This document shows, piece after piece, positions 1-64,000 of a stretch of 64,000 bases of DNA. Source of the DNA: an uncultured Nitrososphaeraceae archaeon (lineage in GTDB: Archaea; Thermoproteota; Nitrososphaeria; Nitrososphaerales; Nitrososphaeraceae). The DNA lies in assembly GCA_963779615.1 (NCBI GenBank), contig CAVZZA010000003.1, positions 672,001-736,000 of the forward strand. The letters run 5' to 3'. Made by a program: the position numbers and the translations under genes. Every line of letters starts with the position of its first letter. Within the stretch, counting starts at the first letter, position 1. The notes beneath the pieces are model-generated. The model was given only the letters and a program-made list of their open reading frames with translations, made no database searches and was not told the DNA's origin.

Positions 1-197
1 CGAATGTTTTGTTGTAGGGATTATCGGAAGGTGTAAAAATCAATTTATTATTTTGTCCAAACGCGGTAATTGAACTGCTATCACTCAATGTGTAAGAGAC
101 AAGAAAAAGTGTAACTACATTAAGAATAACAAAGTAATTCACCATATCATTTAACCGAAACCTCCAGCTTTTATATTATTATAAACATAAAAATGTA

Positions 198-1553
198 TTG
201 ATAGGAAAGGTTATTTCTAAACCATATTTTGTAGTTATAGCTGGAATTATAATTGTATCTTTGTCCTTTGTTGACAATATTGTCGGTATTTCCTTCTTAT
301 CTTCTTACGACATACGTTCCTCATCGGCGGTTCTTGGATTTTTAACCCTTATTTTTCTCATCAATACCATAGGGCAAATTATTCTTGTTTCACACGTTAT
401 TAGAGAAGGTTTTTTAATACCTGCGTTAAAACTTAGAAAGAAATTTCGGATACTTTCGAATGCTGCAATAATTGTTTCACTTGGTATCAACTTTTTAGTT
501 TTTTCGTCTCTACTAATATCCTCATTCCAGAGTAATAGTTACAATCTATCACAATTTGTTTTTTTGGTATTTTATAACCTTATAGCATCCGTAATAATAA
601 TGGGCATTCTTGCTTACAAGTTTCTAACCTGGCTGGTTGGAAATAAAAACTTGGTGGTGTTTTTGTACATGTTTGCTTGTTTGATTTTTTTATTGGTAAT
701 CATATCTCTGGTAAATTGGTTATCAATACAATTGGAAGGGAAACCCGAAATTGTTTCCCCAGAACCCAACCCATGGGATAACAGTAGTTCAAGGATAAAC
801 GTATATTTTGACATATATAGGATTAGCTCTCTAATAATGTTTGGTTTTTTCTGGATGGCAACAGCCATGTTGTTAAAAAGCTATATTTCAAACCATGCAA
901 AGCAAATTAGCAGGAAAAAGTATTGGATTCTCACTGTTTCACCACTAATCTACTACATTATTTCCTCAGATTTTGTCCTTAATCAATTTAATTCGATTAT
1001 TTTTCAATATCCTTTCATGAGTAATTTCATAATATATGCATTTGGTGCCGCAAAACAGGTGGGGGGCATATTCTTCGCTGTTATTTTTCTGCTCATATCA
1101 AAAGGATTGCCTAATGGCAACCTAAAAAACGCTCTTATATTATCTTCAATTGGAATCATGATGCTATTCAGTAGCATTCAGATATCCATTCTAAGCATTA
1201 TACCATATCCCCTATTTGGATTAAACACACTCTTGATTATGCCGTTATCCTCATATCTTTTGTTGATTGGCCTATACTATTCAGCACAATCAGTTGCTTT
1301 TGACAAACAATTTTTAAAATTATTGAAACGAAACATTAAAGACAAATCATCCATGTTCCTTGAAAGCATAGGAAGTGCCCAATGGAAAAAGAACATGGAA
1401 AATGTTGTTGAAGGTGTAATGAAGTCCGACGAATTGACTGAAAATAAAAGTTATTCGGAACTTTCTGCTGAGGACATAAACAAGCAAATTCAAGAAATCA
1501 TGAAAGAAATGAAAGAGTCCAAGGAACGCCAACAAAACAAAGAAAAAAAATAG
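198..1553 (+). CDS. Multi-pass membrane protein (~10-11 TM) with conserved cytoplasmic C-terminal helical tail; Nitrososphaeraceae-type family, paralog 1 of 3
   Basis: 451-aa ORF (TTG start) with many hydrophobic segments. Its C-terminal block PYPLFGL...IGLYYSAQSVAFD...FLESIGSAQ aligns by eye with 7243-8619 and 25785-27140. Confidence 0.85.
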   Translation: MIGKVISKPYFVVIAGIIIVSLSFVDNIVGISFLSSYDIRSSSAVLGFLTLIFLINTIGQIILVSHVIREGFLIPALKLRKKFRILSNAAIIVSLGINFLVFSSLLISSFQSNSYNLSQFVFLVFYNLIASVIIMGILAYKFLTWLVGNKNLVVFLYMFACLIFLLVIISLVNWLSIQLEGKPEIVSPEPNPWDNSSSRINVYFDIYRISSLIMFGFFWMATAMLLKSYISNHAKQISRKKYWILTVSPLIYYIISSDFVLNQFNSIIFQYPFMSNFIIYAFGAAKQVGGIFFAVIFLLISKGLPNGNLKNALILSSIGIMMLFSSIQISILSIIPYPLFGLNTLLIMPLSSYLLLIGLYYSAQSVAFDKQFLKLLKRNIKDKSSMFLESIGSAQWKKNMENVVEGVMKSDELTENKSYSELSAEDINKQIQEIMKEMKESKERQQNKEKK

Positions 1554-1602
1554 AATCTGTTGGAAAGGGTAGTCACCCTTCTGATCCGATTTATTTTAGG
1601 GG

Positions 1603-3276
1603 TTACTTTATCATCATAAAGTAAGGGTCAACATCATAATAGTTTTTACCCGTAATCACATATGCGCCAATATCCCACCTATATCCTGGATCCCCTTCTA
1701 CATGAGCTTTTGTGGTAAAAAAGTCCCCGAAATTGTAATCATATGTATTCTCCTCATTTTTCACGGGTAACGGAAATGTACTATTAATTATCTGCATCAT
1801 GTCCCACTTATTGCTAGTGTTGTTAAATACCCCAAAGGCATGATTAAAGTATGTTTTATTAAAAAGATCGGGTTTATCCATGTCAATATAATAAGCACTC
1901 GCACCAAGATCTCCGTTGACAGCAGGGGAAGCAGCTCCAAATGTCCATGGCCTATTCTTCTCAGATATAAGATATTTCCTTTCGTATGGATCTTTTTTAC
2001 CAAGGTGAAAAGTCGCAGAGTCTACATACGGTATCCATGTTGTTCCATTATCAAAAGATCCCAATGCATTCCACATAAAGTTAATTGAGTTCCCTAGCAT
2101 CCACGCACTTCGTATACGGCTATCTGTGTTGGCTTTACACCACCAGGTTTCGAGATTTGGGTGACACATTTTAGGATCGTTAATGGCGGTCCACGGTGAA
2201 ATCGGTTTACTAATATTGATAGGAGCCGACAGATCGTTGTACCAAAAATACAATTTCATCGAACTTTCGTTTAATAATTGAGCGCCAAAACTCATAGGGT
2301 TTGAAGCACCATTTACTGGAGTTATCTGCTTAACACCCCTATCTAACACTACTTCATAATTAAAGACTCTGGTTGGATTGTCTATTGAATTTGCTAAATC
2401 ATCTAAAGAAAATCGTGTTATCAATCCATACTGTTTCCCTTCGTTTAAATCATAAACAGTAGTTGTCAAATAATAGAATTTATCGGTTACTGTAGTATCA
2501 GGATAGTCCAAATAAGATCTAGTAACATGGGCATTGTTTAACACAGAGGTAGAAATCAGGTCAAATACCACCCAGTTATGAGTATCTTTTGATACTGCCA
2601 ATCTTTCAATATTAGAAGGGGCACCAGCAAATAATACTGGGACACTTTGGCGAACCCACAAATAAATTTTATGGTGGGAATCATATTCAATGTGTTGGTC
2701 AGCCTTGAATAAAGGTACAATCTCTTCGCTACCCATAGTTGCATTCGATGGAATTGACTGTATCCCCTTAAAATCAAAATTAGGATCGACAGGTTGCCAA
2801 TCGTCTTTATCCATTATTCTACCAGTATAATGATTCCCGGCATAAAAGACAAGACTGCCGTTGCTTGCAAAGGTTGGCTCACCCACATTATCAAAGTCTT
2901 TATGAATATTCGAATCAGAATTAATCTTGTATTTCCATATTTTAGAATTATTTAATACTTTAAGGTTAACTGTTGAAGGTAAACTATTTTTTGTTAATAC
3001 ATTGTTTGGCAAACTAGAATTACTAGCCTCTAATTCCTCATTGCTAGAGTTACCCGTATTGGATGTGCTATTACTAGGATCAAAATCTAAAGGTTCAAAA
3101 CATGTTCTGAGTTGTGAACCATCCTCACTTTGGGAATAGGAAAAATTGCACATAGGCGCTGCAATTACCGTATAATGCTCAATTGCTTCAACCAGCGTAA
3201 CATTAATACTAACTAGAGTTAAAAAAACAAGCCCTATAAAAAAATAAATTGGCAATAGGATGAAGATATTTCTCAT
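1603..3276 (-). CDS. Secreted beta-rich hypothetical protein (possible beta-propeller)
   Basis: 557-aa ORF with an N-terminal hydrophobic signal/anchor, a Cys pair and a Ser/Asn linker, followed by an aromatic, beta-strand-rich domain (EPTFASNG..VFYAGN, DYPD, GDFF). No catalytic motif recognised. Confidence 0.8.
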   Translation of the reverse strand: MRNIFILLPIYFFIGLVFLTLVSINVTLVEAIEHYTVIAAPMCNFSYSQSEDGSQLRTCFEPLDFDPSNSTSNTGNSSNEELEASNSSLPNNVLTKNSLPSTVNLKVLNNSKIWKYKINSDSNIHKDFDNVGEPTFASNGSLVFYAGNHYTGRIMDKDDWQPVDPNFDFKGIQSIPSNATMGSEEIVPLFKADQHIEYDSHHKIYLWVRQSVPVLFAGAPSNIERLAVSKDTHNWVVFDLISTSVLNNAHVTRSYLDYPDTTVTDKFYYLTTTVYDLNEGKQYGLITRFSLDDLANSIDNPTRVFNYEVVLDRGVKQITPVNGASNPMSFGAQLLNESSMKLYFWYNDLSAPINISKPISPWTAINDPKMCHPNLETWWCKANTDSRIRSAWMLGNSINFMWNALGSFDNGTTWIPYVDSATFHLGKKDPYERKYLISEKNRPWTFGAASPAVNGDLGASAYYIDMDKPDLFNKTYFNHAFGVFNNTSNKWDMMQIINSTFPLPVKNEENTYDYNFGDFFTTKAHVEGDPGYRWDIGAYVITGKNYYDVDPYFMMIK

Positions 3277-3321
3277 ATTATTGGGACACTAGTCCGAAAA
3301 AATTCTATTGGAGTATATTAT

Positions 3322-3816
3322 TTAGTGGCCTTCCATCTCTCCAGTGGCTTCAGCATTTACACTATTCGTATAAACCATAATTTTGTTCTTTGTACCATCA
3401 TTATAATAGAAACCAAAAAGTCCTTCTATTCTTTGTGTATCAATTTCTCTAGAAACACCAGCAGGATCACAATTTACGAATGCATTATTTACAATTCGTC
3501 CAGTAAGCATTTTTATTTTATTAGTTACAGCCACTGTAGCGATAGTTATAGTTATCTCACTTCCGGTCGCATTTGAATAGAGCCACATATTATTTAATTG
3601 TCTATTGTCATAAAGACCAGCAGCAATTATTTGTGGCGCGTTATCAATAAGAGCATCACCAGCAGCAGGATCAATTGCAGTACCGTTTTTATCAAAACTA
3701 AGAAAATAAACACCTGGAGGTTTTGAACTATTTGGAACTTGGCGTCTCTCAAATGCAATAAAGGCTCTATCTTGAGCATCTCTTGCTGCAATTTTAAAAA
3801 TATTATTTACAACCAT
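3322..3816 (-). CDS. Hypothetical protein, co-oriented with the 557-aa secreted protein
   Basis: 164-aa ATG ORF with an archaeal BRE/TATA-like element upstream and a 45-bp gap to the next gene. Confidence 0.75.
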   Translation of the reverse strand: MVVNNIFKIAARDAQDRAFIAFERRQVPNSSKPPGVYFLSFDKNGTAIDPAAGDALIDNAPQIIAAGLYDNRQLNNMWLYSNATGSEITITIATVAVTNKIKMLTGRIVNNAFVNCDPAGVSREIDTQRIEGLFGFYYNDGTKNKIMVYTNSVNAEATGEMEGH

Positions 3817-3838
3817 GACATTTCATTTCTTTGGATTT

Positions 3839-3853
3839 TATTTAAGCTTTTTG
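3839..3853 (-). promoter_or_regulatory. Putative archaeal BRE-TATA promoter
   Basis: Minus strand reads CAAAAAGCTTAAATA about 23-37 nt upstream of the ATG at 3816. Confidence 0.5.
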
Positions 3854-4547
3854 TATTTTAAATAAAATTTTAATGAAGTAATACCAAAAATTGTTTTTTG
3901 TGTTTCATCTCCATATTTTTCCTATGCGTGATCCTGTAACCCACTTTAAATTTAAATTTCATTTTTTAATAACAGAAAACAATTTTTAATTATGAATTTG
4001 CTAATTAAAAATTATCAAAGAAAAAATGAAATAATATTTGGTTGGATAGATAAAATCTATTTGAAAACATCAAACCAATAATCATTTTTGATCCGTTGAC
4101 ATTAATATTCAGCCGACATTGATAAGACATCTCCAAAAACGAGTTATGCACATTTTCTTGATTCAACGGATTTTGAACAAAAGAAAAACTGAAATAGGGA
4201 AGCATGTGAAAAGTAAAGATATAGTGTTCATTATCAATCCAAGTCGGCCATTGGAACCTCATTTATCAACCATATCACACAAACAAACATAGAGAATAGC
4301 AAAATCGCTTGAGAGGGTCTAGCAAACCATCACACATAAAAAAATATGCAAAAAAATATAATCAATCTACAACAGCGATAGGAATGAAAGATCAGTCAAT
4401 CAATTGATTAGACAAATTATGCAATAAATCAAAAAATAATGCTTTTTGTCAAAACTTATTTGTATCCATTAAAACATTGGGCCTAATTGATAATGCGATA
4501 CGGTTCAAAAGCTATATCAATGGTAACTATAGCATTAAATTGGGTAA

Positions 4548-6003
4548 TTGGAAGAAAGAATAAGTAAAGACGCCTGGATTTCTTTGGTAATACTAAGCTC
4601 AATTGCGCTCATAACTATGTATGGGGAGACAATGCTCATACCCGCAATCCCCGATCTTGTAAAAGATTTTGAAATTCCATACAATACATCCTCATGGATA
4701 CTTACAGTGTATTTGATTACAGGTGCAGTGATGACGCCTATTGTGGGCAAATTATCCGACATCCATGGAAAGAAAAAAGTATTGTTGATAATTATGGTGA
4801 TCTATTCAATTGGCACTTTGCTAGGTGGAATATCCACAAATATCATGACTATGGTAGTTTCAAGGATAATCCAAGGAATTGGTATCGCAATGTTTCCTGT
4901 AGCTTTTGGAATTATCCGGGAGAAGTTTCCTGAAAAAAAGCTTGCAATAGGACAGGGAATATTCACCTCGGTATTTGCAGCAGGTTCAGTGGTAGGTCTT
5001 GGACTAGGAGCAGCCATTGTTGAACATTTTGGTTGGCGTATGACTTTTCTGTCAATCATACCATTTGCAGTTATTTTGCTGTTTATAATAAAAAAATTTG
5101 TTCACATCATATCAGAAAGACTAGCATTAAAAACGGAAAACGGGGACATTGATGTTAAAGGAACAATAACATTAATTGTGATGCTATCCTCATTTCTGGT
5201 TGCACTAACGTTATTACCTGGACTGATAACGGGTAACGAGAATAATAATAATTATAGTTTGCTGCATACCATTGCGTTATTCGCTTTATCATCTGCCTTA
5301 TTACCCACATTCATTTCAATCCAAAAAAAGTCCAAATCTCCTTTAATTAATTTACAATTGCTAAAAGATGCAGTTCTTCTTCCAACCAATATTTTGATAA
5401 TGACAATCGGCATTTCCATATTAATAATATATCAATCCTTACCGATACTGATACAAAGTCCCCATCCACTTGGCTTTGGAGGTGGTCCGGTTGAAGCTGC
5501 AAGCGTACAGCTTCCATTTATGATACTAACGTTGATAGTGTCTGTATCCTCGGGGTTTCTCATATCAAAGATTGGAAACATAAAACCAACAATAATGGGA
5601 TGTATAATAAGGTACTGTTGGATTTTTTTTGCTTTTCATCTACCATTCAAATGAATTTCTAATAGCTGTAGAATTGGCTGTTGTCGCCATTGGGCTATCC
5701 TTTGCCGAAATAGGTGCTTTTAACATTGTGCTGGTGTCAACACCACCGCATTTGAGTGGAACCTCACTGGGAATTACCATGCTATTGTTCCTTATAGGCA
5801 TGTCAGTTGGCCCCGCCATATCTGGAATTTATTTGGAGAGTTTTAAGTCGTCAATCAAAGGTATTGATGGGCATTATCCATCTAATTTCTCATATGACAT
5901 GATTTTTCTCACTGCTGTTATAATATCTATATTCTCAATAACTCTTACAATAATAGTAACAAAAAAAATGTCACCTGTGATTTCGCAGAAAAACCAATAT
6001 TAA
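4548..6003 (+). pseudogene. MFS transporter (DHA2/EmrB-like), split by one +1 frameshift (pseudogene or sequencing error)
   Basis: ORFs 4548-5654 and 5629-6003 join if one G is removed at 5611-5612, giving GCIISTVGFFLLFIYHS. MFS motif A is GKLSDIHGKK. Paralog of 13363-15039. Confidence 0.85.
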
Positions 6004-6018
6004 TTATGTAGGCATAAA

Positions 6019-6027
6019 TTTTTTTTT
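6019..6027 (+). terminator. Putative archaeal oligo-T terminator
   Basis: T-run about 15 nt after the MFS stop at 6003. Confidence 0.35.
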
Positions 6028-7242
6028 CCAAATGATAAAATAAAGTAATTTATTTAATAAAATTAAAAATGTTTTGTCACTGTATTCTACATTAAGCCAT
6101 TTTTGGGAACAGAAAATTTCAAAAGAACAGAAGGAGCATCATCTTTGTATACCCCTTATTTCATCCTTTTTTTAGCAATATCTGCTGGGACGAATATTTA
6201 TATGAATTCTTTTATGGACCAAAATATTCTCGTTCTGATCATTCCTTCTCAATAGCATGATCTTTAAAATAAGATCTTTTTTCGGTAATTATTTATCTAG
6301 ATTTGGTACAGGCAGTCAAATATCACAATATTAAAAAATATTTTCAAAATTGAAGATTCATTAGCAAAAGGAAGTCTTTTAAAGGCAATGAATATCCCCG
6401 GTAATGCATTTTTGCTATTTATAGTCTTTGAATCTATTACTAATCTCTCCACATTTTTTATGTGACACAATTCACCTCAAATTTTCTGTATGCCATCACA
6501 TATGCAAGCCGGTGCTTCCAACTGTAATACCCATACAACATTCATGCTCCCCTGATGCTTTTTTTCAGGTGGTCTTTATGCAACTATTCTATCCATTTTA
6601 TGGTTTTGCAGTCAATATGCTGGGGAATTTACGTTTATAGATAAAATCCTCGATAATTATCTCATTGTGTTTTAACCTTTCATAACCTCCGTATTCTTAA
6701 TTTGAAATTTTACTTTCTTAAAATAATCATTTTTTACTTGAATTCATACTATCTTTACATTATCCTGTCGGATTCAGTGTCAAAATCCAAATTTATTTAT
6801 ATATATGTACAAATACAATACATATTTTCCACAATGAAAAATGCTAATAGAATATCCTAACATTTTTTATGTATTCCCTTTTATTGTATCAAATGTAGCA
6901 TAGCAATAGTCTTGATAACTATTATGTTTATTCTTCAATCAGTACTATTGGTGCCCAGTGGCATCTAGAACTATACTCAAATCTTTGTTATCAAAAAATG
7001 TAATCGTAAAACCCGGAGACAATTTATTTAAGAAAATGGCCATACCCGATTTTCTATTATATCTATTATTATTGAAATTACCGTAGAGACAATAAATAAA
7101 TCATATCTCTAACAAGACACAGTCATAACTGAATCCAGTTTAAATTTATGCTGTTAATAAAGTTTTAAGTTAATCCTACCAATTTGTTTTTTTCTTTAGG
7201 ATGTTTCTAACTAGACTAGGACTAGTAGCCCTCCAATTATTT

Positions 7243-8619
7243 CTATGCCATAATGGCACGTTCTTTATCTTTCTTTATTTATTTCCTTTAACACATCATC
7301 CGCATAATGTTTTGCCTCGTCTGCTGAGAGTGATGGTTTTATCCCAGTTTGTTCAGTTATAGCCTCTGTCAGACTTATGACCTTTCTCTCTAATTCCTGA
7401 TGCATCTGAGTGTACCTAGGCTGTCAAGCAACTTTGTCTCATCCAATATAGTTCTCTTTATTTCACGGCGTAACTCAGAATCCTGTGCCACTGTTACGGC
7501 GGAGTTCAACAGTCCAACCAAGAGTAGGAATGCAGATAGTGGCACGAAAGAGATGCTAATAAGCCCAAATGGAGGAATTCCTGCAGCGGCCACTGTAGAG
7601 TTAGCCGCAATAAAATAAAATACTATGCCATATGCAGCTGCAAACATATACTCTCTTATACTGCGAGAAGTTTTTACAAGCCGTCCTACAGATCGAAAGC
7701 CAATACCATTTAGGGTTCCAAGGAAGGTTGTAAATACGATAATAAGGAACATCTCTATTGCAGGTGTTTCTGTTTTACTAATAGTTGAGCTCATTTGATA
7801 CAACTCGTCATAAGCGGAAATATATATAACATAAAAAGTAATTATAGGCACGGTTATGAGAAACCAAAATAATGGTTTTCCTACCCTTTTAATATTGTAG
7901 CGTAGAAGAACTATACTTCCACACCACATCAAAATGATGTAGGCGAATTGGGAATATGTTTGGAAATTAATGATAAAACACTTGAATGGATTTTTATCAC
8001 ACTCAAAATTGAATTCAACAGCAGAATCCCCTGTAAACATCAGGGGCTTTTCTACTAATAACTGCTCAAACAAAATGGCAGAACCTATTGCATTAATGGT
8101 AAAGCATGTGGCAGCTAGTCCATAGATCAAGATTATGGGAGATTTCTTTATTTTAAACCACCTGAGCAATTTACATGCAAGAAAACCCATTAATACAGAA
8201 GTAAAACCATAAGCGATTATAACAACTGCCGATATCATATGAATATAATATTGTGAGTAAATATAGATCTGTAAAATGCTTACAACAACAAGGCCAGTTA
8301 AAAGATACAAAACCATCGTCATTGCTTTTTGTAATAGGATAATTTGTGAGTCTTTTACTTTATATTCAGATAATCGTGCTTTGGTTATGGATAAAATGAT
8401 ATACTGACCTAAAAAACATAATATAGCAATAACAGAAAATGATAATACTCCCAATGACGAGGAGGCGTGTAGTTTGAATGTATCGAGGGCACTGCTAATA
8501 TAGTAGTCGACTAGAAGCGCAGCCAAGATAATTAATGAAATTACAAAAAATCTTCTGCTGTCATAGTGTAAAGAACATATATTACCAAGATAGCGATTGT
8601 GAAAGATCAAATTCACCAT
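7243..8619 (-). pseudogene. Multi-pass membrane receptor-like protein, paralog 2 of 3; 1-nt deletion near the C-terminus
   Basis: ORF 7390-8619 reads ...LLDSLGT. The family tail continues in another frame as (A)QMHQELERKVISLTEAITEQTGIKPSLSADEAKHYADDVLKEII to a TAG at 7243-7245. One base is missing near 7410. Confidence 0.8.
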
Positions 8620-8690
8620 TACCTGAGTACGACTTGACTTATCATATGATTAAAAGATATTGGTTGAACACCGATTAATATATAATAACT

Positions 8691-9513
8691 GAGTCTATCC
8701 CAAAATTCTATGGAATTATAGCTTGTTTTGATCACTGCTAAAGTGTGCCTGTTTCCAAAAGGAGAGGGATAAAAAGGATGATTGCACTATACTCAATATT
8801 CCAGGAGAACTATAGGATGAAATATAAATCATTTTACCAAAGGAGAAACCGCCTAAACAATAGGCCGACCAATCATACCCTTCAGAAAAGTAATTGATGG
8901 TGTCCTATACATCCTAAGAACTGAATGTCAGTGGAAGTTGCTGCCTGCAGAGATGGCTCTGGTTTCACATGTCACAGAAGATTTCAGGAGTGGGTCGGGT
9001 TAGACTTTTCAAAAAGGTGTGGAGTAGAGAAGCAAACTGGGCACAAAAAGGCATATTTTAGCGGCTACAAAGGAATCCCACTCTCAGTTGTCATGTCTTC
9101 CGCAAGCACTCATGATATAAAAATGGTAACAGATGTAATGGATAATATAATTATCAAACGATCATCATCATTAACAAAACATAACTTATACAGAATAAGA
9201 AAACTACAACACCTATGACTTGATAAGGCGTACGATTCCAAGACAGCAAAACAGGAAATCATCAGCCAAGGATATGTGCCACATTTACCGTACAGGAGAA
9301 AAAGAGGGGAAGTCAAGACAGAAACACAAAAGATGTCAAATCGAAAAAAAACACCTTGCTAGAAGGTTGGTTGTGGAAAGAACCAACTCATGGCACAATC
9401 GATTTAGAAAACTGTACACAAGATATGAAAAGAAAGTAGGGAATTATCTTGGCTTGGTACAGTTCTCATGTTGTATCATCATCTACAGAAAGATGATTTT
9501 GGGATTAGGCTAA
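8691..9513 (+). mobile_element. Degenerate IS5-family element (IS427/IS1031-like), internally deleted and frameshifted transposase
   Basis: Imperfect terminal IRs: GAGTCTATCCCAAAAT at 8691 and ATTTTGGGATTAGGC near 9510. Transposase fragments: YILRTECQW, TCHRRFQEW, SKLGTKRHIL, GIPLSVVMSSASTHD, VVERTNSWHNRFRKLYTRYEKK. The segment carrying the first catalytic Asp appears to be missing. Confidence 0.9.
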
Positions 9514-9892
9514 GTCATCATCCCAATCTTTATGATAGAATTCAATGATAGAATTCAATGAAGATTTACAAACGTGTCATTTTTATTTTATTATCTGATA
9601 TGCATTATTAGTTAGAGGCATTAAGCAGAAAGATGCTCTTTTAGGTTATACTTAATGAATGACATAATTCGTAATTACAGAAGTAATGTCTTTGTATTTG
9701 CATTTCTACTACCATAAGTAAAGTATATGGATCTTTAATTATTGGAATTAGTTAATATCGCCATAGAAGAAAATCATTACACACATTTAAAATATCAATA
9801 GAAATCCAACCTGTGTTTTATAAAATCCTATGAATAGCAAATAGATATCAGTCGTAAATAGAATTTGTATGTTCTCTCCTGAAGGTCCAAAA

Positions 9893-10048
9893 TTAATTTT
9901 CCATCCTAAAAATCCGTGCATCAGTGGACAAGTAATTTATAACAGGATCTACACTAACAAATTGCATATCCTGCTTTCTTTCCCAATAAGCAAATCTGTA
10001 CTCATTGTTTTCCAAATCCAGATGATGTGTTTTTAAATCTACATACAT
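9893..10048 (-). CDS. Putative small protein (51 aa) downstream of the ATP-grasp gene
   Basis: Hand translation: MYVDLKTHHLDLENNEYRFAYWERKQDMQFVSVDPVINYLSTDARIFRMEN*. GGGAG lies 3 nt upstream of the ATG. No family recognised. Confidence 0.35.
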   Translation of the reverse strand: MYVDLKTHHLDLENNEYRFAYWERKQDMQFVSVDPVINYLSTDARIFRMEN

Positions 10049-10300
10049 ATTCTCCCAATATTTTAAATATTAAATTTGAGATAAAGAAGGATTGATTGAA
10101 CCAACAATTGTGAGCTTGGCTAATAATGCCCTACTATACCATTTGCGAATTTGAACGATAATTCACCGTTTGGTAAAATCTAGTTCATTCATTCTACTTA
10201 TAACGGAAGCTTACCGAATCCTACTTCTTTTTGATCTAATCCTTTAACTACCATAAAGATTCCACAATTTTCCCAATTATTTTCGCAAACCAAATACCGC

Positions 10301-11425
10301 CTAATGAGAATTGGAATTCGATTCAGAAGACATTGTAGACTCTATTAAATCAACCAATGCTTTGGTTATTGGAAGGTTCGTTTGTCGTTCTATCCACACC
10401 CAGTCTCCCGTGGGGTTGACCTCCAAGAAATAGGGTTTTTCATTTACATCCAGTATAAAGTCAATGGCACCATATTTGAGACCGAGCAGTCTAATGAATC
10501 GGACACAGATTGAGTGAAATTCCTTTTGGAGATGGACAGGCCTCTTATGGAGCTGTGAAATGGGGTAACGATGTAAAACATCTCCACCTTTAGCCCCTGA
10601 TTCAAATTTTATCTCACTTGCAAATACTTTATCATCCACTACTGTTACTCTCAATTCAGAGGTTTTATGTATTCTTTCTTGTAGTATACAAGGAGCGTGA
10701 ACTAGATCATTAAATTTCAAGAGGTCGTTGTGATTTAGGACGTGTGTGTAAATGGAATACAACTCACCATTTGTTTCAATATCATGATGATGTAAGACTT
10801 TTACTACCATATTTTCATTACAAGTATGATAAAATCTGGATGCCTCATTTGGGTCATTTGTAATAAGCGTTGATGGAATGTTGAAACCCACGTTCTTTGC
10901 AGAAAGAAGTTGATTTACACGACTACTACTATGATACATGCTATCAAGGCTATTTATCCATGTACATTTCAGTAAACCATACAGGGTTTGCAATGCATCA
11001 TGCCATTGCTGAAAGGCAAATGTGGAATTTAGTTGGCGGCCATCATAACTTTTCAAAGCGAAATCAAAATTGCGTAGCCATACAACTGAAATATCTGACA
11101 CATTTATAACTGAGTCGCCTATTTTAATTTGAAATAGTGGTTCAGAAGCCTGCGATATGTTATAACAGATACTAAAAGAATGAGGTATATCTTCAATGTT
11201 TAAGCGCAGGTAATCAATACCTCGACGGAGAAGTTCGGTACCCACAATATCTGCTTCAAGGTCCATAATACTGCTTAAGATTAACACTTTCGAAGAAAAA
11301 AGACCACATTCAGGAAATATCTTTACCTTTGTGGTCAGGAAATCCCTAAAGTCAGTAGATAACGTTTCTTCGGGTTTTTTTTCAATTTTATCTACAAAGT
11401 GACAAAGAAATGGAATGCCTGGCAA
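10301..11425 (-). CDS. ATP-grasp ligase, MvdC/MvdD (graspetide synthetase)/RimK-like peptide maturase
   Basis: Motifs VWLR, QLLSAKNVGFNIPSTLITND, ILQERIHKTSELRVTVV, YGAIDF and FLEVNPTGDWVWIE are typical of MvdD-like peptide ligases. The catalytic domain begins near GTG 11287, with a 46-aa extension from TTG 11425. Confidence 0.88.
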   Translation of the reverse strand: MPGIPFLCHFVDKIEKKPEETLSTDFRDFLTTKVKIFPECGLFSSKVLILSSIMDLEADIVGTELLRRGIDYLRLNIEDIPHSFSICYNISQASEPLFQIKIGDSVINVSDISVVWLRNFDFALKSYDGRQLNSTFAFQQWHDALQTLYGLLKCTWINSLDSMYHSSSRVNQLLSAKNVGFNIPSTLITNDPNEASRFYHTCNENMVVKVLHHHDIETNGELYSIYTHVLNHNDLLKFNDLVHAPCILQERIHKTSELRVTVVDDKVFASEIKFESGAKGGDVLHRYPISQLHKRPVHLQKEFHSICVRFIRLLGLKYGAIDFILDVNEKPYFLEVNPTGDWVWIERQTNLPITKALVDLIESTMSSESNSNSH

Positions 11426-11439
11426 TAGTCAGTCATCAA

Positions 11440-11700
11440 TTAATGGGACTTTTTTCCGGGAGGAGGACAACTACGTCCAGGAGGACCACCATCTGCACCA
11501 ATACCATATTTTATGTTTAGATTCCCTGCTGCCGTTAGGATAGTTTCCTTTTCGTCTCTCAGAAATTGCTTTCCCGCGTCGTCAAGTCCCTGCGCATCAC
11601 TCAAGAACTGATCTATGTCAGTTGCATTCAAATAGTTGTTTCGGTATTGATCGTCAATAAACAATTTTCCTATGATGTTTATGGATTCAAGATTACCCAT
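11440..11700 (-). CDS. Putative RiPP precursor peptide with NHLP-clan (Os1348/Nif11-like) helical leader and Gly/Pro-rich C-terminal core
   Basis: 86-aa ATG ORF ending 14 bp before the ATP-grasp gene. The leader-like part is IIGKLFIDDQYRNNYL...FL...GLDD. The tail KYGIGADGG-PPGRSCPPPGKKSH contains a possible double-Gly cleavage site. Confidence 0.65.
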   Translation of the reverse strand: MGNLESINIIGKLFIDDQYRNNYLNATDIDQFLSDAQGLDDAGKQFLRDEKETILTAAGNLNIKYGIGADGGPPGRSCPPPGKKSH

Positions 11701-11720
11701 GAATATCCGACAAGCACTCC

Positions 11721-11736
11721 ATTATATAGCTTTTTG
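11721..11736 (-). promoter_or_regulatory. Putative BRE-TATA promoter of the precursor/ATP-grasp operon
   Basis: Minus strand reads CAAAAAGCTATATAAT about 21-36 nt upstream of ATG 11700, the spacing expected for a leaderless archaeal transcript. Confidence 0.55.
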
Positions 11737-12063
11737 GCTTAATGCCTCATTTTTTCCTATTGTCTACACTTACTTCGTTATTTTATAACCTTATTGTCTA
11801 ATTCTTCGTTAGTTCCGCTACACATATATCTTCAAATAACTTGCGCCTATACAGTAACTACCGAAAAAACGCCTTAAAGATCGCTCAATAGAGACAGGAA
11901 TAACAGTATTGGAAAGATCACAAAGTAAAAAATAATGATGTTTCAACAAAATAGGCGTTAGCGGACTAATGGACAAAACGCTGTCTAAAGCGAAGTATTT
12001 TGCGGAGTTAAAGAAAGACAGGTTAAGAATGACTAGAGAGCACATAGCTTTTAAATAATAATA

Positions 12064-13120
12064 GATCTCTTGCTTAATTGCCACTAGACATCTTTATGAC
12101 CATTAATTCATTGATTCCCATTGATTCCCTGTACTTTCTTTGCTCTCGTATGACAGGTTATCCAAAAAACCGATACTTTTCAAATAATTCACCGGTCTGA
12201 CGGTAAAGGAGTTTGACGATATTTGTGATAAGGGGCTATTGAAAAGACACGGCAGGCATGAGATCAGGCGACCGTCCAATAGAAAAGACAGTAGGGAACG
12301 ATCCATAGGTGCAGGCAGGCATTTCAAACTGGATGTAAAGAACAGGTTTATGATGCTTTTGGTCTACTGCCGTCTTTACAATATCCACACATTGGCTGGT
12401 TTTTTTTTGTTTGACTTGGACCAGAGTAACATTTGCATGGACATACAGAAGATTGAGCCGCCGGTAAGAAAGTGCGTGCCAATTCCACAAAAGATGCGCA
12501 AAATAACCAAAAGGCTGCGCACACCAGAGGAAGTTGAAGGCATTTTCCACGGATTCTGTCATTCATAGATTGCACAGAACAACAAATTTCAAGGCCTTAA
12601 AATAAGAGACGAAAGAAGATGTACTATTAGGGCAAGAAGAAAAGGCATACCGTAAAGACAGCTTATGGTTAACAACCAGGGCCTCATCATTCACAAAGCA
12701 AGCCACAAGAAAGGATAAAGGCATGACTATGACATATACAAAAAGAATCACTCAATAACCCCAAAGCAGGTTGTCAGCGTGTTTGAGCTTGGTTATCTTG
12801 GGGTTGAGAAAGACATTCCTGACCAAATATCATCCTTGCCAAACAAAAAGAGAAACCAAAAAGACCTGTCTCAAGAAGAGAAAGATTACAACCAGAACCA
12901 CTCTAGAAAGAGAATGGCGATAGAGCACACCATTTGCAGAATGAAAAGGTACAGGATAATGAGCGATGTCTTCAGAAACAGGTTGAGAAATTATGCCAGG
13001 ATAACTGAAATAGCATCAGGGCTGGTAAACTATAGAATATTAGCATCTCCTTTTTAGATGGGCATCATCATTCATTGCCATGCTGAACAGAGAATACTGT
13101 TTCTAAATATGCAAGACATC
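12064..13120 (+). mobile_element. Degenerate IS5-superfamily element (DDE_Tnp_4/Harbinger-like transposase), copy A
   Basis: IRs GATCTCTTGC at 12064 and GCAAGACATC ending at 13120, flanked by TA. Fragments LSYDRLSKKP, LDQSNICMDIQKIE, LGYLGVEKD and IEHTICRMKRYRIM are spread over several frames. Homologous to 54869-55922. Confidence 0.9.
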
Positions 13121-13362
13121 TAATATATGAACAGAGAGTATCAAAAGATGGTTGTTGATTGGCATTTCCTTATTTTTAATGCGTAGTTAATACCTTAATC
13201 TTTTTGCAATTGTTAAATGCATTATATTCAGTTTTATAACAGTAATAATTCAGGATGATGTCGCTTTTTTTAATCAAATAGCCAATAGAATAAAGGATTT
13301 TATATCCATGCAACAAACAATACAGAAAATATAGGTTGGATTACCTTTAAGTTACTGCATTT

Positions 13363-15039
13363 TTAAACATTTACCCGAAGTGCCTTTGTCTTTCTACTCA
13401 ATGCTATAGATATTGCTATTGACACAATTGAAAGTATTACAGCAGTAAGAAATATCAAATTAAAAGAATAGGTTGAGGGCAATGATTCGGACACTCCTTT
13501 AATATTAATCACGGTTTGATTAGTTTGCATATACATTGCAGCAAGAGCCGGACCGATAGAGGCTCCTATTATCCTTAACATGCTACTCATCCCTATAGTC
13601 ACCCCAGCAGACTCCCGTGGTGAAGATAGAATGATTATGTTCATTGCGCCAACGGCAGCTAGCGATAGCCCAGCGGACAATATGGCTAAACCGGTTGAGA
13701 TAAATAATTCCGAGGAATGAAATAAGAACAACACGGCAAAGCCAAATGTGGTTAAAATAGAACCAAAGATAATCGGTTTTAGGGATCCCAATTTGGATAT
13801 GATGAATCCAGACGTGGGTCCAAATATCAAAAGTACAATTGCAAACGGCAGTTGAACTCTACCGGTGTCTACAGAGTTTTCTCCAAATCCAATGGGTTGT
13901 GAAGTTTGTACTAGAATAGGTATGGTCTGAAAAACCATAAACATCGACATGCCCACAATCATTATAATCAGACTAGAAAACAATATTGTGGGCTGAAGGA
14001 AAATTTTAAAGTCAATCAATGGAAATTCGGCGCGTCTTTCAGTGTAAACAAACAGGATAAGCGAAACCGTCCCCATTGCTAAAAAGGGAAAAATAGTTTC
14101 AAAGGTATTGTAAAAGTTAGAAACACCATTGGATTTGATATTTAGGCTACCATCTGCTCCTGTTGCTGGTCCGGGCCCTGCTGCCGGGGGCTGCAATAAT
14201 GTTATCGAAAGAAGAAACGAAGTGATGGTAATTGCCAACAGTATCGATCCTTTAACATCCATTTGGCTTTTCCTTATTTTTACTTCCCTCTCTGGTTTTT
14301 TACCATTATTGTGGCCTTTTGCCGTTTTGGCCTTTTCCGCATTTAATTTACTGTTTTCTATTTCGTAGCTGTAATCATCGTCGATATGGATATACTTTCG
14401 AATTATGTATAGGAGTATTATTGAAATAGGTATTATTGTAAAAAAGGTCATTCTCCAACCAAAATGCTGGATAATAAGGCCGCCAATGGATAATCCAATA
14501 ACCGAGCCAGCTGCAAACATAGAGGTAATAGCACCCTGTGCAATCGATATTTTTTCGCGCGGGAATTGGTCTCTCACGATGCTAAAAGCAATTGGAAACA
14601 TTGACATACCAAATCCCTGAATTGCCCTTGAGATTATAAGGGTAAATATATCATTTGCAAACCCCCCAAGAGAGACACCCGCTGTATATATTACCATTAT
14701 TATCAACAATATCTTTTTCCTACCATAAGTATCAGATAACTTGCCGGCTATGGGAGTCATAACAGCTCCAGATATCAGGTATGAGGTCAAAATCCAAGAA
14801 GACAATCCATACGACACATCAAAATTGCTTATCAATGTTGGAATGGCCGGTATCAGCATTGTCTCTGCATACATTACCATAGTCGCAATACAACTCAGAA
14901 TAACAAGAATTTTCCATGCATAAGGTGGAATTTTTAAGTGTTTTTTTGGTTGAGAATTATAACGACCGTCATCATTATCGCCATCTTTTGAAAATGCCCC
15001 TTGTATTTCATTTGTTTTTTCTTTTTTTGAATTTTTCAT
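13363..15039 (-). CDS. MFS transporter (DHA2/EmrB-like drug:H+ antiporter)
   Basis: 558 aa with about 14 TM segments, motif A GKLSDTYGRK and RAIQGFG. Lies downstream of a MarR gene. Confidence 0.92.
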   Translation of the reverse strand: MKNSKKEKTNEIQGAFSKDGDNDDGRYNSQPKKHLKIPPYAWKILVILSCIATMVMYAETMLIPAIPTLISNFDVSYGLSSWILTSYLISGAVMTPIAGKLSDTYGRKKILLIIMVIYTAGVSLGGFANDIFTLIISRAIQGFGMSMFPIAFSIVRDQFPREKISIAQGAITSMFAAGSVIGLSIGGLIIQHFGWRMTFFTIIPISIILLYIIRKYIHIDDDYSYEIENSKLNAEKAKTAKGHNNGKKPEREVKIRKSQMDVKGSILLAITITSFLLSITLLQPPAAGPGPATGADGSLNIKSNGVSNFYNTFETIFPFLAMGTVSLILFVYTERRAEFPLIDFKIFLQPTILFSSLIIMIVGMSMFMVFQTIPILVQTSQPIGFGENSVDTGRVQLPFAIVLLIFGPTSGFIISKLGSLKPIIFGSILTTFGFAVLFLFHSSELFISTGLAILSAGLSLAAVGAMNIIILSSPRESAGVTIGMSSMLRIIGASIGPALAAMYMQTNQTVINIKGVSESLPSTYSFNLIFLTAVILSIVSIAISIALSRKTKALRVNV

Positions 15040-15082
15040 TAATTTTCCCTTATTTATTCATATTTTGTATTGAGTTTTTTAT

Positions 15083-15640
15083 TCAAAGACCTGGCGAGGT
15101 TTTATTAAAGGTGGAAGCAACTTTTTCTTTTTCTTGTAGTTCGGGCATAACAGCATTATTTCTTTTTTGTTTATACTGCTCTGCAAGGTTTAAATTGAAT
15201 TCGTTTTGGATGTTGTTCCACATTTTTTCCAATGTGTTTTTTGTTATTGAAATATTTTCTTCAGAAATGTCATTCAAAGATATTTTTTTTATCCTTAATC
15301 CACAGTCTATCATCAGATCCTGAACACCGCATAGTTTTTCTGTAAGAAAAATTCTATTGTTTCGCCTGTCAGTCGGATCTACTTTTCTGACAACAAACCC
15401 ATCTTTTTCTAATTTATCGATAATAGGGATAAGAGTCGGGCCCTCAAGGCCAAGCTTATCGGCTATCTCTTTCTGAGTTAAGCCATTATCATCATTATTC
15501 ACCAGTATTATAATGATCTTCCATTGACCGAAAGTAATTCCCACATTCTTCCGTAGTTCCTGGTCAAAGGCCTGAATCAACACCTTTGCGGTCCTGTTGA
15601 TTATAAATCCAATACTATTTTCAAAATCAAATTTTTGCAT
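15083..15640 (-). CDS. MarR-family transcriptional regulator
   Basis: Winged-HTH signature LTQKEIADKLGLEGPTLIPIIDKLEKDGFVVRKVDPTDRR. Confidence 0.93.
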   Translation of the reverse strand: MQKFDFENSIGFIINRTAKVLIQAFDQELRKNVGITFGQWKIIIILVNNDDNGLTQKEIADKLGLEGPTLIPIIDKLEKDGFVVRKVDPTDRRNNRIFLTEKLCGVQDLMIDCGLRIKKISLNDISEENISITKNTLEKMWNNIQNEFNLNLAEQYKQKRNNAVMPELQEKEKVASTFNKTSPGL

Positions 15641-15933
15641 TTGCGAGGCACTAATAATTAGTATACGAATTGATAGTATTTAAGTTAAATGTATTCACAT
15701 TCGATCTGAAATATCAAGAGCACATAAAATTAAAACTAATTGTTCATCAAAGAAGATATCTCAAATTTATCAATTCTACTTTTTGTATAACGATCAAATG
15801 TATTTCGATACACATTTTTGTTCTATTCTTGGGCCTCGAATAATTCCCACCATTAAAAAATTCTTAATAAATAGGTAATCTATTTAATGCCAATGAAAAG
15901 TTAAGAATAATATCAAGTTAGGTGCAATAGAGT

Positions 15934-16863
15934 TTGAATGTAACAAAATTACGGTTGTTGGCAATAGGTGGAAGCATTTTTGCAGTAATTATTTTAATGT
16001 ATTACTATTATGGGTTAACAACACCACAGCAAAATCATAATTTGAACAATGCCGGAATAGACAGATTTGAAATAAAAGACATTTACCCAACCAAAAATGG
16101 GGGAAGAGAATGGTTTATGGATATGGATAATCCAACAAATGACAAAACGTTCTCAATTACATCTCACATTCCAGTTACAAGGAATAATGATGACGGATCA
16201 TGGTTCATTGATAAACCTGAAGTAAGGATGAATGTCAATACACCCAAAGGTGAACCCCTATGGAAAAACGTGGAGATCACAGGATACGTCAAACCAACAT
16301 CAGTTATTAACAGTGGTGGTAATGGCGGTGGTGGTGAAGGTCAGGAAGACGAAGAAAGCACCGAAGGTGATGAAAAAAATATTTCGCCAGACATAAGTTG
16401 GCGTGCTAGGGGGGGATTGCACAGATCATCTGCTCCCTGCGAAGGCACTGCATTAAATGGCGTATTGAATATTAATGATGGGAAGGCATCATGGAAAAAG
16501 GAGATATGGCACATCGGTGGATACACAGATGCGAGAGGCACAACACAGGCAACAAATGATCCGCTTTTGGGAAAATGGGTAGGATGGAAAGTCATAATGT
16601 ACAACACAGATAATGACAAGGCAGTAAAAATGGAATCCTACATTGATGACAACAATAAGAACGATTGGAAAAAAGTAACCGAATTAACAGATGATGGTGG
16701 ATGGTTTGCAAATAGCTCCGATGATGTATTCCATAGTCCCCACTGCGGAAAACCAAAAGACTACATAATAACTAATGGAGGCTCAATAGTAACATTCAGG
16801 TCTGACAATATATCCTATTATTTTAAAAACCTCAGTGTTCGGGAGATCCAACCACCATCATAA
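15934..16863 (+). CDS. Membrane-anchored/secreted protein with Trp-rich beta domain (possible carbohydrate-binding or lyase-like fold)
   Basis: N-terminal TM followed by IYPTKNGGREW, WKNVEITGY, KWVGWKVIMYN and TFRSDN, a pattern recalled from Nitrososphaeraceae exported proteins. Confidence 0.75.
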   Translation: MNVTKLRLLAIGGSIFAVIILMYYYYGLTTPQQNHNLNNAGIDRFEIKDIYPTKNGGREWFMDMDNPTNDKTFSITSHIPVTRNNDDGSWFIDKPEVRMNVNTPKGEPLWKNVEITGYVKPTSVINSGGNGGGGEGQEDEESTEGDEKNISPDISWRARGGLHRSSAPCEGTALNGVLNINDGKASWKKEIWHIGGYTDARGTTQATNDPLLGKWVGWKVIMYNTDNDKAVKMESYIDDNNKNDWKKVTELTDDGGWFANSSDDVFHSPHCGKPKDYIITNGGSIVTFRSDNISYYFKNLSVREIQPPS

Positions 16864-17094
16864 AACACTTGGTTGGGTTTTTTCACTTGCAGAATATTGC
16901 AAAAGCACATAAATAAATATGCTACTGTTACTAGGTGCATAATGCCACTTGTGTTTGTGTTTGTGTTGCAGAACTCCCATGACTTTCTATTAATTTAAAA
17001 ACACAGCCGCACAAATATTTTTACAGATAATGGAAACTTAGGGAATTATAATAGGATAAATACTTTGAATACCTATTGAAGATGTATATCTTCT

Positions 17095-19437
17095 ATGTCC
17101 AATGTTAATCTGAAAATAGAGGTAGAGACAACAACACCAAATTTAGTTACAAAAGTATATGAAAAACTGCAAGACAACATCTCAAGATTTAGGAAAATCA
17201 TAAATCGCCCTCTCACAATTTCGGAAAAAATTCTAATCGGACATCTTGATAAAAATACAGATTTTGGATCTGGTGGTGGTGGCGAGAACACCTTACTCCC
17301 AGCCAATGATTATGTTCTTTTAAATCCAGATAGGGTTGCACTACAAGATGTTACAGGCCAAATGACGATTCTTCAGTTTGTGCAAGCAGGTCTGAAGCGT
17401 ACAGCTGTTCCGACAACTGTTCACTGCGATCACCTTATTCAGGCACGAACAGGAAGTGAGTCGGATACAAAGGCTGCGCTCTATGAAAACAACGAAGTGT
17501 ATCAATTCTTAGAATCAGCATCAAGAAAATATGGAATAGGCTTCTGGAGGCCTGGCTCCGGTATTATACATCAGGTAGTTCTTGAAAACTATGCTTTTCC
17601 TGGAGGATTAATGATAGGTACAGATTCTCATACCCCAAATGCAGGAGGTCTTGGAATGCTCGCGATGGGAGTTGGGGGTCTTGATGCTGCAGAAGTAATG
17701 GCAGGATTGCCCTGGGAGCTATTGTACCCAAAACGTATTGGCGTATACTTGACAGGAAAGCTGAATGGCTGGGCCTCACCAAAAGACATTATACTCTATG
17801 TAACCTCAAAACTCACAGTTTCAGGAGGGACAAACTCAATAATAGAGTATTTTGGACCCGGCGCAAGAACCATCAGCTGCACCGGCAAGGCAACCATCAC
17901 AAACATGGGTGCAGAAGTTGGCGCCACCTGCTCGGTATTTCCGTATGACAAGACAATGGAAACATATCTTAGGGCAACAGGGCGAAAACCAATAGCTGAT
18001 CTTGCAAACAAACATGTGGATTTACTAACCCAGGATCCAGAGATAGAAAAAGAAGTTGGCGAGAATAAAGAGAATGGGTTAAAGTACTTTGATCAATTAA
18101 TTGAAATCAATCTTTCTGAACTAGAGCCCTATATTGTGGGTCCTCATACACCTGACCTCGGAAGGCCAATTTCGAAGATGGCTGAGGATCTTAGGAAAAA
18201 TAACTACATCGATACAATTTCGGTCAGCCTTATTGGAAGTTGCACAAATTCTTCCTATGAGGACATGTCACGCGCCGCAGATATTGCCAAACAAGCAAGA
18301 GAGAGAGGCATCAAAACTAAAACTCCGTTACAGGTTACACCGGGTTCTGAAATGATTCGTGCCACAATTGAAAGGGATGGACAAATGCAGCTGCTCAGAG
18401 ACATTGGCGCCAATGTGCTGGCAAATGCATGTGGTCCTTGCATAGGGCAGTGGAACAGACCAGAGTTAAAGAAAGGAGAGCCCAATATCATCATTACATC
18501 ATATAACAGAAATTTTCCCGGAAGAAATGACGGAAGAAGGGAAACGATGAATTTTATTGGAAGTCCAGAACTTGTTATAGCTCTGGCTCTGGCTGGTAGG
18601 CTTTCATTTAATCCACTCACAGACACGCTAGTTGCAAACGACGGTACAAAGTTCATGCTGAATCCCCCTGAAGCAGCACCTGAAATTCCTGAAAATGGAT
18701 TCAAAGATGTCATGGATACATATGTAGCACCAGATGATAATCCAGATCAAGTCCACATAATAATTAAGGAAGATAGTTCCAGATTGCAGTTACTCCAGCC
18801 CTTCCCAAAATGGGATGGCAGTGATTTTGACAAATTACCAATATTAGCAAAAGTAATGGGAAAGTGTACAACAAATCATATCTCGCCAGCTGGACCTTGG
18901 TTAATGTATAGGGGACATTTAGACAAATTAAGTGACAACTTACTCCTTGGTGCTGTTAACGCCTTTCACGAAGGCAAAGTAGGCATTGGCAAGAACATTC
19001 TCGACTCTAAAATCGAATCATTTGCCCACATAGCAAGGGAGTACAAAAAAAGAGGTCTTAAATGGATTATAATAGGAGATAAGAATTATGGAGAGGGCAG
19101 CAGTAGGGAACACGCGGCCATGACACCCCGATACCTGGGTTGCGCAGCAGTTGTTGCCAGAAGTTTCGCAAGGATCCACGAAACCAACCTTAAAAAACAA
19201 GGAATACTAGCATTAACATTTGTAGATCCGCTAGATTATGACAAAGTTATGGAAGATGACAGGATTAGCATAACTGGCCTTGATGATCTTAAACCCAATA
19301 AACATGTTAATTGCATCTTACACCATAATGATGGAATAGAAGAAATATCACTGCAGCACTCCTACAACGAAGCCCAGATAAAGTGGTTCCAAGCAGGCTC
19401 TGCCCTCAACATCTTGCGTTCTACTGAAGAGGGTTAA
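17095..19437 (+). CDS. acnA: Aconitate hydratase (mitochondrial-type/AcnA family)
   Basis: 780 aa with QDVTGQ, HCDH, GTDSHTPNAGG, the Fe-S Cys motifs IGSCTNSS and NACGPCIGQW, NRNF and NYGEGSSREHAA. Confidence 0.95.
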   Translation: MSNVNLKIEVETTTPNLVTKVYEKLQDNISRFRKIINRPLTISEKILIGHLDKNTDFGSGGGGENTLLPANDYVLLNPDRVALQDVTGQMTILQFVQAGLKRTAVPTTVHCDHLIQARTGSESDTKAALYENNEVYQFLESASRKYGIGFWRPGSGIIHQVVLENYAFPGGLMIGTDSHTPNAGGLGMLAMGVGGLDAAEVMAGLPWELLYPKRIGVYLTGKLNGWASPKDIILYVTSKLTVSGGTNSIIEYFGPGARTISCTGKATITNMGAEVGATCSVFPYDKTMETYLRATGRKPIADLANKHVDLLTQDPEIEKEVGENKENGLKYFDQLIEINLSELEPYIVGPHTPDLGRPISKMAEDLRKNNYIDTISVSLIGSCTNSSYEDMSRAADIAKQARERGIKTKTPLQVTPGSEMIRATIERDGQMQLLRDIGANVLANACGPCIGQWNRPELKKGEPNIIITSYNRNFPGRNDGRRETMNFIGSPELVIALALAGRLSFNPLTDTLVANDGTKFMLNPPEAAPEIPENGFKDVMDTYVAPDDNPDQVHIIIKEDSSRLQLLQPFPKWDGSDFDKLPILAKVMGKCTTNHISPAGPWLMYRGHLDKLSDNLLLGAVNAFHEGKVGIGKNILDSKIESFAHIAREYKKRGLKWIIIGDKNYGEGSSREHAAMTPRYLGCAAVVARSFARIHETNLKKQGILALTFVDPLDYDKVMEDDRISITGLDDLKPNKHVNCILHHNDGIEEISLQHSYNEAQIKWFQAGSALNILRSTEEG

Positions 19438-19757
19438 GAACAAGAAAGCAATAAACTAACTAGATAAATAAAAAAACCGTTAAATCAGTTTCAAGATATA
19501 TCAAAAGACATCAGGTCCACAATTTGCAATTGTCTGACCCCCCATTTCTTTCCTATAATAACTTGGGGTGTATTGAATATATAAAAAAATCGATCGGGTT
19601 TGATTCAACAGAATAAGACAACCATCCAACTCCCCTTTCTCCAATGGAAAAATAATAAAATATGTATACCATTCATAATCCTTTTTGGTAACATATTATA
19701 AGAATATCCTACAAACCATATAGAATTTTGATAGGGGTATAACTTTTGGTTCATCAT

Positions 19758-20838
19758 CTAGATCTTTTGTGGTGTTGTTATGGTTTTTCCTATTTGTTCC
19801 CCATTGGCCATCATTACATGTCCTTTGACCATATCACCAAAAGGCAGTACCAAATTTATCAAAGGTTTAAGTTTTCCTTTTGAGGTCCAATATAATACCT
19901 CTTCAAGTTCAGCTTTTGTTCCCTGTGTTGAGCCCATAAGCGTTATTCCTTTAAAGAAAAGGTACCTCAAATCCAGCGAAGAATCGTATCCGGTTGTAGA
20001 GCCAGTAGAAACCAAGAATCCCCCCCATCTTCAATAATGATACCTCTTGCGGAAATACGTTTTTTCCAATATGCTCAAATACAACATCCACACCTTTTTT
20101 ATTTGTCATATCCCTCACTTTTTTGTACCAATCCTGCTCCCTATGGTTTACAACGTAATCTGCACCCAGCTCTTTGCATTTGTCCATTTTCTGCTGATTT
20201 CCAGCCGTCGCAATCACGTTGCAATTGTAAAGTTTTGCAATCTGTATCCCGATCATGCCAACTCCACTTGTCCCACCCATTACCAACACTGTTTGCCCGG
20301 GTTTGATATTGGCTCTGCCCACAAGCATGTGCCACGAGGTCATCCCGACCATAGATATTGCTGCAGCATCGTCAAAGGACACATTATTTGCTATTTTTGC
20401 TACATTTACCTCAGGCAAATGGGTATACTGACAATATCCACCCCATAGGGGACCAGTCTGGAATCCCCACACTTGCCTTTTTTCGCAATCGTATTCCCTG
20501 CCAGAAGTACACATTTTACACGCTCTGCAACTCAGGTTTGCGTGAGAGACAACCCTATCGCCTATCTTTAGCGAGGTTACGTTTTCCCCTACCTCCTCTA
20601 TAGTCCCAGCGATGTCTGTCCCAGATATATGCGGCATGGGAATTTTTATTGGCTCTCCCCAAATTGCCCACAGATCATCGTAATTGTAGGATGCTGATTC
20701 AATTTTTATCAATACTTCATTTGGGTTAATCTTTGGAACATCTATGTCCTCGATTTTTACAACCCTGTTTGGATCTCTATTGTGCGATCGGAATACTGCT
20801 GCTTTCATTGTCTTTCTCTCTTTTTTGATATATACCAA
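19758..20838 (-). pseudogene. Zn-dependent alcohol dehydrogenase/MDR-family oxidoreductase, frameshifted in a G7 run (possibly a sequencing error)
   Basis: PHISGTD, structural Zn motif CRACKMC...C and GGTSGVG. Removing one G at 20020-20026 fuses ORF 19951-20838 with 19758-20015 (MGGFLVSTGSTTG). The likely start is MKAAVF at 20808. Confidence 0.88.
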
Positions 20839-20953
20839 GTTAGCAAAATATTTTGCTCAAATGCCAGTAAAAATAAAAATAAGAATAAATATTATTGAGA
20901 CAGAAATGGTATATACACTTAAAGTTTTTTTGTGATAACCTTTTAGAAAAATA

Positions 20954-21190
20954 ATGGGTTATGCAAGATATGGAAAATATCCAATCATTGTAGGGATAAT
21001 CCTGGTGGCGGCAGGGATAATATTTACAATGCAAAGCAACTCAGTTGTGGGGCCATCCACCTCATTTATGTATGACAATCCAGAATGGACCAACAATGGT
21101 TTTGTCATAATTCTAATAGGTGTATTTCTTATTCTAATTGGTTTAACAGCACTCCAACTAAAAAAACAGAGAAGGTTAACCTCAAATTGA
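20954..21190 (+). CDS. Small 2-TM membrane protein
   Basis: 78 aa with two hydrophobic helices flanking QSNSVVGPSTSFMYDNPEW. Confidence 0.75.
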   Translation: MGYARYGKYPIIVGIILVAAGIIFTMQSNSVVGPSTSFMYDNPEWTNNGFVIILIGVFLILIGLTALQLKKQRRLTSN

Positions 21191-21363
21191 TTTTTTATAC
21201 GAATTGAATCCTTTATTTCAATTCAGATATGAAGAGGTGACATTGTACCATTCTTCTTTAAGTTTTTTACTATGCAATTTCTAATCCCACAGATGTTAAA
21301 ACAACAAATTAGGGCTACAGGTTTTGTTTTTTATTTGGGTGACCATTTAGAATGACCTAGTAG

Positions 21364-21762
21364 TCAGCCCTCTAACTCTGTGTTTATTCCCTCCACTAAA
21401 TCTTCTATTTTTATTGGTTTTCTAAAAATAACAGGGTTTTCTTCCTTTAGTGTGGGTATTGCTGCGTTTAATTCATCCTTATTAATATCAAATGCCGTCA
21501 TAAAACAGACTTTAATTTTATTATCCAATCTCCTTATCTCTCTGTATAAATCAAAACCATTTATTTTTGGCATCTTAATATCAATAAGTGCCAAAGCGTA
21601 CAACCCCTGCTTGAAAGAGGATAAAGCCAGAGGAGAATCAGTAAAAGCATTAACTAAAAACCCATTGTCTTCCAACACTAAGCGAAAGGTCAAAGTGATA
21701 TCAGGTTCATCGTCGACCAACAAGATCCTATTATTATAATTATAATTATTATTATTCATCAT
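21364..21762 (-). CDS. Stand-alone response regulator (REC domain)
   Basis: ILLVDDEPD, phospho-Asp in LIDIKMP, FMTA and KP. Overlaps the kinase stop by 4 bp. Confidence 0.93.
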   Translation of the reverse strand: MMNNNNYNYNNRILLVDDEPDITLTFRLVLEDNGFLVNAFTDSPLALSSFKQGLYALALIDIKMPKINGFDLYREIRRLDNKIKVCFMTAFDINKDELNAAIPTLKEENPVIFRKPIKIEDLVEGINTELEG

Positions 21763-23657
21763 TGATCTGTGCCATCTTGCTTGTTGGTTGAATAGACTAG
21801 TTGTTGTTGTTCTTGTTTGTTGATCGGTAGGCTAAATGAAAATGTTGCCCCTTTACCATCTCTATTGTTTTCTGCCCATATCCTTCCACCATGTGATTCA
21901 ATAATCCCTTTGCAAATATACAACCCCAATCCCGTGCCCGTTTCTGATTTGGTAAAGAATTTGGAAAATAATTTATCCTTTATAGCAGGGTCAATACCCG
22001 TCCCTCTATCCCTTATACTAATAATAACCTCACCAGTCTCAACGCTACCACTGCCTCTCTGATAGAGCGTATTGGAATTTAAGGTTGTAAAGACTGTTAT
22101 AGTATCCTCAATGAGATCATTATCACCACCCCTATTACTATTGCCGATGCTACTGCTATTATTCTGTATAATTTTAATTGCATTAGTCAACAGATTTGAA
22201 ATAACCTCGTAAATTCTAATTTTATCTGCTTCTACAACAATAGGATCCACTTTTGGATCAGCAAATGTTATCTCCGTGCCATGCCTTGTCTTTAAATCAT
22301 TTACAATATCCCTCATCTTTTCATTAATGTTAAACTTCTCCTTGTTTAGCTTTAAGGTTTGGCTGTCGATTCTTGAAACATCCAATATGTTGTTTGTAAG
22401 GCTTTGAAGTCTTACAGCATTTCTTTCTATAGCATCAATCATTTCGTCTCTCCTTTCAGGATGACGCCGTATTAGAGTGGAATATGCTAAAATTGATTGA
22501 GTAGGTGTCTTAAATTCATGGCTTGCAATATCAATAAACTCTTTTTGCATTTTTTCATGTTCTTTTAGTTTTTCGTATAATTCAATCTGGTTCCAAAAAT
22601 TCTCAAATATTGAAACATAAGACATTATCGTTGGTTCACTTGTAGAATAGGTTGACAATCCTATCGCTTCTGCAAAAGTTTCTTTGGAATCATCTACCTT
22701 TTCCAAAACTAATGACGCGTGTCTATCAACTACCAATATTGTTACTGTGGTTACATTATGCTCTGCTATTGATTCCAAAGGTCTTACTTGAAACAGAGAA
22801 CTATGGATTTTGCCAGAAGTAGAAGGAAAATCGATACTTTTTTCTGTTGATGGCTTTATATTTAATTCATCCATTATTTTATTGATTGTTTCATTCTGAG
22901 GAGTTAAAATTCTGATATGAACGCCTCCACGTCCACCTTCTTTTTGCAGATTATCTTTTGTTGATGATGTGGTTGATGATGCTTTTCTTCTCTGAGTGTC
23001 TGTAGATAATTCCCTTAGCAGGTGTATTGCACCAATTCTATATTTGCGCATAAAGGCATTGACCGTGGGAAGGATTAGCAATATCTCTGATTTGGCGGAT
23101 TTTATCAAATTGATAAATAACTCTTGGGAATACGATGTATGATCAATAATTTCTGTTATTCCAAAACTAACATCCCCTTCAATTTCTATTATTTTTCTTT
23201 CTGCAGAAGTAGAGGCATTCCAAAGGCTATCAAAGACATATTGCTGTTGCACTACAATTTCCTTAACAGTGCTATGAATAATCGTGTCTGCAGACCTTTC
23301 TTTTCTATGAAATGTGGCAGGGGCAGCATACTCTTGTTCGCTTAGGTAAAAATTTCCTTTGATACCGTTTAAGTGACGAAATTCATCAACTAACGGCATT
23401 ATTTGTTTGCAATAGCTAAGGTTACCTTTTGTTATTTCAGTAAGATACCTTATTTTAACACCTCTTGTTTTTGCATCAAGCAAAGCATCTTTTAGTTTTT
23501 TAATTTCTATAGTTAAATATGGTCGTGTGTAATCCACACACGAATCAATTTTATAAGTGGCATTGGATATGAACTGTAATAGGGTATTCGCTACATTATC
23601 AATTCCATGAATTATGTCTGTTTTTGCTGATTCTTTGAATTCTCCCGTGATATACAT
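21759..23657 (-). CDS. Soluble sensor histidine kinase (thaumarchaeal N-terminal domains + HisKA + HATPase)
   Basis: H-box ASHEFKTP, N-box NLLTNAIK, DRGTGI and GTGLGLYI. No TM segments. Confidence 0.93.
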   Translation of the reverse strand: MYITGEFKESAKTDIIHGIDNVANTLLQFISNATYKIDSCVDYTRPYLTIEIKKLKDALLDAKTRGVKIRYLTEITKGNLSYCKQIMPLVDEFRHLNGIKGNFYLSEQEYAAPATFHRKERSADTIIHSTVKEIVVQQQYVFDSLWNASTSAERKIIEIEGDVSFGITEIIDHTSYSQELFINLIKSAKSEILLILPTVNAFMRKYRIGAIHLLRELSTDTQRRKASSTTSSTKDNLQKEGGRGGVHIRILTPQNETINKIMDELNIKPSTEKSIDFPSTSGKIHSSLFQVRPLESIAEHNVTTVTILVVDRHASLVLEKVDDSKETFAEAIGLSTYSTSEPTIMSYVSIFENFWNQIELYEKLKEHEKMQKEFIDIASHEFKTPTQSILAYSTLIRRHPERRDEMIDAIERNAVRLQSLTNNILDVSRIDSQTLKLNKEKFNINEKMRDIVNDLKTRHGTEITFADPKVDPIVVEADKIRIYEVISNLLTNAIKIIQNNSSSIGNSNRGGDNDLIEDTITVFTTLNSNTLYQRGSGSVETGEVIISIRDRGTGIDPAIKDKLFSKFFTKSETGTGLGLYICKGIIESHGGRIWAENNRDGKGATFSFSLPINKQEQQQLVYSTNKQDGTDQ

Positions 23658-24304
23658 ATGTGATTAAAACATTTAATATTTTTGCTGTTTTATTTTTTTA
23701 TCAATGGTTTTTAATGAAAATATTTTGTGGAGTGCGGATATTCATTATGTTATCAGGTAAACTATCATATCCATTAACATATCAAATATTATAAAAACGT
23801 GATTGGCATTTGGGTCAATACTGGCAACAACACTATTGATTTATCCATTCATGTTTTTTTATGCAAGCAGGTCTTTACTATTTTTTTGCTTGTTATTTTA
23901 TTTTCGAAAATACCTTTTTCTTTTCAGGATAAATACTAAATTTTTTGCAATGAAAATTTTTCAATTCATCTCAAAATTTTTATCTTGAAAAAGAGAGTTA
24001 TAACAACAAAATACAATATTGATTTAAAGATATGCTAAATCGTTTAATACTAAAAAATTGTACAATACCTGCATTTGTGGCTGATTCGCATTAAGGGCTT
24101 GCTAAAAACAGTGGATCATTTTATAGAACAGCAAAAAAAGAACAAGTAATTTGCATTTCCAACAACTAGTTTTTCGCTAAAGGAATGACCAGCCTTATCC
24201 GATTATAAAACACCCTCATCCAGGCCTCAATTTATCCATTAAAATAATTATCAGTATTGTTTTAGGTGCATCAATATTGACTTTCATGATAAATCACAAT
24301 CCTT

Positions 24305-24451
24305 TTAATGAAATTTAGTTTTGGTGTGAAATTTGCAGTAGTCAGATTCAACCATGTCAAAGCTATTCGAATCAAACTCCATTTTACAGCCGCATGATAA
24401 AGTTAATAAATTACCATTCCATTTGTAGGTTCCTTCATCCATATTTTCCAT
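24305..24451 (-). CDS. Small putative Zn-binding protein (48 aa, CxC-x16-CxxH)
   Basis: Hand translation: MENMDEGTYKWNGNLLTLSCGCKMEFDSNSFDMVESDYCKFHTKTKFH*. SD-like GAGGT upstream. Confidence 0.55.
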   Translation of the reverse strand: MENMDEGTYKWNGNLLTLSCGCKMEFDSNSFDMVESDYCKFHTKTKFH

Positions 24452-24915
24452 TTTATGACACCGACCTCAATCAATTATTTAAGAAAACAATGCATTTTAA
24501 GCATTATTAAAAAATAGTTTATTCAGAGAATATAAACACATAAAATCTCATCCATGACAAATTTGCGTATAGTTGGCATATTCGGTAGTTATAAGAAAAT
24601 CTTTTGGTGTGTCTCTAAGTATAAACATCAGCCATCGCAAAAGCACCTTTATACTCTTAAATAACTGTTTTTATAGACAATGTATTTTTTCATAACTTTT
24701 GTATTGATCTATTCCATCTTAAGTTAAAGAACCAACTTTGTTTCATGCATACGAAGATAATAAAAAGAAAATGACAAGAAATATACAATACTGTAAATTA
24801 GCTTTAATTTAATATATAAATAAGTTTGAATAAAAAATGAGATAGCGTATAAAAGTATAATCTCAAAGATCTTTTTGATATCCCAAATTAAAAAGGATAA
24901 GCAGGCATTAAACAA

Positions 24916-25614
24916 TTATGGAGGAACAATAATATTGTAAACATTCTCTTGCCTAAAATCATTCAATGAAGTTGAAGTTGGCTCGGTGGAGCCCGAAAAT
25001 TTTAAAATGTGAGTGCCGGGTGACAATGAGGTCACATACGAAAAATGTCCATCGCTGGCCGAATGGCTCTTCATTGGTACACCGGTGCCGAAAATGTTAT
25101 TGCCGGGTAATGTAAAATTAAAGATATCTGTCGCTATTCTAATAACTGGCAAGGGATTACCATCTAATGAAGCTTTCAAGCCCTTTGCCATGTCCTGAAA
25201 AGTTTTTGCACATTTTTTTAACCCTTCATCAGATTTAATAGAAGGATATTCGATAGGCGAACATTCTGAATTTAAAATGGGGAAAAATAGTGGTTTATCT
25301 TTAGGTACTACGCATTCTCTATTCACCAAAGAACCATCAAATGAGCCAATAAGGAAAAAAACTGGACCATTTTGACCCTGTGAACAATTTACTCCTGTTT
25401 TATCTACACCGGGATTTTTATCCATGGGTAAATAGTATGCCCATTGCCACCACGACTTTGCCAATTCTTCAAGCGTATTTTGATCATTAAAGTCAATCCC
25501 AATATTCTTTGATGAAGTTTTTGTGGTAATGTTTTGGCCATAAACATAATCAAATTGAGAATACAACAAAGATAACCCAGAAAAGAGCATAAATACGACA
25601 ATGATGATTTTCAT
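24916..25614 (-). CDS. Secreted Cys-containing hypothetical protein
   Basis: Signal peptide, then the conserved-looking pattern WWQWA..P...NP..D.TG..C...QNGPVFFL...RECVVP..KPLFFPILNSECS. Divergent from membrane paralog 3. Confidence 0.85.
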   Translation of the reverse strand: MKIIIVVFMLFSGLSLLYSQFDYVYGQNITTKTSSKNIGIDFNDQNTLEELAKSWWQWAYYLPMDKNPGVDKTGVNCSQGQNGPVFFLIGSFDGSLVNRECVVPKDKPLFFPILNSECSPIEYPSIKSDEGLKKCAKTFQDMAKGLKASLDGNPLPVIRIATDIFNFTLPGNNIFGTGVPMKSHSASDGHFSYVTSLSPGTHILKFSGSTEPTSTSLNDFRQENVYNIIVPP

Positions 25615-25784
25615 GATATGTTTTATTTTATTTCATCTAATTAAGTTTAATCTATCTTTAATTACAAGAAAATACAATTACAAACAAATGTTAATTTACA
25701 GTACAAACAATAGAATTTTTTTTTAAAAACGCATGTAGGTTTTTTAATTTGGTAGAAATATTGATTGTATAGGACAAGAATAAC

Positions 25785-27140
25785 TTGAAAATAGGCAAAA
25801 TCTTTTGGTTCGGTCTTTTCTCCAATTTCAAGTTTTTTTTAACGTCCATGTTAATTTTATTGACAACATTGATCATAGACGTTACATTTATTAAAAACGC
25901 GGATTTTTTTTTGAGAGCAATTGATGATTCTGCTAAAAACATCTTTTTTATAATTCTAAACACTATTTACATTATTTCTCAATCATTAGTTATTTTATGT
26001 TTAATTTGTAAAGTTACGTATAAACCCCATGTTAAATTTTACAGACTATTAAAAAAAACAACTTTAGCAAATCAAGCAGTGCTGATCGGCATAATTGGCG
26101 TGACTTTATTTCAAGTTTATGTATTTTCCCATTATAATACAGCAATACTAACGACATCCATTGCTTCAAGCTACACTCTCTCAATCATTACGATGATAGT
26201 CATTACAGAAAAATTTTGGAGATGGTTTAGGTTCAATAAAAAAAACAGATCGTTATTAATGTACGCTATAGCAACTTTATCAATTTCAATAAACCTGATT
26301 ATAACACTTTGTTTTGTCTTAAGCGTAGTCAATAGCTGGAACCCAATATCACCTTCTTTTAGGGGAACTACATCGATTTATATCATTAGCGGGTCCTTAA
26401 GCGATAATTTACACTATTATCAGTCTTTAACTTTAATAATCTCATTTAGTTTGACATGGTATGCCACATTAACCGTCTTTTTTAAACAAATAGTGAAGAG
26501 AAATAAATTATTCCTAATTGTTTTGCTTATACCATTATTATATTTTTTAAGTCAATATATCTCGGCCTTTTATAATTTATTTGCACCACTGATATTAGAA
26601 AGCCCATATGAAAATGGAAGCTTGCTTACCATTATCTTTACACTCAGTAAGCCAGCTGGCGGGATATTGTTTGGACTCGTATTTTGGATTATGTCAAAAA
26701 AAATACCAAAAAAATACCCAGCAAAAGAATATCTTATGCTTACCACATTTGGATTGATTATTTTATTTATTTCAAATCAAGCTGTCTTGTTGACATCGAC
26801 CCCTTTTCCCCCATTTGGTTTAGCATCTGTTTCAGCAGTAGGATTCTCAACTTTCCTGATTTTTATAGGACTATATTTATCAGCAATTTCAATATCTAAA
26901 GATAAAAAATTAAGAAATACGATCAAAAGAATTGCATTACAATATGACGTCAATCTTCTTGAGAATATCGGATCTGCTCAGAGTCACAATGAAATCGAGG
27001 AAAAGGTTGTCAACATTTTGAATGATCAAAAAAACGACGAAAACAGAAATGAAGAAACAGCAACAATAGATTCAAAAGAAGTAAAACAATACATAAATGA
27101 AATTTTAGAGGAAGCAAAAGAAAAAAAATCGCAAAAATAA
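25785..27140 (+). CDS. Multi-pass membrane receptor-like protein, paralog 3 of 3
   Basis: 451 aa with GGILFG, PFPPFGL, IGLYLSAISISKDKKLR, LLENIGSAQ and EVKQYINEILEE, matching paralogs 1 and 2. Confidence 0.85.
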   Translation: MKIGKIFWFGLFSNFKFFLTSMLILLTTLIIDVTFIKNADFFLRAIDDSAKNIFFIILNTIYIISQSLVILCLICKVTYKPHVKFYRLLKKTTLANQAVLIGIIGVTLFQVYVFSHYNTAILTTSIASSYTLSIITMIVITEKFWRWFRFNKKNRSLLMYAIATLSISINLIITLCFVLSVVNSWNPISPSFRGTTSIYIISGSLSDNLHYYQSLTLIISFSLTWYATLTVFFKQIVKRNKLFLIVLLIPLLYFLSQYISAFYNLFAPLILESPYENGSLLTIIFTLSKPAGGILFGLVFWIMSKKIPKKYPAKEYLMLTTFGLIILFISNQAVLLTSTPFPPFGLASVSAVGFSTFLIFIGLYLSAISISKDKKLRNTIKRIALQYDVNLLENIGSAQSHNEIEEKVVNILNDQKNDENRNEETATIDSKEVKQYINEILEEAKEKKSQK

Positions 27141-27442
27141 CATACCCAAAATAATCGAATTTACAGAATCTGCAGGGATCATCCATGCGCCATGGCAAGG
27201 GCTTCGGGTTAGCCAATCAATATACCAAATCAGGAATACGGATATGTCAAATGTCCTGTATCCTGTTACAAATCCTTAACCGCTCTCAAATGCAACCATT
27301 ACCTCACAAAAAAGCAACAATATTTTAACAGTCTGGTACATCATCCGTCGCTGAATATTTCATTAAAAATTTTAATATTGCTGTGTTGAACAATGGATAT
27401 ACCAGGTATCCTCATAGACCAAAATATATTCAGTGCCGTTGG

Positions 27443-28339
27443 CTATTCTTGCAACCCTTCTTCAGGCTTATATTCGTTTACCACTTCTGACAACGGTATT
27501 CTTTTTCCACCCACTATCTTTAGGTCCACATCAATCCTGTTGTCTTCCCCAATGTCAATGATGTTGTAAGTGTCTTCAAATACCCCCCTATATCTCCATG
27601 AGCATGCTGTCCCAGCATATGCAATTTTCATTGTTCCTAAATTCCACAACCATGGTCTATGCTTGTGGCCACATATAACTAAATCTACATTGTTTTCAAG
27701 GCAGGTTCTTAGGACATCACCGGCATCGGATATGCCTACAACATTTGTGTATCCAGTATCGGGTATAGCTATTAAGTGGTGATGCATTGCCACAATTTTC
27801 CTAATTTGTCCGCGATCAATATTTTGTTGGTCAATGCTATCATATTTCTTTAGCACCTTATTCAACCACAAGTTCTGTCCATTTCCCACCTCACCCTCAT
27901 CCCTATCGGGTTGCGCAGTTCCAACAGTAGCTACCACCACAGTTTGACGTTTGCCATTGTTCTCATTAAACTCATAAACATTAGAACTGTCCCTATTGGC
28001 AATTGGAAAGAATTTTTTAAAGAGAAGGTAGCCAGTGTGGCGATAGTCATGATTGCCTGGAAATACAATAATATTGTTGCACTTGAGTTTCTGTATTTCA
28101 TTTTTTGCTTGTTCGAATTGAAAAATAAGGCCATCATCAGTCAGGTCTCCCGATATTATAATCACATCGGGTTTAAGATCATTATTTACCTCGTCAACCA
28201 GTTTGTCAAAAGCATCCTGCTTGAATAGGCCCCCTATATGCAAATCGGATATTTGAACAAGTCTCATATTGTTATTCTCTAATATAACAAGGAAAATATA
28301 CTTGTACGCATTGTTATAAGTCGATTCTACTTTACGCAA
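27443..28339 (-). CDS. Calcineurin-like metallophosphoesterase (Icc/CpdA-like)
   Basis: Motifs DLH, GD, GNHD, HH and GHKH. The real start is probably MRLVQISDLH near 28267. Confidence 0.92.
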   Translation of the reverse strand: MRKVESTYNNAYKYIFLVILENNNMRLVQISDLHIGGLFKQDAFDKLVDEVNNDLKPDVIIISGDLTDDGLIFQFEQAKNEIQKLKCNNIIVFPGNHDYRHTGYLLFKKFFPIANRDSSNVYEFNENNGKRQTVVVATVGTAQPDRDEGEVGNGQNLWLNKVLKKYDSIDQQNIDRGQIRKIVAMHHHLIAIPDTGYTNVVGISDAGDVLRTCLENNVDLVICGHKHRPWLWNLGTMKIAYAGTACSWRYRGVFEDTYNIIDIGEDNRIDVDLKIVGGKRIPLSEVVNEYKPEEGLQE

Positions 28340-28706
28340 TTTTCTATTTGTAGACTTTCAATTCACCATAACAAGATAGGAAGTTGTAGCCAGTTCTTAA
28401 AACCCCAGTTAGGCATTGCATAAATACCCCTATTGTAATTGAGTTGTTAATATGACCAACTTTTGAATTGTTTTTGGAATGCAAATCAGCAGAGGCGTGA
28501 AAATTGAACCTGTTTGCCAACAGAAGAGGCAATACAATTATCCAGATTGTTTGACGATTCCAGATATGAAAGAAATTGCCTAATCTTAAAAAATCATGAA
28601 TAATGGTTCATCCTTTCTAAAGCGGTCAATAATTGTGTTTCAATGTATGTTTTTCATTACAGCCCCTTCGGTCTCAAAAAACAGTCATAATATCCAATCA
28701 ATAACT

Positions 28707-29762
28707 CTACACCTCCGATCCAATTTTTACCAGCATCTTGCCAAAGTTCTCTCCTTTGAATAATCCAGTAAACGCTCGAGGCGCATTTTCCAATCCTTCA
28801 ACTATTGTTTCTTTCCATTTAATCCTCCCTTCTCCAATCCATCTAGCCATTGAGGAATGGAATTCATCTAGCACATTATAATGATCCCTTACAATAAACC
28901 CCTCCAGTCTAAGTCTATTTGTGACAGCAAAAAACATATTTGATGGGCCTATAGGTGGAGATGTAGCATTGTATTGCGATATCATGCCACAAAGAACAAT
29001 TCTCCCAAATGTCTTCATGTTTTCAATGGATGCCTCCAATTGTTTTCCACCAACATTATCAAAATAAAGATCAATTCCCTCCGGGCACCCCTTTTTTAGT
29101 TCTAGAGAAAGGTTGTTTTCGCCTGCATTTTTATAATTGAAGGCATAATCGGTCTTCACCTCATCAAGCAACCACTCCACTTTTTCCTCAGAACCAGCAC
29201 TCCCGACAACATGACATCCTTTTATCTTTGCTATTTGACACGCTACTGAACCTACTGCACCGGATGCAGCTGAGATAAACACCGTGTCCCTGCCTTCATT
29301 TAATCTACCTATCTTCACAAGCCCAACATACGCAGTGAGGCCTGGCATGCCGAGCACACCCAAGAAAGACTGTATTGGAGCAATTGTTGAATCAATTTTC
29401 ATAATGCCATTTCCTCCTAATCCTCCCCCTCCTTTAGAAATCCAATACTCTCGCCATCCAAAGTTCCCAAGAACATACTCCCCATTCTCAAATTGATCAC
29501 TTTTGGACTCTGTAATCTGGCCAACACAGGCACCATCAAGAGGCCCGTGTAATCGGAATGAATCTATATAACTTTTAGTTTCAGCCGGACTCCTCATTCG
29601 CCCCCGCATATACGGGTCTACAGACATCCAAATGTTTCGGACCAAGAATTCACCATCTTTAGGTTCCGGAATTTCCACTTTTACAATCTCAAATATGTCC
29701 TCAGTGGGCATGCCTGTAGGGTATTGCTTTAGGCGTATTTCCTGACCGGTTTTTTGCACCAT
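28707..29762 (-). CDS. NADP-dependent oxidoreductase (PTGR/CurA/YncB-like, MDR superfamily)
   Basis: SVDPYMRGRM, GMPGLTAY, SAASGAVGS, YFDNVGG and GENFGKMLV. Confidence 0.93.
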   Translation of the reverse strand: MVQKTGQEIRLKQYPTGMPTEDIFEIVKVEIPEPKDGEFLVRNIWMSVDPYMRGRMRSPAETKSYIDSFRLHGPLDGACVGQITESKSDQFENGEYVLGNFGWREYWISKGGGGLGGNGIMKIDSTIAPIQSFLGVLGMPGLTAYVGLVKIGRLNEGRDTVFISAASGAVGSVACQIAKIKGCHVVGSAGSEEKVEWLLDEVKTDYAFNYKNAGENNLSLELKKGCPEGIDLYFDNVGGKQLEASIENMKTFGRIVLCGMISQYNATSPPIGPSNMFFAVTNRLRLEGFIVRDHYNVLDEFHSSMARWIGEGRIKWKETIVEGLENAPRAFTGLFKGENFGKMLVKIGSEV

Positions 29763-30229
29763 CTACACTAAATGAGTGGCAAATATTTTATTTAACGATT
29801 TTACAGAGGATTAAAATTTAATGGAGAATATCCGAATAGTTTAATGCTCGCTATTTTATATGAGAAAAGATTCTGCTGTCAATTATGGCGGTGTGCATCA
29901 TGCCAAGATATGTTAGTACAATGACAAGATTTTGCCATTTTTTTATACGGCAACCAACCTACTGAAAAAACCCCAATTTGCGGTAAATTAAGACGGGGTT
30001 GTGATGCTGTGAACGCACTGTTGAAATCAAATTATCCTCTGATACTATCTTAACAACCAAATTTTATCACAGGCATGACAATGCTGACCTGCTGAAAAAA
30101 ATTGTTTCAAGCACATCATAAATCAAAACCGGTATGCCTGACAACAGATCGTGTTCTTGGCATACAGCGGCCCTCTTACATAATTATAAAAAACCTATAG
30201 GCCAATCATGCTATAGCATCACTCCGCCC

Positions 30230-30291
30230 TTGACAAAATTTGACGGTTTTTTTGACCGAGTTGACTGAAAAGTTGACGGTTTTGACGGTTT
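30230..30291 (+). repeat. Phased array of six TTGAC motifs (three as TTGACGGTTTT)
   Basis: TTGAC at 30230, 30240, 30252, 30261, 30273 and 30282, with spacings 10, 12, 9, 12, 9. Confidence 0.8.
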
Positions 30292-30337
30292 TACAATATG
30301 TTAATAAGCAGAGGTCGTTGTAAGATCAATGTAGGTA

Positions 30338-32135
30338 TTGGACACGTCAAACATTTCGAGCAAATCTCAGGTAATACAGTGTTATTTAAATGGCAAAACA
30401 AGGGAACAAAATGCTCATGAAAACAACGTATCAACAGGCACTGTATCAAACATAATAGAAAACTGGGCCAGAGAAATGGGAATACCAGATATAAATGGGA
30501 TGAGGCAGTTTGCGGTTTTGGTCAAAAAATCTGGTGTTTCCATCAAACAATGTGCGCAAGGCTTTAGAATGGTCAAACTGATGAGCAACTATGGAATTCA
30601 GGTTGAGGACGACACTCAGGATGAATTTGGGTCCTTTGTAAATGGAGTTTATCAAAATTGCAAGGATTTGTCTATCTCACCATCTATTGTACCCTCATGG
30701 ATTAAAGATCTGGTTAACTGCGATTCTTCTGACCCTAACTATTTTTCTTTAGGGAAAAGTGATGCAGAGGGATCACCAAACCATCTAACAATATCAGCAT
30801 CCCCTCAAAAACGGACAAAAATAGACCCGGATTTAGGTTCGGACGCAAATGATGGGTGGAAATCAGACCCTGATGTGAAAATGGATTTATCAAACCCTAA
30901 ACCAAAACAATCTGCCATTCAAATTGAAAAAAAAGCATTATTTGTTTCACAGGTTTCCGGCTTTATCGATCAAAAAGAAAAAAGAATGCAGCCAACTAAA
31001 AAACTACAGGGAAAAACTAACAAGTGATATAAAAGGTCTAGAGTTACAAAAAAATAAAGTAATTGATAGCATAAACAAAGCAAATGAGAAAGAAAAGTTT
31101 GCCATGTCATATCTTGGCTGGTTTAATAGACTGAAAAAAGAGCTATATGACAGGCATTCTATCAAAATGGAAGAAGATATTGAAAGCTTTGCTCAAGTGA
31201 TAAACGATTTTAGAAACCATAGCTATGATGCCATCGAGATAATAAAAGAGTATTCAAGATTACTGTCAGCTAGGCTTGAAATTAAAACAATCCAAGCCGA
31301 CCTTGAGTCACTTCAAAGGCAACATGCAGCATTAAATAACACTTTTTTACATTTGGACTCACAAGTAAAATCCCACCAACAAACAATGAGTAAATATTCT
31401 GAACTTGAGGCCATGAAATTTGGGCTCAAAGAACAAAAGCAATTGTGGCTCACAATTCGAGAGATAGCAGGCGAGAATAAAATTGCATTGGATGAAGCAG
31501 TATCTAAATTTCTAAAGGACATTGAAGAGCAATATGACGATAAACTCGGATTTGAAAATAAAATAAATGAGAAAAAGAATGAGCTTGCTTTATTGAACAA
31601 AGAGATAACAAATAATCGGCAAACATTGCAAATTAACCCATTTGTAGGTTCAAGCTTGTCTCGTCTTTTTCAAAAGGGAGTGAGTGAGCAGGACATTATA
31701 GGCATTAATATACTGGTTGAAGAATGCACAAACAATAGCACTGTTAACACCAATGGTAACCTGGATGCTGGGGGCAACAAAGAAAACTACAGGAATAGCG
31801 ATAATACAAGCAACAGGTTAGAGCAATTGAAGTCATTAGCAGGTGACCTGAAAAAATCTGGAGGGATAAAAGCGGCATTAAAAGAACAGGCAGAGAATCT
31901 AGAGAAACTAGACCACGAAATTCAGGGTCTCAACAAGCAAAAACAGGATCTCATTGCTTATTGTAATGAAGCAATTTCCATCATAAATGATACCAATAAC
32001 AAAATTTCTTATATCAATGGATTTGCAGATTATCTTAAAAATGATTTGGGCAATAAAACTAAGGCAATTTCTTGGGTTTCACCTTTGTTCATTATTTTAT
32101 TAAATAATGGTTCAAAAGGAGGGGAAGGAGATTGA
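30338..32135 (+). pseudogene. N-terminal HTH + long coiled-coil protein, split by a +1 frameshift in an A-run
   Basis: HTH-like TREQNAHENNVSTGTVSNIIENW. Removing one A near 30972-30983 joins ORFs 30338-31027 and 30924-32135 (GFIDQKKKECSQLK). The C-terminal half is rich in heptads. Confidence 0.75.
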
Positions 32136-32281
32136 GAATGGAAGAAGGAAATGTAAACGAGCAGATTTTAAAAAGGACTTTGTGTCAAAATTGAAAGTAT
32201 CAAGATCGTCAAAAATGACACGTTTTTGTTGCAACACCTTTTTGTTTTCCACATAATTCCTTTGGGCCATAAAAGAGTTAT

Positions 32282-35047
32282 TCAAGGCTCTCTTTTTTCC
32301 CTCAACTTTATATCTATTTTCGGCGGGTGTGACGCCAATTCTTTTATCCATTCCCTAATCACATTGGCACTGCGCTCAGATTGTGACCTTACAAAACCGT
32401 CCAGATCGTGCTTGGCAACATCAACCAATGAGTCTACAGAAAGCAATAAACGCGAATCCAGTGTGGATGTCTTTGCATCCGTATCTGCAAGGGAGGTGCA
32501 CGCATTTATTTTTACGCGCTGCCTTTCATCTTGCAATAAATTGACCAGGCAATCAAATACTTTTTGATTCATTTGTTTTGCAGCTGCATGATCATCCTTG
32601 TTTGACGTGTTTTTCTTATCATCAGTTTTCAAAAATTTGCCCAAGGCAGCGGTCGCAGACACCCTTATAAAGTACTCATTAACATTTGAAGTTTTTCCTA
32701 CCAGGAAATTTGCAACATCCACTATTATTTTGGCATCATCATGTTTGCAAAACTCCTTTAGTCCGTCGATTGCGCCCTGTGCTACAGTATTTTGAAATGT
32801 GGTCGGACCAGTTACTATCTCCTTAAGTTTTTTTATTATCGTCTCTGTTTTCTGCATATCAGATGCAGGCATGTCTTTGCAGGATTTCCCTATCGCGGTA
32901 GCTGCAGCAGACTGTATAAAGTGGTTTTCATCTTGCAGATATTTTAGTAGCACAGGGATTGATTCGGATCGCCCAAATGCTCCAATGTTTCGTATTATGG
33001 ATCGTATTGCCTGCGACGAAGATACACCAGGATGTTGCAAGCATTGAGTCAAGGCATTACAGGCATTATTTGTTTTTGTGTAATCACTTGCATCATTAAA
33101 AGAGCCTAGAATGTCCGCCACTTCAACCAGCACACCGTAAAAATCACCATTCATAATCATGTTCTTTAAAGCATCAAGTGTCTCTTCAGAATAACAATTT
33201 TTTAATAGAGATGCCGCCTGAATGCGTTCAACTATTGTAAATCCATTTTTAAGCTGGTTTAACAAAAGGTCTTTTAGTTGAAAATCATCTTTTTCTTCCA
33301 TTATTTTGACAGATTTTATTTCTTTTATTAGGTTCAGGGTCGGGTCCAATGAAATATATTTTATCGTCTCTCCGGGAGGAATGTCGATTTTTTGTTCGAA
33401 TGTCTTTGCGGAAACTTGATAATGTCGTGGCTCCTTATGATTACTTTCACCGAAGAACACTACCCTCACATCCAAAGAAAACACGAAGGGATAATCTTCC
33501 TCCTGCACCTGTTTGACTTTAATATTTATTTGTTTACCATTTGCATTGTCATTATTTAAGGAATACTCGATCTCTAAAACGGGGTGGCCTTTTCTGAACA
33601 GCCATTGATCAAAAAATTGCTGCAAGTCCTTACCAGATACTCTTTCACATATTTTTCTAAAATCATCTGTTTCTGCATTGCCATACTTGTGGCTTAAGAG
33701 ATATTCTTTAAGGGAACCTTTAAAAGAAGTATCACCAACGTGATGCCTGAGCATGTGCAAGACGCATGAACCCTTTTGGTAAGAGTGGGCGTCAAATAGT
33801 TCGTCTGGGTGTTTGAACACTCTCGTTACTATAGGGCGCTTATACGACTTTGTTGCTTCTTCAAGGTATCTAGCCATATCCTGATGCACCATAAATAAAA
33901 ATTTATTTTCTTTTCTGCTTTCCTCCCAATAGAGTGCTTCAGAGTAACTTGCAAAACCCTCATTTAACCAGATGTTAGACCAGTCTTTACACGTTACCAA
34001 ATTACCAAACCATTGATGTGCCAGTTCATGCACAACAACTAAAACATCATTAACATAATCAGGCAACACCTTTTCATCATGCAATATGTTTTTTGTTAAT
34101 GTGGTGCAGCTGGTATTTTCCATGCCCCCAAGTTCAAAATCCTCTACGGTTACCTGAGAATATTTTTCATATGGATACTTCACTCCAAAATAATCCTCAA
34201 AAAACTTCATTATAGACGGCGTTTCCCCAAATGTTAACATTGCATTATTTTCAGGCATGTCCAACGGCCAATAATAATGCAGGTGAACTCGGCCATTATC
34301 ATAATTAAAATATTGTCTATGGAATTTCCCGATTACAACCGATGTTAAATAGGCGGGATTTGGATTAGGCTCATTCCATATCCATTTCACTTTCTTCACA
34401 TCACTACCTCTACCCACAGTCTCTGTTTGCAAGACATCAGATACACCATTAGAAATTACAGTGTAGTCTTCTGAAGGCAGAGTGATGTGAATTTCCCTTG
34501 GATACTTTACCTGCGGATCGTCAATACATGGAAACCAATATCTGGATTCCAATGTCTCGCCCTGTGTCCATGATTGAATGGCAGGAGCATTACTCCCACC
34601 AGTTTTTGTTATAAAATGAAACCCACTCCTTGGCGGTTGAAGATTAGGAATGGTATTATTTTTTGAAAAATACCCTGCAGAATATTTTATATTTAAATCA
34701 AATACAGTTCCAGCATTTAGCACCCTATCAAATTGGATTTTTAACTTGTCCTCGTCATCCAATATTTTTAAATTCTCAATTTTAACAACAGTCGACGGGG
34801 TTACATCACATCTTTCAATTCTCATTTCCGCCATGTCTAATTCAATTTCCCTTAAATCAGTGAGGACTTTGATTGTAATTTTTGTTTCACAATTAATCAG
34901 GGTTTTTGAATCAAAATCAGGGTTTATCTTAAGTAGCATATGCAATATGTTGAATTTAAGAAATGGGGTGTGGTGCACGGAACTCCCCGGGAATTCAAAT
35001 GTATTAGTGGCGGAAGCATTGGAAGAAGCATTATGAGAATCTTTCAT
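32282..35047 (-). CDS. pepN: M1-family aminopeptidase with C-terminal HEAT repeats
   Basis: GGMEN, HELAHQW...WLNEGFA, YQKG and a HEAT-like C-terminus. Confidence 0.93.
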   Translation of the reverse strand: MKDSHNASSNASATNTFEFPGSSVHHTPFLKFNILHMLLKINPDFDSKTLINCETKITIKVLTDLREIELDMAEMRIERCDVTPSTVVKIENLKILDDEDKLKIQFDRVLNAGTVFDLNIKYSAGYFSKNNTIPNLQPPRSGFHFITKTGGSNAPAIQSWTQGETLESRYWFPCIDDPQVKYPREIHITLPSEDYTVISNGVSDVLQTETVGRGSDVKKVKWIWNEPNPNPAYLTSVVIGKFHRQYFNYDNGRVHLHYYWPLDMPENNAMLTFGETPSIMKFFEDYFGVKYPYEKYSQVTVEDFELGGMENTSCTTLTKNILHDEKVLPDYVNDVLVVVHELAHQWFGNLVTCKDWSNIWLNEGFASYSEALYWEESRKENKFLFMVHQDMARYLEEATKSYKRPIVTRVFKHPDELFDAHSYQKGSCVLHMLRHHVGDTSFKGSLKEYLLSHKYGNAETDDFRKICERVSGKDLQQFFDQWLFRKGHPVLEIEYSLNNDNANGKQINIKVKQVQEEDYPFVFSLDVRVVFFGESNHKEPRHYQVSAKTFEQKIDIPPGETIKYISLDPTLNLIKEIKSVKIMEEKDDFQLKDLLLNQLKNGFTIVERIQAASLLKNCYSEETLDALKNMIMNGDFYGVLVEVADILGSFNDASDYTKTNNACNALTQCLQHPGVSSSQAIRSIIRNIGAFGRSESIPVLLKYLQDENHFIQSAAATAIGKSCKDMPASDMQKTETIIKKLKEIVTGPTTFQNTVAQGAIDGLKEFCKHDDAKIIVDVANFLVGKTSNVNEYFIRVSATAALGKFLKTDDKKNTSNKDDHAAAKQMNQKVFDCLVNLLQDERQRVKINACTSLADTDAKTSTLDSRLLLSVDSLVDVAKHDLDGFVRSQSERSANVIREWIKELASHPPKIDIKLREKREP

Positions 35048-35306
35048 TCAATCTTTCATAATTAAATAGTATTAAAGAGTATTGCAGTGTCTTAATGCAT
35101 CACATGTGTCCAAAGGATGGGGTAATGGCATCTTAAATTGGCATAAACATACAAGATTTTTTAGTTTCTTTATCATTTTACAAGTAAAAAATAATCTACC
35201 TGTTGCCTTTTCTTTCTAAAATGCAGCAACACAAATCAAATAAAATCTATTTTTAGCCCATAACAAAATTTTATTGTTGAAAGTATAAACTCCGGGCATT
35301 CTTAAA

Positions 35307-36134
35307 ATGGATATGAATGAACAATCCAATAATTATTTGCTTGAAGAAATGAATGCAATTCAGGTGAGAGATAAAATAACAGAAAAAAGTATTGCAATTT
35401 TGGTGCTTGGCGCCTGTGAAAATCATGGAAACCATATGCCTTTTGGTTCGGATTTTATCTTTCCCATGAAGCTTTTTGAAAAGGTAGTTGATGAAATATC
35501 AAGTGATGATACTCCAACGGCCCTCCAAAACAAAAGCAATTTCATTCTCCTTCCTGCCATCCCGTATGGAGTTAGTTCACATCACAACGACTTTCAAATG
35601 ACTATGAGTTTAGAGCCTTCAACAATGATATCAATAATAGAGGATGTTTTTTCAAGTCTTGTAAAAAATGGCATAAAAAAAATACTTGTTGTTAATGGAC
35701 ATGATGGAAATATATCTCCCATCGAAATTGCATCAAGAAAGATTAAAAATGAAGCGCCAAGTGTTACAATAGCCTGCCTGGAGTCATGGTGGGCATTAGT
35801 TGGACAAAAAAACAAAGATCTTTTTGAGGTGTGGAATGGGCTTGGGCATGGAGGGGAAGCTGAAACATCTGCGATGCTATCTGTAAGGCCTGACCTTGTA
35901 AATACAGACTATTCTTCTGATCAGGTTATTCCTAATTTACCCGATGAGGATATCAGAATATACTGGAAATTTAATGAGTTAACAAACACGGGCATAACAG
36001 GTGCGCCTAAAAAAGCCTCTGTAGAAAAAGGTCAAGAGATTATAAAAATACTAACAAATGTTATTATTTCCTTTATAAACAACATGGAAAATAATGATTG
36101 GAAATATGGAATATCCCTATCCAAAACAGGTTAA
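35307..36134 (+). CDS. Creatininase/creatinine amidohydrolase family protein
   Basis: ENHGNHMPFGSD, YGVSSHH, NGHDGN and HGGEAETS. Confidence 0.92.
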   Translation: MDMNEQSNNYLLEEMNAIQVRDKITEKSIAILVLGACENHGNHMPFGSDFIFPMKLFEKVVDEISSDDTPTALQNKSNFILLPAIPYGVSSHHNDFQMTMSLEPSTMISIIEDVFSSLVKNGIKKILVVNGHDGNISPIEIASRKIKNEAPSVTIACLESWWALVGQKNKDLFEVWNGLGHGGEAETSAMLSVRPDLVNTDYSSDQVIPNLPDEDIRIYWKFNELTNTGITGAPKKASVEKGQEIIKILTNVIISFINNMENNDWKYGISLSKTG

Positions 36135-36318
36135 TAATTATTTAGCATGGTATTTTATTTTTAGAATTTGTTTTGGATTTGGGTAAAGGTAATAGGGATT
36201 CACCACTTGGCAATTTCACAGGCTCAATCCTAAGATTTTGTTTGATTGTTTTTTTCATCTGTATCGACTATCGTAATTTTTACTATTATTGAAAACAGTC
36301 ATTTTAATATCTTTAAAT

Positions 36319-37309
36319 GCTTTGTCGCATAAATAGTTGATCACAGGTATTTTTCTTGACGGTTAGGACAATTTTCCAAGTAGGCTATGCAGTGATGCCT
36401 TTAGAGCCATTTCTTTTACCATGTGTTGAAACCATGTTGCAGAAACATGTTCTCCAAACGTTCTCTTTATGGAAGAAAGTGCTGTCTCAGCAACCCACCG
36501 TTTCCCATTTCTCTTCTCTTCCCCCACTTGGGAAAATCTTTTTGTGATCTGACTTCCTTATTTCGGATAATGGCACTCTTTGCTGAATTGATTGAATTCT
36601 TTCATACCTTGTTTCCAGGCTGAATTTTGTTTTCCTCAAGGTATTTGAACATCTCATTGGAATCATATGCACCATCGGCCAAAACAGACTTGATTTTAGT
36701 AGCCGAACCATCATTGTTGCTTTTCAAAACGTGTTAAAGCAGTTCATCCATAACCTTTCCATCATGCACCCTCTCATCAGTAAACTCCATTGCAAGGATT
36801 TCCTTGGTCTTTATGTTCACAGCAACGCGGATTTAAGGTAGCCTTTCTTCTTGTTTTGTGTTTCCCACCTGTCACGCATCCACTGGCATCTGTTTGTTAC
36901 CTTGATACCGGTACTGTCTACTGCTATGATGAGGTTGTCATCATCTAATTCACTGCTTCTGCTACCATCAATGTCAATATTTTTTTTGTTCTTTTAATAA
37001 TCTGTGACTAGCTGGATGGCTTGGCAGGTTCTTTCCTGTTGCCTTTATGGTTCCCTCTGTTTGCCTGTATTGTAGATGAAGGTAAACTCTGATGTAACCA
37101 ATACAAGAATGAGGGAATCAGGGTATCTTTACCTTCTGCCTTCCTTCTTTTCATTCCCCCCCTATCTCGGCATCCCACCATAAATCAAGAAAATCATAGG
37201 CAGGGAATCTTCCCTCTCCTTACCAGGTACCGATTATGGGAAGGCCATACTGTCACAAATGTTAGTCTAATTTAATCCCAGCAAAATAGATTGAGTTATG
37301 CAACAAAGC
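36319..37309 (-). mobile_element. Degenerate IS5-family (IS903-group-like) element, copy A
   Basis: 14-bp IRs: GCTTTGTCGCATAA at 36319 and TTATGCAACAAAGC ending at 37309. Minus-strand fragments IIAVDSTGIKVTNR, TDERVHDGK and LADGAYDSN, with many frameshifts. Confidence 0.9.
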
Positions 37310-37706
37310 ATTTCTTAGGTATTTTTAAATTTATTATCTTTACTATACAATGGTAATTTATAAATGCTATACATCCATATGTACATATCTGCCACTAACC
37401 CCATATTACTTCAACTCACTGTCAAAAAAGATGGTAATAAAACAAAATAGAAAAGAGTGCTATTATTGACACCACTAAAATTACAAATTCAAGGTTTAAA
37501 ATGCCAGGTCATTTAAACGAAAAAGATGTAGTTACAACAAATACATCTATTGTGTATATGCGGCAGTCAACCTATGACAGGTAAGTAAATGCAGACTATC
37601 CAGGTTTAACAAAAAATGCCATTTAATGAGGAAGTTTTTAAAAAAAACTGCATTTCTTTTTTTTAGTAAATTTAGTGTGTTTGTTCTATCCAATTTCTCA
37701 TTGTTA

Positions 37707-38537
37707 TTACATTCTCCTACTTGAAAGCCCTTCAATCAAGAATGTCAATAACTTTTGATATACGATAGCGGGTTTTTCTATAAATGGTGAATGCCCTGCA
37801 TCAGATATCACAGTCATCTCCGCATCTTTGAGAATTTGTTTAAACCTATTAATATGATCTAGAGGTATAAGATTATCTTTTTCTCCCCATATTATAAGAC
37901 AAGGAAGGTCTTTTATCTTCTCCAATCTTTCCATACCGATAGAAGTTGTTGTACTATTTCTAAAAGCAGATTCAAATGCATGTTTTGCGCCGGGTTTTTC
38001 AATTACTGATATAAATATATCTATAACGACAGGAAGTAACCTGAACGGTTCGGCCATTAGGCCTTCAAATACCTTTTTTACTTTACCATGTCTTAATATA
38101 GGATCAGTTTCCATAGCTGCATCTAGATATTGTTCTAAAAGTGTTGTAGGACGATTAAGCATACCAGACGAGTCAATCAATACAAGTTTTTCAATTTGCT
38201 CCTTATTTTCTAGTGCATATTCTGCTGCTATATACCCCCCTAATGAATGACCTATAATAGTTATTTTATCTTGATTATTTATTCCAATTTGTCTAAGAAA
38301 ACTTTTAACAAATTGGCTAAAATAACTGATCGTATAGTTCAATAAAGGTTTGTCGCTTCCACCAAAACCTATCAGGTCAACGCATATTGTATGGAATTGT
38401 TCCGATAAAGCTTGTGGTATATCCCGCCATACGATAGAAGATGAACCAAGCCCGTGAATAAACAAAATGTGTCTTGGGTTACCCTTTCCATACTCATCAT
38501 ATCGTATGTTGAATCCGTCTTCTAACCTCGTGTACAT
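37707..38537 (-). CDS. Alpha/beta-fold hydrolase
   Basis: HGLG, DLIGFGGSDKP, nucleophile GHSLGG, WGEKD and GHSP. Confidence 0.93.
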   Translation of the reverse strand: MYTRLEDGFNIRYDEYGKGNPRHILFIHGLGSSSIVWRDIPQALSEQFHTICVDLIGFGGSDKPLLNYTISYFSQFVKSFLRQIGINNQDKITIIGHSLGGYIAAEYALENKEQIEKLVLIDSSGMLNRPTTLLEQYLDAAMETDPILRHGKVKKVFEGLMAEPFRLLPVVIDIFISVIEKPGAKHAFESAFRNSTTTSIGMERLEKIKDLPCLIIWGEKDNLIPLDHINRFKQILKDAEMTVISDAGHSPFIEKPAIVYQKLLTFLIEGLSSRRM

Positions 38538-38800
38538 TTATAAAATAATAATTGTGAGGACCATGATAATATAATTGATTAACAGTAGTAGAAGGCTAGT
38601 TCATTAAGGTTATTATCTGCAAGCAGAAGAAAAATTTGATGGTTTTTATCCAATAGTTGAGTTCAACCTTCAAGCAATCCCATCGATAATAAAAATATTT
38701 GAAGACGCCTGCAATTTGTGTAAATGCAATACTTCAATCTCAACCATTTATTGTAATTACACATTACAATCCTAATTAACTTTTTAGCTAGTATCGGCTG

Positions 38801-38971
38801 CTATTTTATCTCTTTTTCAGCACAGGTGTCACAGTATTTTTCTACTAGTATAGCACCATCACCCACAATGAATAATGCTTCTTTGGTGGCCTTATTCCCA
38901 CAAGTTATACAGAATTTTGTCTTCCCATTGGCATCAGTAAATGGATTTAATACAGAAAATGTTTTTTCCAT
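38801..38971 (-). CDS. Small CxxC-x22-CxxC zinc-finger protein (56 aa)
   Basis: Hand translation: MEKTFSVLNPFTDANGKTKFCITCGNKATKEALFIVGDGAILVEKYCDTCAEKEIK*. Not in the ORF track because it is under 60 aa. Confidence 0.75.
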   Translation of the reverse strand: MEKTFSVLNPFTDANGKTKFCITCGNKATKEALFIVGDGAILVEKYCDTCAEKEIK

Positions 38972-39570
38972 CCTACTGTTCCACTCCTGTATAGGTTTTC
39001 TGAATCATTGATTCAGGTAATACTGTTATCATGGCATTTGCAGCGTCAACTGTGAATCTCGCATTGTTACTCATCAACATCATTATTATGTAGTTGTTCT
39101 GCTTATAAAAACTTGCAGTTTTGATGAAGTTTCAATAATACCACTACAAGTTTGAAAGATAAATCCACATTTTAATTATAATTTTAAAATTGAAATAGAG
39201 ATGTAATGAAGAAAATAATTTCCTCCCCTTTCAACCGAAAGTTATTGAAAATAAATGATGATAGAAAAGGTACTGACAGTTTTATAAGCCATTTTTGCTT
39301 TTATTATAACATTTGATAGCCCATTATGCTTTTTGATGGTTAACTCCATTAGACATTTCGGTCTTTAATGTAGCCATATATGTTCTCAAAAGATGATTTG
39401 CGGTCACCATAAACTACGAGATGAATATAATTTTACCAAAACAACTTATTAAACTCACAGTAAAAATAACTTTTTTTGAAATAACTTTCAAGAAACATAG
39501 TCAAAACAATACAAAAAATGTGGTGGTAGTAGACAGTAATTAAATCAGTAATGCGGGTATATACTACTGA

Positions 39571-39816
39571 TTATGTTCCACCGAAAAGTTTGCCTACAGT
39601 TTCACCAATTGAACCTAAAGGTCCACCATCGCTTTGATTGGATTGTTGCCCGCTTTGTCCAGTTTGATTTTGTGAAGCCGTGTCATTACCTGCTGCTGAT
39701 GATGATGATGTTGGTGTTGATTGATTTTGAGCAAACACTGTTGCCGAATTAGTATAGGCAAAGAAAAGTGCAAGAGATAACGCTATTGTAGCAATTACTG
39801 AAATTGTTTTATTCAT
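39571..39816 (-). CDS. Small secreted low-complexity protein
   Basis: Likely start MNKTISV, with a signal peptide ending VFA-Q, an S/Q/T-rich body and the C-terminus GPLGSIGETVGKLFGG. Confidence 0.7.
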   Translation of the reverse strand: MNKTISVIATIALSLALFFAYTNSATVFAQNQSTPTSSSSAAGNDTASQNQTGQSGQQSNQSDGGPLGSIGETVGKLFGGT

Positions 39817-40278
39817 CACTCTAATATGGATTGATAGTATATATAGAAGCATGGTAATTTTCTTCATCATACTTTTTTTTCAGCATTCTTTCTTAGGCGC
39901 ATTAGGAAACAATTACTCAATAACAAATAAGAGATTTTACTTCATATCATGCAAGTTGTTTGCGACCTATATCAGAGTTTTTCCAATTTCAAACCATCAT
40001 CAGTTGCCGTTATTTTAACAATAATAAATCAAATATTCTTTTAAAAAATCTACCTATCTTGGTGGATTTTTTTTCTCTTTTTATAATCCACTATAATCCT
40101 AAAAATATAATATGCAAGACCCATGTACTGTCTACTTCTTCCCATAGGATTGATTTTGCAGAATAGGTTTAATAGTTGTACAAGAACACAATCATCCCAA
40201 TAGTTTTTCTTGTAATGAAAAAAGGTTGATGTGTGTTTTTTAACACACATTCTTTGAACTTTTTACTATAGATGGTAA

Positions 40279-40554
40279 TTATTTTGTGCCTGAAGTAGAA
40301 CTTCCCATAGCAGAAGGCAACGCATCATCTTGAAAATGATCCCTCGCTTCCTCTTCAGTTATTTTAAACCTTAGGGTATGACCATCATAATCTTTAACTA
40401 AACCCTTTGGAATGGAAAAATATGTTTTGTCAATTAATCCCTTTTCAATTGTTACATATGTGTCGCTTACGTGATGTACTTTACCTAAATCTTCACCATT
40501 CAAACCTCTTGCTTCCTTTTTTATAACGGCAGGCCAATCAATATCAGAACTCAT
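40279..40554 (-). CDS. Small PRC-barrel/DUF2171-like protein
   Basis: DWPAVIKKEARGLNGEDLGKV...EKGLIDK..FSIPK...YDG..LRF.ITEEEA. Confidence 0.75.
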   Translation of the reverse strand: MSSDIDWPAVIKKEARGLNGEDLGKVHHVSDTYVTIEKGLIDKTYFSIPKGLVKDYDGHTLRFKITEEEARDHFQDDALPSAMGSSTSGTK

Positions 40555-41030
40555 ATGTAATATATCCTTTGGACATAATAAATGAATTTTCGTGGTAAAT
40601 CAACTGTCCACAAAGTTACAAGGTATTGTTTTTGTTTAATTTCACTAAATGCCTTAAAGAAAAATTCATTTATTGATTTGATGTTTTTATGATAATTAAA
40701 GGTCCATAGTTTAAAACTAATGGAATTATAAACATTGACATATATTACAGAACCGTTACTTTTTGTGGACATACCAACAGGTTTTCCAGTCTTTACAGGC
40801 AGGATATTCAAATAAACAAGCAGGTAAAATGAAATACTATTACATGGTCTTACTGGTGGAGCAAAGATATGCTACACAGTTGCGGGCCTAATGGTTCGTC
40901 TACCGTTTTGCACATTCTTTTTCTTTTTTTCAGTGTCTTGTTGTTTTACATCTAATAATAAAAGAAACTGGACCTGCCGTGATTTCCGTCAGAAATTGTT
41001 AATTTATAAGTTATATGTGCATAAAAGCAC

Positions 41031-41312
41031 ATGTCAAACAATATGCCAGTAAATGAAAAGGCAGAAAACAGGTCTCAATCTAATACAGATACAGTGGGCA
41101 ATAACCAAAACATGGATGATTCCGAGAAAATGGTAAATCTGGTAGACTCATCCAAAGTTCAAGTAATGAGTGAAAACGGAAAATATTTGATTGATGTTGA
41201 TATAGAAAATCTTGATGAAGGAAAATATTACCGCGTAGATTATCAGGGTGACGTTTATGGGATAGAAAAACTAGACGATGGCCAACTAGTATTTTATGAG
41301 GTAATGGATTAG
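41031..41312 (+). CDS. Hypothetical acidic protein
   Basis: 93-aa ATG ORF with a TATA-like TTTATAAG upstream and a beta-rich C-terminal part. Confidence 0.7.
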   Translation: MSNNMPVNEKAENRSQSNTDTVGNNQNMDDSEKMVNLVDSSKVQVMSENGKYLIDVDIENLDEGKYYRVDYQGDVYGIEKLDDGQLVFYEVMD

Positions 41313-41314
41313 GA

Positions 41315-41515
41315 ATGTCAAATTCAGAGTCAAAGGCATCAGAAGAGCATTCTCATAAAACTTTGAAAAAGATATGCAAAATTGACCCAAAATTATTTGT
41401 TTCAAACACGGTAAAGGATACCGAAGTATGGAGTTGGAAAAGAAAAAAGTTTGAGAAATGGTTTATTTTTTATGATAGCAACACAGGTCATTTAAAAAAT
41501 TCAAAGATTGATTGA
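41315..41515 (+). CDS. Hypothetical small protein
   Basis: 66-aa ORF starting 2 bp after the upstream stop. Confidence 0.6.
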   Translation: MSNSESKASEEHSHKTLKKICKIDPKLFVSNTVKDTEVWSWKRKKFEKWFIFYDSNTGHLKNSKID

Positions 41516-41735
41516 ATATGCTTAAGCCCATTTCTTTGAATTGCCCAACAATACTTATTTATGACATGTAATTGTATCTAGCAGTTACACTCAACAACTC
41601 AAAGTTAAGGAAAAAACAATACAACAATAAATAGGAAGGAGAAAGGAGCAGAGCAGATTCCTACCATTAGTACACATATTCACGATTTCAGTCAAGTCAT
41701 AATGTTTTAAAAACGTTCCAATTTACATATATACT

Positions 41736-42098
41736 TTAAGGATGTTCATGATTATCTATTGGAAACATCAGTGTAGACTTAACCAATCTTACAACAGGAA
41801 CGTATATTGATTGGGGATTACTACCAACACTATCTACAAAGATAAATTCACCTGTCATTTTATTTAACTCTACAAATTTCTTGATTGGTTTTTCTTCAAT
41901 GACATGGTAATGAGCAACAACACCCCCAACAATTCCTGTATGAACAAACAGTATTTCCTTGTTTTGATATGTTATGTGATACAGTAATGGCGTTATGGTC
42001 ATAAAAGACTGTGAAGTATAAAGTATGACATTTAGTAACTCCTTTAAATTTTCGTATTGTAAATAAGTGGTAAACCATTCGGCTTGTGACATATACAA
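41736..42098 (-). CDS. Conserved hypothetical protein (TACK-archaeal type)
   Basis: 120-aa ORF with a globular composition (YENLKELLNVILY...TPLLYHI...YVPVVRL). Confidence 0.75.
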   Translation of the reverse strand: MYMSQAEWFTTYLQYENLKELLNVILYTSQSFMTITPLLYHITYQNKEILFVHTGIVGGVVAHYHVIEEKPIKKFVELNKMTGEFIFVDSVGSNPQSIYVPVVRLVKSTLMFPIDNHEHP

Positions 42099-42442
42099 TA
42101 ATGTAGAAGAAGCAACATTATTTTAGATTTGTGTTTGATAGCGAGCTATCTTGTTAAATCGGACACATGTATCAACCACCAAAGTTTTTTTTCAAATGTT
42201 TTAATAAGTTTAACTTGTATTTTGAGGAAATTATGTAACATTTTTGGAGTTTCTGTTTCGATAACCATATTTTTCTTATTGAAATATCACGATGCTTTCA
42301 TCAAATTAAGCCTACATCCACCATTGATCACACATTACACCTAAAAACCCATTTTCAGTTTATCCATCATCAAAATTCGATATCCAATAAATCAACTTGC
42401 TATAGGATCTTATAGTTCTTTTTTTGCGAAATAATAATTTGT

Positions 42443-43294
42443 TTAAATCATCTCCAAAGGGTCATTGGGGTCTGGCAAGGGAAAAAATTTGTCTATAGCC
42501 TCAATGTCATCCTCCTTTAAACTCCAATCCCCAACGCTGCCACTATTTTCTCTAACCCTCTCCACAACTCTGGTTTTTGGAATAGAAAATATGTTGTGAT
42601 GCCGGGTGAGAAAATTAAGGGCAACCTGCCGAGATGTTTTCCCGTGTCGCTGAGCTATCTCTAAAAGCATTCGTCCACCGGCGCTTTGTGGTGAGGGGAA
42701 ATTTCCATGTCCAAATGGCGAATAACCTACTACCGCTATTCCCCGCTTGGTGCAGTAGGGCAGTACATGTTGCTCAATTCCACGATAACCTAAATTATAT
42801 AATACTTGATTGCATGCAATTCGCTCATTTTGTAGTGCCTGTTCAGCCTCCTTTAGTCCTCTGACATCAAAGTTGCTGACTCCAATATGTCTCACTAAAC
42901 CCTCGGCCACCAGTCTCTCCATCGCACGCATGGTCTCACTAATAGGATAGTTGCTGCTTGGCCAGTGAAGGATGTACAGGTCAAGCCATTCGGTCTTCAG
43001 TCGTTTTAAGCTACGCTCGCAGGATTTTATTGTATCCTCATAAGAGGCGTTTGAGGGCAAGACCTTGCTTACTAAAAACACCTGATCGCGTCTCCCCGAT
43101 ATGGCTTCACTCACCATTTCTTCAACTCTACCATTTCCATACATTTCGGCCGTATCGATGTGGGTGAGCCCGAGATCAAGCCCTAGTCTCAGGGCTTTGA
43201 TCGCAAGGTGCTCCATATCACCATCGATTTTCCAGGTTCCCTGTCCAATTACCGGTACCTGGATTCCAGACCAGCCAAACTTGCGTTTTATCAT
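42443..43294 (-). CDS. Aldo/keto reductase
   Basis: GQGTW, IDTAEMYG, SKV, DLYILHWP, IGVSNF and YSPFG. Confidence 0.95.
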   Translation of the reverse strand: MIKRKFGWSGIQVPVIGQGTWKIDGDMEHLAIKALRLGLDLGLTHIDTAEMYGNGRVEEMVSEAISGRRDQVFLVSKVLPSNASYEDTIKSCERSLKRLKTEWLDLYILHWPSSNYPISETMRAMERLVAEGLVRHIGVSNFDVRGLKEAEQALQNERIACNQVLYNLGYRGIEQHVLPYCTKRGIAVVGYSPFGHGNFPSPQSAGGRMLLEIAQRHGKTSRQVALNFLTRHHNIFSIPKTRVVERVRENSGSVGDWSLKEDDIEAIDKFFPLPDPNDPLEMI

Positions 43295-44334
43295 AGTATG
43301 TTAAAAACAGATTTCGTTGATCTAGTACTAAACCATTTACTATTCTACAATATTTATTTCTGACAATTTACACTATCCCCTGCATATAAATGTCCGTTAA
43401 AAATTCATTTTAAATAATTTTGGCATTTAACATATCAAATTCAAATAATTTAAGCGAATACTATCCCCAAAATCCATGCAATATATGGATTCAACGGATT
43501 ATTTTACTCCAAGCATTAATTTTATTGCACAAATAACTTTTTTATTTGGGTTATAGTGAGCACCGTTTGTTTCCATTGTTGTTTTTGTGAAGTTAGGAAC
43601 AGGGGTAATTTTCATTACAAGGCATTCCAGGTAGCAACATTCAAACACAAATAACATAATTGCTACAGTAAGTCTAATCATTCAAAAAGAGATGAACATC
43701 AGTCTAACAACATGTCAGGAATATGAAATAGCATTTGAAGCAAAAAAAGGGATCAAAAATGGCATGTTTGATACAATGACACAAAAAGATACGCTTTTTT
43801 GTGATAAATGATCGCTATAAAAATATTTTAAAAAATTTAAAATCGGGTTGAAATATTGCTGGCAAAAGTACATCGGGGGTTCCTAATGGAGTATACATAA
43901 ATTGATACCAAGAATAATATCTCCTGAATCCTTCACTGGTGACTATAGGCCCATGTCATATAGCCAAAAATAATAACTGCACATAAAATGCCACTTTTCG
44001 CTTATCCTAAGGAATTGAAAGGTTTCAAAAAATGTCCCTTTCATCTGGAATTCCAAACATGTTCCATTTATTTTGATTTTCTCCCCATATCTTTCACTCA
44101 TTTTTTTTTGTTTATTTTTTGTTTGTTTTGGTTATAATCTTTTTTATACTGGGTTTGTTATTTGGACGGCATTGTGTCAACAATCTACTATAAAAAAATA
44201 CAAGATCTAATCGGCAAACACAACTTTCATTTTTAAAGTTTGGAAAATTTGATGATGAGTTCCTGATCAGGATTATTTCTGAAATAGATATTTTTATGTG
44301 CACCCTCGTGAATTTTTTTTTTCATTCTTGCCTT

Positions 44335-46080
44335 TTAGCCCTCCTCACGCCCACTGCCTTCTCTCCATGCGTTCTCCTTTAATGGCAAACTAAAGGTAAA
44401 TTTTGTTCCCCCTATCCCATCATCGTTATTTTCAGCCCAAATTCTGCCCCCGTGAATTTCAACAATACTCTTTGAAATAAACAGTCCTAGGCCGGTTCCC
44501 TTAAATGATTTTGTAGCAAACTTTGAGAATAACTTGGGAGATATTTCGCTGTTTATGCCACTACCGGTATCCTTCACCGTTACAATAACTTCTTTTTTAT
44601 CATCACCATTCTTCTCGACTTTACATGTAACGGATATATCCCCATCTTTTGTAAACTTTATAGCGTTATCCACTAAATTAGAAATAACCTGTGTTGTTCG
44701 CTCCTTGTCGGCCACCACAACAATAGAATTGCCAGCAGCATCATCATCATCATTATGGATTAATTTGACATTGGAATCAGCGGTCTTATTAATTTGATTC
44801 CTATAATCATCAACCACATTAGATATTACTTCATTTAAGTCGAATTGCTCTTTATCCAGTCTTAACGACTGGCTTTCAATTGCCGTTACATCCAATATAT
44901 TGTTTATAAGTCTTTGAAGTCGTTGGGCATTTCGGTATATACCCGTCACTAACTCCTCTTTAATTTCAGGGTGTTTTTTTAAAAGGCCGCTAAATCCCAA
45001 AATAGATTGAGCTGGTGTCCTCAATTCATGCGCTGCAACATTAATAAACTCCTTTTGCATTTTATCGTGAATCCGTAGGTGTTCATACAACTCAGTTTCC
45101 AGCCATAGACTTTCAAATATGGATACATAAGACAATACGCCCGCTGCACTGTTAGAAAAGGTTGATAGCCCTACTGCTTCAACAAAGGTGGGTTTGGAGT
45201 CATCTTTTAACTCCATCACCAAGGAAAGGCTTTTATCGACTATCAAGACGGTAGATTTTGTCGCCGACATCTGCTCTATATGTCGAACGTCAATATTATG
45301 AACAATATCAATAGGCAAAAGGGTTTTATTATCATCATCTTCCAGGTCAGATTGTGGACCGCCACCATTCTCTTTTATATTTCCAATTCCATTTTCAGTA
45401 AAGTTTTTTCTAGGCATTAGGATTCTAACCTTTACGTTGCGTTCTTTTGCGGCTTTTCTAAATGACTGTATTATTCCTAATTTTTTTTGGCGTACAAATG
45501 CATTTAGTGTAGGAAATATAATCATTATTTCTCTTTTAGCACTGTTTACAAGTTCCAGGTAAAGTTCCTTTGACCTATTAGAATTTTGGATGAGATCTAC
45601 GGTATGAGGTTTCAGATCTTCTTCAATTTCTCTTATCCTCCGCTCTGCAGGAATAGATTTATCCCATAACGTTTCAAAAAGAAATCGATGTAGTTCCACA
45701 ATTTCTTTTACATTACTATATACAACCTTAGGTAAAGGTTGTAATTCATGTAAAGTGGAAGTGGCCAAAAATTCTGATTCATTTACTGCATAGTTTCCCT
45801 TCAGTTTATCCAAATGCCGCAGTTCATCCGGACTAATAATCTTCAAGATTTCCTTACAATAGAGAATATTATCTTTAGTGATTTCAGTAATGAGTTTGTA
45901 TTTTATACCCCTGTTAACACAATTAACAAACATATTCCGAATAGGTTCAAGTTGTAATAATACTGACGGGAACTTTGAATCAGCACAAACAAATATCATG
46001 CTTTTAGCATTTGTTGAAAATCGCAATTGCATTCTTGTTGCGTCTTCTATTCCATACAAGACTTCAGTCTTCTCAGACAT
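44335..46080 (-). CDS. Soluble sensor histidine kinase (orphan), paralog of 21759-23657
   Basis: AAHELRTP, NLVDNAIKF, DTGSGI and GTGLGLFI. N-terminal ITEITKDNILYCK...LRHLDKLKGNY domain. No TM segments. Confidence 0.93.
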   Translation of the reverse strand: MSEKTEVLYGIEDATRMQLRFSTNAKSMIFVCADSKFPSVLLQLEPIRNMFVNCVNRGIKYKLITEITKDNILYCKEILKIISPDELRHLDKLKGNYAVNESEFLATSTLHELQPLPKVVYSNVKEIVELHRFLFETLWDKSIPAERRIREIEEDLKPHTVDLIQNSNRSKELYLELVNSAKREIMIIFPTLNAFVRQKKLGIIQSFRKAAKERNVKVRILMPRKNFTENGIGNIKENGGGPQSDLEDDDNKTLLPIDIVHNIDVRHIEQMSATKSTVLIVDKSLSLVMELKDDSKPTFVEAVGLSTFSNSAAGVLSYVSIFESLWLETELYEHLRIHDKMQKEFINVAAHELRTPAQSILGFSGLLKKHPEIKEELVTGIYRNAQRLQRLINNILDVTAIESQSLRLDKEQFDLNEVISNVVDDYRNQINKTADSNVKLIHNDDDDAAGNSIVVVADKERTTQVISNLVDNAIKFTKDGDISVTCKVEKNGDDKKEVIVTVKDTGSGINSEISPKLFSKFATKSFKGTGLGLFISKSIVEIHGGRIWAENNDDGIGGTKFTFSLPLKENAWREGSGREEG

Positions 46081-46741
46081 ATTGGGTAGGGTTGCCAGTA
46101 AAGATCATAGCATCACCTAATATAAAAAACGATAGAAAATAAGGATCTATAATTATCGCCTTTATAATTTATCACTCAAATTCAGGTGAAGAAAATACTG
46201 GATAAAACACGAGATTAATTATTAAACAAAATAATGACTTGTACATATTCTAAAATTATTTAAAAAAATTAGACGCCTTAATTTATATTTAAATTATCAT
46301 CACATGCATATTAACGATATTTGAAAACCAGATTGATTCTGGATTAGCGAATAAACCATCGATAGGGATTGAAATAGACTGAACATATGCGATTAAATTA
46401 TTCAAATGATTACCATAACCTTAGATAAATTATCAGAATATTCTTAAATGCACCATTATTTATAAATAAAAGATTTTAAATATTATAGCATACAGCTTAA
46501 TTATCAGACATATTTAATCCTTTACCAGACACAACTTTCAAATCCTAATAAGGATATTATTATGCTTAAAAGAGGGAACAGGTCAAACTCTTGTCATTTA
46601 GTAAATATATAGAAAATGTAACACCAAATAAAAAGAAGAACAAGTCATTTGAATAGGAATTTGAAATTTATAATTTTATATTAACATAGTTCAAAGTATT
46701 TATAGAATGGAATATGATAACAGCATTAATTCTCTTATAGA

Positions 46742-47398
46742 CTAGGCCTTATCTTCCAATTCCTTTATCCTATTTATAATGTAATTCATACTCGAATAAC
46801 TTGGGACTCTATCCAGTAACTGTTTTAGCTTTTTAAGATAAACCAACTCCTCTCGATCATTTTTTATCAAATAATAAAGACTTATGAGGTTAAAATAATC
46901 AGTTGCCACCTGAAACAAATCGTTTAACTCCTCATCCATCTTTAAAGCCATTTTGGCATAGCTGAGGGCTTCGTCCAGTTCACCCTTATCCTGCAAAATC
47001 TGTCCAATGTTGTTATAACTAACTGCCATCCCAACCTTATCATTCAACTTTGTCTGGATTTCAAGGGCCTTTTTGGAATGGCTGAGGGCTTCGTCCAGTT
47101 CACCCTTATCCTGCAAGATCGTTCCAATGTTGTTATAATCTATAGCCATCCCAACCTTATCATTCAACTTTGCTTGGATTTCAAGGGCCTTTTTGGAATG
47201 GCTGAGGGCTTCGTCCAGTTCACCCTTATCCTTTAAAATCTGTCCAATATTGCTATAATCTCGGGCAATACTACCCTCATCTTTTTTTTCTTCACTTTCT
47301 TTCAGAGACATTCTAGCAGACTTTAGAGAGTTATCCAATTCAGATTTATTCCGAGTAATTCGTCCATTAATATTGTCATCACCAGTCATCCCAATCAT
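46742..47398 (-). CDS. Tetratricopeptide-repeat protein (40-aa TPR units)
   Basis: Repeats of YxNIGxILxDKGELDEALSxxKxAL. Confidence 0.9.
   Translation of the reverse strand: MIGMTGDDNINGRITRNKSELDNSLKSARMSLKESEEKKDEGSIARDYSNIGQILKDKGELDEALSHSKKALEIQAKLNDKVGMAIDYNNIGTILQDKGELDEALSHSKKALEIQTKLNDKVGMAVSYNNIGQILQDKGELDEALSYAKMALKMDEELNDLFQVATDYFNLISLYYLIKNDREELVYLKKLKQLLDRVPSYSSMNYIINRIKELEDKA
46941..47260 (-). repeat. Near-identical 120-bp coding tandem repeat (~2.7 units)
   Basis: GCTGAGGGCTTCGTCCAGTTCACCCTTATC recurs at 46961, 47081 and 47201. Confidence 0.9.
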
Positions 47399-47651
47399 AT
47401 CATTTAACTCTATTATTTATCTGTTAATCTACTTTGGCATGTCGAACATGATGGAAAAATCAAATTTAACACTATTTTGCGATAGGTATTGTACCAGCAG
47501 AGATTTGCGAGCCGCATTCATCATAACAGATATGAATTTTGACAACACAACCAACACGTCATTGTACAAATAGAAAATGTTTTGAAAGTTTACAAATTAA
47601 GCGTAAAAATAGAAAAAATAAATAGATCTTTATAAAGAATGTTAGTGTAAT

Positions 47652-47975
47652 ATGAACATGAGTGAATCATCAGAACAAGGTAACAATAACAAAGATCAAA
47701 AAGCTTCAAACTGGTCAGAAGCAATTTCAAAAATCATAGACAAATTAGTAAGTAAGGACGTCTCGGTAATGTATACATTTGATAATCTTCAGATTGATGT
47801 CCCCCAAGCACGCGGTCCTGGCGGAAAGGAATTAGGAGGCGCCAAATGGGTAGTGGATGGCAAAATAACCATTACCTCAACCTCAGCCACAGGCGCAATC
47901 AACAAAGAGGAACTGACGCGTTCAAACAAGGGAAGTGAGTCATTAACCGATTCATCAAAGTACGTAACCGCCTAG
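47652..47975 (+). CDS. Hypothetical protein
   Basis: 107-aa ATG ORF with TTTATAAA upstream (WSEAISKIIDKL...YTFDNLQIDVP...AKWVVDGKITI). Confidence 0.75.
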   Translation: MNMSESSEQGNNNKDQKASNWSEAISKIIDKLVSKDVSVMYTFDNLQIDVPQARGPGGKELGGAKWVVDGKITITSTSATGAINKEELTRSNKGSESLTDSSKYVTA

Positions 47976-47989
47976 GATAGTGTCCTTTT

Positions 47990-48334
47990 TTGAATATAAG
48001 AGGCAACATACGAATAGATTTTAATGAATCTCCTCTTTTATCCCTAGAATTCAAAGAAGATATAATAATAGATGTTAAAGATACGTCAATCTTTGATTTG
48101 ATTGAGACTGACAGTAAATTAAGTTTTATGGATTTGATCCATGATGCAAGGGATGTTGCGAAACTTTTAAAGGATAATCATTTAACAGCTATTGTAAATA
48201 TAAAAGGAAAAGAGACACTCATTCTCGGCGAGAAAGCCAAACCATCAATTTCACAAATAATAAGTAAAAGCAAAGACATACAGATAAAAAATGTCATAGA
48301 AGCAGCCAAAATTTCAAAAGAAGTTATGGATTAA
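47990..48334 (+). CDS. Hypothetical protein, likely co-transcribed with 47652-47975
   Basis: 114-aa ORF (TTG start) 14 bp downstream of the previous gene. Confidence 0.7.
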   Translation: MNIRGNIRIDFNESPLLSLEFKEDIIIDVKDTSIFDLIETDSKLSFMDLIHDARDVAKLLKDNHLTAIVNIKGKETLILGEKAKPSISQIISKSKDIQIKNVIEAAKISKEVMD

Positions 48335-48627
48335 TTTATTCAATTATTTTTTTATTATAGCACATTATTGATTTGATATGCTTATCAACACATAGCATCT
48401 AATTTATTGCCGGTCAAGTAATTGATAACAAGCATTCTTGAATCAACATAGATTAAAGAACATAATATTTAACACTATTTCCAAAAAAATCCAAAATAAC
48501 ACCAAGTCGATACCATCATAAGGCCAACAAAAATTGTTATCAAACCTCATTACCTAAAATGCACCAATCACATCAAAATTATGAATACAGAACAAAAGGC
48601 CTAAAAAAATCAGAAAGTATAACTATT

Positions 48628-49095
48628 TTAATTTGTTGGAGACATGTACCAAATAATTTTATTTCCAGATGAAATACAGTCTACAGAAACGATTCTCTCC
48701 TCGCTGATTGTTAAAGTAGATTCACAAGAGCCGTTTATACCATCATCAACTATCTTTTCTATTTGTAATTTTAGTGGTGGAGACGGCGATAGACTAACCT
48801 CTTCTAAAAACTCTTCTTTTATTTTTGTCAGGTTGTTACCGACAATAGAGGAGACTATTTTGGTAGAGTTATCAATGTTTCCAATTATTCTTTGCCCGAA
48901 TATCAAAATGTAAGTTTTTTTGTCAGTTGCATTCCCAGGAAAGTTTTTCAATTGCATAGATGAAGCATTACTTTGCGCGCTAGATTGCTGTAATTTATTA
49001 TTTTGAGTTAAAACAGCAACAGACAAAAGTAAAGAAACGCCAATAGACAAAATTATGGTTGATGTTAACTGGACCATATCGAAGATACAATCCAA
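48628..49095 (-). CDS. Secreted/membrane-anchored hypothetical protein
   Basis: Hydrophobic N-terminus (likely start MVQLTS at 49077) and a C-terminal Cys pair. Confidence 0.7.
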   Translation of the reverse strand: MDCIFDMVQLTSTIILSIGVSLLLSVAVLTQNNKLQQSSAQSNASSMQLKNFPGNATDKKTYILIFGQRIIGNIDNSTKIVSSIVGNNLTKIKEEFLEEVSLSPSPPLKLQIEKIVDDGINGSCESTLTISEERIVSVDCISSGNKIIWYMSPTN

Positions 49096-49266
49096 ACACC
49101 AAAATAAAGTTTGACATCATAATTTCAAACCACCATCAAAAAACTATTGTAAATAACAAATAAGAACCCGAGGCGCTTTAATGAAAACACAACTAAAACC
49201 AAACTACAAAAACAGCATATGCTAAGACCTAGTAAATCCATTCCTTTTGTTATCAATACAAAAATT

Positions 49267-49404
49267 GCTTTGTTGCATAACTCAAATTTTCGTGTTTTTT
49301 AGGCGTGCTGGTTTTATTTCCTTAGGAAAGAATAATCGATATTCATATCATCCTGATATGTGCTCTATTGTAAATTGACGAATTTCATAGTTATGCGACA
49401 AAGC
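49267..49404. mobile_element. 138-bp MITE with the IRs of the IS903-like elements at 36319 and 58513
   Basis: GCTTTGTTGCATAAC...GTTATGCGACAAAGC with no coding capacity. The flanks ACAAAAATT and ACAGAAAATT resemble a 9-bp target duplication with one indel. Confidence 0.8.
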
Positions 49405-49479
49405 ACAGAAAATTGAAGAGTCAAATAAAATACCGGATTGTACATATTCTCTAGAATAAGTGTGATTTCAAACATCAAA

Positions 49480-49872
49480 CTAAATACCAGAATCACAAAC
49501 ATCAAAAAATCCTAGTTTGCCCAAATAAGGAATACCTTTATCAAATTTTACAGCATCTTTGATTAAAAAACCATACATACAACCGTTATTCAGAACTTTC
49601 TTCAAGGAATAGTGTTTACCTACATCTAATGCAAATTCGTAATTATTTAGATATTTTTTAATACCATATAAAGACGCCTTGCCTATAATGACCCCTTTGG
49701 TAACTGTATCGACATTTATTTTATAATAATTACAAGATTCAATATCTATAGTTTTTGAGGCATGTATCAAAAAATTCCCTCTATAACTAGTAGACCATTT
49801 TCTTGATTCAATTGTTTTTTTACCGACTGCAAGCAATTCAGCATATGGCTGTTTTAATGATAAACATTTCAT
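49480..49872 (-). CDS. ASCH-domain protein
   Basis: LSLKQPYAELLAVGKKTIESRKW..YRG..LIHAS and the C-terminal GKLGFF. Confidence 0.9.
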   Translation of the reverse strand: MKCLSLKQPYAELLAVGKKTIESRKWSTSYRGNFLIHASKTIDIESCNYYKINVDTVTKGVIIGKASLYGIKKYLNNYEFALDVGKHYSLKKVLNNGCMYGFLIKDAVKFDKGIPYLGKLGFFDVCDSGI

Positions 49873-50213
49873 AAATACTGTTATTTCACAATAAAATAGT
49901 ATTAACGTTACAAACTACCAATAAAAATGATTTATTAAATACATATTTGCTTTAAAATTGCTAACATTACAATGTATATTTCACAATGATTATTTCATAG
50001 ATATGAGTTATAATCATGCTTTAATAAAACTGGATAGAATATTACAAAAATTAAAAAACTGAATACCCCCAATCCATCGAAATGCATGACGTAAAAAAGT
50101 TGATGTCAGACACGCAATAAGAAATAAAAAAAGCGGCATCATTAGAAAATTATTATAGAATAATTATAAAAATAGTTCATATATAAATAATATATTATAT
50201 ATATACAATCGTC

Positions 50214-50528
50214 ATGAGCATATTAACTCTAATAATCGGAATAATTGTTTCAACAATAATTATTTACATCGTTACCAAACTTCTCGGAGAAAAAGAAGGT
50301 ATAAAAACAGCTTTTTTCGCTGCAGTAATTGGCTCGGTAGTATTTGGAGTAATCCACATGTTTACAAGTGGTTTACTAGCTGCAGCTATAGGCGGAATCG
50401 TATGGTTCTTTGCTTTGAAATGGCTCTACAACATGGGCTGGTTAAAAACAATCGTAGTTGCAGTAATACTCTGGATTGTCGCGTCAATAGTTGGAGTAAT
50501 TTTGCCAACAGGAATGGGCCCATTTTAA
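50214..50528 (+). CDS. Small 4-TM membrane protein
   Basis: 104 aa with four hydrophobic helices and Y.MGWLK. Confidence 0.8.
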   Translation: MSILTLIIGIIVSTIIIYIVTKLLGEKEGIKTAFFAAVIGSVVFGVIHMFTSGLLAAAIGGIVWFFALKWLYNMGWLKTIVVAVILWIVASIVGVILPTGMGPF

Positions 50529-51240
50529 AAAGACAATCACCAATTCTTTTTACCGATCAAAAATTTTTTTTTATTTTTTTATTCATTTGTGCCAACAACA
50601 CTTTAATAAAAAGCCCATTAAAAGGCAAACACCATAATCAAAATCAAGTTCACCATTATGAACTATAGAGTTCTCTACACAATTAAGAAAAATCTTCAAA
50701 GTAAGAAAGTAATATCATATTGATATTTGACTGCGATTGTCAGAGTTTGTCGGAACGATTCCCAATTTTATTTAATTTAATAAATTAATGTGTATGTATA
50801 TTTTAAGACCCAAAATAAATCAGATGTGGTCATTAAAAATCTCGAGTTTAGAGCCAATTTAGATACAAACAAGTGTAGAATAACATTAAATATTCACCGA
50901 CTCTGGATGTCATGAATAACAAACAGCCAATAATTTCGTTCTCCACATTATCTAACAGAAAACCAGATTAAATGGTTTTTAAAAAAACAGGTAACAACAT
51001 ACCGCTCAGTACATAGAAAACGCCAACAATAAATAAACAAAATCGTAATTGTAGAGAAATCATGCTCAATACAATATTTGTCAAAAATACAGAATAAAAT
51101 GCCTACTTTTATTAACTAATTTTTGAAAAAGGATTTTTAAATCCTGATGCCATAACATGTCGCAAAATAATAGGGAAATACTTTTCAAGGAAATTTATCA
51201 ATTAAATAAAGGATACAATTTTAATAACATACCCTGCATT

Positions 51241-51879
51241 TTAAATCCGAGGACCTGGCAGATTCCAGCCATATTTTATCGCAAGTAATCTAATAGAAGT
51301 CGCAGAAACCACCCCTCCGATTGCAGCGATAGTAGGATCGACTACCATCAAAAGCAAATAGAAAATTGTTATGCCTATAAAACTTGCTGTGACATACAAT
51401 TCCTTGACAAAAACGATTGGAATTTCATTTACAAACACGTCACGCAATATACCACCCCCTATCGCAGTTAATATTCCCGAAAAAGCCATAATCAAAAAAT
51501 TATGACCAAATAATGTGTAGGCAAAAGTTGCACCTAAGACGGTAAAAACGCCAACCCCTATTGCATCAAATTTTAAGAAAAGATTCCAATGCTTCTTTAG
51601 TCTTGGATAGAGGAAAAAAATTATGATTGCAGTTGAAGTTGTTATCAAAAGATAAACAGGATTGACTATTGAAGTTGGCGGAAACCTTCCAAAGAGAACA
51701 TCACGAATTATCCCCCCACCAAGGCCTGTAATAACCGAGAGGATTATGACCCCGACAATATCTGATTTTTGTTCTATTGCTTTAAATGAGCCCGTCACTG
51801 CAAATGCCATTGTGCCAAAAAAATCTAGCAAATGAATAACCAATGGATAAATAGATAAGGTGGAAGAAAAGTCGTACAT
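51241..51879 (-). CDS. Trimeric intracellular cation channel family protein (UPF0126/YadS-like)
   Basis: Duplicated motifs GLGGGIIRDVL and AIGGGILRDVF, plus FAVTG and DAIG. Confidence 0.92.
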   Translation of the reverse strand: MYDFSSTLSIYPLVIHLLDFFGTMAFAVTGSFKAIEQKSDIVGVIILSVITGLGGGIIRDVLFGRFPPTSIVNPVYLLITTSTAIIIFFLYPRLKKHWNLFLKFDAIGVGVFTVLGATFAYTLFGHNFLIMAFSGILTAIGGGILRDVFVNEIPIVFVKELYVTASFIGITIFYLLLMVVDPTIAAIGGVVSATSIRLLAIKYGWNLPGPRI

Positions 51880-52357
51880 TTGAAATAATTTAACACACCT
51901 AAATATAATCGGAATTATTTTAATGGAGTAGGTTCATCGACACTCAAAAAAATTTGCCGGGCAATTAAAAGTTTTTCAAAAGAAATCAACGCCATCAAAA
52001 CAGATTACCAATTTACCCCCCTAAAAAGTATTTTGTGATTAGTGTTACCAATTGGTTTAATTTACTCGGATAAAACCCGCTTCTAAAGCCCTTGCAAAAA
52101 CAAACAATTATGTAAATGTTTTTTAATTTTTAATTAAAACATGCAGAAAGATAATTCATTACCCTTCTTATGTTACTACAGAAAATCGCTTTATCCCATT
52201 CATTTAGATATATTCCACATAATAACACAATTAGCTCAAATGGAGGAAAATAAAAATATAATGGATTCATTTCACAAATAAAACATATTTTTCCAATCCA
52301 AATAGAAATGACAATCAAAAAGAATCTATAGAGAAAAATATGTTATAGAAATATAGT

Positions 52358-52924
52358 TCATTTTTGGGATATTGCAGGGCTGTTTATAATAACATTTGTT
52401 TTTATAATTTGAATTTCGCCAGTTCTTTGAGCTTGTTCAATGTCCTGCGAGGATTTTAACAGTCTTGCATTTGCAGTATCAATCCATTTTACAAGGTTGA
52501 GCTGAACCAATGGGCTATAGCCCTTATCTCCGGGCAATGCCGTTGCTACAGGCAGTTGAAATCCAAAACCTCCCTCCCCTTTTACTCCGTTAAGAAAGTC
52601 ATATCCTTGTTGAATGTATGATTTCGGAATTGATGCTAAATCCGGTACATAGTTTATTTCATGTCCAAGACTTGCGGTCATAGAGGTAGCAGTTTGATTA
52701 TCCGAAGTATCGGTTGCAATAAACAAACTTATCTCTCCATCCCCATATCCTTTTGAAAAATTAAAGGGAATTGTATCTCTTGTTGTTGCAAAGGCCATTG
52801 AATCAACATCGATAACAAGAAGAAAATACAAAATAGACGTGATAGAAATCATGGTTTTGTATTTATTTGACACCATAGAATAGCAATTCATGCCATAGTT
52901 CTTAAAAATTATCATTTTGCTCAC
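52358..52924 (-). CDS. Secreted protein with thaumarchaeal domain (DUF7482-like)
   Basis: Signal-like segment (the real start is probably downstream of 52924), then IATDTSD, FLNGVKGEGGFGFQ, PGDKGYSPL and IINSP. Confidence 0.7.
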   Translation of the reverse strand: MSKMIIFKNYGMNCYSMVSNKYKTMISITSILYFLLVIDVDSMAFATTRDTIPFNFSKGYGDGEISLFIATDTSDNQTATSMTASLGHEINYVPDLASIPKSYIQQGYDFLNGVKGEGGFGFQLPVATALPGDKGYSPLVQLNLVKWIDTANARLLKSSQDIEQAQRTGEIQIIKTNVIINSPAISQK

Positions 52925-53024
52925 ATATTGAAAAACAAAGCATACAAATTATACGCATTAATTCAATAGAACAGTATTTTTAATTTTGAAAACTCAATAA
53001 AATCAATAGCCACAAAAAACATAA

Positions 53025-54224
53025 TCAAACATATGGGCTACCAAAAACAAGGGATTTAAAGGAGGAGGTCCTGGTGTCGACATTATCTGTGCGTGCGATA
53101 ACATAGCCAGAGCCTTGCTTTAGAGCATCCACGAATCCATCTTTATCTTTAATTCTATCATAAGTTTTTAATTTGGATAAATCTTTCAAAGTCCAATAAG
53201 GAATCAAAACCCCAGAACCATCATCAATAAAAGTTTCTATCATCCTTGTGTCATCACGTGTCAAATAGGTTTTAACCTTTAAATTTACATCCTCTTTATT
53301 AAGTAAATTATTAAAGAACAAGGGATGTCCCTTTTTATCCAAATTATGGAAAATAAAATCATCTCCTGCGAATTGTTTCATTTTGTCAAAATCATATTTT
53401 ACATAGGTTTTATTTGCTCTATACTCCAAAAGATTAGGTTTACTGTCATTAGAAACATCAAACAATACGCCAAAACCTCTTTCTTCATCAGACGCATTGC
53501 TTCCATGACGCCCCGTATTGAATTGTAAAACCATATATGTCTCATTTTGGTATTTACCTTTTGGCTCTTTGAAAAATCCATTGACATTACCCGTCCATAT
53601 AATTTCTTGATTTTTTGCAGAGTCCATATCAGGCATCCCATCGGGTTTTTCTCTCACTATTTTGATACGGGGAGAATTTATATCATGATTCTGGGTTTGG
53701 ATATGTTCTTGAAAATCCATAGCCACTCCAATTTTGTTTTGGGGATTAATAGGATCCACCATCTCATATGAATAGCTTTGATTGAATTTTGTATCGGCTA
53801 TTAAAAGACCGCTCTCATCAAAATTACTTGAATTTAGTTTATCCTCACCTTTGCCTTTATATTTATCAATGGCATTTGACTTACAAACTGTCTTGGATCC
53901 GCTTTCATTTGACAATTGACAGGAATCAATAGGCAAAATTTTTACAAATGGACATGTTTTACTATAATTAATATCGTTACTTTTCATCAATATTGTATTA
54001 TTTTTTTTAGTATAGTTATTCGCCATCATCAAAGACGGATTCTCACTATCACGTAAAGGCAAGCAATTGGATATGTCAGTAGTATTTATTAAAACAAAAG
54101 GTTTTTTCTGCAGGGAATCACCAACAGCATTTTTAAATCCAAAATTTGAAACTACACTTAAAAATATAGAAACAACAAATAAAGTAATTAAACAATTTAA
54201 AAAGGATAACGATGTCAATTTCAT
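53025..54224 (-). CDS. Secreted hypothetical protein
   Basis: 399 aa with a signal peptide, a Cys-containing linker and a beta-rich C-terminal domain. Confidence 0.75.
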   Translation of the reverse strand: MKLTSLSFLNCLITLFVVSIFLSVVSNFGFKNAVGDSLQKKPFVLINTTDISNCLPLRDSENPSLMMANNYTKKNNTILMKSNDINYSKTCPFVKILPIDSCQLSNESGSKTVCKSNAIDKYKGKGEDKLNSSNFDESGLLIADTKFNQSYSYEMVDPINPQNKIGVAMDFQEHIQTQNHDINSPRIKIVREKPDGMPDMDSAKNQEIIWTGNVNGFFKEPKGKYQNETYMVLQFNTGRHGSNASDEERGFGVLFDVSNDSKPNLLEYRANKTYVKYDFDKMKQFAGDDFIFHNLDKKGHPLFFNNLLNKEDVNLKVKTYLTRDDTRMIETFIDDGSGVLIPYWTLKDLSKLKTYDRIKDKDGFVDALKQGSGYVIARTDNVDTRTSSFKSLVFGSPYV

Positions 54225-54868
54225 GGGTATCTAATTATATCAAGTTAAATATTCATATATAAAATAATAATTTAATTATAATAAACAAGTTTTTAAAATT
54301 CGGCAAAAGACCTCCAGCACAGTTGAGGGCATATCAATTAGGATATTTTCTAATACTTATATATAAACTTTATCGGCATTGCGAATGAATTATGTATTGT
54401 AATTTTTATAAATTTTTTATGAAATAGACATGCCACAGATTCGTATAAGAAGTAGGCTCAATCTTAAATTTTATTTTATGATTGTAGACTCTTTTTGTGC
54501 ATATAGGTCTCTTTTAGTTCAGATGGTCATACAAACCAAAACAAGACATTTGTGGTTTCAAATAAAAATGTTTTACAATGCCATTTATAGAATATTATTT
54601 TAATAATTTTTTACATCTCAAACCACCAAATCGCCATATGAAATTTAAATAGATATGTGATTTAACAAATCGCCTAAACAACATTTGCAGTTATCTAAAA
54701 TATTTATTAACAATTACAATTTATGTACAAAATATAAAATTAGTCGATACTACCACCACTATTGGAAAGGGAAAGGTTCAGAGAAAACATCGTAAAAAAG
54801 AGGCCGATATACACAATAAACAAAAAGTGACAAACAATGAAGAAAAAATATAAAAATAATCGTCAATA

Positions 54869-55922
54869 TATGTCTTGCATAATTAGAAGCAGTATTCTCT
54901 GTTCAGCATGGCAATGAATGATGATGTCCATCTAAAAAGGAGATGCTAATATTCTATAGTTTACCAGCCCTGATGCTATTTCAGTTATCCTGGCATAATT
55001 TCTCAACCTGTTTCTGAAGCCTTCGCTCATTATCCTGTAATTTTTCATTCTGCAAATGGTGTGCTCCATCACTATCCTTTTTTTAGAGTGATTCTTGTTG
55101 CACTCTTTTTCCTCATGAGACAGATCTTTTTGGCTTCTATTCTTTCTTTTTTTGGCAAGGACGATATTTGTTCCGGAGAGTCTTTCTCAACCCCAATGTA
55201 TCCAAGGTCAAACACGCTGACAACATGCTTTGGAGCTGCAGGATGGTTCTTTTTATAGATGCCATGGTCATGTCTGTGTCCTTCCTCATGGTTTGTTTTA
55301 TGGATAATAATGCCGCAGTTGTTAACCATGAGCTGTGTCTGTACGGTATGCCTTTTCTTCTTTCAAGAATAGTAATTCTTCTTTCGTCTCTTGTTTTCAG
55401 GTTATGGTATCTGCTGTTCCGTGCAATCGGTGAAAGATAGAAAGCCAGGAGAATGCCTTTCAACCTCTTCTGGTGTGCGCAGCCTTTTGGTTGTTTTGTG
55501 CTTCTTTTGTGGAATTTGCACGCACTTTCTTACCAGCGACTCAATCTTCTGCATATCCCTGCAAATGTTGCTCTGGTCCAAGTCAAGCAAAAAGCCGGCC
55601 TACGTGTAAGTGATGTAAAGGTGGTAACAAGCAAGAAGCACCAGAAACCTGTTTTAACAGCCAGTTTGAAATGCCTGCCTGATGCACCCATGGATCGTTC
55701 CCTACTGTCTTTTCTATTGGACAGCAGCCTGATCTCATGCCTGCCGTGTCTATTCACTAGCTCATTGTCATAAATGTCATCAAACTCCTTAACCGTTAGG
55801 CCAGTGAATGAATTGAAAAGCAGTGGTTTTTTGGACAACCTGTAATACGAGAGCAACGAAAGGACATGAGATTGATAGAATAATGACCATAAAGCTGTTT
55901 AGTGGAAAATATACAAGACATC
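54869..55922 (-). mobile_element. Degenerate IS5-superfamily (DDE_Tnp_4-like) element, copy B
   Basis: IRs ATGTCTTGCATA at about 54870 and TATACAAGACATC ending at 55922. Fragments LSYYRLSKKPLLFNSFTGLTVKEFD, FTDCTEQQIP and FDLGYIGVEKD. Confidence 0.9.
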
Positions 55923-56596
55923 CAATAAAACAAATAATGAAAATAACACATTCATTGATGGGAAAAAAACATATTTCGACAATCTTCAATATCATCTAAA
56001 AACAAATGAAAACAATGGGCAAGAACAAAATACAATAAATAAAATTAAAATGAAAAAGGTTATGAATATAGAGTTCAATATATCAAGTAAAGGATTAAAA
56101 TTTACAAACAAATCACAAAGAAACCATTATTCAGTATATAAATAACAAATTTTGTTTCTTAGTTATGATTGGTTATACTCTTTTACGTTTTTTCAAATTT
56201 GTAAATATGCGAAATCTATTTCCCATGATTCTTAAATCACTTTTTTACAAGATGCAATAATAACGCTCCAATTAACATATCATTTTTATCGATTTTTGTT
56301 AATGTAAACCATGAGCAATATCATATTAACAAAAAATAAAAACTCATTTATAAACAGATAAATGCATAACGCTTTGGAGACAGGATTTCAATTTTTTATC
56401 AAAGAAATATAGATTATGGCTTGATTATACAATAGCCAGATATATTTAACCTTAATAATTATGTTCATTAATTCATCCATTTACTATCTGCATCCCTCGC
56501 TCTCTCCACATTTCATTGAATTTCCCATAAATAAGACAACATAAAAAGGGTTTACAATTAATATAATCAGAGAATATAAAAAAAAGGGATCACAGG

Positions 56597-57067
56597 TTGA
56601 ATGATAATTTATTAGTTTTGGATTTTAAAGTTATTAAAGAATTCTGGGATGTTTACGATTTAAATGATGGTACAAAGTTAAAGAATAGAGTAATTTTAAC
56701 AGGTGTTAAAAAACTAAATATCAGCAGCACCAATATTGACAACGACAATAAAAGTAACAAAAATAATGAATACGAGTTTGACTTTCAATCGATACAATCC
56801 TTTATTTTTTCTGAAAAATCCAAAGGTAATCCTCACACAAATTTTTATAAAAAGCAGGAGCTTGACACATCATACAAAATAGAGATACCACATAGTGCAA
56901 TTTCAGAAAAATGGAATGAGTATTTAGTAAACGATGACGGAACAAAACTGAAACTAAAGAGCACTGTTACTGATGTTAAAAAATCAAATATTTTTTTACA
57001 AAATGGAGATCCCATTTATAATGTCAGAATTAAAATTTTATCAAAAGTAATTCGGCCCAAAATTTAG
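56597..57067 (+). CDS. Hypothetical protein made of two copies of a ~60-aa domain
   Basis: EFWDVYDLNDGTKLKNRVILTGVKK matches EKWNEYLVNDDGTKLKLKSTVTDVKK. Confidence 0.8.
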   Translation: MNDNLLVLDFKVIKEFWDVYDLNDGTKLKNRVILTGVKKLNISSTNIDNDNKSNKNNEYEFDFQSIQSFIFSEKSKGNPHTNFYKKQELDTSYKIEIPHSAISEKWNEYLVNDDGTKLKLKSTVTDVKKSNIFLQNGDPIYNVRIKILSKVIRPKI

Positions 57068-57303
57068 AATAATCAATCAAACACTATTGTTTTTAAGTTT
57101 TTTACACGGTATGAAATTAAGACCAATTGTTCCAAGATTAAAACATCAAGGGCATTAATGCAAAAATTGTATCAGCGCTGCAGTAATACAAAAAATACAG
57201 ATGTTTTACCATTGTATCATAACCATATTTCCTAAAATAGCATGCTGTGGTTTTGCTATTAGACCTCAATAATTTATAATACCAATAACTAATTTTACAA
57301 AAT

Positions 57304-57646
57304 CTGGAAAACATTTACGGCATAAACAAAGTAATTACAAAACTTGAGTCCACCACTAATAATAACATCGATTATTTTTTAGATTTTTTACAAACCAAAA
57401 GCATTAATGCAGGGGTTAACCTTAAAATCAAAACAAAAGTATATCCAAGAGCCATATTCTCTTGATGAGATTTATTACATCATTAAAGGAGAGGGCCGCA
57501 TACAAATTGGAGAAAAGGTGCATCCATTTCAAAGTGGAATGTGTATACACATCTCATCCAACATACATCACAGGTTCTTTGATAATAATAGTCAGATAGT
57601 TGCGCTATATTTCTTTTTCAGACAGTTGGGCAATAGGACAAACTAA
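57304..57646 (+). pseudogene. Cupin-domain protein, frameshifted
   Basis: The upstream frame ENIYGINKVITKLE...YFLDFLQTKSINAGV shifts into LTLKSKQKYIQEPYSLDEIYYIIKGEG...HHRF. The first metal His appears replaced (QEPY). Confidence 0.7.
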
Positions 57647-57722
57647 TATCAGATATACAATTTATAGGCACAGGCAAAATTAAAAAACAGTTATAAAAAA
57701 ATCCAAAATTTAAAAATATTTG

Positions 57723-58430
57723 TCATGGGTTATGATAAATAAATAGCATTATAGCCTCTTTGGCAGAACCACTGGTAATATTTGCCTGACTTTTTCCATA
57801 CAGATTGGCATCGATTTGATTCCATGTAATAAAAACTCCGTTTTCAGCATTGCCCCCTGTAATAACCGGATTAAAAGCATCGGTATTATTTCCCGTAACG
57901 GGGAAAATATTGAAATTATTTTTATTGGTATCATTTTTGTTTTCGGCCAAATAGACGCTGCTTGTGTTTCCATTAATTTGTTGCCATACTACATACAAAT
58001 TACCATTGAATGAAACAGCATCTAAATGCAGGATATAATCAATTTTTAAATTTGGGTATGTTAGGTTTATTTTATTTGTTTCCTTAAAAGTATCTTTATC
58101 ATATTTTGATAATTGTAATTGTTTGGTAGTGGAGTTGTTTAATAGGGCAATGAGGTAAAGACTATTGCCATCTGCTACTAGCTTGTACTGCCTTGTTTTG
58201 ATGTCTAGTGGAATAGGTGTTGGAGATTTTAATTTACCCGTAGAGTTATAATATTCTTTCACTTGTTTTTCGGATAGATAATTCACCGTTAGGTTTGTGT
58301 TAGGGGATGAAGAAGGAGAAGAAGAGTTATCTAAAATTTTATCATTTTGGGCATATGAAAAAGGTACGGCAATCATGCCGATAATCAAGAGCAAAACAAT
58401 TGAAAAAACTTTAGTTTTTTTAATGTCCAT
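57723..58430 (-). CDS. Secreted protein with beta-propeller-blade-like segments
   Basis: Signal peptide ending SYA-Q, then blade-like motifs GNSLYLI, GNLYVVWQ, SSVYLA and GVFITW. Confidence 0.75.
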   Translation of the reverse strand: MDIKKTKVFSIVLLLIIGMIAVPFSYAQNDKILDNSSSPSSSPNTNLTVNYLSEKQVKEYYNSTGKLKSPTPIPLDIKTRQYKLVADGNSLYLIALLNNSTTKQLQLSKYDKDTFKETNKINLTYPNLKIDYILHLDAVSFNGNLYVVWQQINGNTSSVYLAENKNDTNKNNFNIFPVTGNNTDAFNPVITGGNAENGVFITWNQIDANLYGKSQANITSGSAKEAIMLFIYHNP

Positions 58431-58512
58431 ATTCGAGATGTTGACATCATATAAAAATACTTTTCCAAAGTGTTAAACAATATTCATATATTTCCACTTT
58501 ACCTCGTTTTTG

Positions 58513-59508
58513 GCTTTGTTGCATAACTCAATCTATTTAGCTGTAATTAAATTAAACTAACATTTGTGACTGACTGGCCTTCCCATAATCGGTCCTTGGT
58601 AAGAAGGGGAGAGATTCTCTTTGCTTATGATTCTCGGAACTTGTGGCTGGACATAGAGACTCATGAGATAAATGAAAAGAAGGAATCAGAAATTAAAGAT
58701 ATCCTGGTTTCCTTATTCTTGTTATTGGTTACATCAAAGTTTACTTTCACCCACCATACAGACAAACAGATGGAATCATAAAAACAACTACAAAGAACCT
58801 GCCAAACCATCCAGCTAGTCACAGATTAATAAAAGGATAAACAATCTTGACACCGTTAGTAGTAGAAGCAGTAGTAAATTGGATGATGATAGCGATGATC
58901 TCATCATGGCAGTATACAGGTACTGATATCAAGGTAACAAACAGAGGCCAGTGGATGTCGGGCAAATGGAATGTAAAAAATAAGAAGAAAGGCTATCGTA
59001 AAATCCACGTTGCCGTGAACACAAAGACCAAAGAAATCCTTGCTTTAGAGGTTACTGATGAGAAGATTCATGAAGGAAAGGTTACGGATAAACTGATTGA
59101 ACATATTTTGAAAAACAACAAAGATGTCAAAATCAAATCTGTTTTATACGATGGAGCCTACGATAATAATAAGAACTTCAAATACATTGAGGAAAACAAA
59201 ATCCAACCTGGAACCAAGGTAAGATTGAATTCAATTATTTCGACAAAAAATTTCAGTATATGAAATAAAGAAGTGAAATCACAAACAAAAGATTTTCCCA
59301 GATGGAAGAAGAAAAGGAAATATGGAAAAAGATGGATTGCTGAGACAGCATTTTCTTCCATAAAGAGAACGTATGAGGAATATATTTCTGCAACCCGGTT
59401 TCAACTCATGGTGAAAGATGATTCTCAAGGTATCCTTGTACAACCTCTTTAGTAGAGTGACGCAAACTAGAGAAGAATGATTTATGGATAACCATTATGC
59501 AACAAAGC
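58513..59508 (+). mobile_element. Degenerate IS5-family (IS903-group-like) element, copy B
   Basis: Perfect 14-bp IRs GCTTTGTTGCATAA at 58513 and TTATGCAACAAAGC ending at 59508. Fragments WPSHNRSLVRRGEI, GYRKIHVAVN, YDGAYD and YGKRWIAETAFSSIKR. Confidence 0.92.
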
Positions 59509-60415
59509 GTATTTTTTCTTTATATTTCAATAAACAACGTTTTACTTAGATATTCTTCTAGACGCATTTTGAAAGTTTTGCATACATAGCCCCATATCAT
59601 TTTTCCTGAGATGCGAATCAAAGTTAAGTTTAATCCCAGCAGTAAAATATAAAACCAATAGCAGGCAGCAATAATCAAGTTAAATTTAAACTTTTTTGGA
59701 GGAAACCACATCATTTTGGTAATTGCGCTTTCTGTGTAATATCAGATAATTTAATACCAAATGTTAATGACACTAAACCAAAACTATTTTTCTCGGGTTT
59801 TAATTCCTTGAAAGTATCATAAAAGCAAACCAAGCAACAGTCATGGGTTATCGGAACATAAACTAAAAAAGATCAAGATTTGAGGATATGTTCATCACCC
59901 ATATTCACATTAATTTGTGAAGAATATTTACAACAAATTAGTGGTGAATATGCATATATTACATTAAAGTTAAAGGTGTTGCATAACAGCATTATTTTTT
60001 TGGGTCTTACTAATAATTAATTAAAACAAACATATTATTTCTTCAAATAATAACTTAGAAGGACACTAAATAAACAGCATACATTAAATTATACGGCTCC
60101 ACTCATCAAGATTTTGTTTTGTAAGTGTCTCATCAATACCTGCAGTTAATTTTATCAGAAATAATGGCCAAATTCCAAACCATCACTCTTCAATTGACAC
60201 TACATTATTATATACATTATTCGGTTAAAAGAACTAATTTAAACAATAAAAAGAAAAGAAATTTCCGCAGGTAAGCAAAGCCGATTATACCAATAACCAA
60301 AACTCTTAACAAACCCACTATTGCGTTATGATAAATTATAAATGACTATCAATACACAAAAAAATACCATAATATGAATAAATAGTAAAACAGCCTATCC
60401 ATTAATAGACAGAAT

Positions 60416-61309
60416 ATGGAACACGCTTGGCAAAAAAGAGATACAGGCATTACTGTAAGAATTATTGTTTGTTTAGCCATACTCGCATTTTTATACATTG
60501 TTTTTATGACAGTCCTTGCTTATGTAGGTCTTGGTTTTTTTCCCATTATGATAATTTCTGCAGCATTTATTCTTGCACAGTGGTATTTTTCAGACAAAAT
60601 TGTTCTTTGGAGCACCCGCTCAAAAGTTGTTAGCAGCAGCCAATACCCAACACTTCACTCGCTTGTAGAGAGAATAGTTTCACGAAATAACATGCCTAAA
60701 CCAAAAATTGCTGTTTCAGTCAATAGAATTCCAAATGCTTTTGCAACAGGGAAGGGACCCAATAGTGCAGTAGTCGCAGTAACATCAGGTTTATTGGAAA
60801 TACTTGACACCGATGAATTAGAAGGTGTTATAGCTCATGAATTGACACATGTAAAAAATCGTGATGTCATGGTTATTACACTTGCAAGTTTATTTTCAAC
60901 CATTGCATGGCAGATAATGCAGTTTGGGTATTTTGGAAGTTTTTACAATATGGGTAACAGAGATTGTAATAATGGCAATGCATTTCTGATAGTAATACTT
61001 GCAGCTTTTGTTACATGGTTAGTTAGTTTTCTCATTATCAGAGCCATCTCACGATATAGAGAGTATTCAGCAGATAGAGGTTCAGCACAAATGACAGGAA
61101 AACCTGCAAAACTAGCTAGCGCCTTAATGAAAATAAGTGGGACCATGAAACAGGTCCCAAACAGAGATTTGAGGCAGGTTGAAGGATATAATGCATTCTT
61201 TATAATCCCGGCCATTTCAGGTAGCACTTTTACCAATCTATTTTCAACCCACCCTCCAGTAGAAAAAAGAATACAAAAACTATTAGATATGGAGGCATCC
61301 ATGTATTGA
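60416..61309 (+). CDS. htpX: Zinc metalloprotease HtpX (M48)
   Basis: PNAFATG, AHELTH, SRYREYSAD, LASALMKI and FSTHPP. Confidence 0.95.
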   Translation: MEHAWQKRDTGITVRIIVCLAILAFLYIVFMTVLAYVGLGFFPIMIISAAFILAQWYFSDKIVLWSTRSKVVSSSQYPTLHSLVERIVSRNNMPKPKIAVSVNRIPNAFATGKGPNSAVVAVTSGLLEILDTDELEGVIAHELTHVKNRDVMVITLASLFSTIAWQIMQFGYFGSFYNMGNRDCNNGNAFLIVILAAFVTWLVSFLIIRAISRYREYSADRGSAQMTGKPAKLASALMKISGTMKQVPNRDLRQVEGYNAFFIIPAISGSTFTNLFSTHPPVEKRIQKLLDMEASMY

Positions 61310-62064
61310 AGTTTTTTAGAAAACTGTTAGACAAATTTGAAACAGGTGCTTTTGAAGAGTCCAATTCAAAAGATGATGATTCGGATGCAATATTTTCTAT
61401 AACCTCGGCGAGCCTATCAATTGAAGAAAAACTGGGGTTGCAATTTTCAGGGACTGCGGCTTTATGCGTAAAGGTAATAAATGGGTCCATGTTTAAAAAC
61501 GCAATCAAAGACTGCACCGATTTACTCAATGTTTCTAAGAATGAGTTTAAGTTTAATTTTAAAATCATCACAGACCATTATGATTATTTATGGGTCATCA
61601 TTAATGGGGAAAAACTGATGATTCATTCAGACACGATAACAAATGTTGCGGCTGCACTGTCTGCTACTGGAGACATACTGGAAGAAAACGGGTTCTCCGA
61701 GCAGATACTATCTGCCATATTTCAGTTCAAACTTTCTGACAGCAGTTCAGATTTAGAAAAAGTCGAATCAGATACACAAGGAGATATTGAGAATAACCAA
61801 AATAAGGGATTTAATTTCACAGCAGAAGAAGAAAATAGTCAAAAAAGTAGATACAGATACAATAACAGCAGCAGCAACAATAATAAAATAAATATGTACC
61901 TTATATACAACTACAAGACAAATAACTTTTATCCGTATGTACCGCTTGACAATATTAGAAGGGATACATCTAGAGAGATGCAGATAATTTCCATATTAAA
62001 AAGTTTGGTTTCTGTTGAGAACGACTATTCTAAATGGTTCCCAATTAAAGATATGCCATTTTAA
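61306..62064 (+). CDS. PspA-associated protein PspAB-like
   Basis: Overlaps the htpX stop. Motifs D.YDYLWVI, GFSEQILSAIF, YLIYNYKTNNFYPYVP...RD..RE and WFP. Confidence 0.8.
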   Translation: MKFFRKLLDKFETGAFEESNSKDDDSDAIFSITSASLSIEEKLGLQFSGTAALCVKVINGSMFKNAIKDCTDLLNVSKNEFKFNFKIITDHYDYLWVIINGEKLMIHSDTITNVAAALSATGDILEENGFSEQILSAIFQFKLSDSSSDLEKVESDTQGDIENNQNKGFNFTAEEENSQKSRYRYNNSSSNNNKINMYLIYNYKTNNFYPYVPLDNIRRDTSREMQIISILKSLVSVENDYSKWFPIKDMPF

Positions 62065-62479
62065 ACCCGAAAACGGCAAGCAATCAACCAAAAAAAGTAA
62101 AAAAATTTTTTTTATGTGGGAGTTAACAGTTCTGCAAATACACTGGTAATGTTTAATGTAAAGTATTTGTAGAAATTTACTTCATTTTTTTTTAAAAATG
62201 GTATCAAATATACGATTACTTCGACCGTCTAGTGTGTGAAAACAACCACAATTTGTTTACAAATACAACTAGACCATATCCTACACAAGCGTTAACTCAC
62301 TTGTTGCTTCTCCCACAATAATCAGGATTTCCTTTCTTTTTTTATAAATTGTTATTGAAACGTTACAATGCTAAAGTTAATCATTATTTTCACTTAACAA
62401 TAATGAAAAAAAATTTTTATTTAAACAAAAGAGGAAAGTCCAAGTTAAAATTGTTGAGTAGAGTCACACAAAACATTTT

Positions 62480-62830
62480 TTAGTACACATCTTTGACAAT
62501 TCCATCCCCTTTAAACAACCTTCTAGCTTCTTCCAATGTTATATCTTTTCCAGGTATCACCACATCAGACTGTACTATTTCTTTGGAGGCGATAGCGTCA
62601 CCTTTTTCTTCTACAATCAAATTAAGGAGTTTAAGCTGTCTCTCAAACTCAGCTTTCACCGAATCATTATTTTCCCCATTTTCAAGTAACTTTACGATTT
62701 TGTTGTCAATTGTATTTATTTCATGCATAGTGTTAGAATCTACGGCGTATTGTCCAAAACCCAGTATTCTAACAATTTTTTTTTCTTTGTTTATCTTATT
62801 CCACATATCCTTTAACCAAGTTTTTTTCAA
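62480..62830 (-). CDS. PspA-associated protein PspAA-like
   Basis: IVRILGFGQY...N.IDN...SDVVIP..DITLEEA..LF.GDG. Directly downstream of pspA. Confidence 0.85.
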   Translation of the reverse strand: MKKTWLKDMWNKINKEKKIVRILGFGQYAVDSNTMHEINTIDNKIVKLLENGENNDSVKAEFERQLKLLNLIVEEKGDAIASKEIVQSDVVIPGKDITLEEARRLFKGDGIVKDVY

Positions 62831-62875
62831 TTTAACTTTTTTTATGCTATTGTGACAGTTAAGTTAATTTTTTTA

Positions 62876-63574
62876 TCATGGTGTCAAACTTGATTTTAAT
62901 TTGTCCAAATCGTATTCTACTTTATTTTTTATATCAGTTTTTTCCAGTTCCAGTTCTATTTGATCTTTGTTGTTTGAATAATCGACTAATGTTCCAGAGT
63001 CTATCATCTCATCAATAGCCATTGCTTTTGATTGCATTGATTGTGTCTTTTCTTCTGCGCGACTTATCGACATGCCTATATCGGACATCTCTTCGGATAT
63101 TCCAGTGAGGTTTTCCTTTATTCTTACCTCTGCTTCTGCTGACGAATAGCGTGCTTTTATTATTTCTTTTCTGGATTTAAATTCTTCAACCTTGGCAGAA
63201 AGACGTCTTTCTGCATTTTCTAATTTATTTTGTTCGTTTTGTATTTCCATTATATGTTTTTCTAACTCTTTAATTTGAGCAAGGTTAGTATTTTTCCTTT
63301 CTAATGCGAGTCGAGCCAGGTCATCCCTACCGGCTTTAACAGCCGCTTTTGCCTGCTCATCTAGTTTGTTAATATTTTCCACGATTCTGGATTTCTGCAT
63401 TTCCAGTCTTTTTTTTGAGGCAACTACCTCAACAATGTCTCGTCGTAGCCTTTGGATAAGTTCGGTCTGTTTTACTGCAGAATAATCCAATGCTTCACGA
63501 GGATCTTCATGGTTTTCTAAAACTTTATTTACTTTTTGCTTTATGAGATTAATAAGCCTATTAGAGAAACTCAA
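62876..63574 (-). CDS. pspA: PspA/IM30 family protein (ESCRT-III superfamily)
   Basis: EDPREALD, AVKAGRDDLARLALERK, KARYSSAEA, and coiled-coil character throughout. Confidence 0.93.
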   Translation of the reverse strand: MSFSNRLINLIKQKVNKVLENHEDPREALDYSAVKQTELIQRLRRDIVEVVASKKRLEMQKSRIVENINKLDEQAKAAVKAGRDDLARLALERKNTNLAQIKELEKHIMEIQNEQNKLENAERRLSAKVEEFKSRKEIIKARYSSAEAEVRIKENLTGISEEMSDIGMSISRAEEKTQSMQSKAMAIDEMIDSGTLVDYSNNKDQIELELEKTDIKNKVEYDLDKLKSSLTP

Positions 63575-64000
63575 AGTGTATCTACTACATATTAATTGTA
63601 CAAAGTTACTTTAATTCTTTTAAACAAAAGTTTAAAAAAATAGCTATGTTTAATGAAAATCATTTTAAAAAATAATGAAAGTTTGCCTTTTGGTGAGAGA
63701 TAAAAAATAAAATAAAGCATCGTCTCACACATCTGTACAAAAGCCTTTTTGCAATAAAGTATTGTTTTCCATCGCGCTTTTTCAACGTCACCATCAAAAA
63801 ATTTTTTTTCCATCTTTTTGTCGAATTGCCAATAGAGAATCATTTGTCCTATATTGTGATTAACTTATTTTTTATCATTAGAGGGATAGAATAAATGAAA
63901 TGCTGCTTATGCTGATGAATTATGGAGGGAGAGTAAAACTGGCAGATATTGTAATAACAATGGGCCTTTGTTTTAATGAGTGCATCCTTTTTAAAGGCGT

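Follow-up and report, generated by a model that had tools for sequence, protein, structure and literature searches.

A probable variant of graspetide-like systems in a soil ammonia-oxidising archaeon, pairing an NHLP-clan small protein with an MvdD-type ATP-grasp ligase

In the graspetide (omega-ester/amide peptide) systems of microviridin (MdnA/MdnB/MdnC), chryseoviridin (CdnC) and plesiocin (PsnA2/PsnB), and in PruB, the ligase combines an MvdD domain with an ATP-grasp domain, and the archaeal ligase described here shares this two-part architecture. The locus also resembles them in having a small ORF directly upstream of the ligase gene, encoding a tail with Asp or Glu together with Lys, Ser or Thr. 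In PsnB and MdnC the leader site is in the central domain. Macrocyclases fused to a leader have been made in the laboratory, MdnC reportedly being one of those treated in this way besides PsnB. Leader-fused variants of PsnB were used in the PsnB preprint, which also documents LFIEDL as the leader motif of plesiocin, has Arg72 and Arg213 binding the core peptide and the ring-forming acid, and places the D(F/W)R loop in contact with ATP. PMC8939145 gives the definition of the motif Phhx(1,2)h of graspetide leaders.

The RiPPs with NHLP or Nif11 leaders (proteusins, prochlorosins and selidamides) share a long helical leader that is related to nitrile hydratase alpha. A Gly-Gly leader cleavage site and a nearby peptidase-domain transporter are typical of these leaders, and LanM and YcaO enzymes are also among the partners of NHLP leaders. 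The review PMC10849128 names radical SAM enzymes and GNATs as partners. No NHLP leader with an ATP-grasp partner was found in literature searches, nor did a search for graspetides, or for RiPPs with an ATP-grasp enzyme, find any in ammonia-oxidising archaea; the main text of a large phylogenomic survey mentions neither these archaea nor NHLP, and its supplementary tables could list such loci. The small protein Os1348 of Pseudomonas sp. Os17 (NF038399; PDB 6lk7), which is helical and belongs to the same family of proteins of about 70-100 aa as the one described here, or to a sister family, is reported in PMC7726476 as a stably folded dimer with only six disordered C-terminal residues, the protein being thought to be modified by the products of neighbouring genes. 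The partners given there are a GNAT, an HEXXH protein and a SagB-type dehydrogenase, with no ATP-grasp enzyme among them. Comparable systems, which are found in archaea too, are LysW-LysX/ArgX and RimK-S6, where the target of the ATP-grasp enzyme is the acidic C-terminal region of a small protein.

The locus (Table 1) lies in a 64,000-nucleotide stretch of DNA, which we call the window. The genome encodes amoA, as expected for the ammonia-oxidising archaeal host that had been proposed. The pair consists of two genes in about 1.4 kb, and the layout of the original prediction was reproduced, with 14 nt separating the TAA stop of the small-protein gene from the TTG of the ligase gene, both on the minus strand. 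The strings quoted in it were also found, SSSRVNQL being ligase residues 166-173, DVLHR residues 282-286 and the tail KYGIGADGGPPGRSCPPPGKKSH. The TTG start is supported because the N-termini of homologues begin at the same position (MPGIPFLCHFV or MSDTPFLC). Repeat-like loose contig ends are seen at 9028-9071, inside the first region of IS fragments.

Table 1. Features of the locus and their positions in the window.
Feature	Position	Strand	Remarks
Small-protein ORF, 86 aa	11440..11700	minus	From the ORF list; residues 1-62 helical leader/scaffold, 63-86 tail
ATP-grasp ligase gene, 374 aa, TTG start	10301..11425	minus	Pre-ATP-grasp MvdD domain and ATP-grasp domain
BRE/TATA-like string AAAAAGCTATATAA (candidate)	about 11722..11737	minus	TATA centre ~25 nt 5' of the small-protein ATG
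Variable C-terminal tail IKYGIGADGGPPGRSCPPPGKKSH, residues 63-86 of the 86-aa protein	11443..11514	minus	From tail alignments
Ligase N-terminal extension, residues 1-45	11291..11425	minus	Not in bacterial macrocyclases
7TM-like multi-helix membrane-protein gene, uncharacterised	7268..8619	minus	Conserved neighbour
IS transposase fragments, DDE_Tnp_1_2	8925..9513	plus	Between the ligase gene and the membrane-protein gene
Second IS transposase fragments, HTH_Tnp_4 and DDE_Tnp_4	12239..13057	plus	Upstream of the small-protein gene

The spacing of the TATA centre from the ATG is the layout expected of a leaderless archaeal mRNA. While the proposed BRE/TATA element is present as a string, it is not enriched, as the window holds 11 matches with up to two mismatches and shuffled sequences 19 +/- 4.7; aligning the upstream regions added nothing to this. 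Since the string is not unusual relative to shuffles and an RNA-library contig (X19, record 18) runs across it as far as 11735, it is an unverified candidate promoter only. Near-identical sequences to the locus occur in soil RNA libraries, and contigs from two soil metatranscriptome studies bridge both genes (X19, 11346-11735; X20, 11065-11585). These contigs hint at expression without proving transcription, as RNA libraries may contain DNA; equally, the lack of RNA-contig cover over parts of the window, such as 9615-10258, is not interpretable.

The ligase was assigned by several routes. Among the NCBIfam models it matched TIGR04187 at 2e-57, MvdC at 3e-54 and further graspetide maturase models down to 5.5e-44, compared with 7.7e-15 for RimK and 1.3e-5 for LysX. 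It lies below the curated cut-offs of the graspetide families (194.8 of 350 bits for TIGR04187, 184.2 of 425 for MvdC and 150.6 of 475 for MvdD), and in this respect differs from graspetide ligases. Both Pfam domains are above theirs, the MvdD-type pre-ATP-grasp domain PF21068 with 29.8 bits (cut-off 27, residues 46-159) and the ATP-grasp domain PF08443 with 29.6 bits (cut-off 21, residues 172-361). All six PDB sequence matches at E<=0.001 are macrocyclases. With the AF2 model (pLDDT 88) as query, ranks 1-32 of the Foldseek search were occupied by CdnC, MdnC, AMdnB, PruB, MdnB and PsnB (2e-27 to 2e-18), and ArgX, RimK and LysX appeared only from rank 33 (1.7e-16 and weaker). The two RimK-family genes of the genome lie elsewhere and score 280 and 268 bits, compared with 53.6-55 bits for the ligase against TIGR00768 (RimK; cut-off 143.4). 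In a FastTree phylogeny of 95 rows the ligase falls inside an archaeal clade of 31 rows (support 99), apart from the 61 bacterial-type rows, with those two RimK-family genes as the outgroup on a branch of length 1.9. The graspetide models, PF21068, the PDB and Foldseek thus all favour the MvdD-type ligase that had been predicted, and an identity as RimK or LysX is ruled out by the NCBIfam scores, PDB matches, Foldseek ranks and tree; by scores, fold and tree the enzyme does not cluster with the housekeeping RimK/LysX enzymes. As judged from sequence and modelled fold, the ligase belongs with the graspetide macrocyclases MdnB/C, CdnC and PsnB, from which LysX, ArgX and RimK are far more distant.

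The catalytic residues do not vary, and Lys209, Arg259, Asp322, Glu335 and Asn337 are invariant across 41 homologues. Arg118 (in VWLRNFD), likewise invariant, and Arg259 (in ELRVTVV) align with Arg residues of AMdnB, CdnC and MdnC and, from position only, may be the counterparts of Arg72 and Arg213 of PsnB. The D(F/W)R loop is not present in the ligase, which has D282-V-L-H-R286 where AMdnB, CdnC and MdnC have DWR; the family consensus is D-D-hydrophobic-H-R, with His285 and Arg286 at least 90% conserved. In the NK...QL stretch the family also has Arg in place of Lys. The deviations at SSSR and DVLHR to which attention had been drawn are therefore real, but as they occur in 90% or more of the 41 family members they are traits of the clade, and do not count as evidence for a special reaction.

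The ligase differs from those of known graspetides in its archaeal host and in an N-terminal extension of 45 residues that contains two motifs. The first, PFLCHFVD (residues 5-12), is of the Phhx(1,2)h leader type, and Pro5, Leu7, Cys8 and Asp12 are at least 90% conserved in the 41 homologues; the second is TDFRDFLTTKVK (residues 24-35). Of 90 ligase homologues, 85 have a Phhx(1,2)h motif within their first 25 residues, compared with 2 of 32 window ORFs and 5 of 64 bacterial-type ligases. The small proteins, on the other hand, have an NHLP-clan helical domain where graspetide precursors would carry the motif, which was found nowhere in any of 19 members. Laboratory leader-fused macrocyclases also have a leader-type motif on the ligase N-terminus, though here the arrangement would be natural. 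Residues 1-20 were modelled with pLDDT of 86 and 82. The same extension is seen in 21 clade-B ligases with no such peptide nearby.

No Pfam or NCBIfam family matched the 86-aa protein at E<=1, none of LysW type appeared in these scans, and a word-indexed protein search retrieved two close relatives only. Searching 1.84 billion representatives with a profile returned 15 matches at E<=1e-3, among them P0134, a four-repeat NHLP-type protein, at 4e-5. Of the 19 relatives, 11 match NF038399 ('Os1348 family NHLP clan protein'; best 1e-19), three match TIGR04509 and one matches TIGR03793. The L032 orthologue, 39% identical to the window peptide, reaches NF038399 with 2.3e-6 and 27.6 bits, below the cut-off of 40. 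The best PDB match of the profile is the Os1348 structure 6lk7, which is weak (E 0.07). An NHLP-clan peptide had been predicted, and this holds through the homologues but not for the window peptide itself, which matches no model; membership of the clan is supported by transitive homology. Besides the weak match to 6lk7 and a sequence below detection by NF038399, the window differs from the Os1348 cluster in having an ATP-grasp partner. The 86-aa ORF is, on the sequence comparisons, more than a chance frame, as the frame is kept, the sequence is constrained and indels in the tail are in frame (length variants of 3 nt and 6 nt in relatives at 11453-11460). Against L031 the leader part has a dN/dS of ~0.26, and the values for the small-protein and ligase genes are ~0.26-0.28.

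The candidate ring partners in the tail are Lys64, Asp70, Ser77, Cys78, Lys83, Lys84 and Ser85. It had been stated that the Asp precedes all Ser, Lys and Cys residues of the tail; this is wrong, as Lys64 stands six residues upstream of Asp70, and the usual order of donor then acid is therefore possible. The non-canonical chemistry proposed on that basis (a reversed ring, a thioester or C-terminal ligation) is not borne out and rests on an arbitrary core boundary. A [K/S/T]-Y-x(1-6)-[D/E] pattern is found in 9 of the 19 relatives, and an acid is lacking beyond the conserved Tyr in L032 and P0124. All 19 tails share a single property, an acid and, after it, a Lys that is one of the last five residues. 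In most relatives the tail is very short, GENKRS being an example. The GADGG of the window is residues 68-72, and a conserved Gly-Gly cleavage site was not seen in the tails, GG being present in only two of 19.

Three runs of the complex between the small protein and the ligase gave ipSAE values of 0.71, 0.70 and 0.74, compared with 0.41 for the best control. Of 80 solved complexes 58 come up to the ipSAE mark, as do 2 of 110 mismatched pairs. The runs shared at least 58% of their contacts, with a partner pLDDT of at least 69. The modelled leader site on the ligase comprises residues 22-36 and 54-69, with residues 22-36 contacting the peptide, and residues 63-69 of the small protein are placed near ligase residues 290 and 341-347 in the active-site region. 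In PsnB and MdnC the canonical site is in the central domain, which the modelled site is not, so that resemblance to solved complexes cannot account for the pass. The small protein may dock on the ligase in this way, though the pass could equally be an artefact of the model. A resemblance of KLFIDD in the peptide to the plesiocin leader LFIEDL was considered and dropped, as it is a short string only and the modelled site is different.

By examining the surroundings of other ligases we found an NHLP-like ORF in 5 of 99 non-own ligase loci. In each of the five this ORF immediately precedes the ligase gene on the same strand, the two open frames being 3-28 nt apart, and all five loci lie within the two archaeal sub-clades closest to the window ligase. 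There is no such ORF in the genus-wide paralogue clade or in 64 bacterial-type ligase loci. The expected recurrence of the pair was thus observed in other Nitrososphaeraceae-type contigs, but not beside the ligase paralogues present in 19 of 33 same-genus genomes, and since these have no adjacent peptide the synteny is limited to the two sub-clades. Across 151 family genomes the small-protein profile has matches in three, two of them weak.

A further conserved neighbour, which distinguishes the window locus from known graspetide loci, is the 7TM-like membrane protein. It is present at L032, L033 (36% identity to the window protein, E 1e-71), L035, L036, L037, L039, L044, L112 and L113; at L037 the membrane gene is directly upstream of the ligase and there is no peptide, and G010 and G124 have a related small protein and the membrane protein with no ligase. 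The membrane protein has no Pfam or NCBIfam match and no significant fold match in the PDB, the best being class-B GPCRs (E 0.078, TM about 0.3-0.4). In the Protein Atlas it falls in unnamed Nitrososphaerota clusters only, the nearest named one, HisKA_7TM (0.82), being a lead only. A 1-nt deletion near 7410 puts its last ~47 residues in another frame, so that it is shorter by truncation than a 99%-identical homologue of 450 aa. In a DNA run of a close relative (X1) the extra base is present; the difference could be an assembly error and affects only the cytoplasmic tail. No protease, GNAT, ABC transporter or peptidase-containing transporter gene was seen among the window neighbours or in the few-kb flanks of the loci.

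The pair is probably a real and new variant of a graspetide-like system, and on balance we lean towards an accessory system for graspetide-like modification, flanked by IS elements, in a soil ammonia-oxidising archaeon. The analysis establishes the families of the two proteins, their synteny and conservation, their occurrence in RNA libraries and a model of the complex that passed its controls; beyond this we infer a scheme for catalysis on the tail, the residues joined, activation in cis and the part played by the membrane protein. The 86-aa product would be a folded, helical, Os1348-like protein of the NHLP clan with a flexible C-terminal tail, the first helix of which would be bound by helix alpha1 of the ligase and the second motif of the extension. 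A side-chain carboxylate of the tail (Asp70, or the Glu in relatives with Y-x-G-E-x-K-R) would be converted to an acyl phosphate and then linked to a Lys, Ser or Cys close by, giving an amide or ester ring; the best-conserved candidates for such a pair are the acid and the Lys found among the last five residues. At the ligase N-terminus, the Phhx(1,2)h motif (compare PFFARFL) may dock in cis on the central-domain leader site and activate the enzyme, as in the laboratory leader-fused macrocyclases. The 7TM-like protein could work with the small protein as its exporter, its receptor or an immunity factor.

A more specific form of this scheme would be a natural 'self-led' macrocyclase, in which the enzyme N-terminus has taken over the leader activation helix, PFLCHF, from the precursor to switch the enzyme on in cis, the folded NHLP-clan protein docks on a new site made of the second helix of the extension and helix alpha1, and a tail acid is joined to a Lys 1-4 residues from the C-terminus. 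To our knowledge a ring with the acid before the nucleophile is not described for graspetides. In soil ammonia oxidisers, the product and a dedicated 7TM-like protein would then act as signal and receptor or as a pair for export. That the cis motif, new docking site, order of the ring and 7TM partner are all correct together seems doubtful.

Of the other explanations, ligation without a ring would have the enzyme attach a free amino acid, or an amine, at the acid of the tail or at the C-terminal carboxylate, with the NHLP-fold protein as a carrier or tagged protein. Precedents are RimK, LysX/ArgX with LysW and PGM1-type peptide ligases; archaea do use ATP-grasp enzymes with small carriers, and ArgX with LysW stands at Foldseek rank 33. 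The very short tails leave little space for a ring, the ATP-contacting loop is altered family-wide, and the stable Os1348 dimer of PMC7726476 resembles a carrier more than a disposable leader. We nevertheless regard such a ligation as improbable, as the sequence and fold are much closer to the macrocyclases than to RimK, LysX or ArgX, Arg118 and Arg259 are kept where PsnB has its core-acid residues, and the acid followed by Lys in all 19 tails would provide an internal nucleophile. It is also rather unlikely that the 86-aa protein is not a substrate at all, acting instead as a ligand of the membrane protein or only as an activating subunit of a ligase whose target is elsewhere. While the small protein and membrane protein occur together without a ligase, the L037 locus has the other two genes without a peptide, and the peptide is rare in family genomes relative to ligase homologues that have none beside them, in all five loci with both genes the peptide is immediately upstream of the ligase on the same strand at no more than 28 nt. 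The bridging RNA-library contigs and a modelled complex in which the tail may lie beside the active-site region also argue for a substrate.

Least probable would seem to be a decaying remnant, with a pair that no longer yields a product in this genome. The transposase fragments on both sides and the truncation of the membrane protein, for which the intact base is seen in the close relative, would be consistent with decay. Against this the peptide and ligase ORFs are intact with all family-invariant residues kept, the dN/dS of both genes is low in the comparison with L031, near-identical sequences are found in RNA libraries, and the base difference may be no more than an error touching only the cytoplasmic tail.

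If the graspetide-like reading is correct, the locus would represent a new pairing of leader and enzyme, in which an NHLP-clan scaffold goes with an ATP-grasp macrocyclase. A leader motif built naturally into the enzyme would bear on the evolution of leader-dependent activation and would offer a leader-independent cyclase for engineering. For the Nitrososphaeraceae, which are major soil nitrifiers, it would mean a peptide-based interaction or signalling trait.

The 86-aa peptide and the ATP-grasp ligase are encoded one after the other on the minus strand, as the original prediction had it, with 14 nt between the TAA stop of the first and the TTG start of the second in the window sequence; the sequence strings that it quoted were all found in the window. 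The TTG start is genuine: its position and residues are shared by homologues (MPGIPFLCHFV, MSDTPFLC). The promoter is only putative, since the BRE/TATA-like string is not enriched in the window (11 matches with up to 2 mismatches vs 19 ± 4.7 in shuffles) and one RNA-library contig runs across it. An amoA gene (E 1.6e-117) in the host genome (3.17 Mb in 5 contigs, G+C ~35% near the locus) confirms that the host is an ammonia-oxidising archaeon. Two broken transposase genes, each of a different IS family, flank the pair and separate it from a conserved membrane-protein gene; at 9028-9071 many environmental contigs stop or part from the window sequence, which is what a repeat would produce. Just past the upstream IS fragment lie genes for an MFS transporter (13363-15039, -) and a MarR-family regulator (15083-15640, -); a second MFS gene (4548-6003, +) is apparently split into ORFs of 368 and 124 aa, each with an MFS_1 match.

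Features of the peptide-ligase locus and of the related loci compared with it (window positions unless a locus is named)
Feature	Position	Strand	Remark
Membrane-protein ORF, 409 aa	7390-8619 (gene region 7268-8619)	-	conserved neighbour
Broken transposase, DDE_Tnp_1_2	8925-9513	+	between ligase and membrane-protein gene
Ligase ORF, 374 aa	10301-11425	-	TTG start; ORF listing of window
Peptide ORF, 86 aa	11440-11700	-	ORF listing of window
BRE/TATA-like string AAAAAGCTATATAA	~11722-11737	-	TATA centre ~25 nt upstream of peptide ATG
Broken transposase, HTH_Tnp_4 + DDE_Tnp_4	12239-13057	+	peptide-gene side of pair
Ligase paralogue, then CheY-like regulator	L015:1507-2583 + L015:2788-3162		paralogue clade example
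NHLP-like protein + membrane protein	L112:1444-1779 + L112:1-1381	-	without ligase
NHLP-like protein + membrane protein	L113:1462-1734 + L113:7-1008	-	without ligase

Clustering of the ligase with the housekeeping enzymes RimK and LysX would have spoken against the predicted system; instead it groups with the graspetide macrocyclases. Its NCBIfam matches to the graspetide maturase models (TIGR04187 2e-57, MvdC 3.2e-54, MvdD 5.5e-44), set against those to RimK (7.7e-15) and LysX (1.3e-5), all score below the curated cut-offs, while its MvdD pre-ATP-grasp domain scores above the Pfam cut-off. All six PDB sequence matches at E ≤ 0.001 are macrocyclases (AMdnB, CdnC, MdnC, MdnB, PruB and PsnB), and a Foldseek search with the AlphaFold2 model (pLDDT 88) returned only macrocyclases at ranks 1-32, with ArgX, RimK and LysX from rank 33. 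The ligase scores 53.6 bits vs 280 and 268 bits for the two genuine RimK-family members that the host genome carries on a separate contig. These LysX/ArgX-type genes (G000:C5:269568-270389 and 275563-276408) are 6 kb apart and presumably encode housekeeping enzymes of the lysine/arginine pathway. In a FastTree phylogeny of 95 rows, which leaves out own-genome duplicates (L001, L021, L111, L117), ORFs shorter than 280 aa and fragments (L019, L020, L038, L039, L046, L050, L108), the ligase falls inside a 31-row archaeal clade with support of 99, apart from 61 bacterial-type rows and the RimK outgroup. The NCBIfam, PDB and Foldseek matches, the bit scores and the tree position rule out a RimK/LysX identity.

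The motif deviations pointed out originally, SSSR and DVLHR, are both real but are traits of the clade: R169 and H285-R286 are each at least 90% conserved in an alignment of 41 sequences, and K209, R259, D322, E335 and N337 are invariant among the 41 homologues. According to the PsnB preprint, ATP is bound by a conserved D(F/W)R loop and the core by the conserved residues Arg72 and Arg213. R118 and R259 of the ligase align with arginines of AMdnB, CdnC and MdnC and, judged by position, may be equivalent to Arg72 and Arg213. Compared with PsnB, the ligase would thus retain the two core-binding arginines, while the loop is one residue longer (D-hydrophobic-H-R).

The description of the precursor as NHLP-like was borne out through its relatives. 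For the peptide itself, Pfam and NCBIfam gave no match at E ≤ 1, and a word-indexed protein search found two close relatives only; when 1.84 billion representatives were searched with an eight-sequence profile, 15 proteins passed E ≤ 1e-3, mostly of 69-102 aa. One of these, P0134 (406 aa; profile match 4e-5), has four NHLP-type domains in tandem and, after them, a tail rich in Gly and Tyr (GGLYGGYGG...). NF038399, the 'Os1348 family NHLP clan protein' model, matches 11 of the 19 family members (best 1e-19), TIGR04509 three and TIGR03793 one, and the orthologue in L032, beside a 57%-identical ligase, matches an NHLP-clan model at E 2.3e-6. Transitive homology of this kind supports an NHLP-like identity for the peptide. 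The top PDB match of the profile, a weak one (E 0.07), is the crystal structure of Os1348 (6lk7), which sections of PMC7726476 describe as a dimeric, six-helix protein of 85 aa with its last six residues disordered, encoded near a GNAT, a HEXXH protein and a SagB-type dehydrogenase. The window therefore differs from the Os1348 cluster in pairing a related small protein with another enzyme, the ATP-grasp ligase. Against L031, the leader part of the peptide is under purifying selection, with dN 0.20 and dS 0.78 over 59 codons.

Synteny of the pair in other Nitrososphaerales was found in part. Among 99 ligase loci, own genome excluded (19 from relatives' genomes and 80 metagenome contigs), five (L031, L032, L033, L035 and L036) carry an ORF that the family profile, itself partly built from three of these five, identifies as NHLP-like; this ORF immediately precedes the ligase frame on the same strand in every case, at a distance of 3-28 nt. 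Together with the window they form two sub-clades, each other's nearest in the tree. The upstream sequence of L034, L038 and L040 is too short to judge, L037 has the membrane-protein gene rather than the peptide directly upstream of the ligase, and L039 is rearranged. No NHLP-like peptide was found in a 21-row clade of ligase paralogues (L003-L018, L041-L045; 33-38% identity) present in most same-genus genomes. These paralogues have the same N-terminal extension, and the gene after them is in every case one for a CheY-like response regulator of 124 aa; the host genome, with 1 ligase match, shows no copy of this clade. The peptide is likewise absent from all 64 bacterial-type ligase loci, and within the Nitrososphaeraceae family only 3 of 151 genomes match its profile. 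The pair is accessory and patchily distributed.

The 7TM-like membrane protein has no Pfam or NCBIfam match, and the Atlas gave only unnamed Nitrososphaerota clusters. A gene adjoining the ligase in L033 encodes a homologue with 36% identity (E 1e-71), and the family is also present in L032, L035, L036, L037, L039 and L044. The model of the window protein (pLDDT 80) shows long helices packed in a bundle and a long helix at the C-terminus; no PDB structure matches it significantly. Compared with a 99%-identical homologue of 450 aa, the window gene lacks 1 nt near 7410, which puts the last ~47 residues out of frame; the extra base is present in a DNA-run contig of a relative, and the deletion reflects either an error in the assembly or a frameshift specific to the strain. 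In two other Nitrososphaeraceae genomes (G010 and G124) an NHLP-like protein of 90-111 aa, ending in GIRPVEMF or GIGPIEMF, is encoded directly upstream of a family member. Because both of these loci, L112 and L113, lack an ATP-grasp gene, the small protein and the membrane protein may form a separate module.

Modelling of the ligase with the peptide, run on our own alignments, supports binding: ipSAE was 0.71, 0.70 and 0.74 vs 0.41 for the best control. That mark was attained by 58 of 80 solved complexes and by 2 of 110 mismatched pairs; the runs have at least 58% of contacts in common, with a partner pLDDT of 69 or more. The modelled contacts link peptide residues 4-15 and 46-69 with ligase residues 22-36, 54-69, 290 and 341-347. 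PsnB and MdnC hold the leader at another site, a pocket of the central domain, so likeness to solved complexes is unlikely to explain the result. Tail residues 63-69 lie beside the E-x-N/GDW active-site stretch, with D70 next.

Every ligase of the archaeal clade has an N-terminal extension of ~45 residues that bacterial macrocyclases lack, and alignments of bacterial-type loci and family models begin at ligase residues 31-63. Its first motif, PFLCxF(V/I)D, hardly varies in the 41-homologue alignment and fits 'Phhx(1,2)h', which a passage of Makarova et al (PMC8939145) places in about half of graspetide precursors and equates with the activating PFFARFL helix. Of 90 homologues with the extension, 85 have this leader motif in their first 25 residues; among the controls it was found in 2 of 32 long window ORFs and in 5 of 64 bacterial-type ligases, and none of the 19 peptide-family members has it. 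The model gives residues 1-20 a short helix and a strand with high confidence (pLDDT 86 and 82). The leader would be built into the ligase and act in cis, much as in the laboratory leader-fused enzymes of the PsnB preprint.

The window tail (PPGRSCPPPGKKSH) has variable counterparts in relatives (LPPWKSH, ECPPWKSH, GENKRS, D-P-K-I-C-C), with in-frame 3-nt and 6-nt variants in environmental ones. The reversed ring topology proposed originally is possible but not required, since the usual donor-then-acid order, [K/S/T]-Y-x(1-6)-[D/E], is present in 9 of 19 members, in the window as K64...D70. In each of the 19 members an acid precedes a Lys that lies among the last five residues, and our best guess is an acid-to-Lys lactam near the C-terminus; the main rival is that the ligase joins a free amine to the peptide.

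Contigs from three soil metatranscriptome runs of two studies, 90-99% identical, cover both genes, and two of these contigs bridge them (11346-11735 and 11065-11585), though such libraries can contain contaminating DNA and contigs do not establish a single transcript. In the main texts searched, no paper joins 'graspetide' with 'Nitrososphaer*', or Nitrososphaer* with RiPP and ATP-grasp; the sole match for Thaumarchaeo* with RiPP and ATP-grasp is unrelated, and the NHLP passages of one review (PMC10849128) do not mention ATP-grasp. The peptide-ligase pair is real and conserved, and is probably a new form of graspetide-like system with an unusual leader logic.
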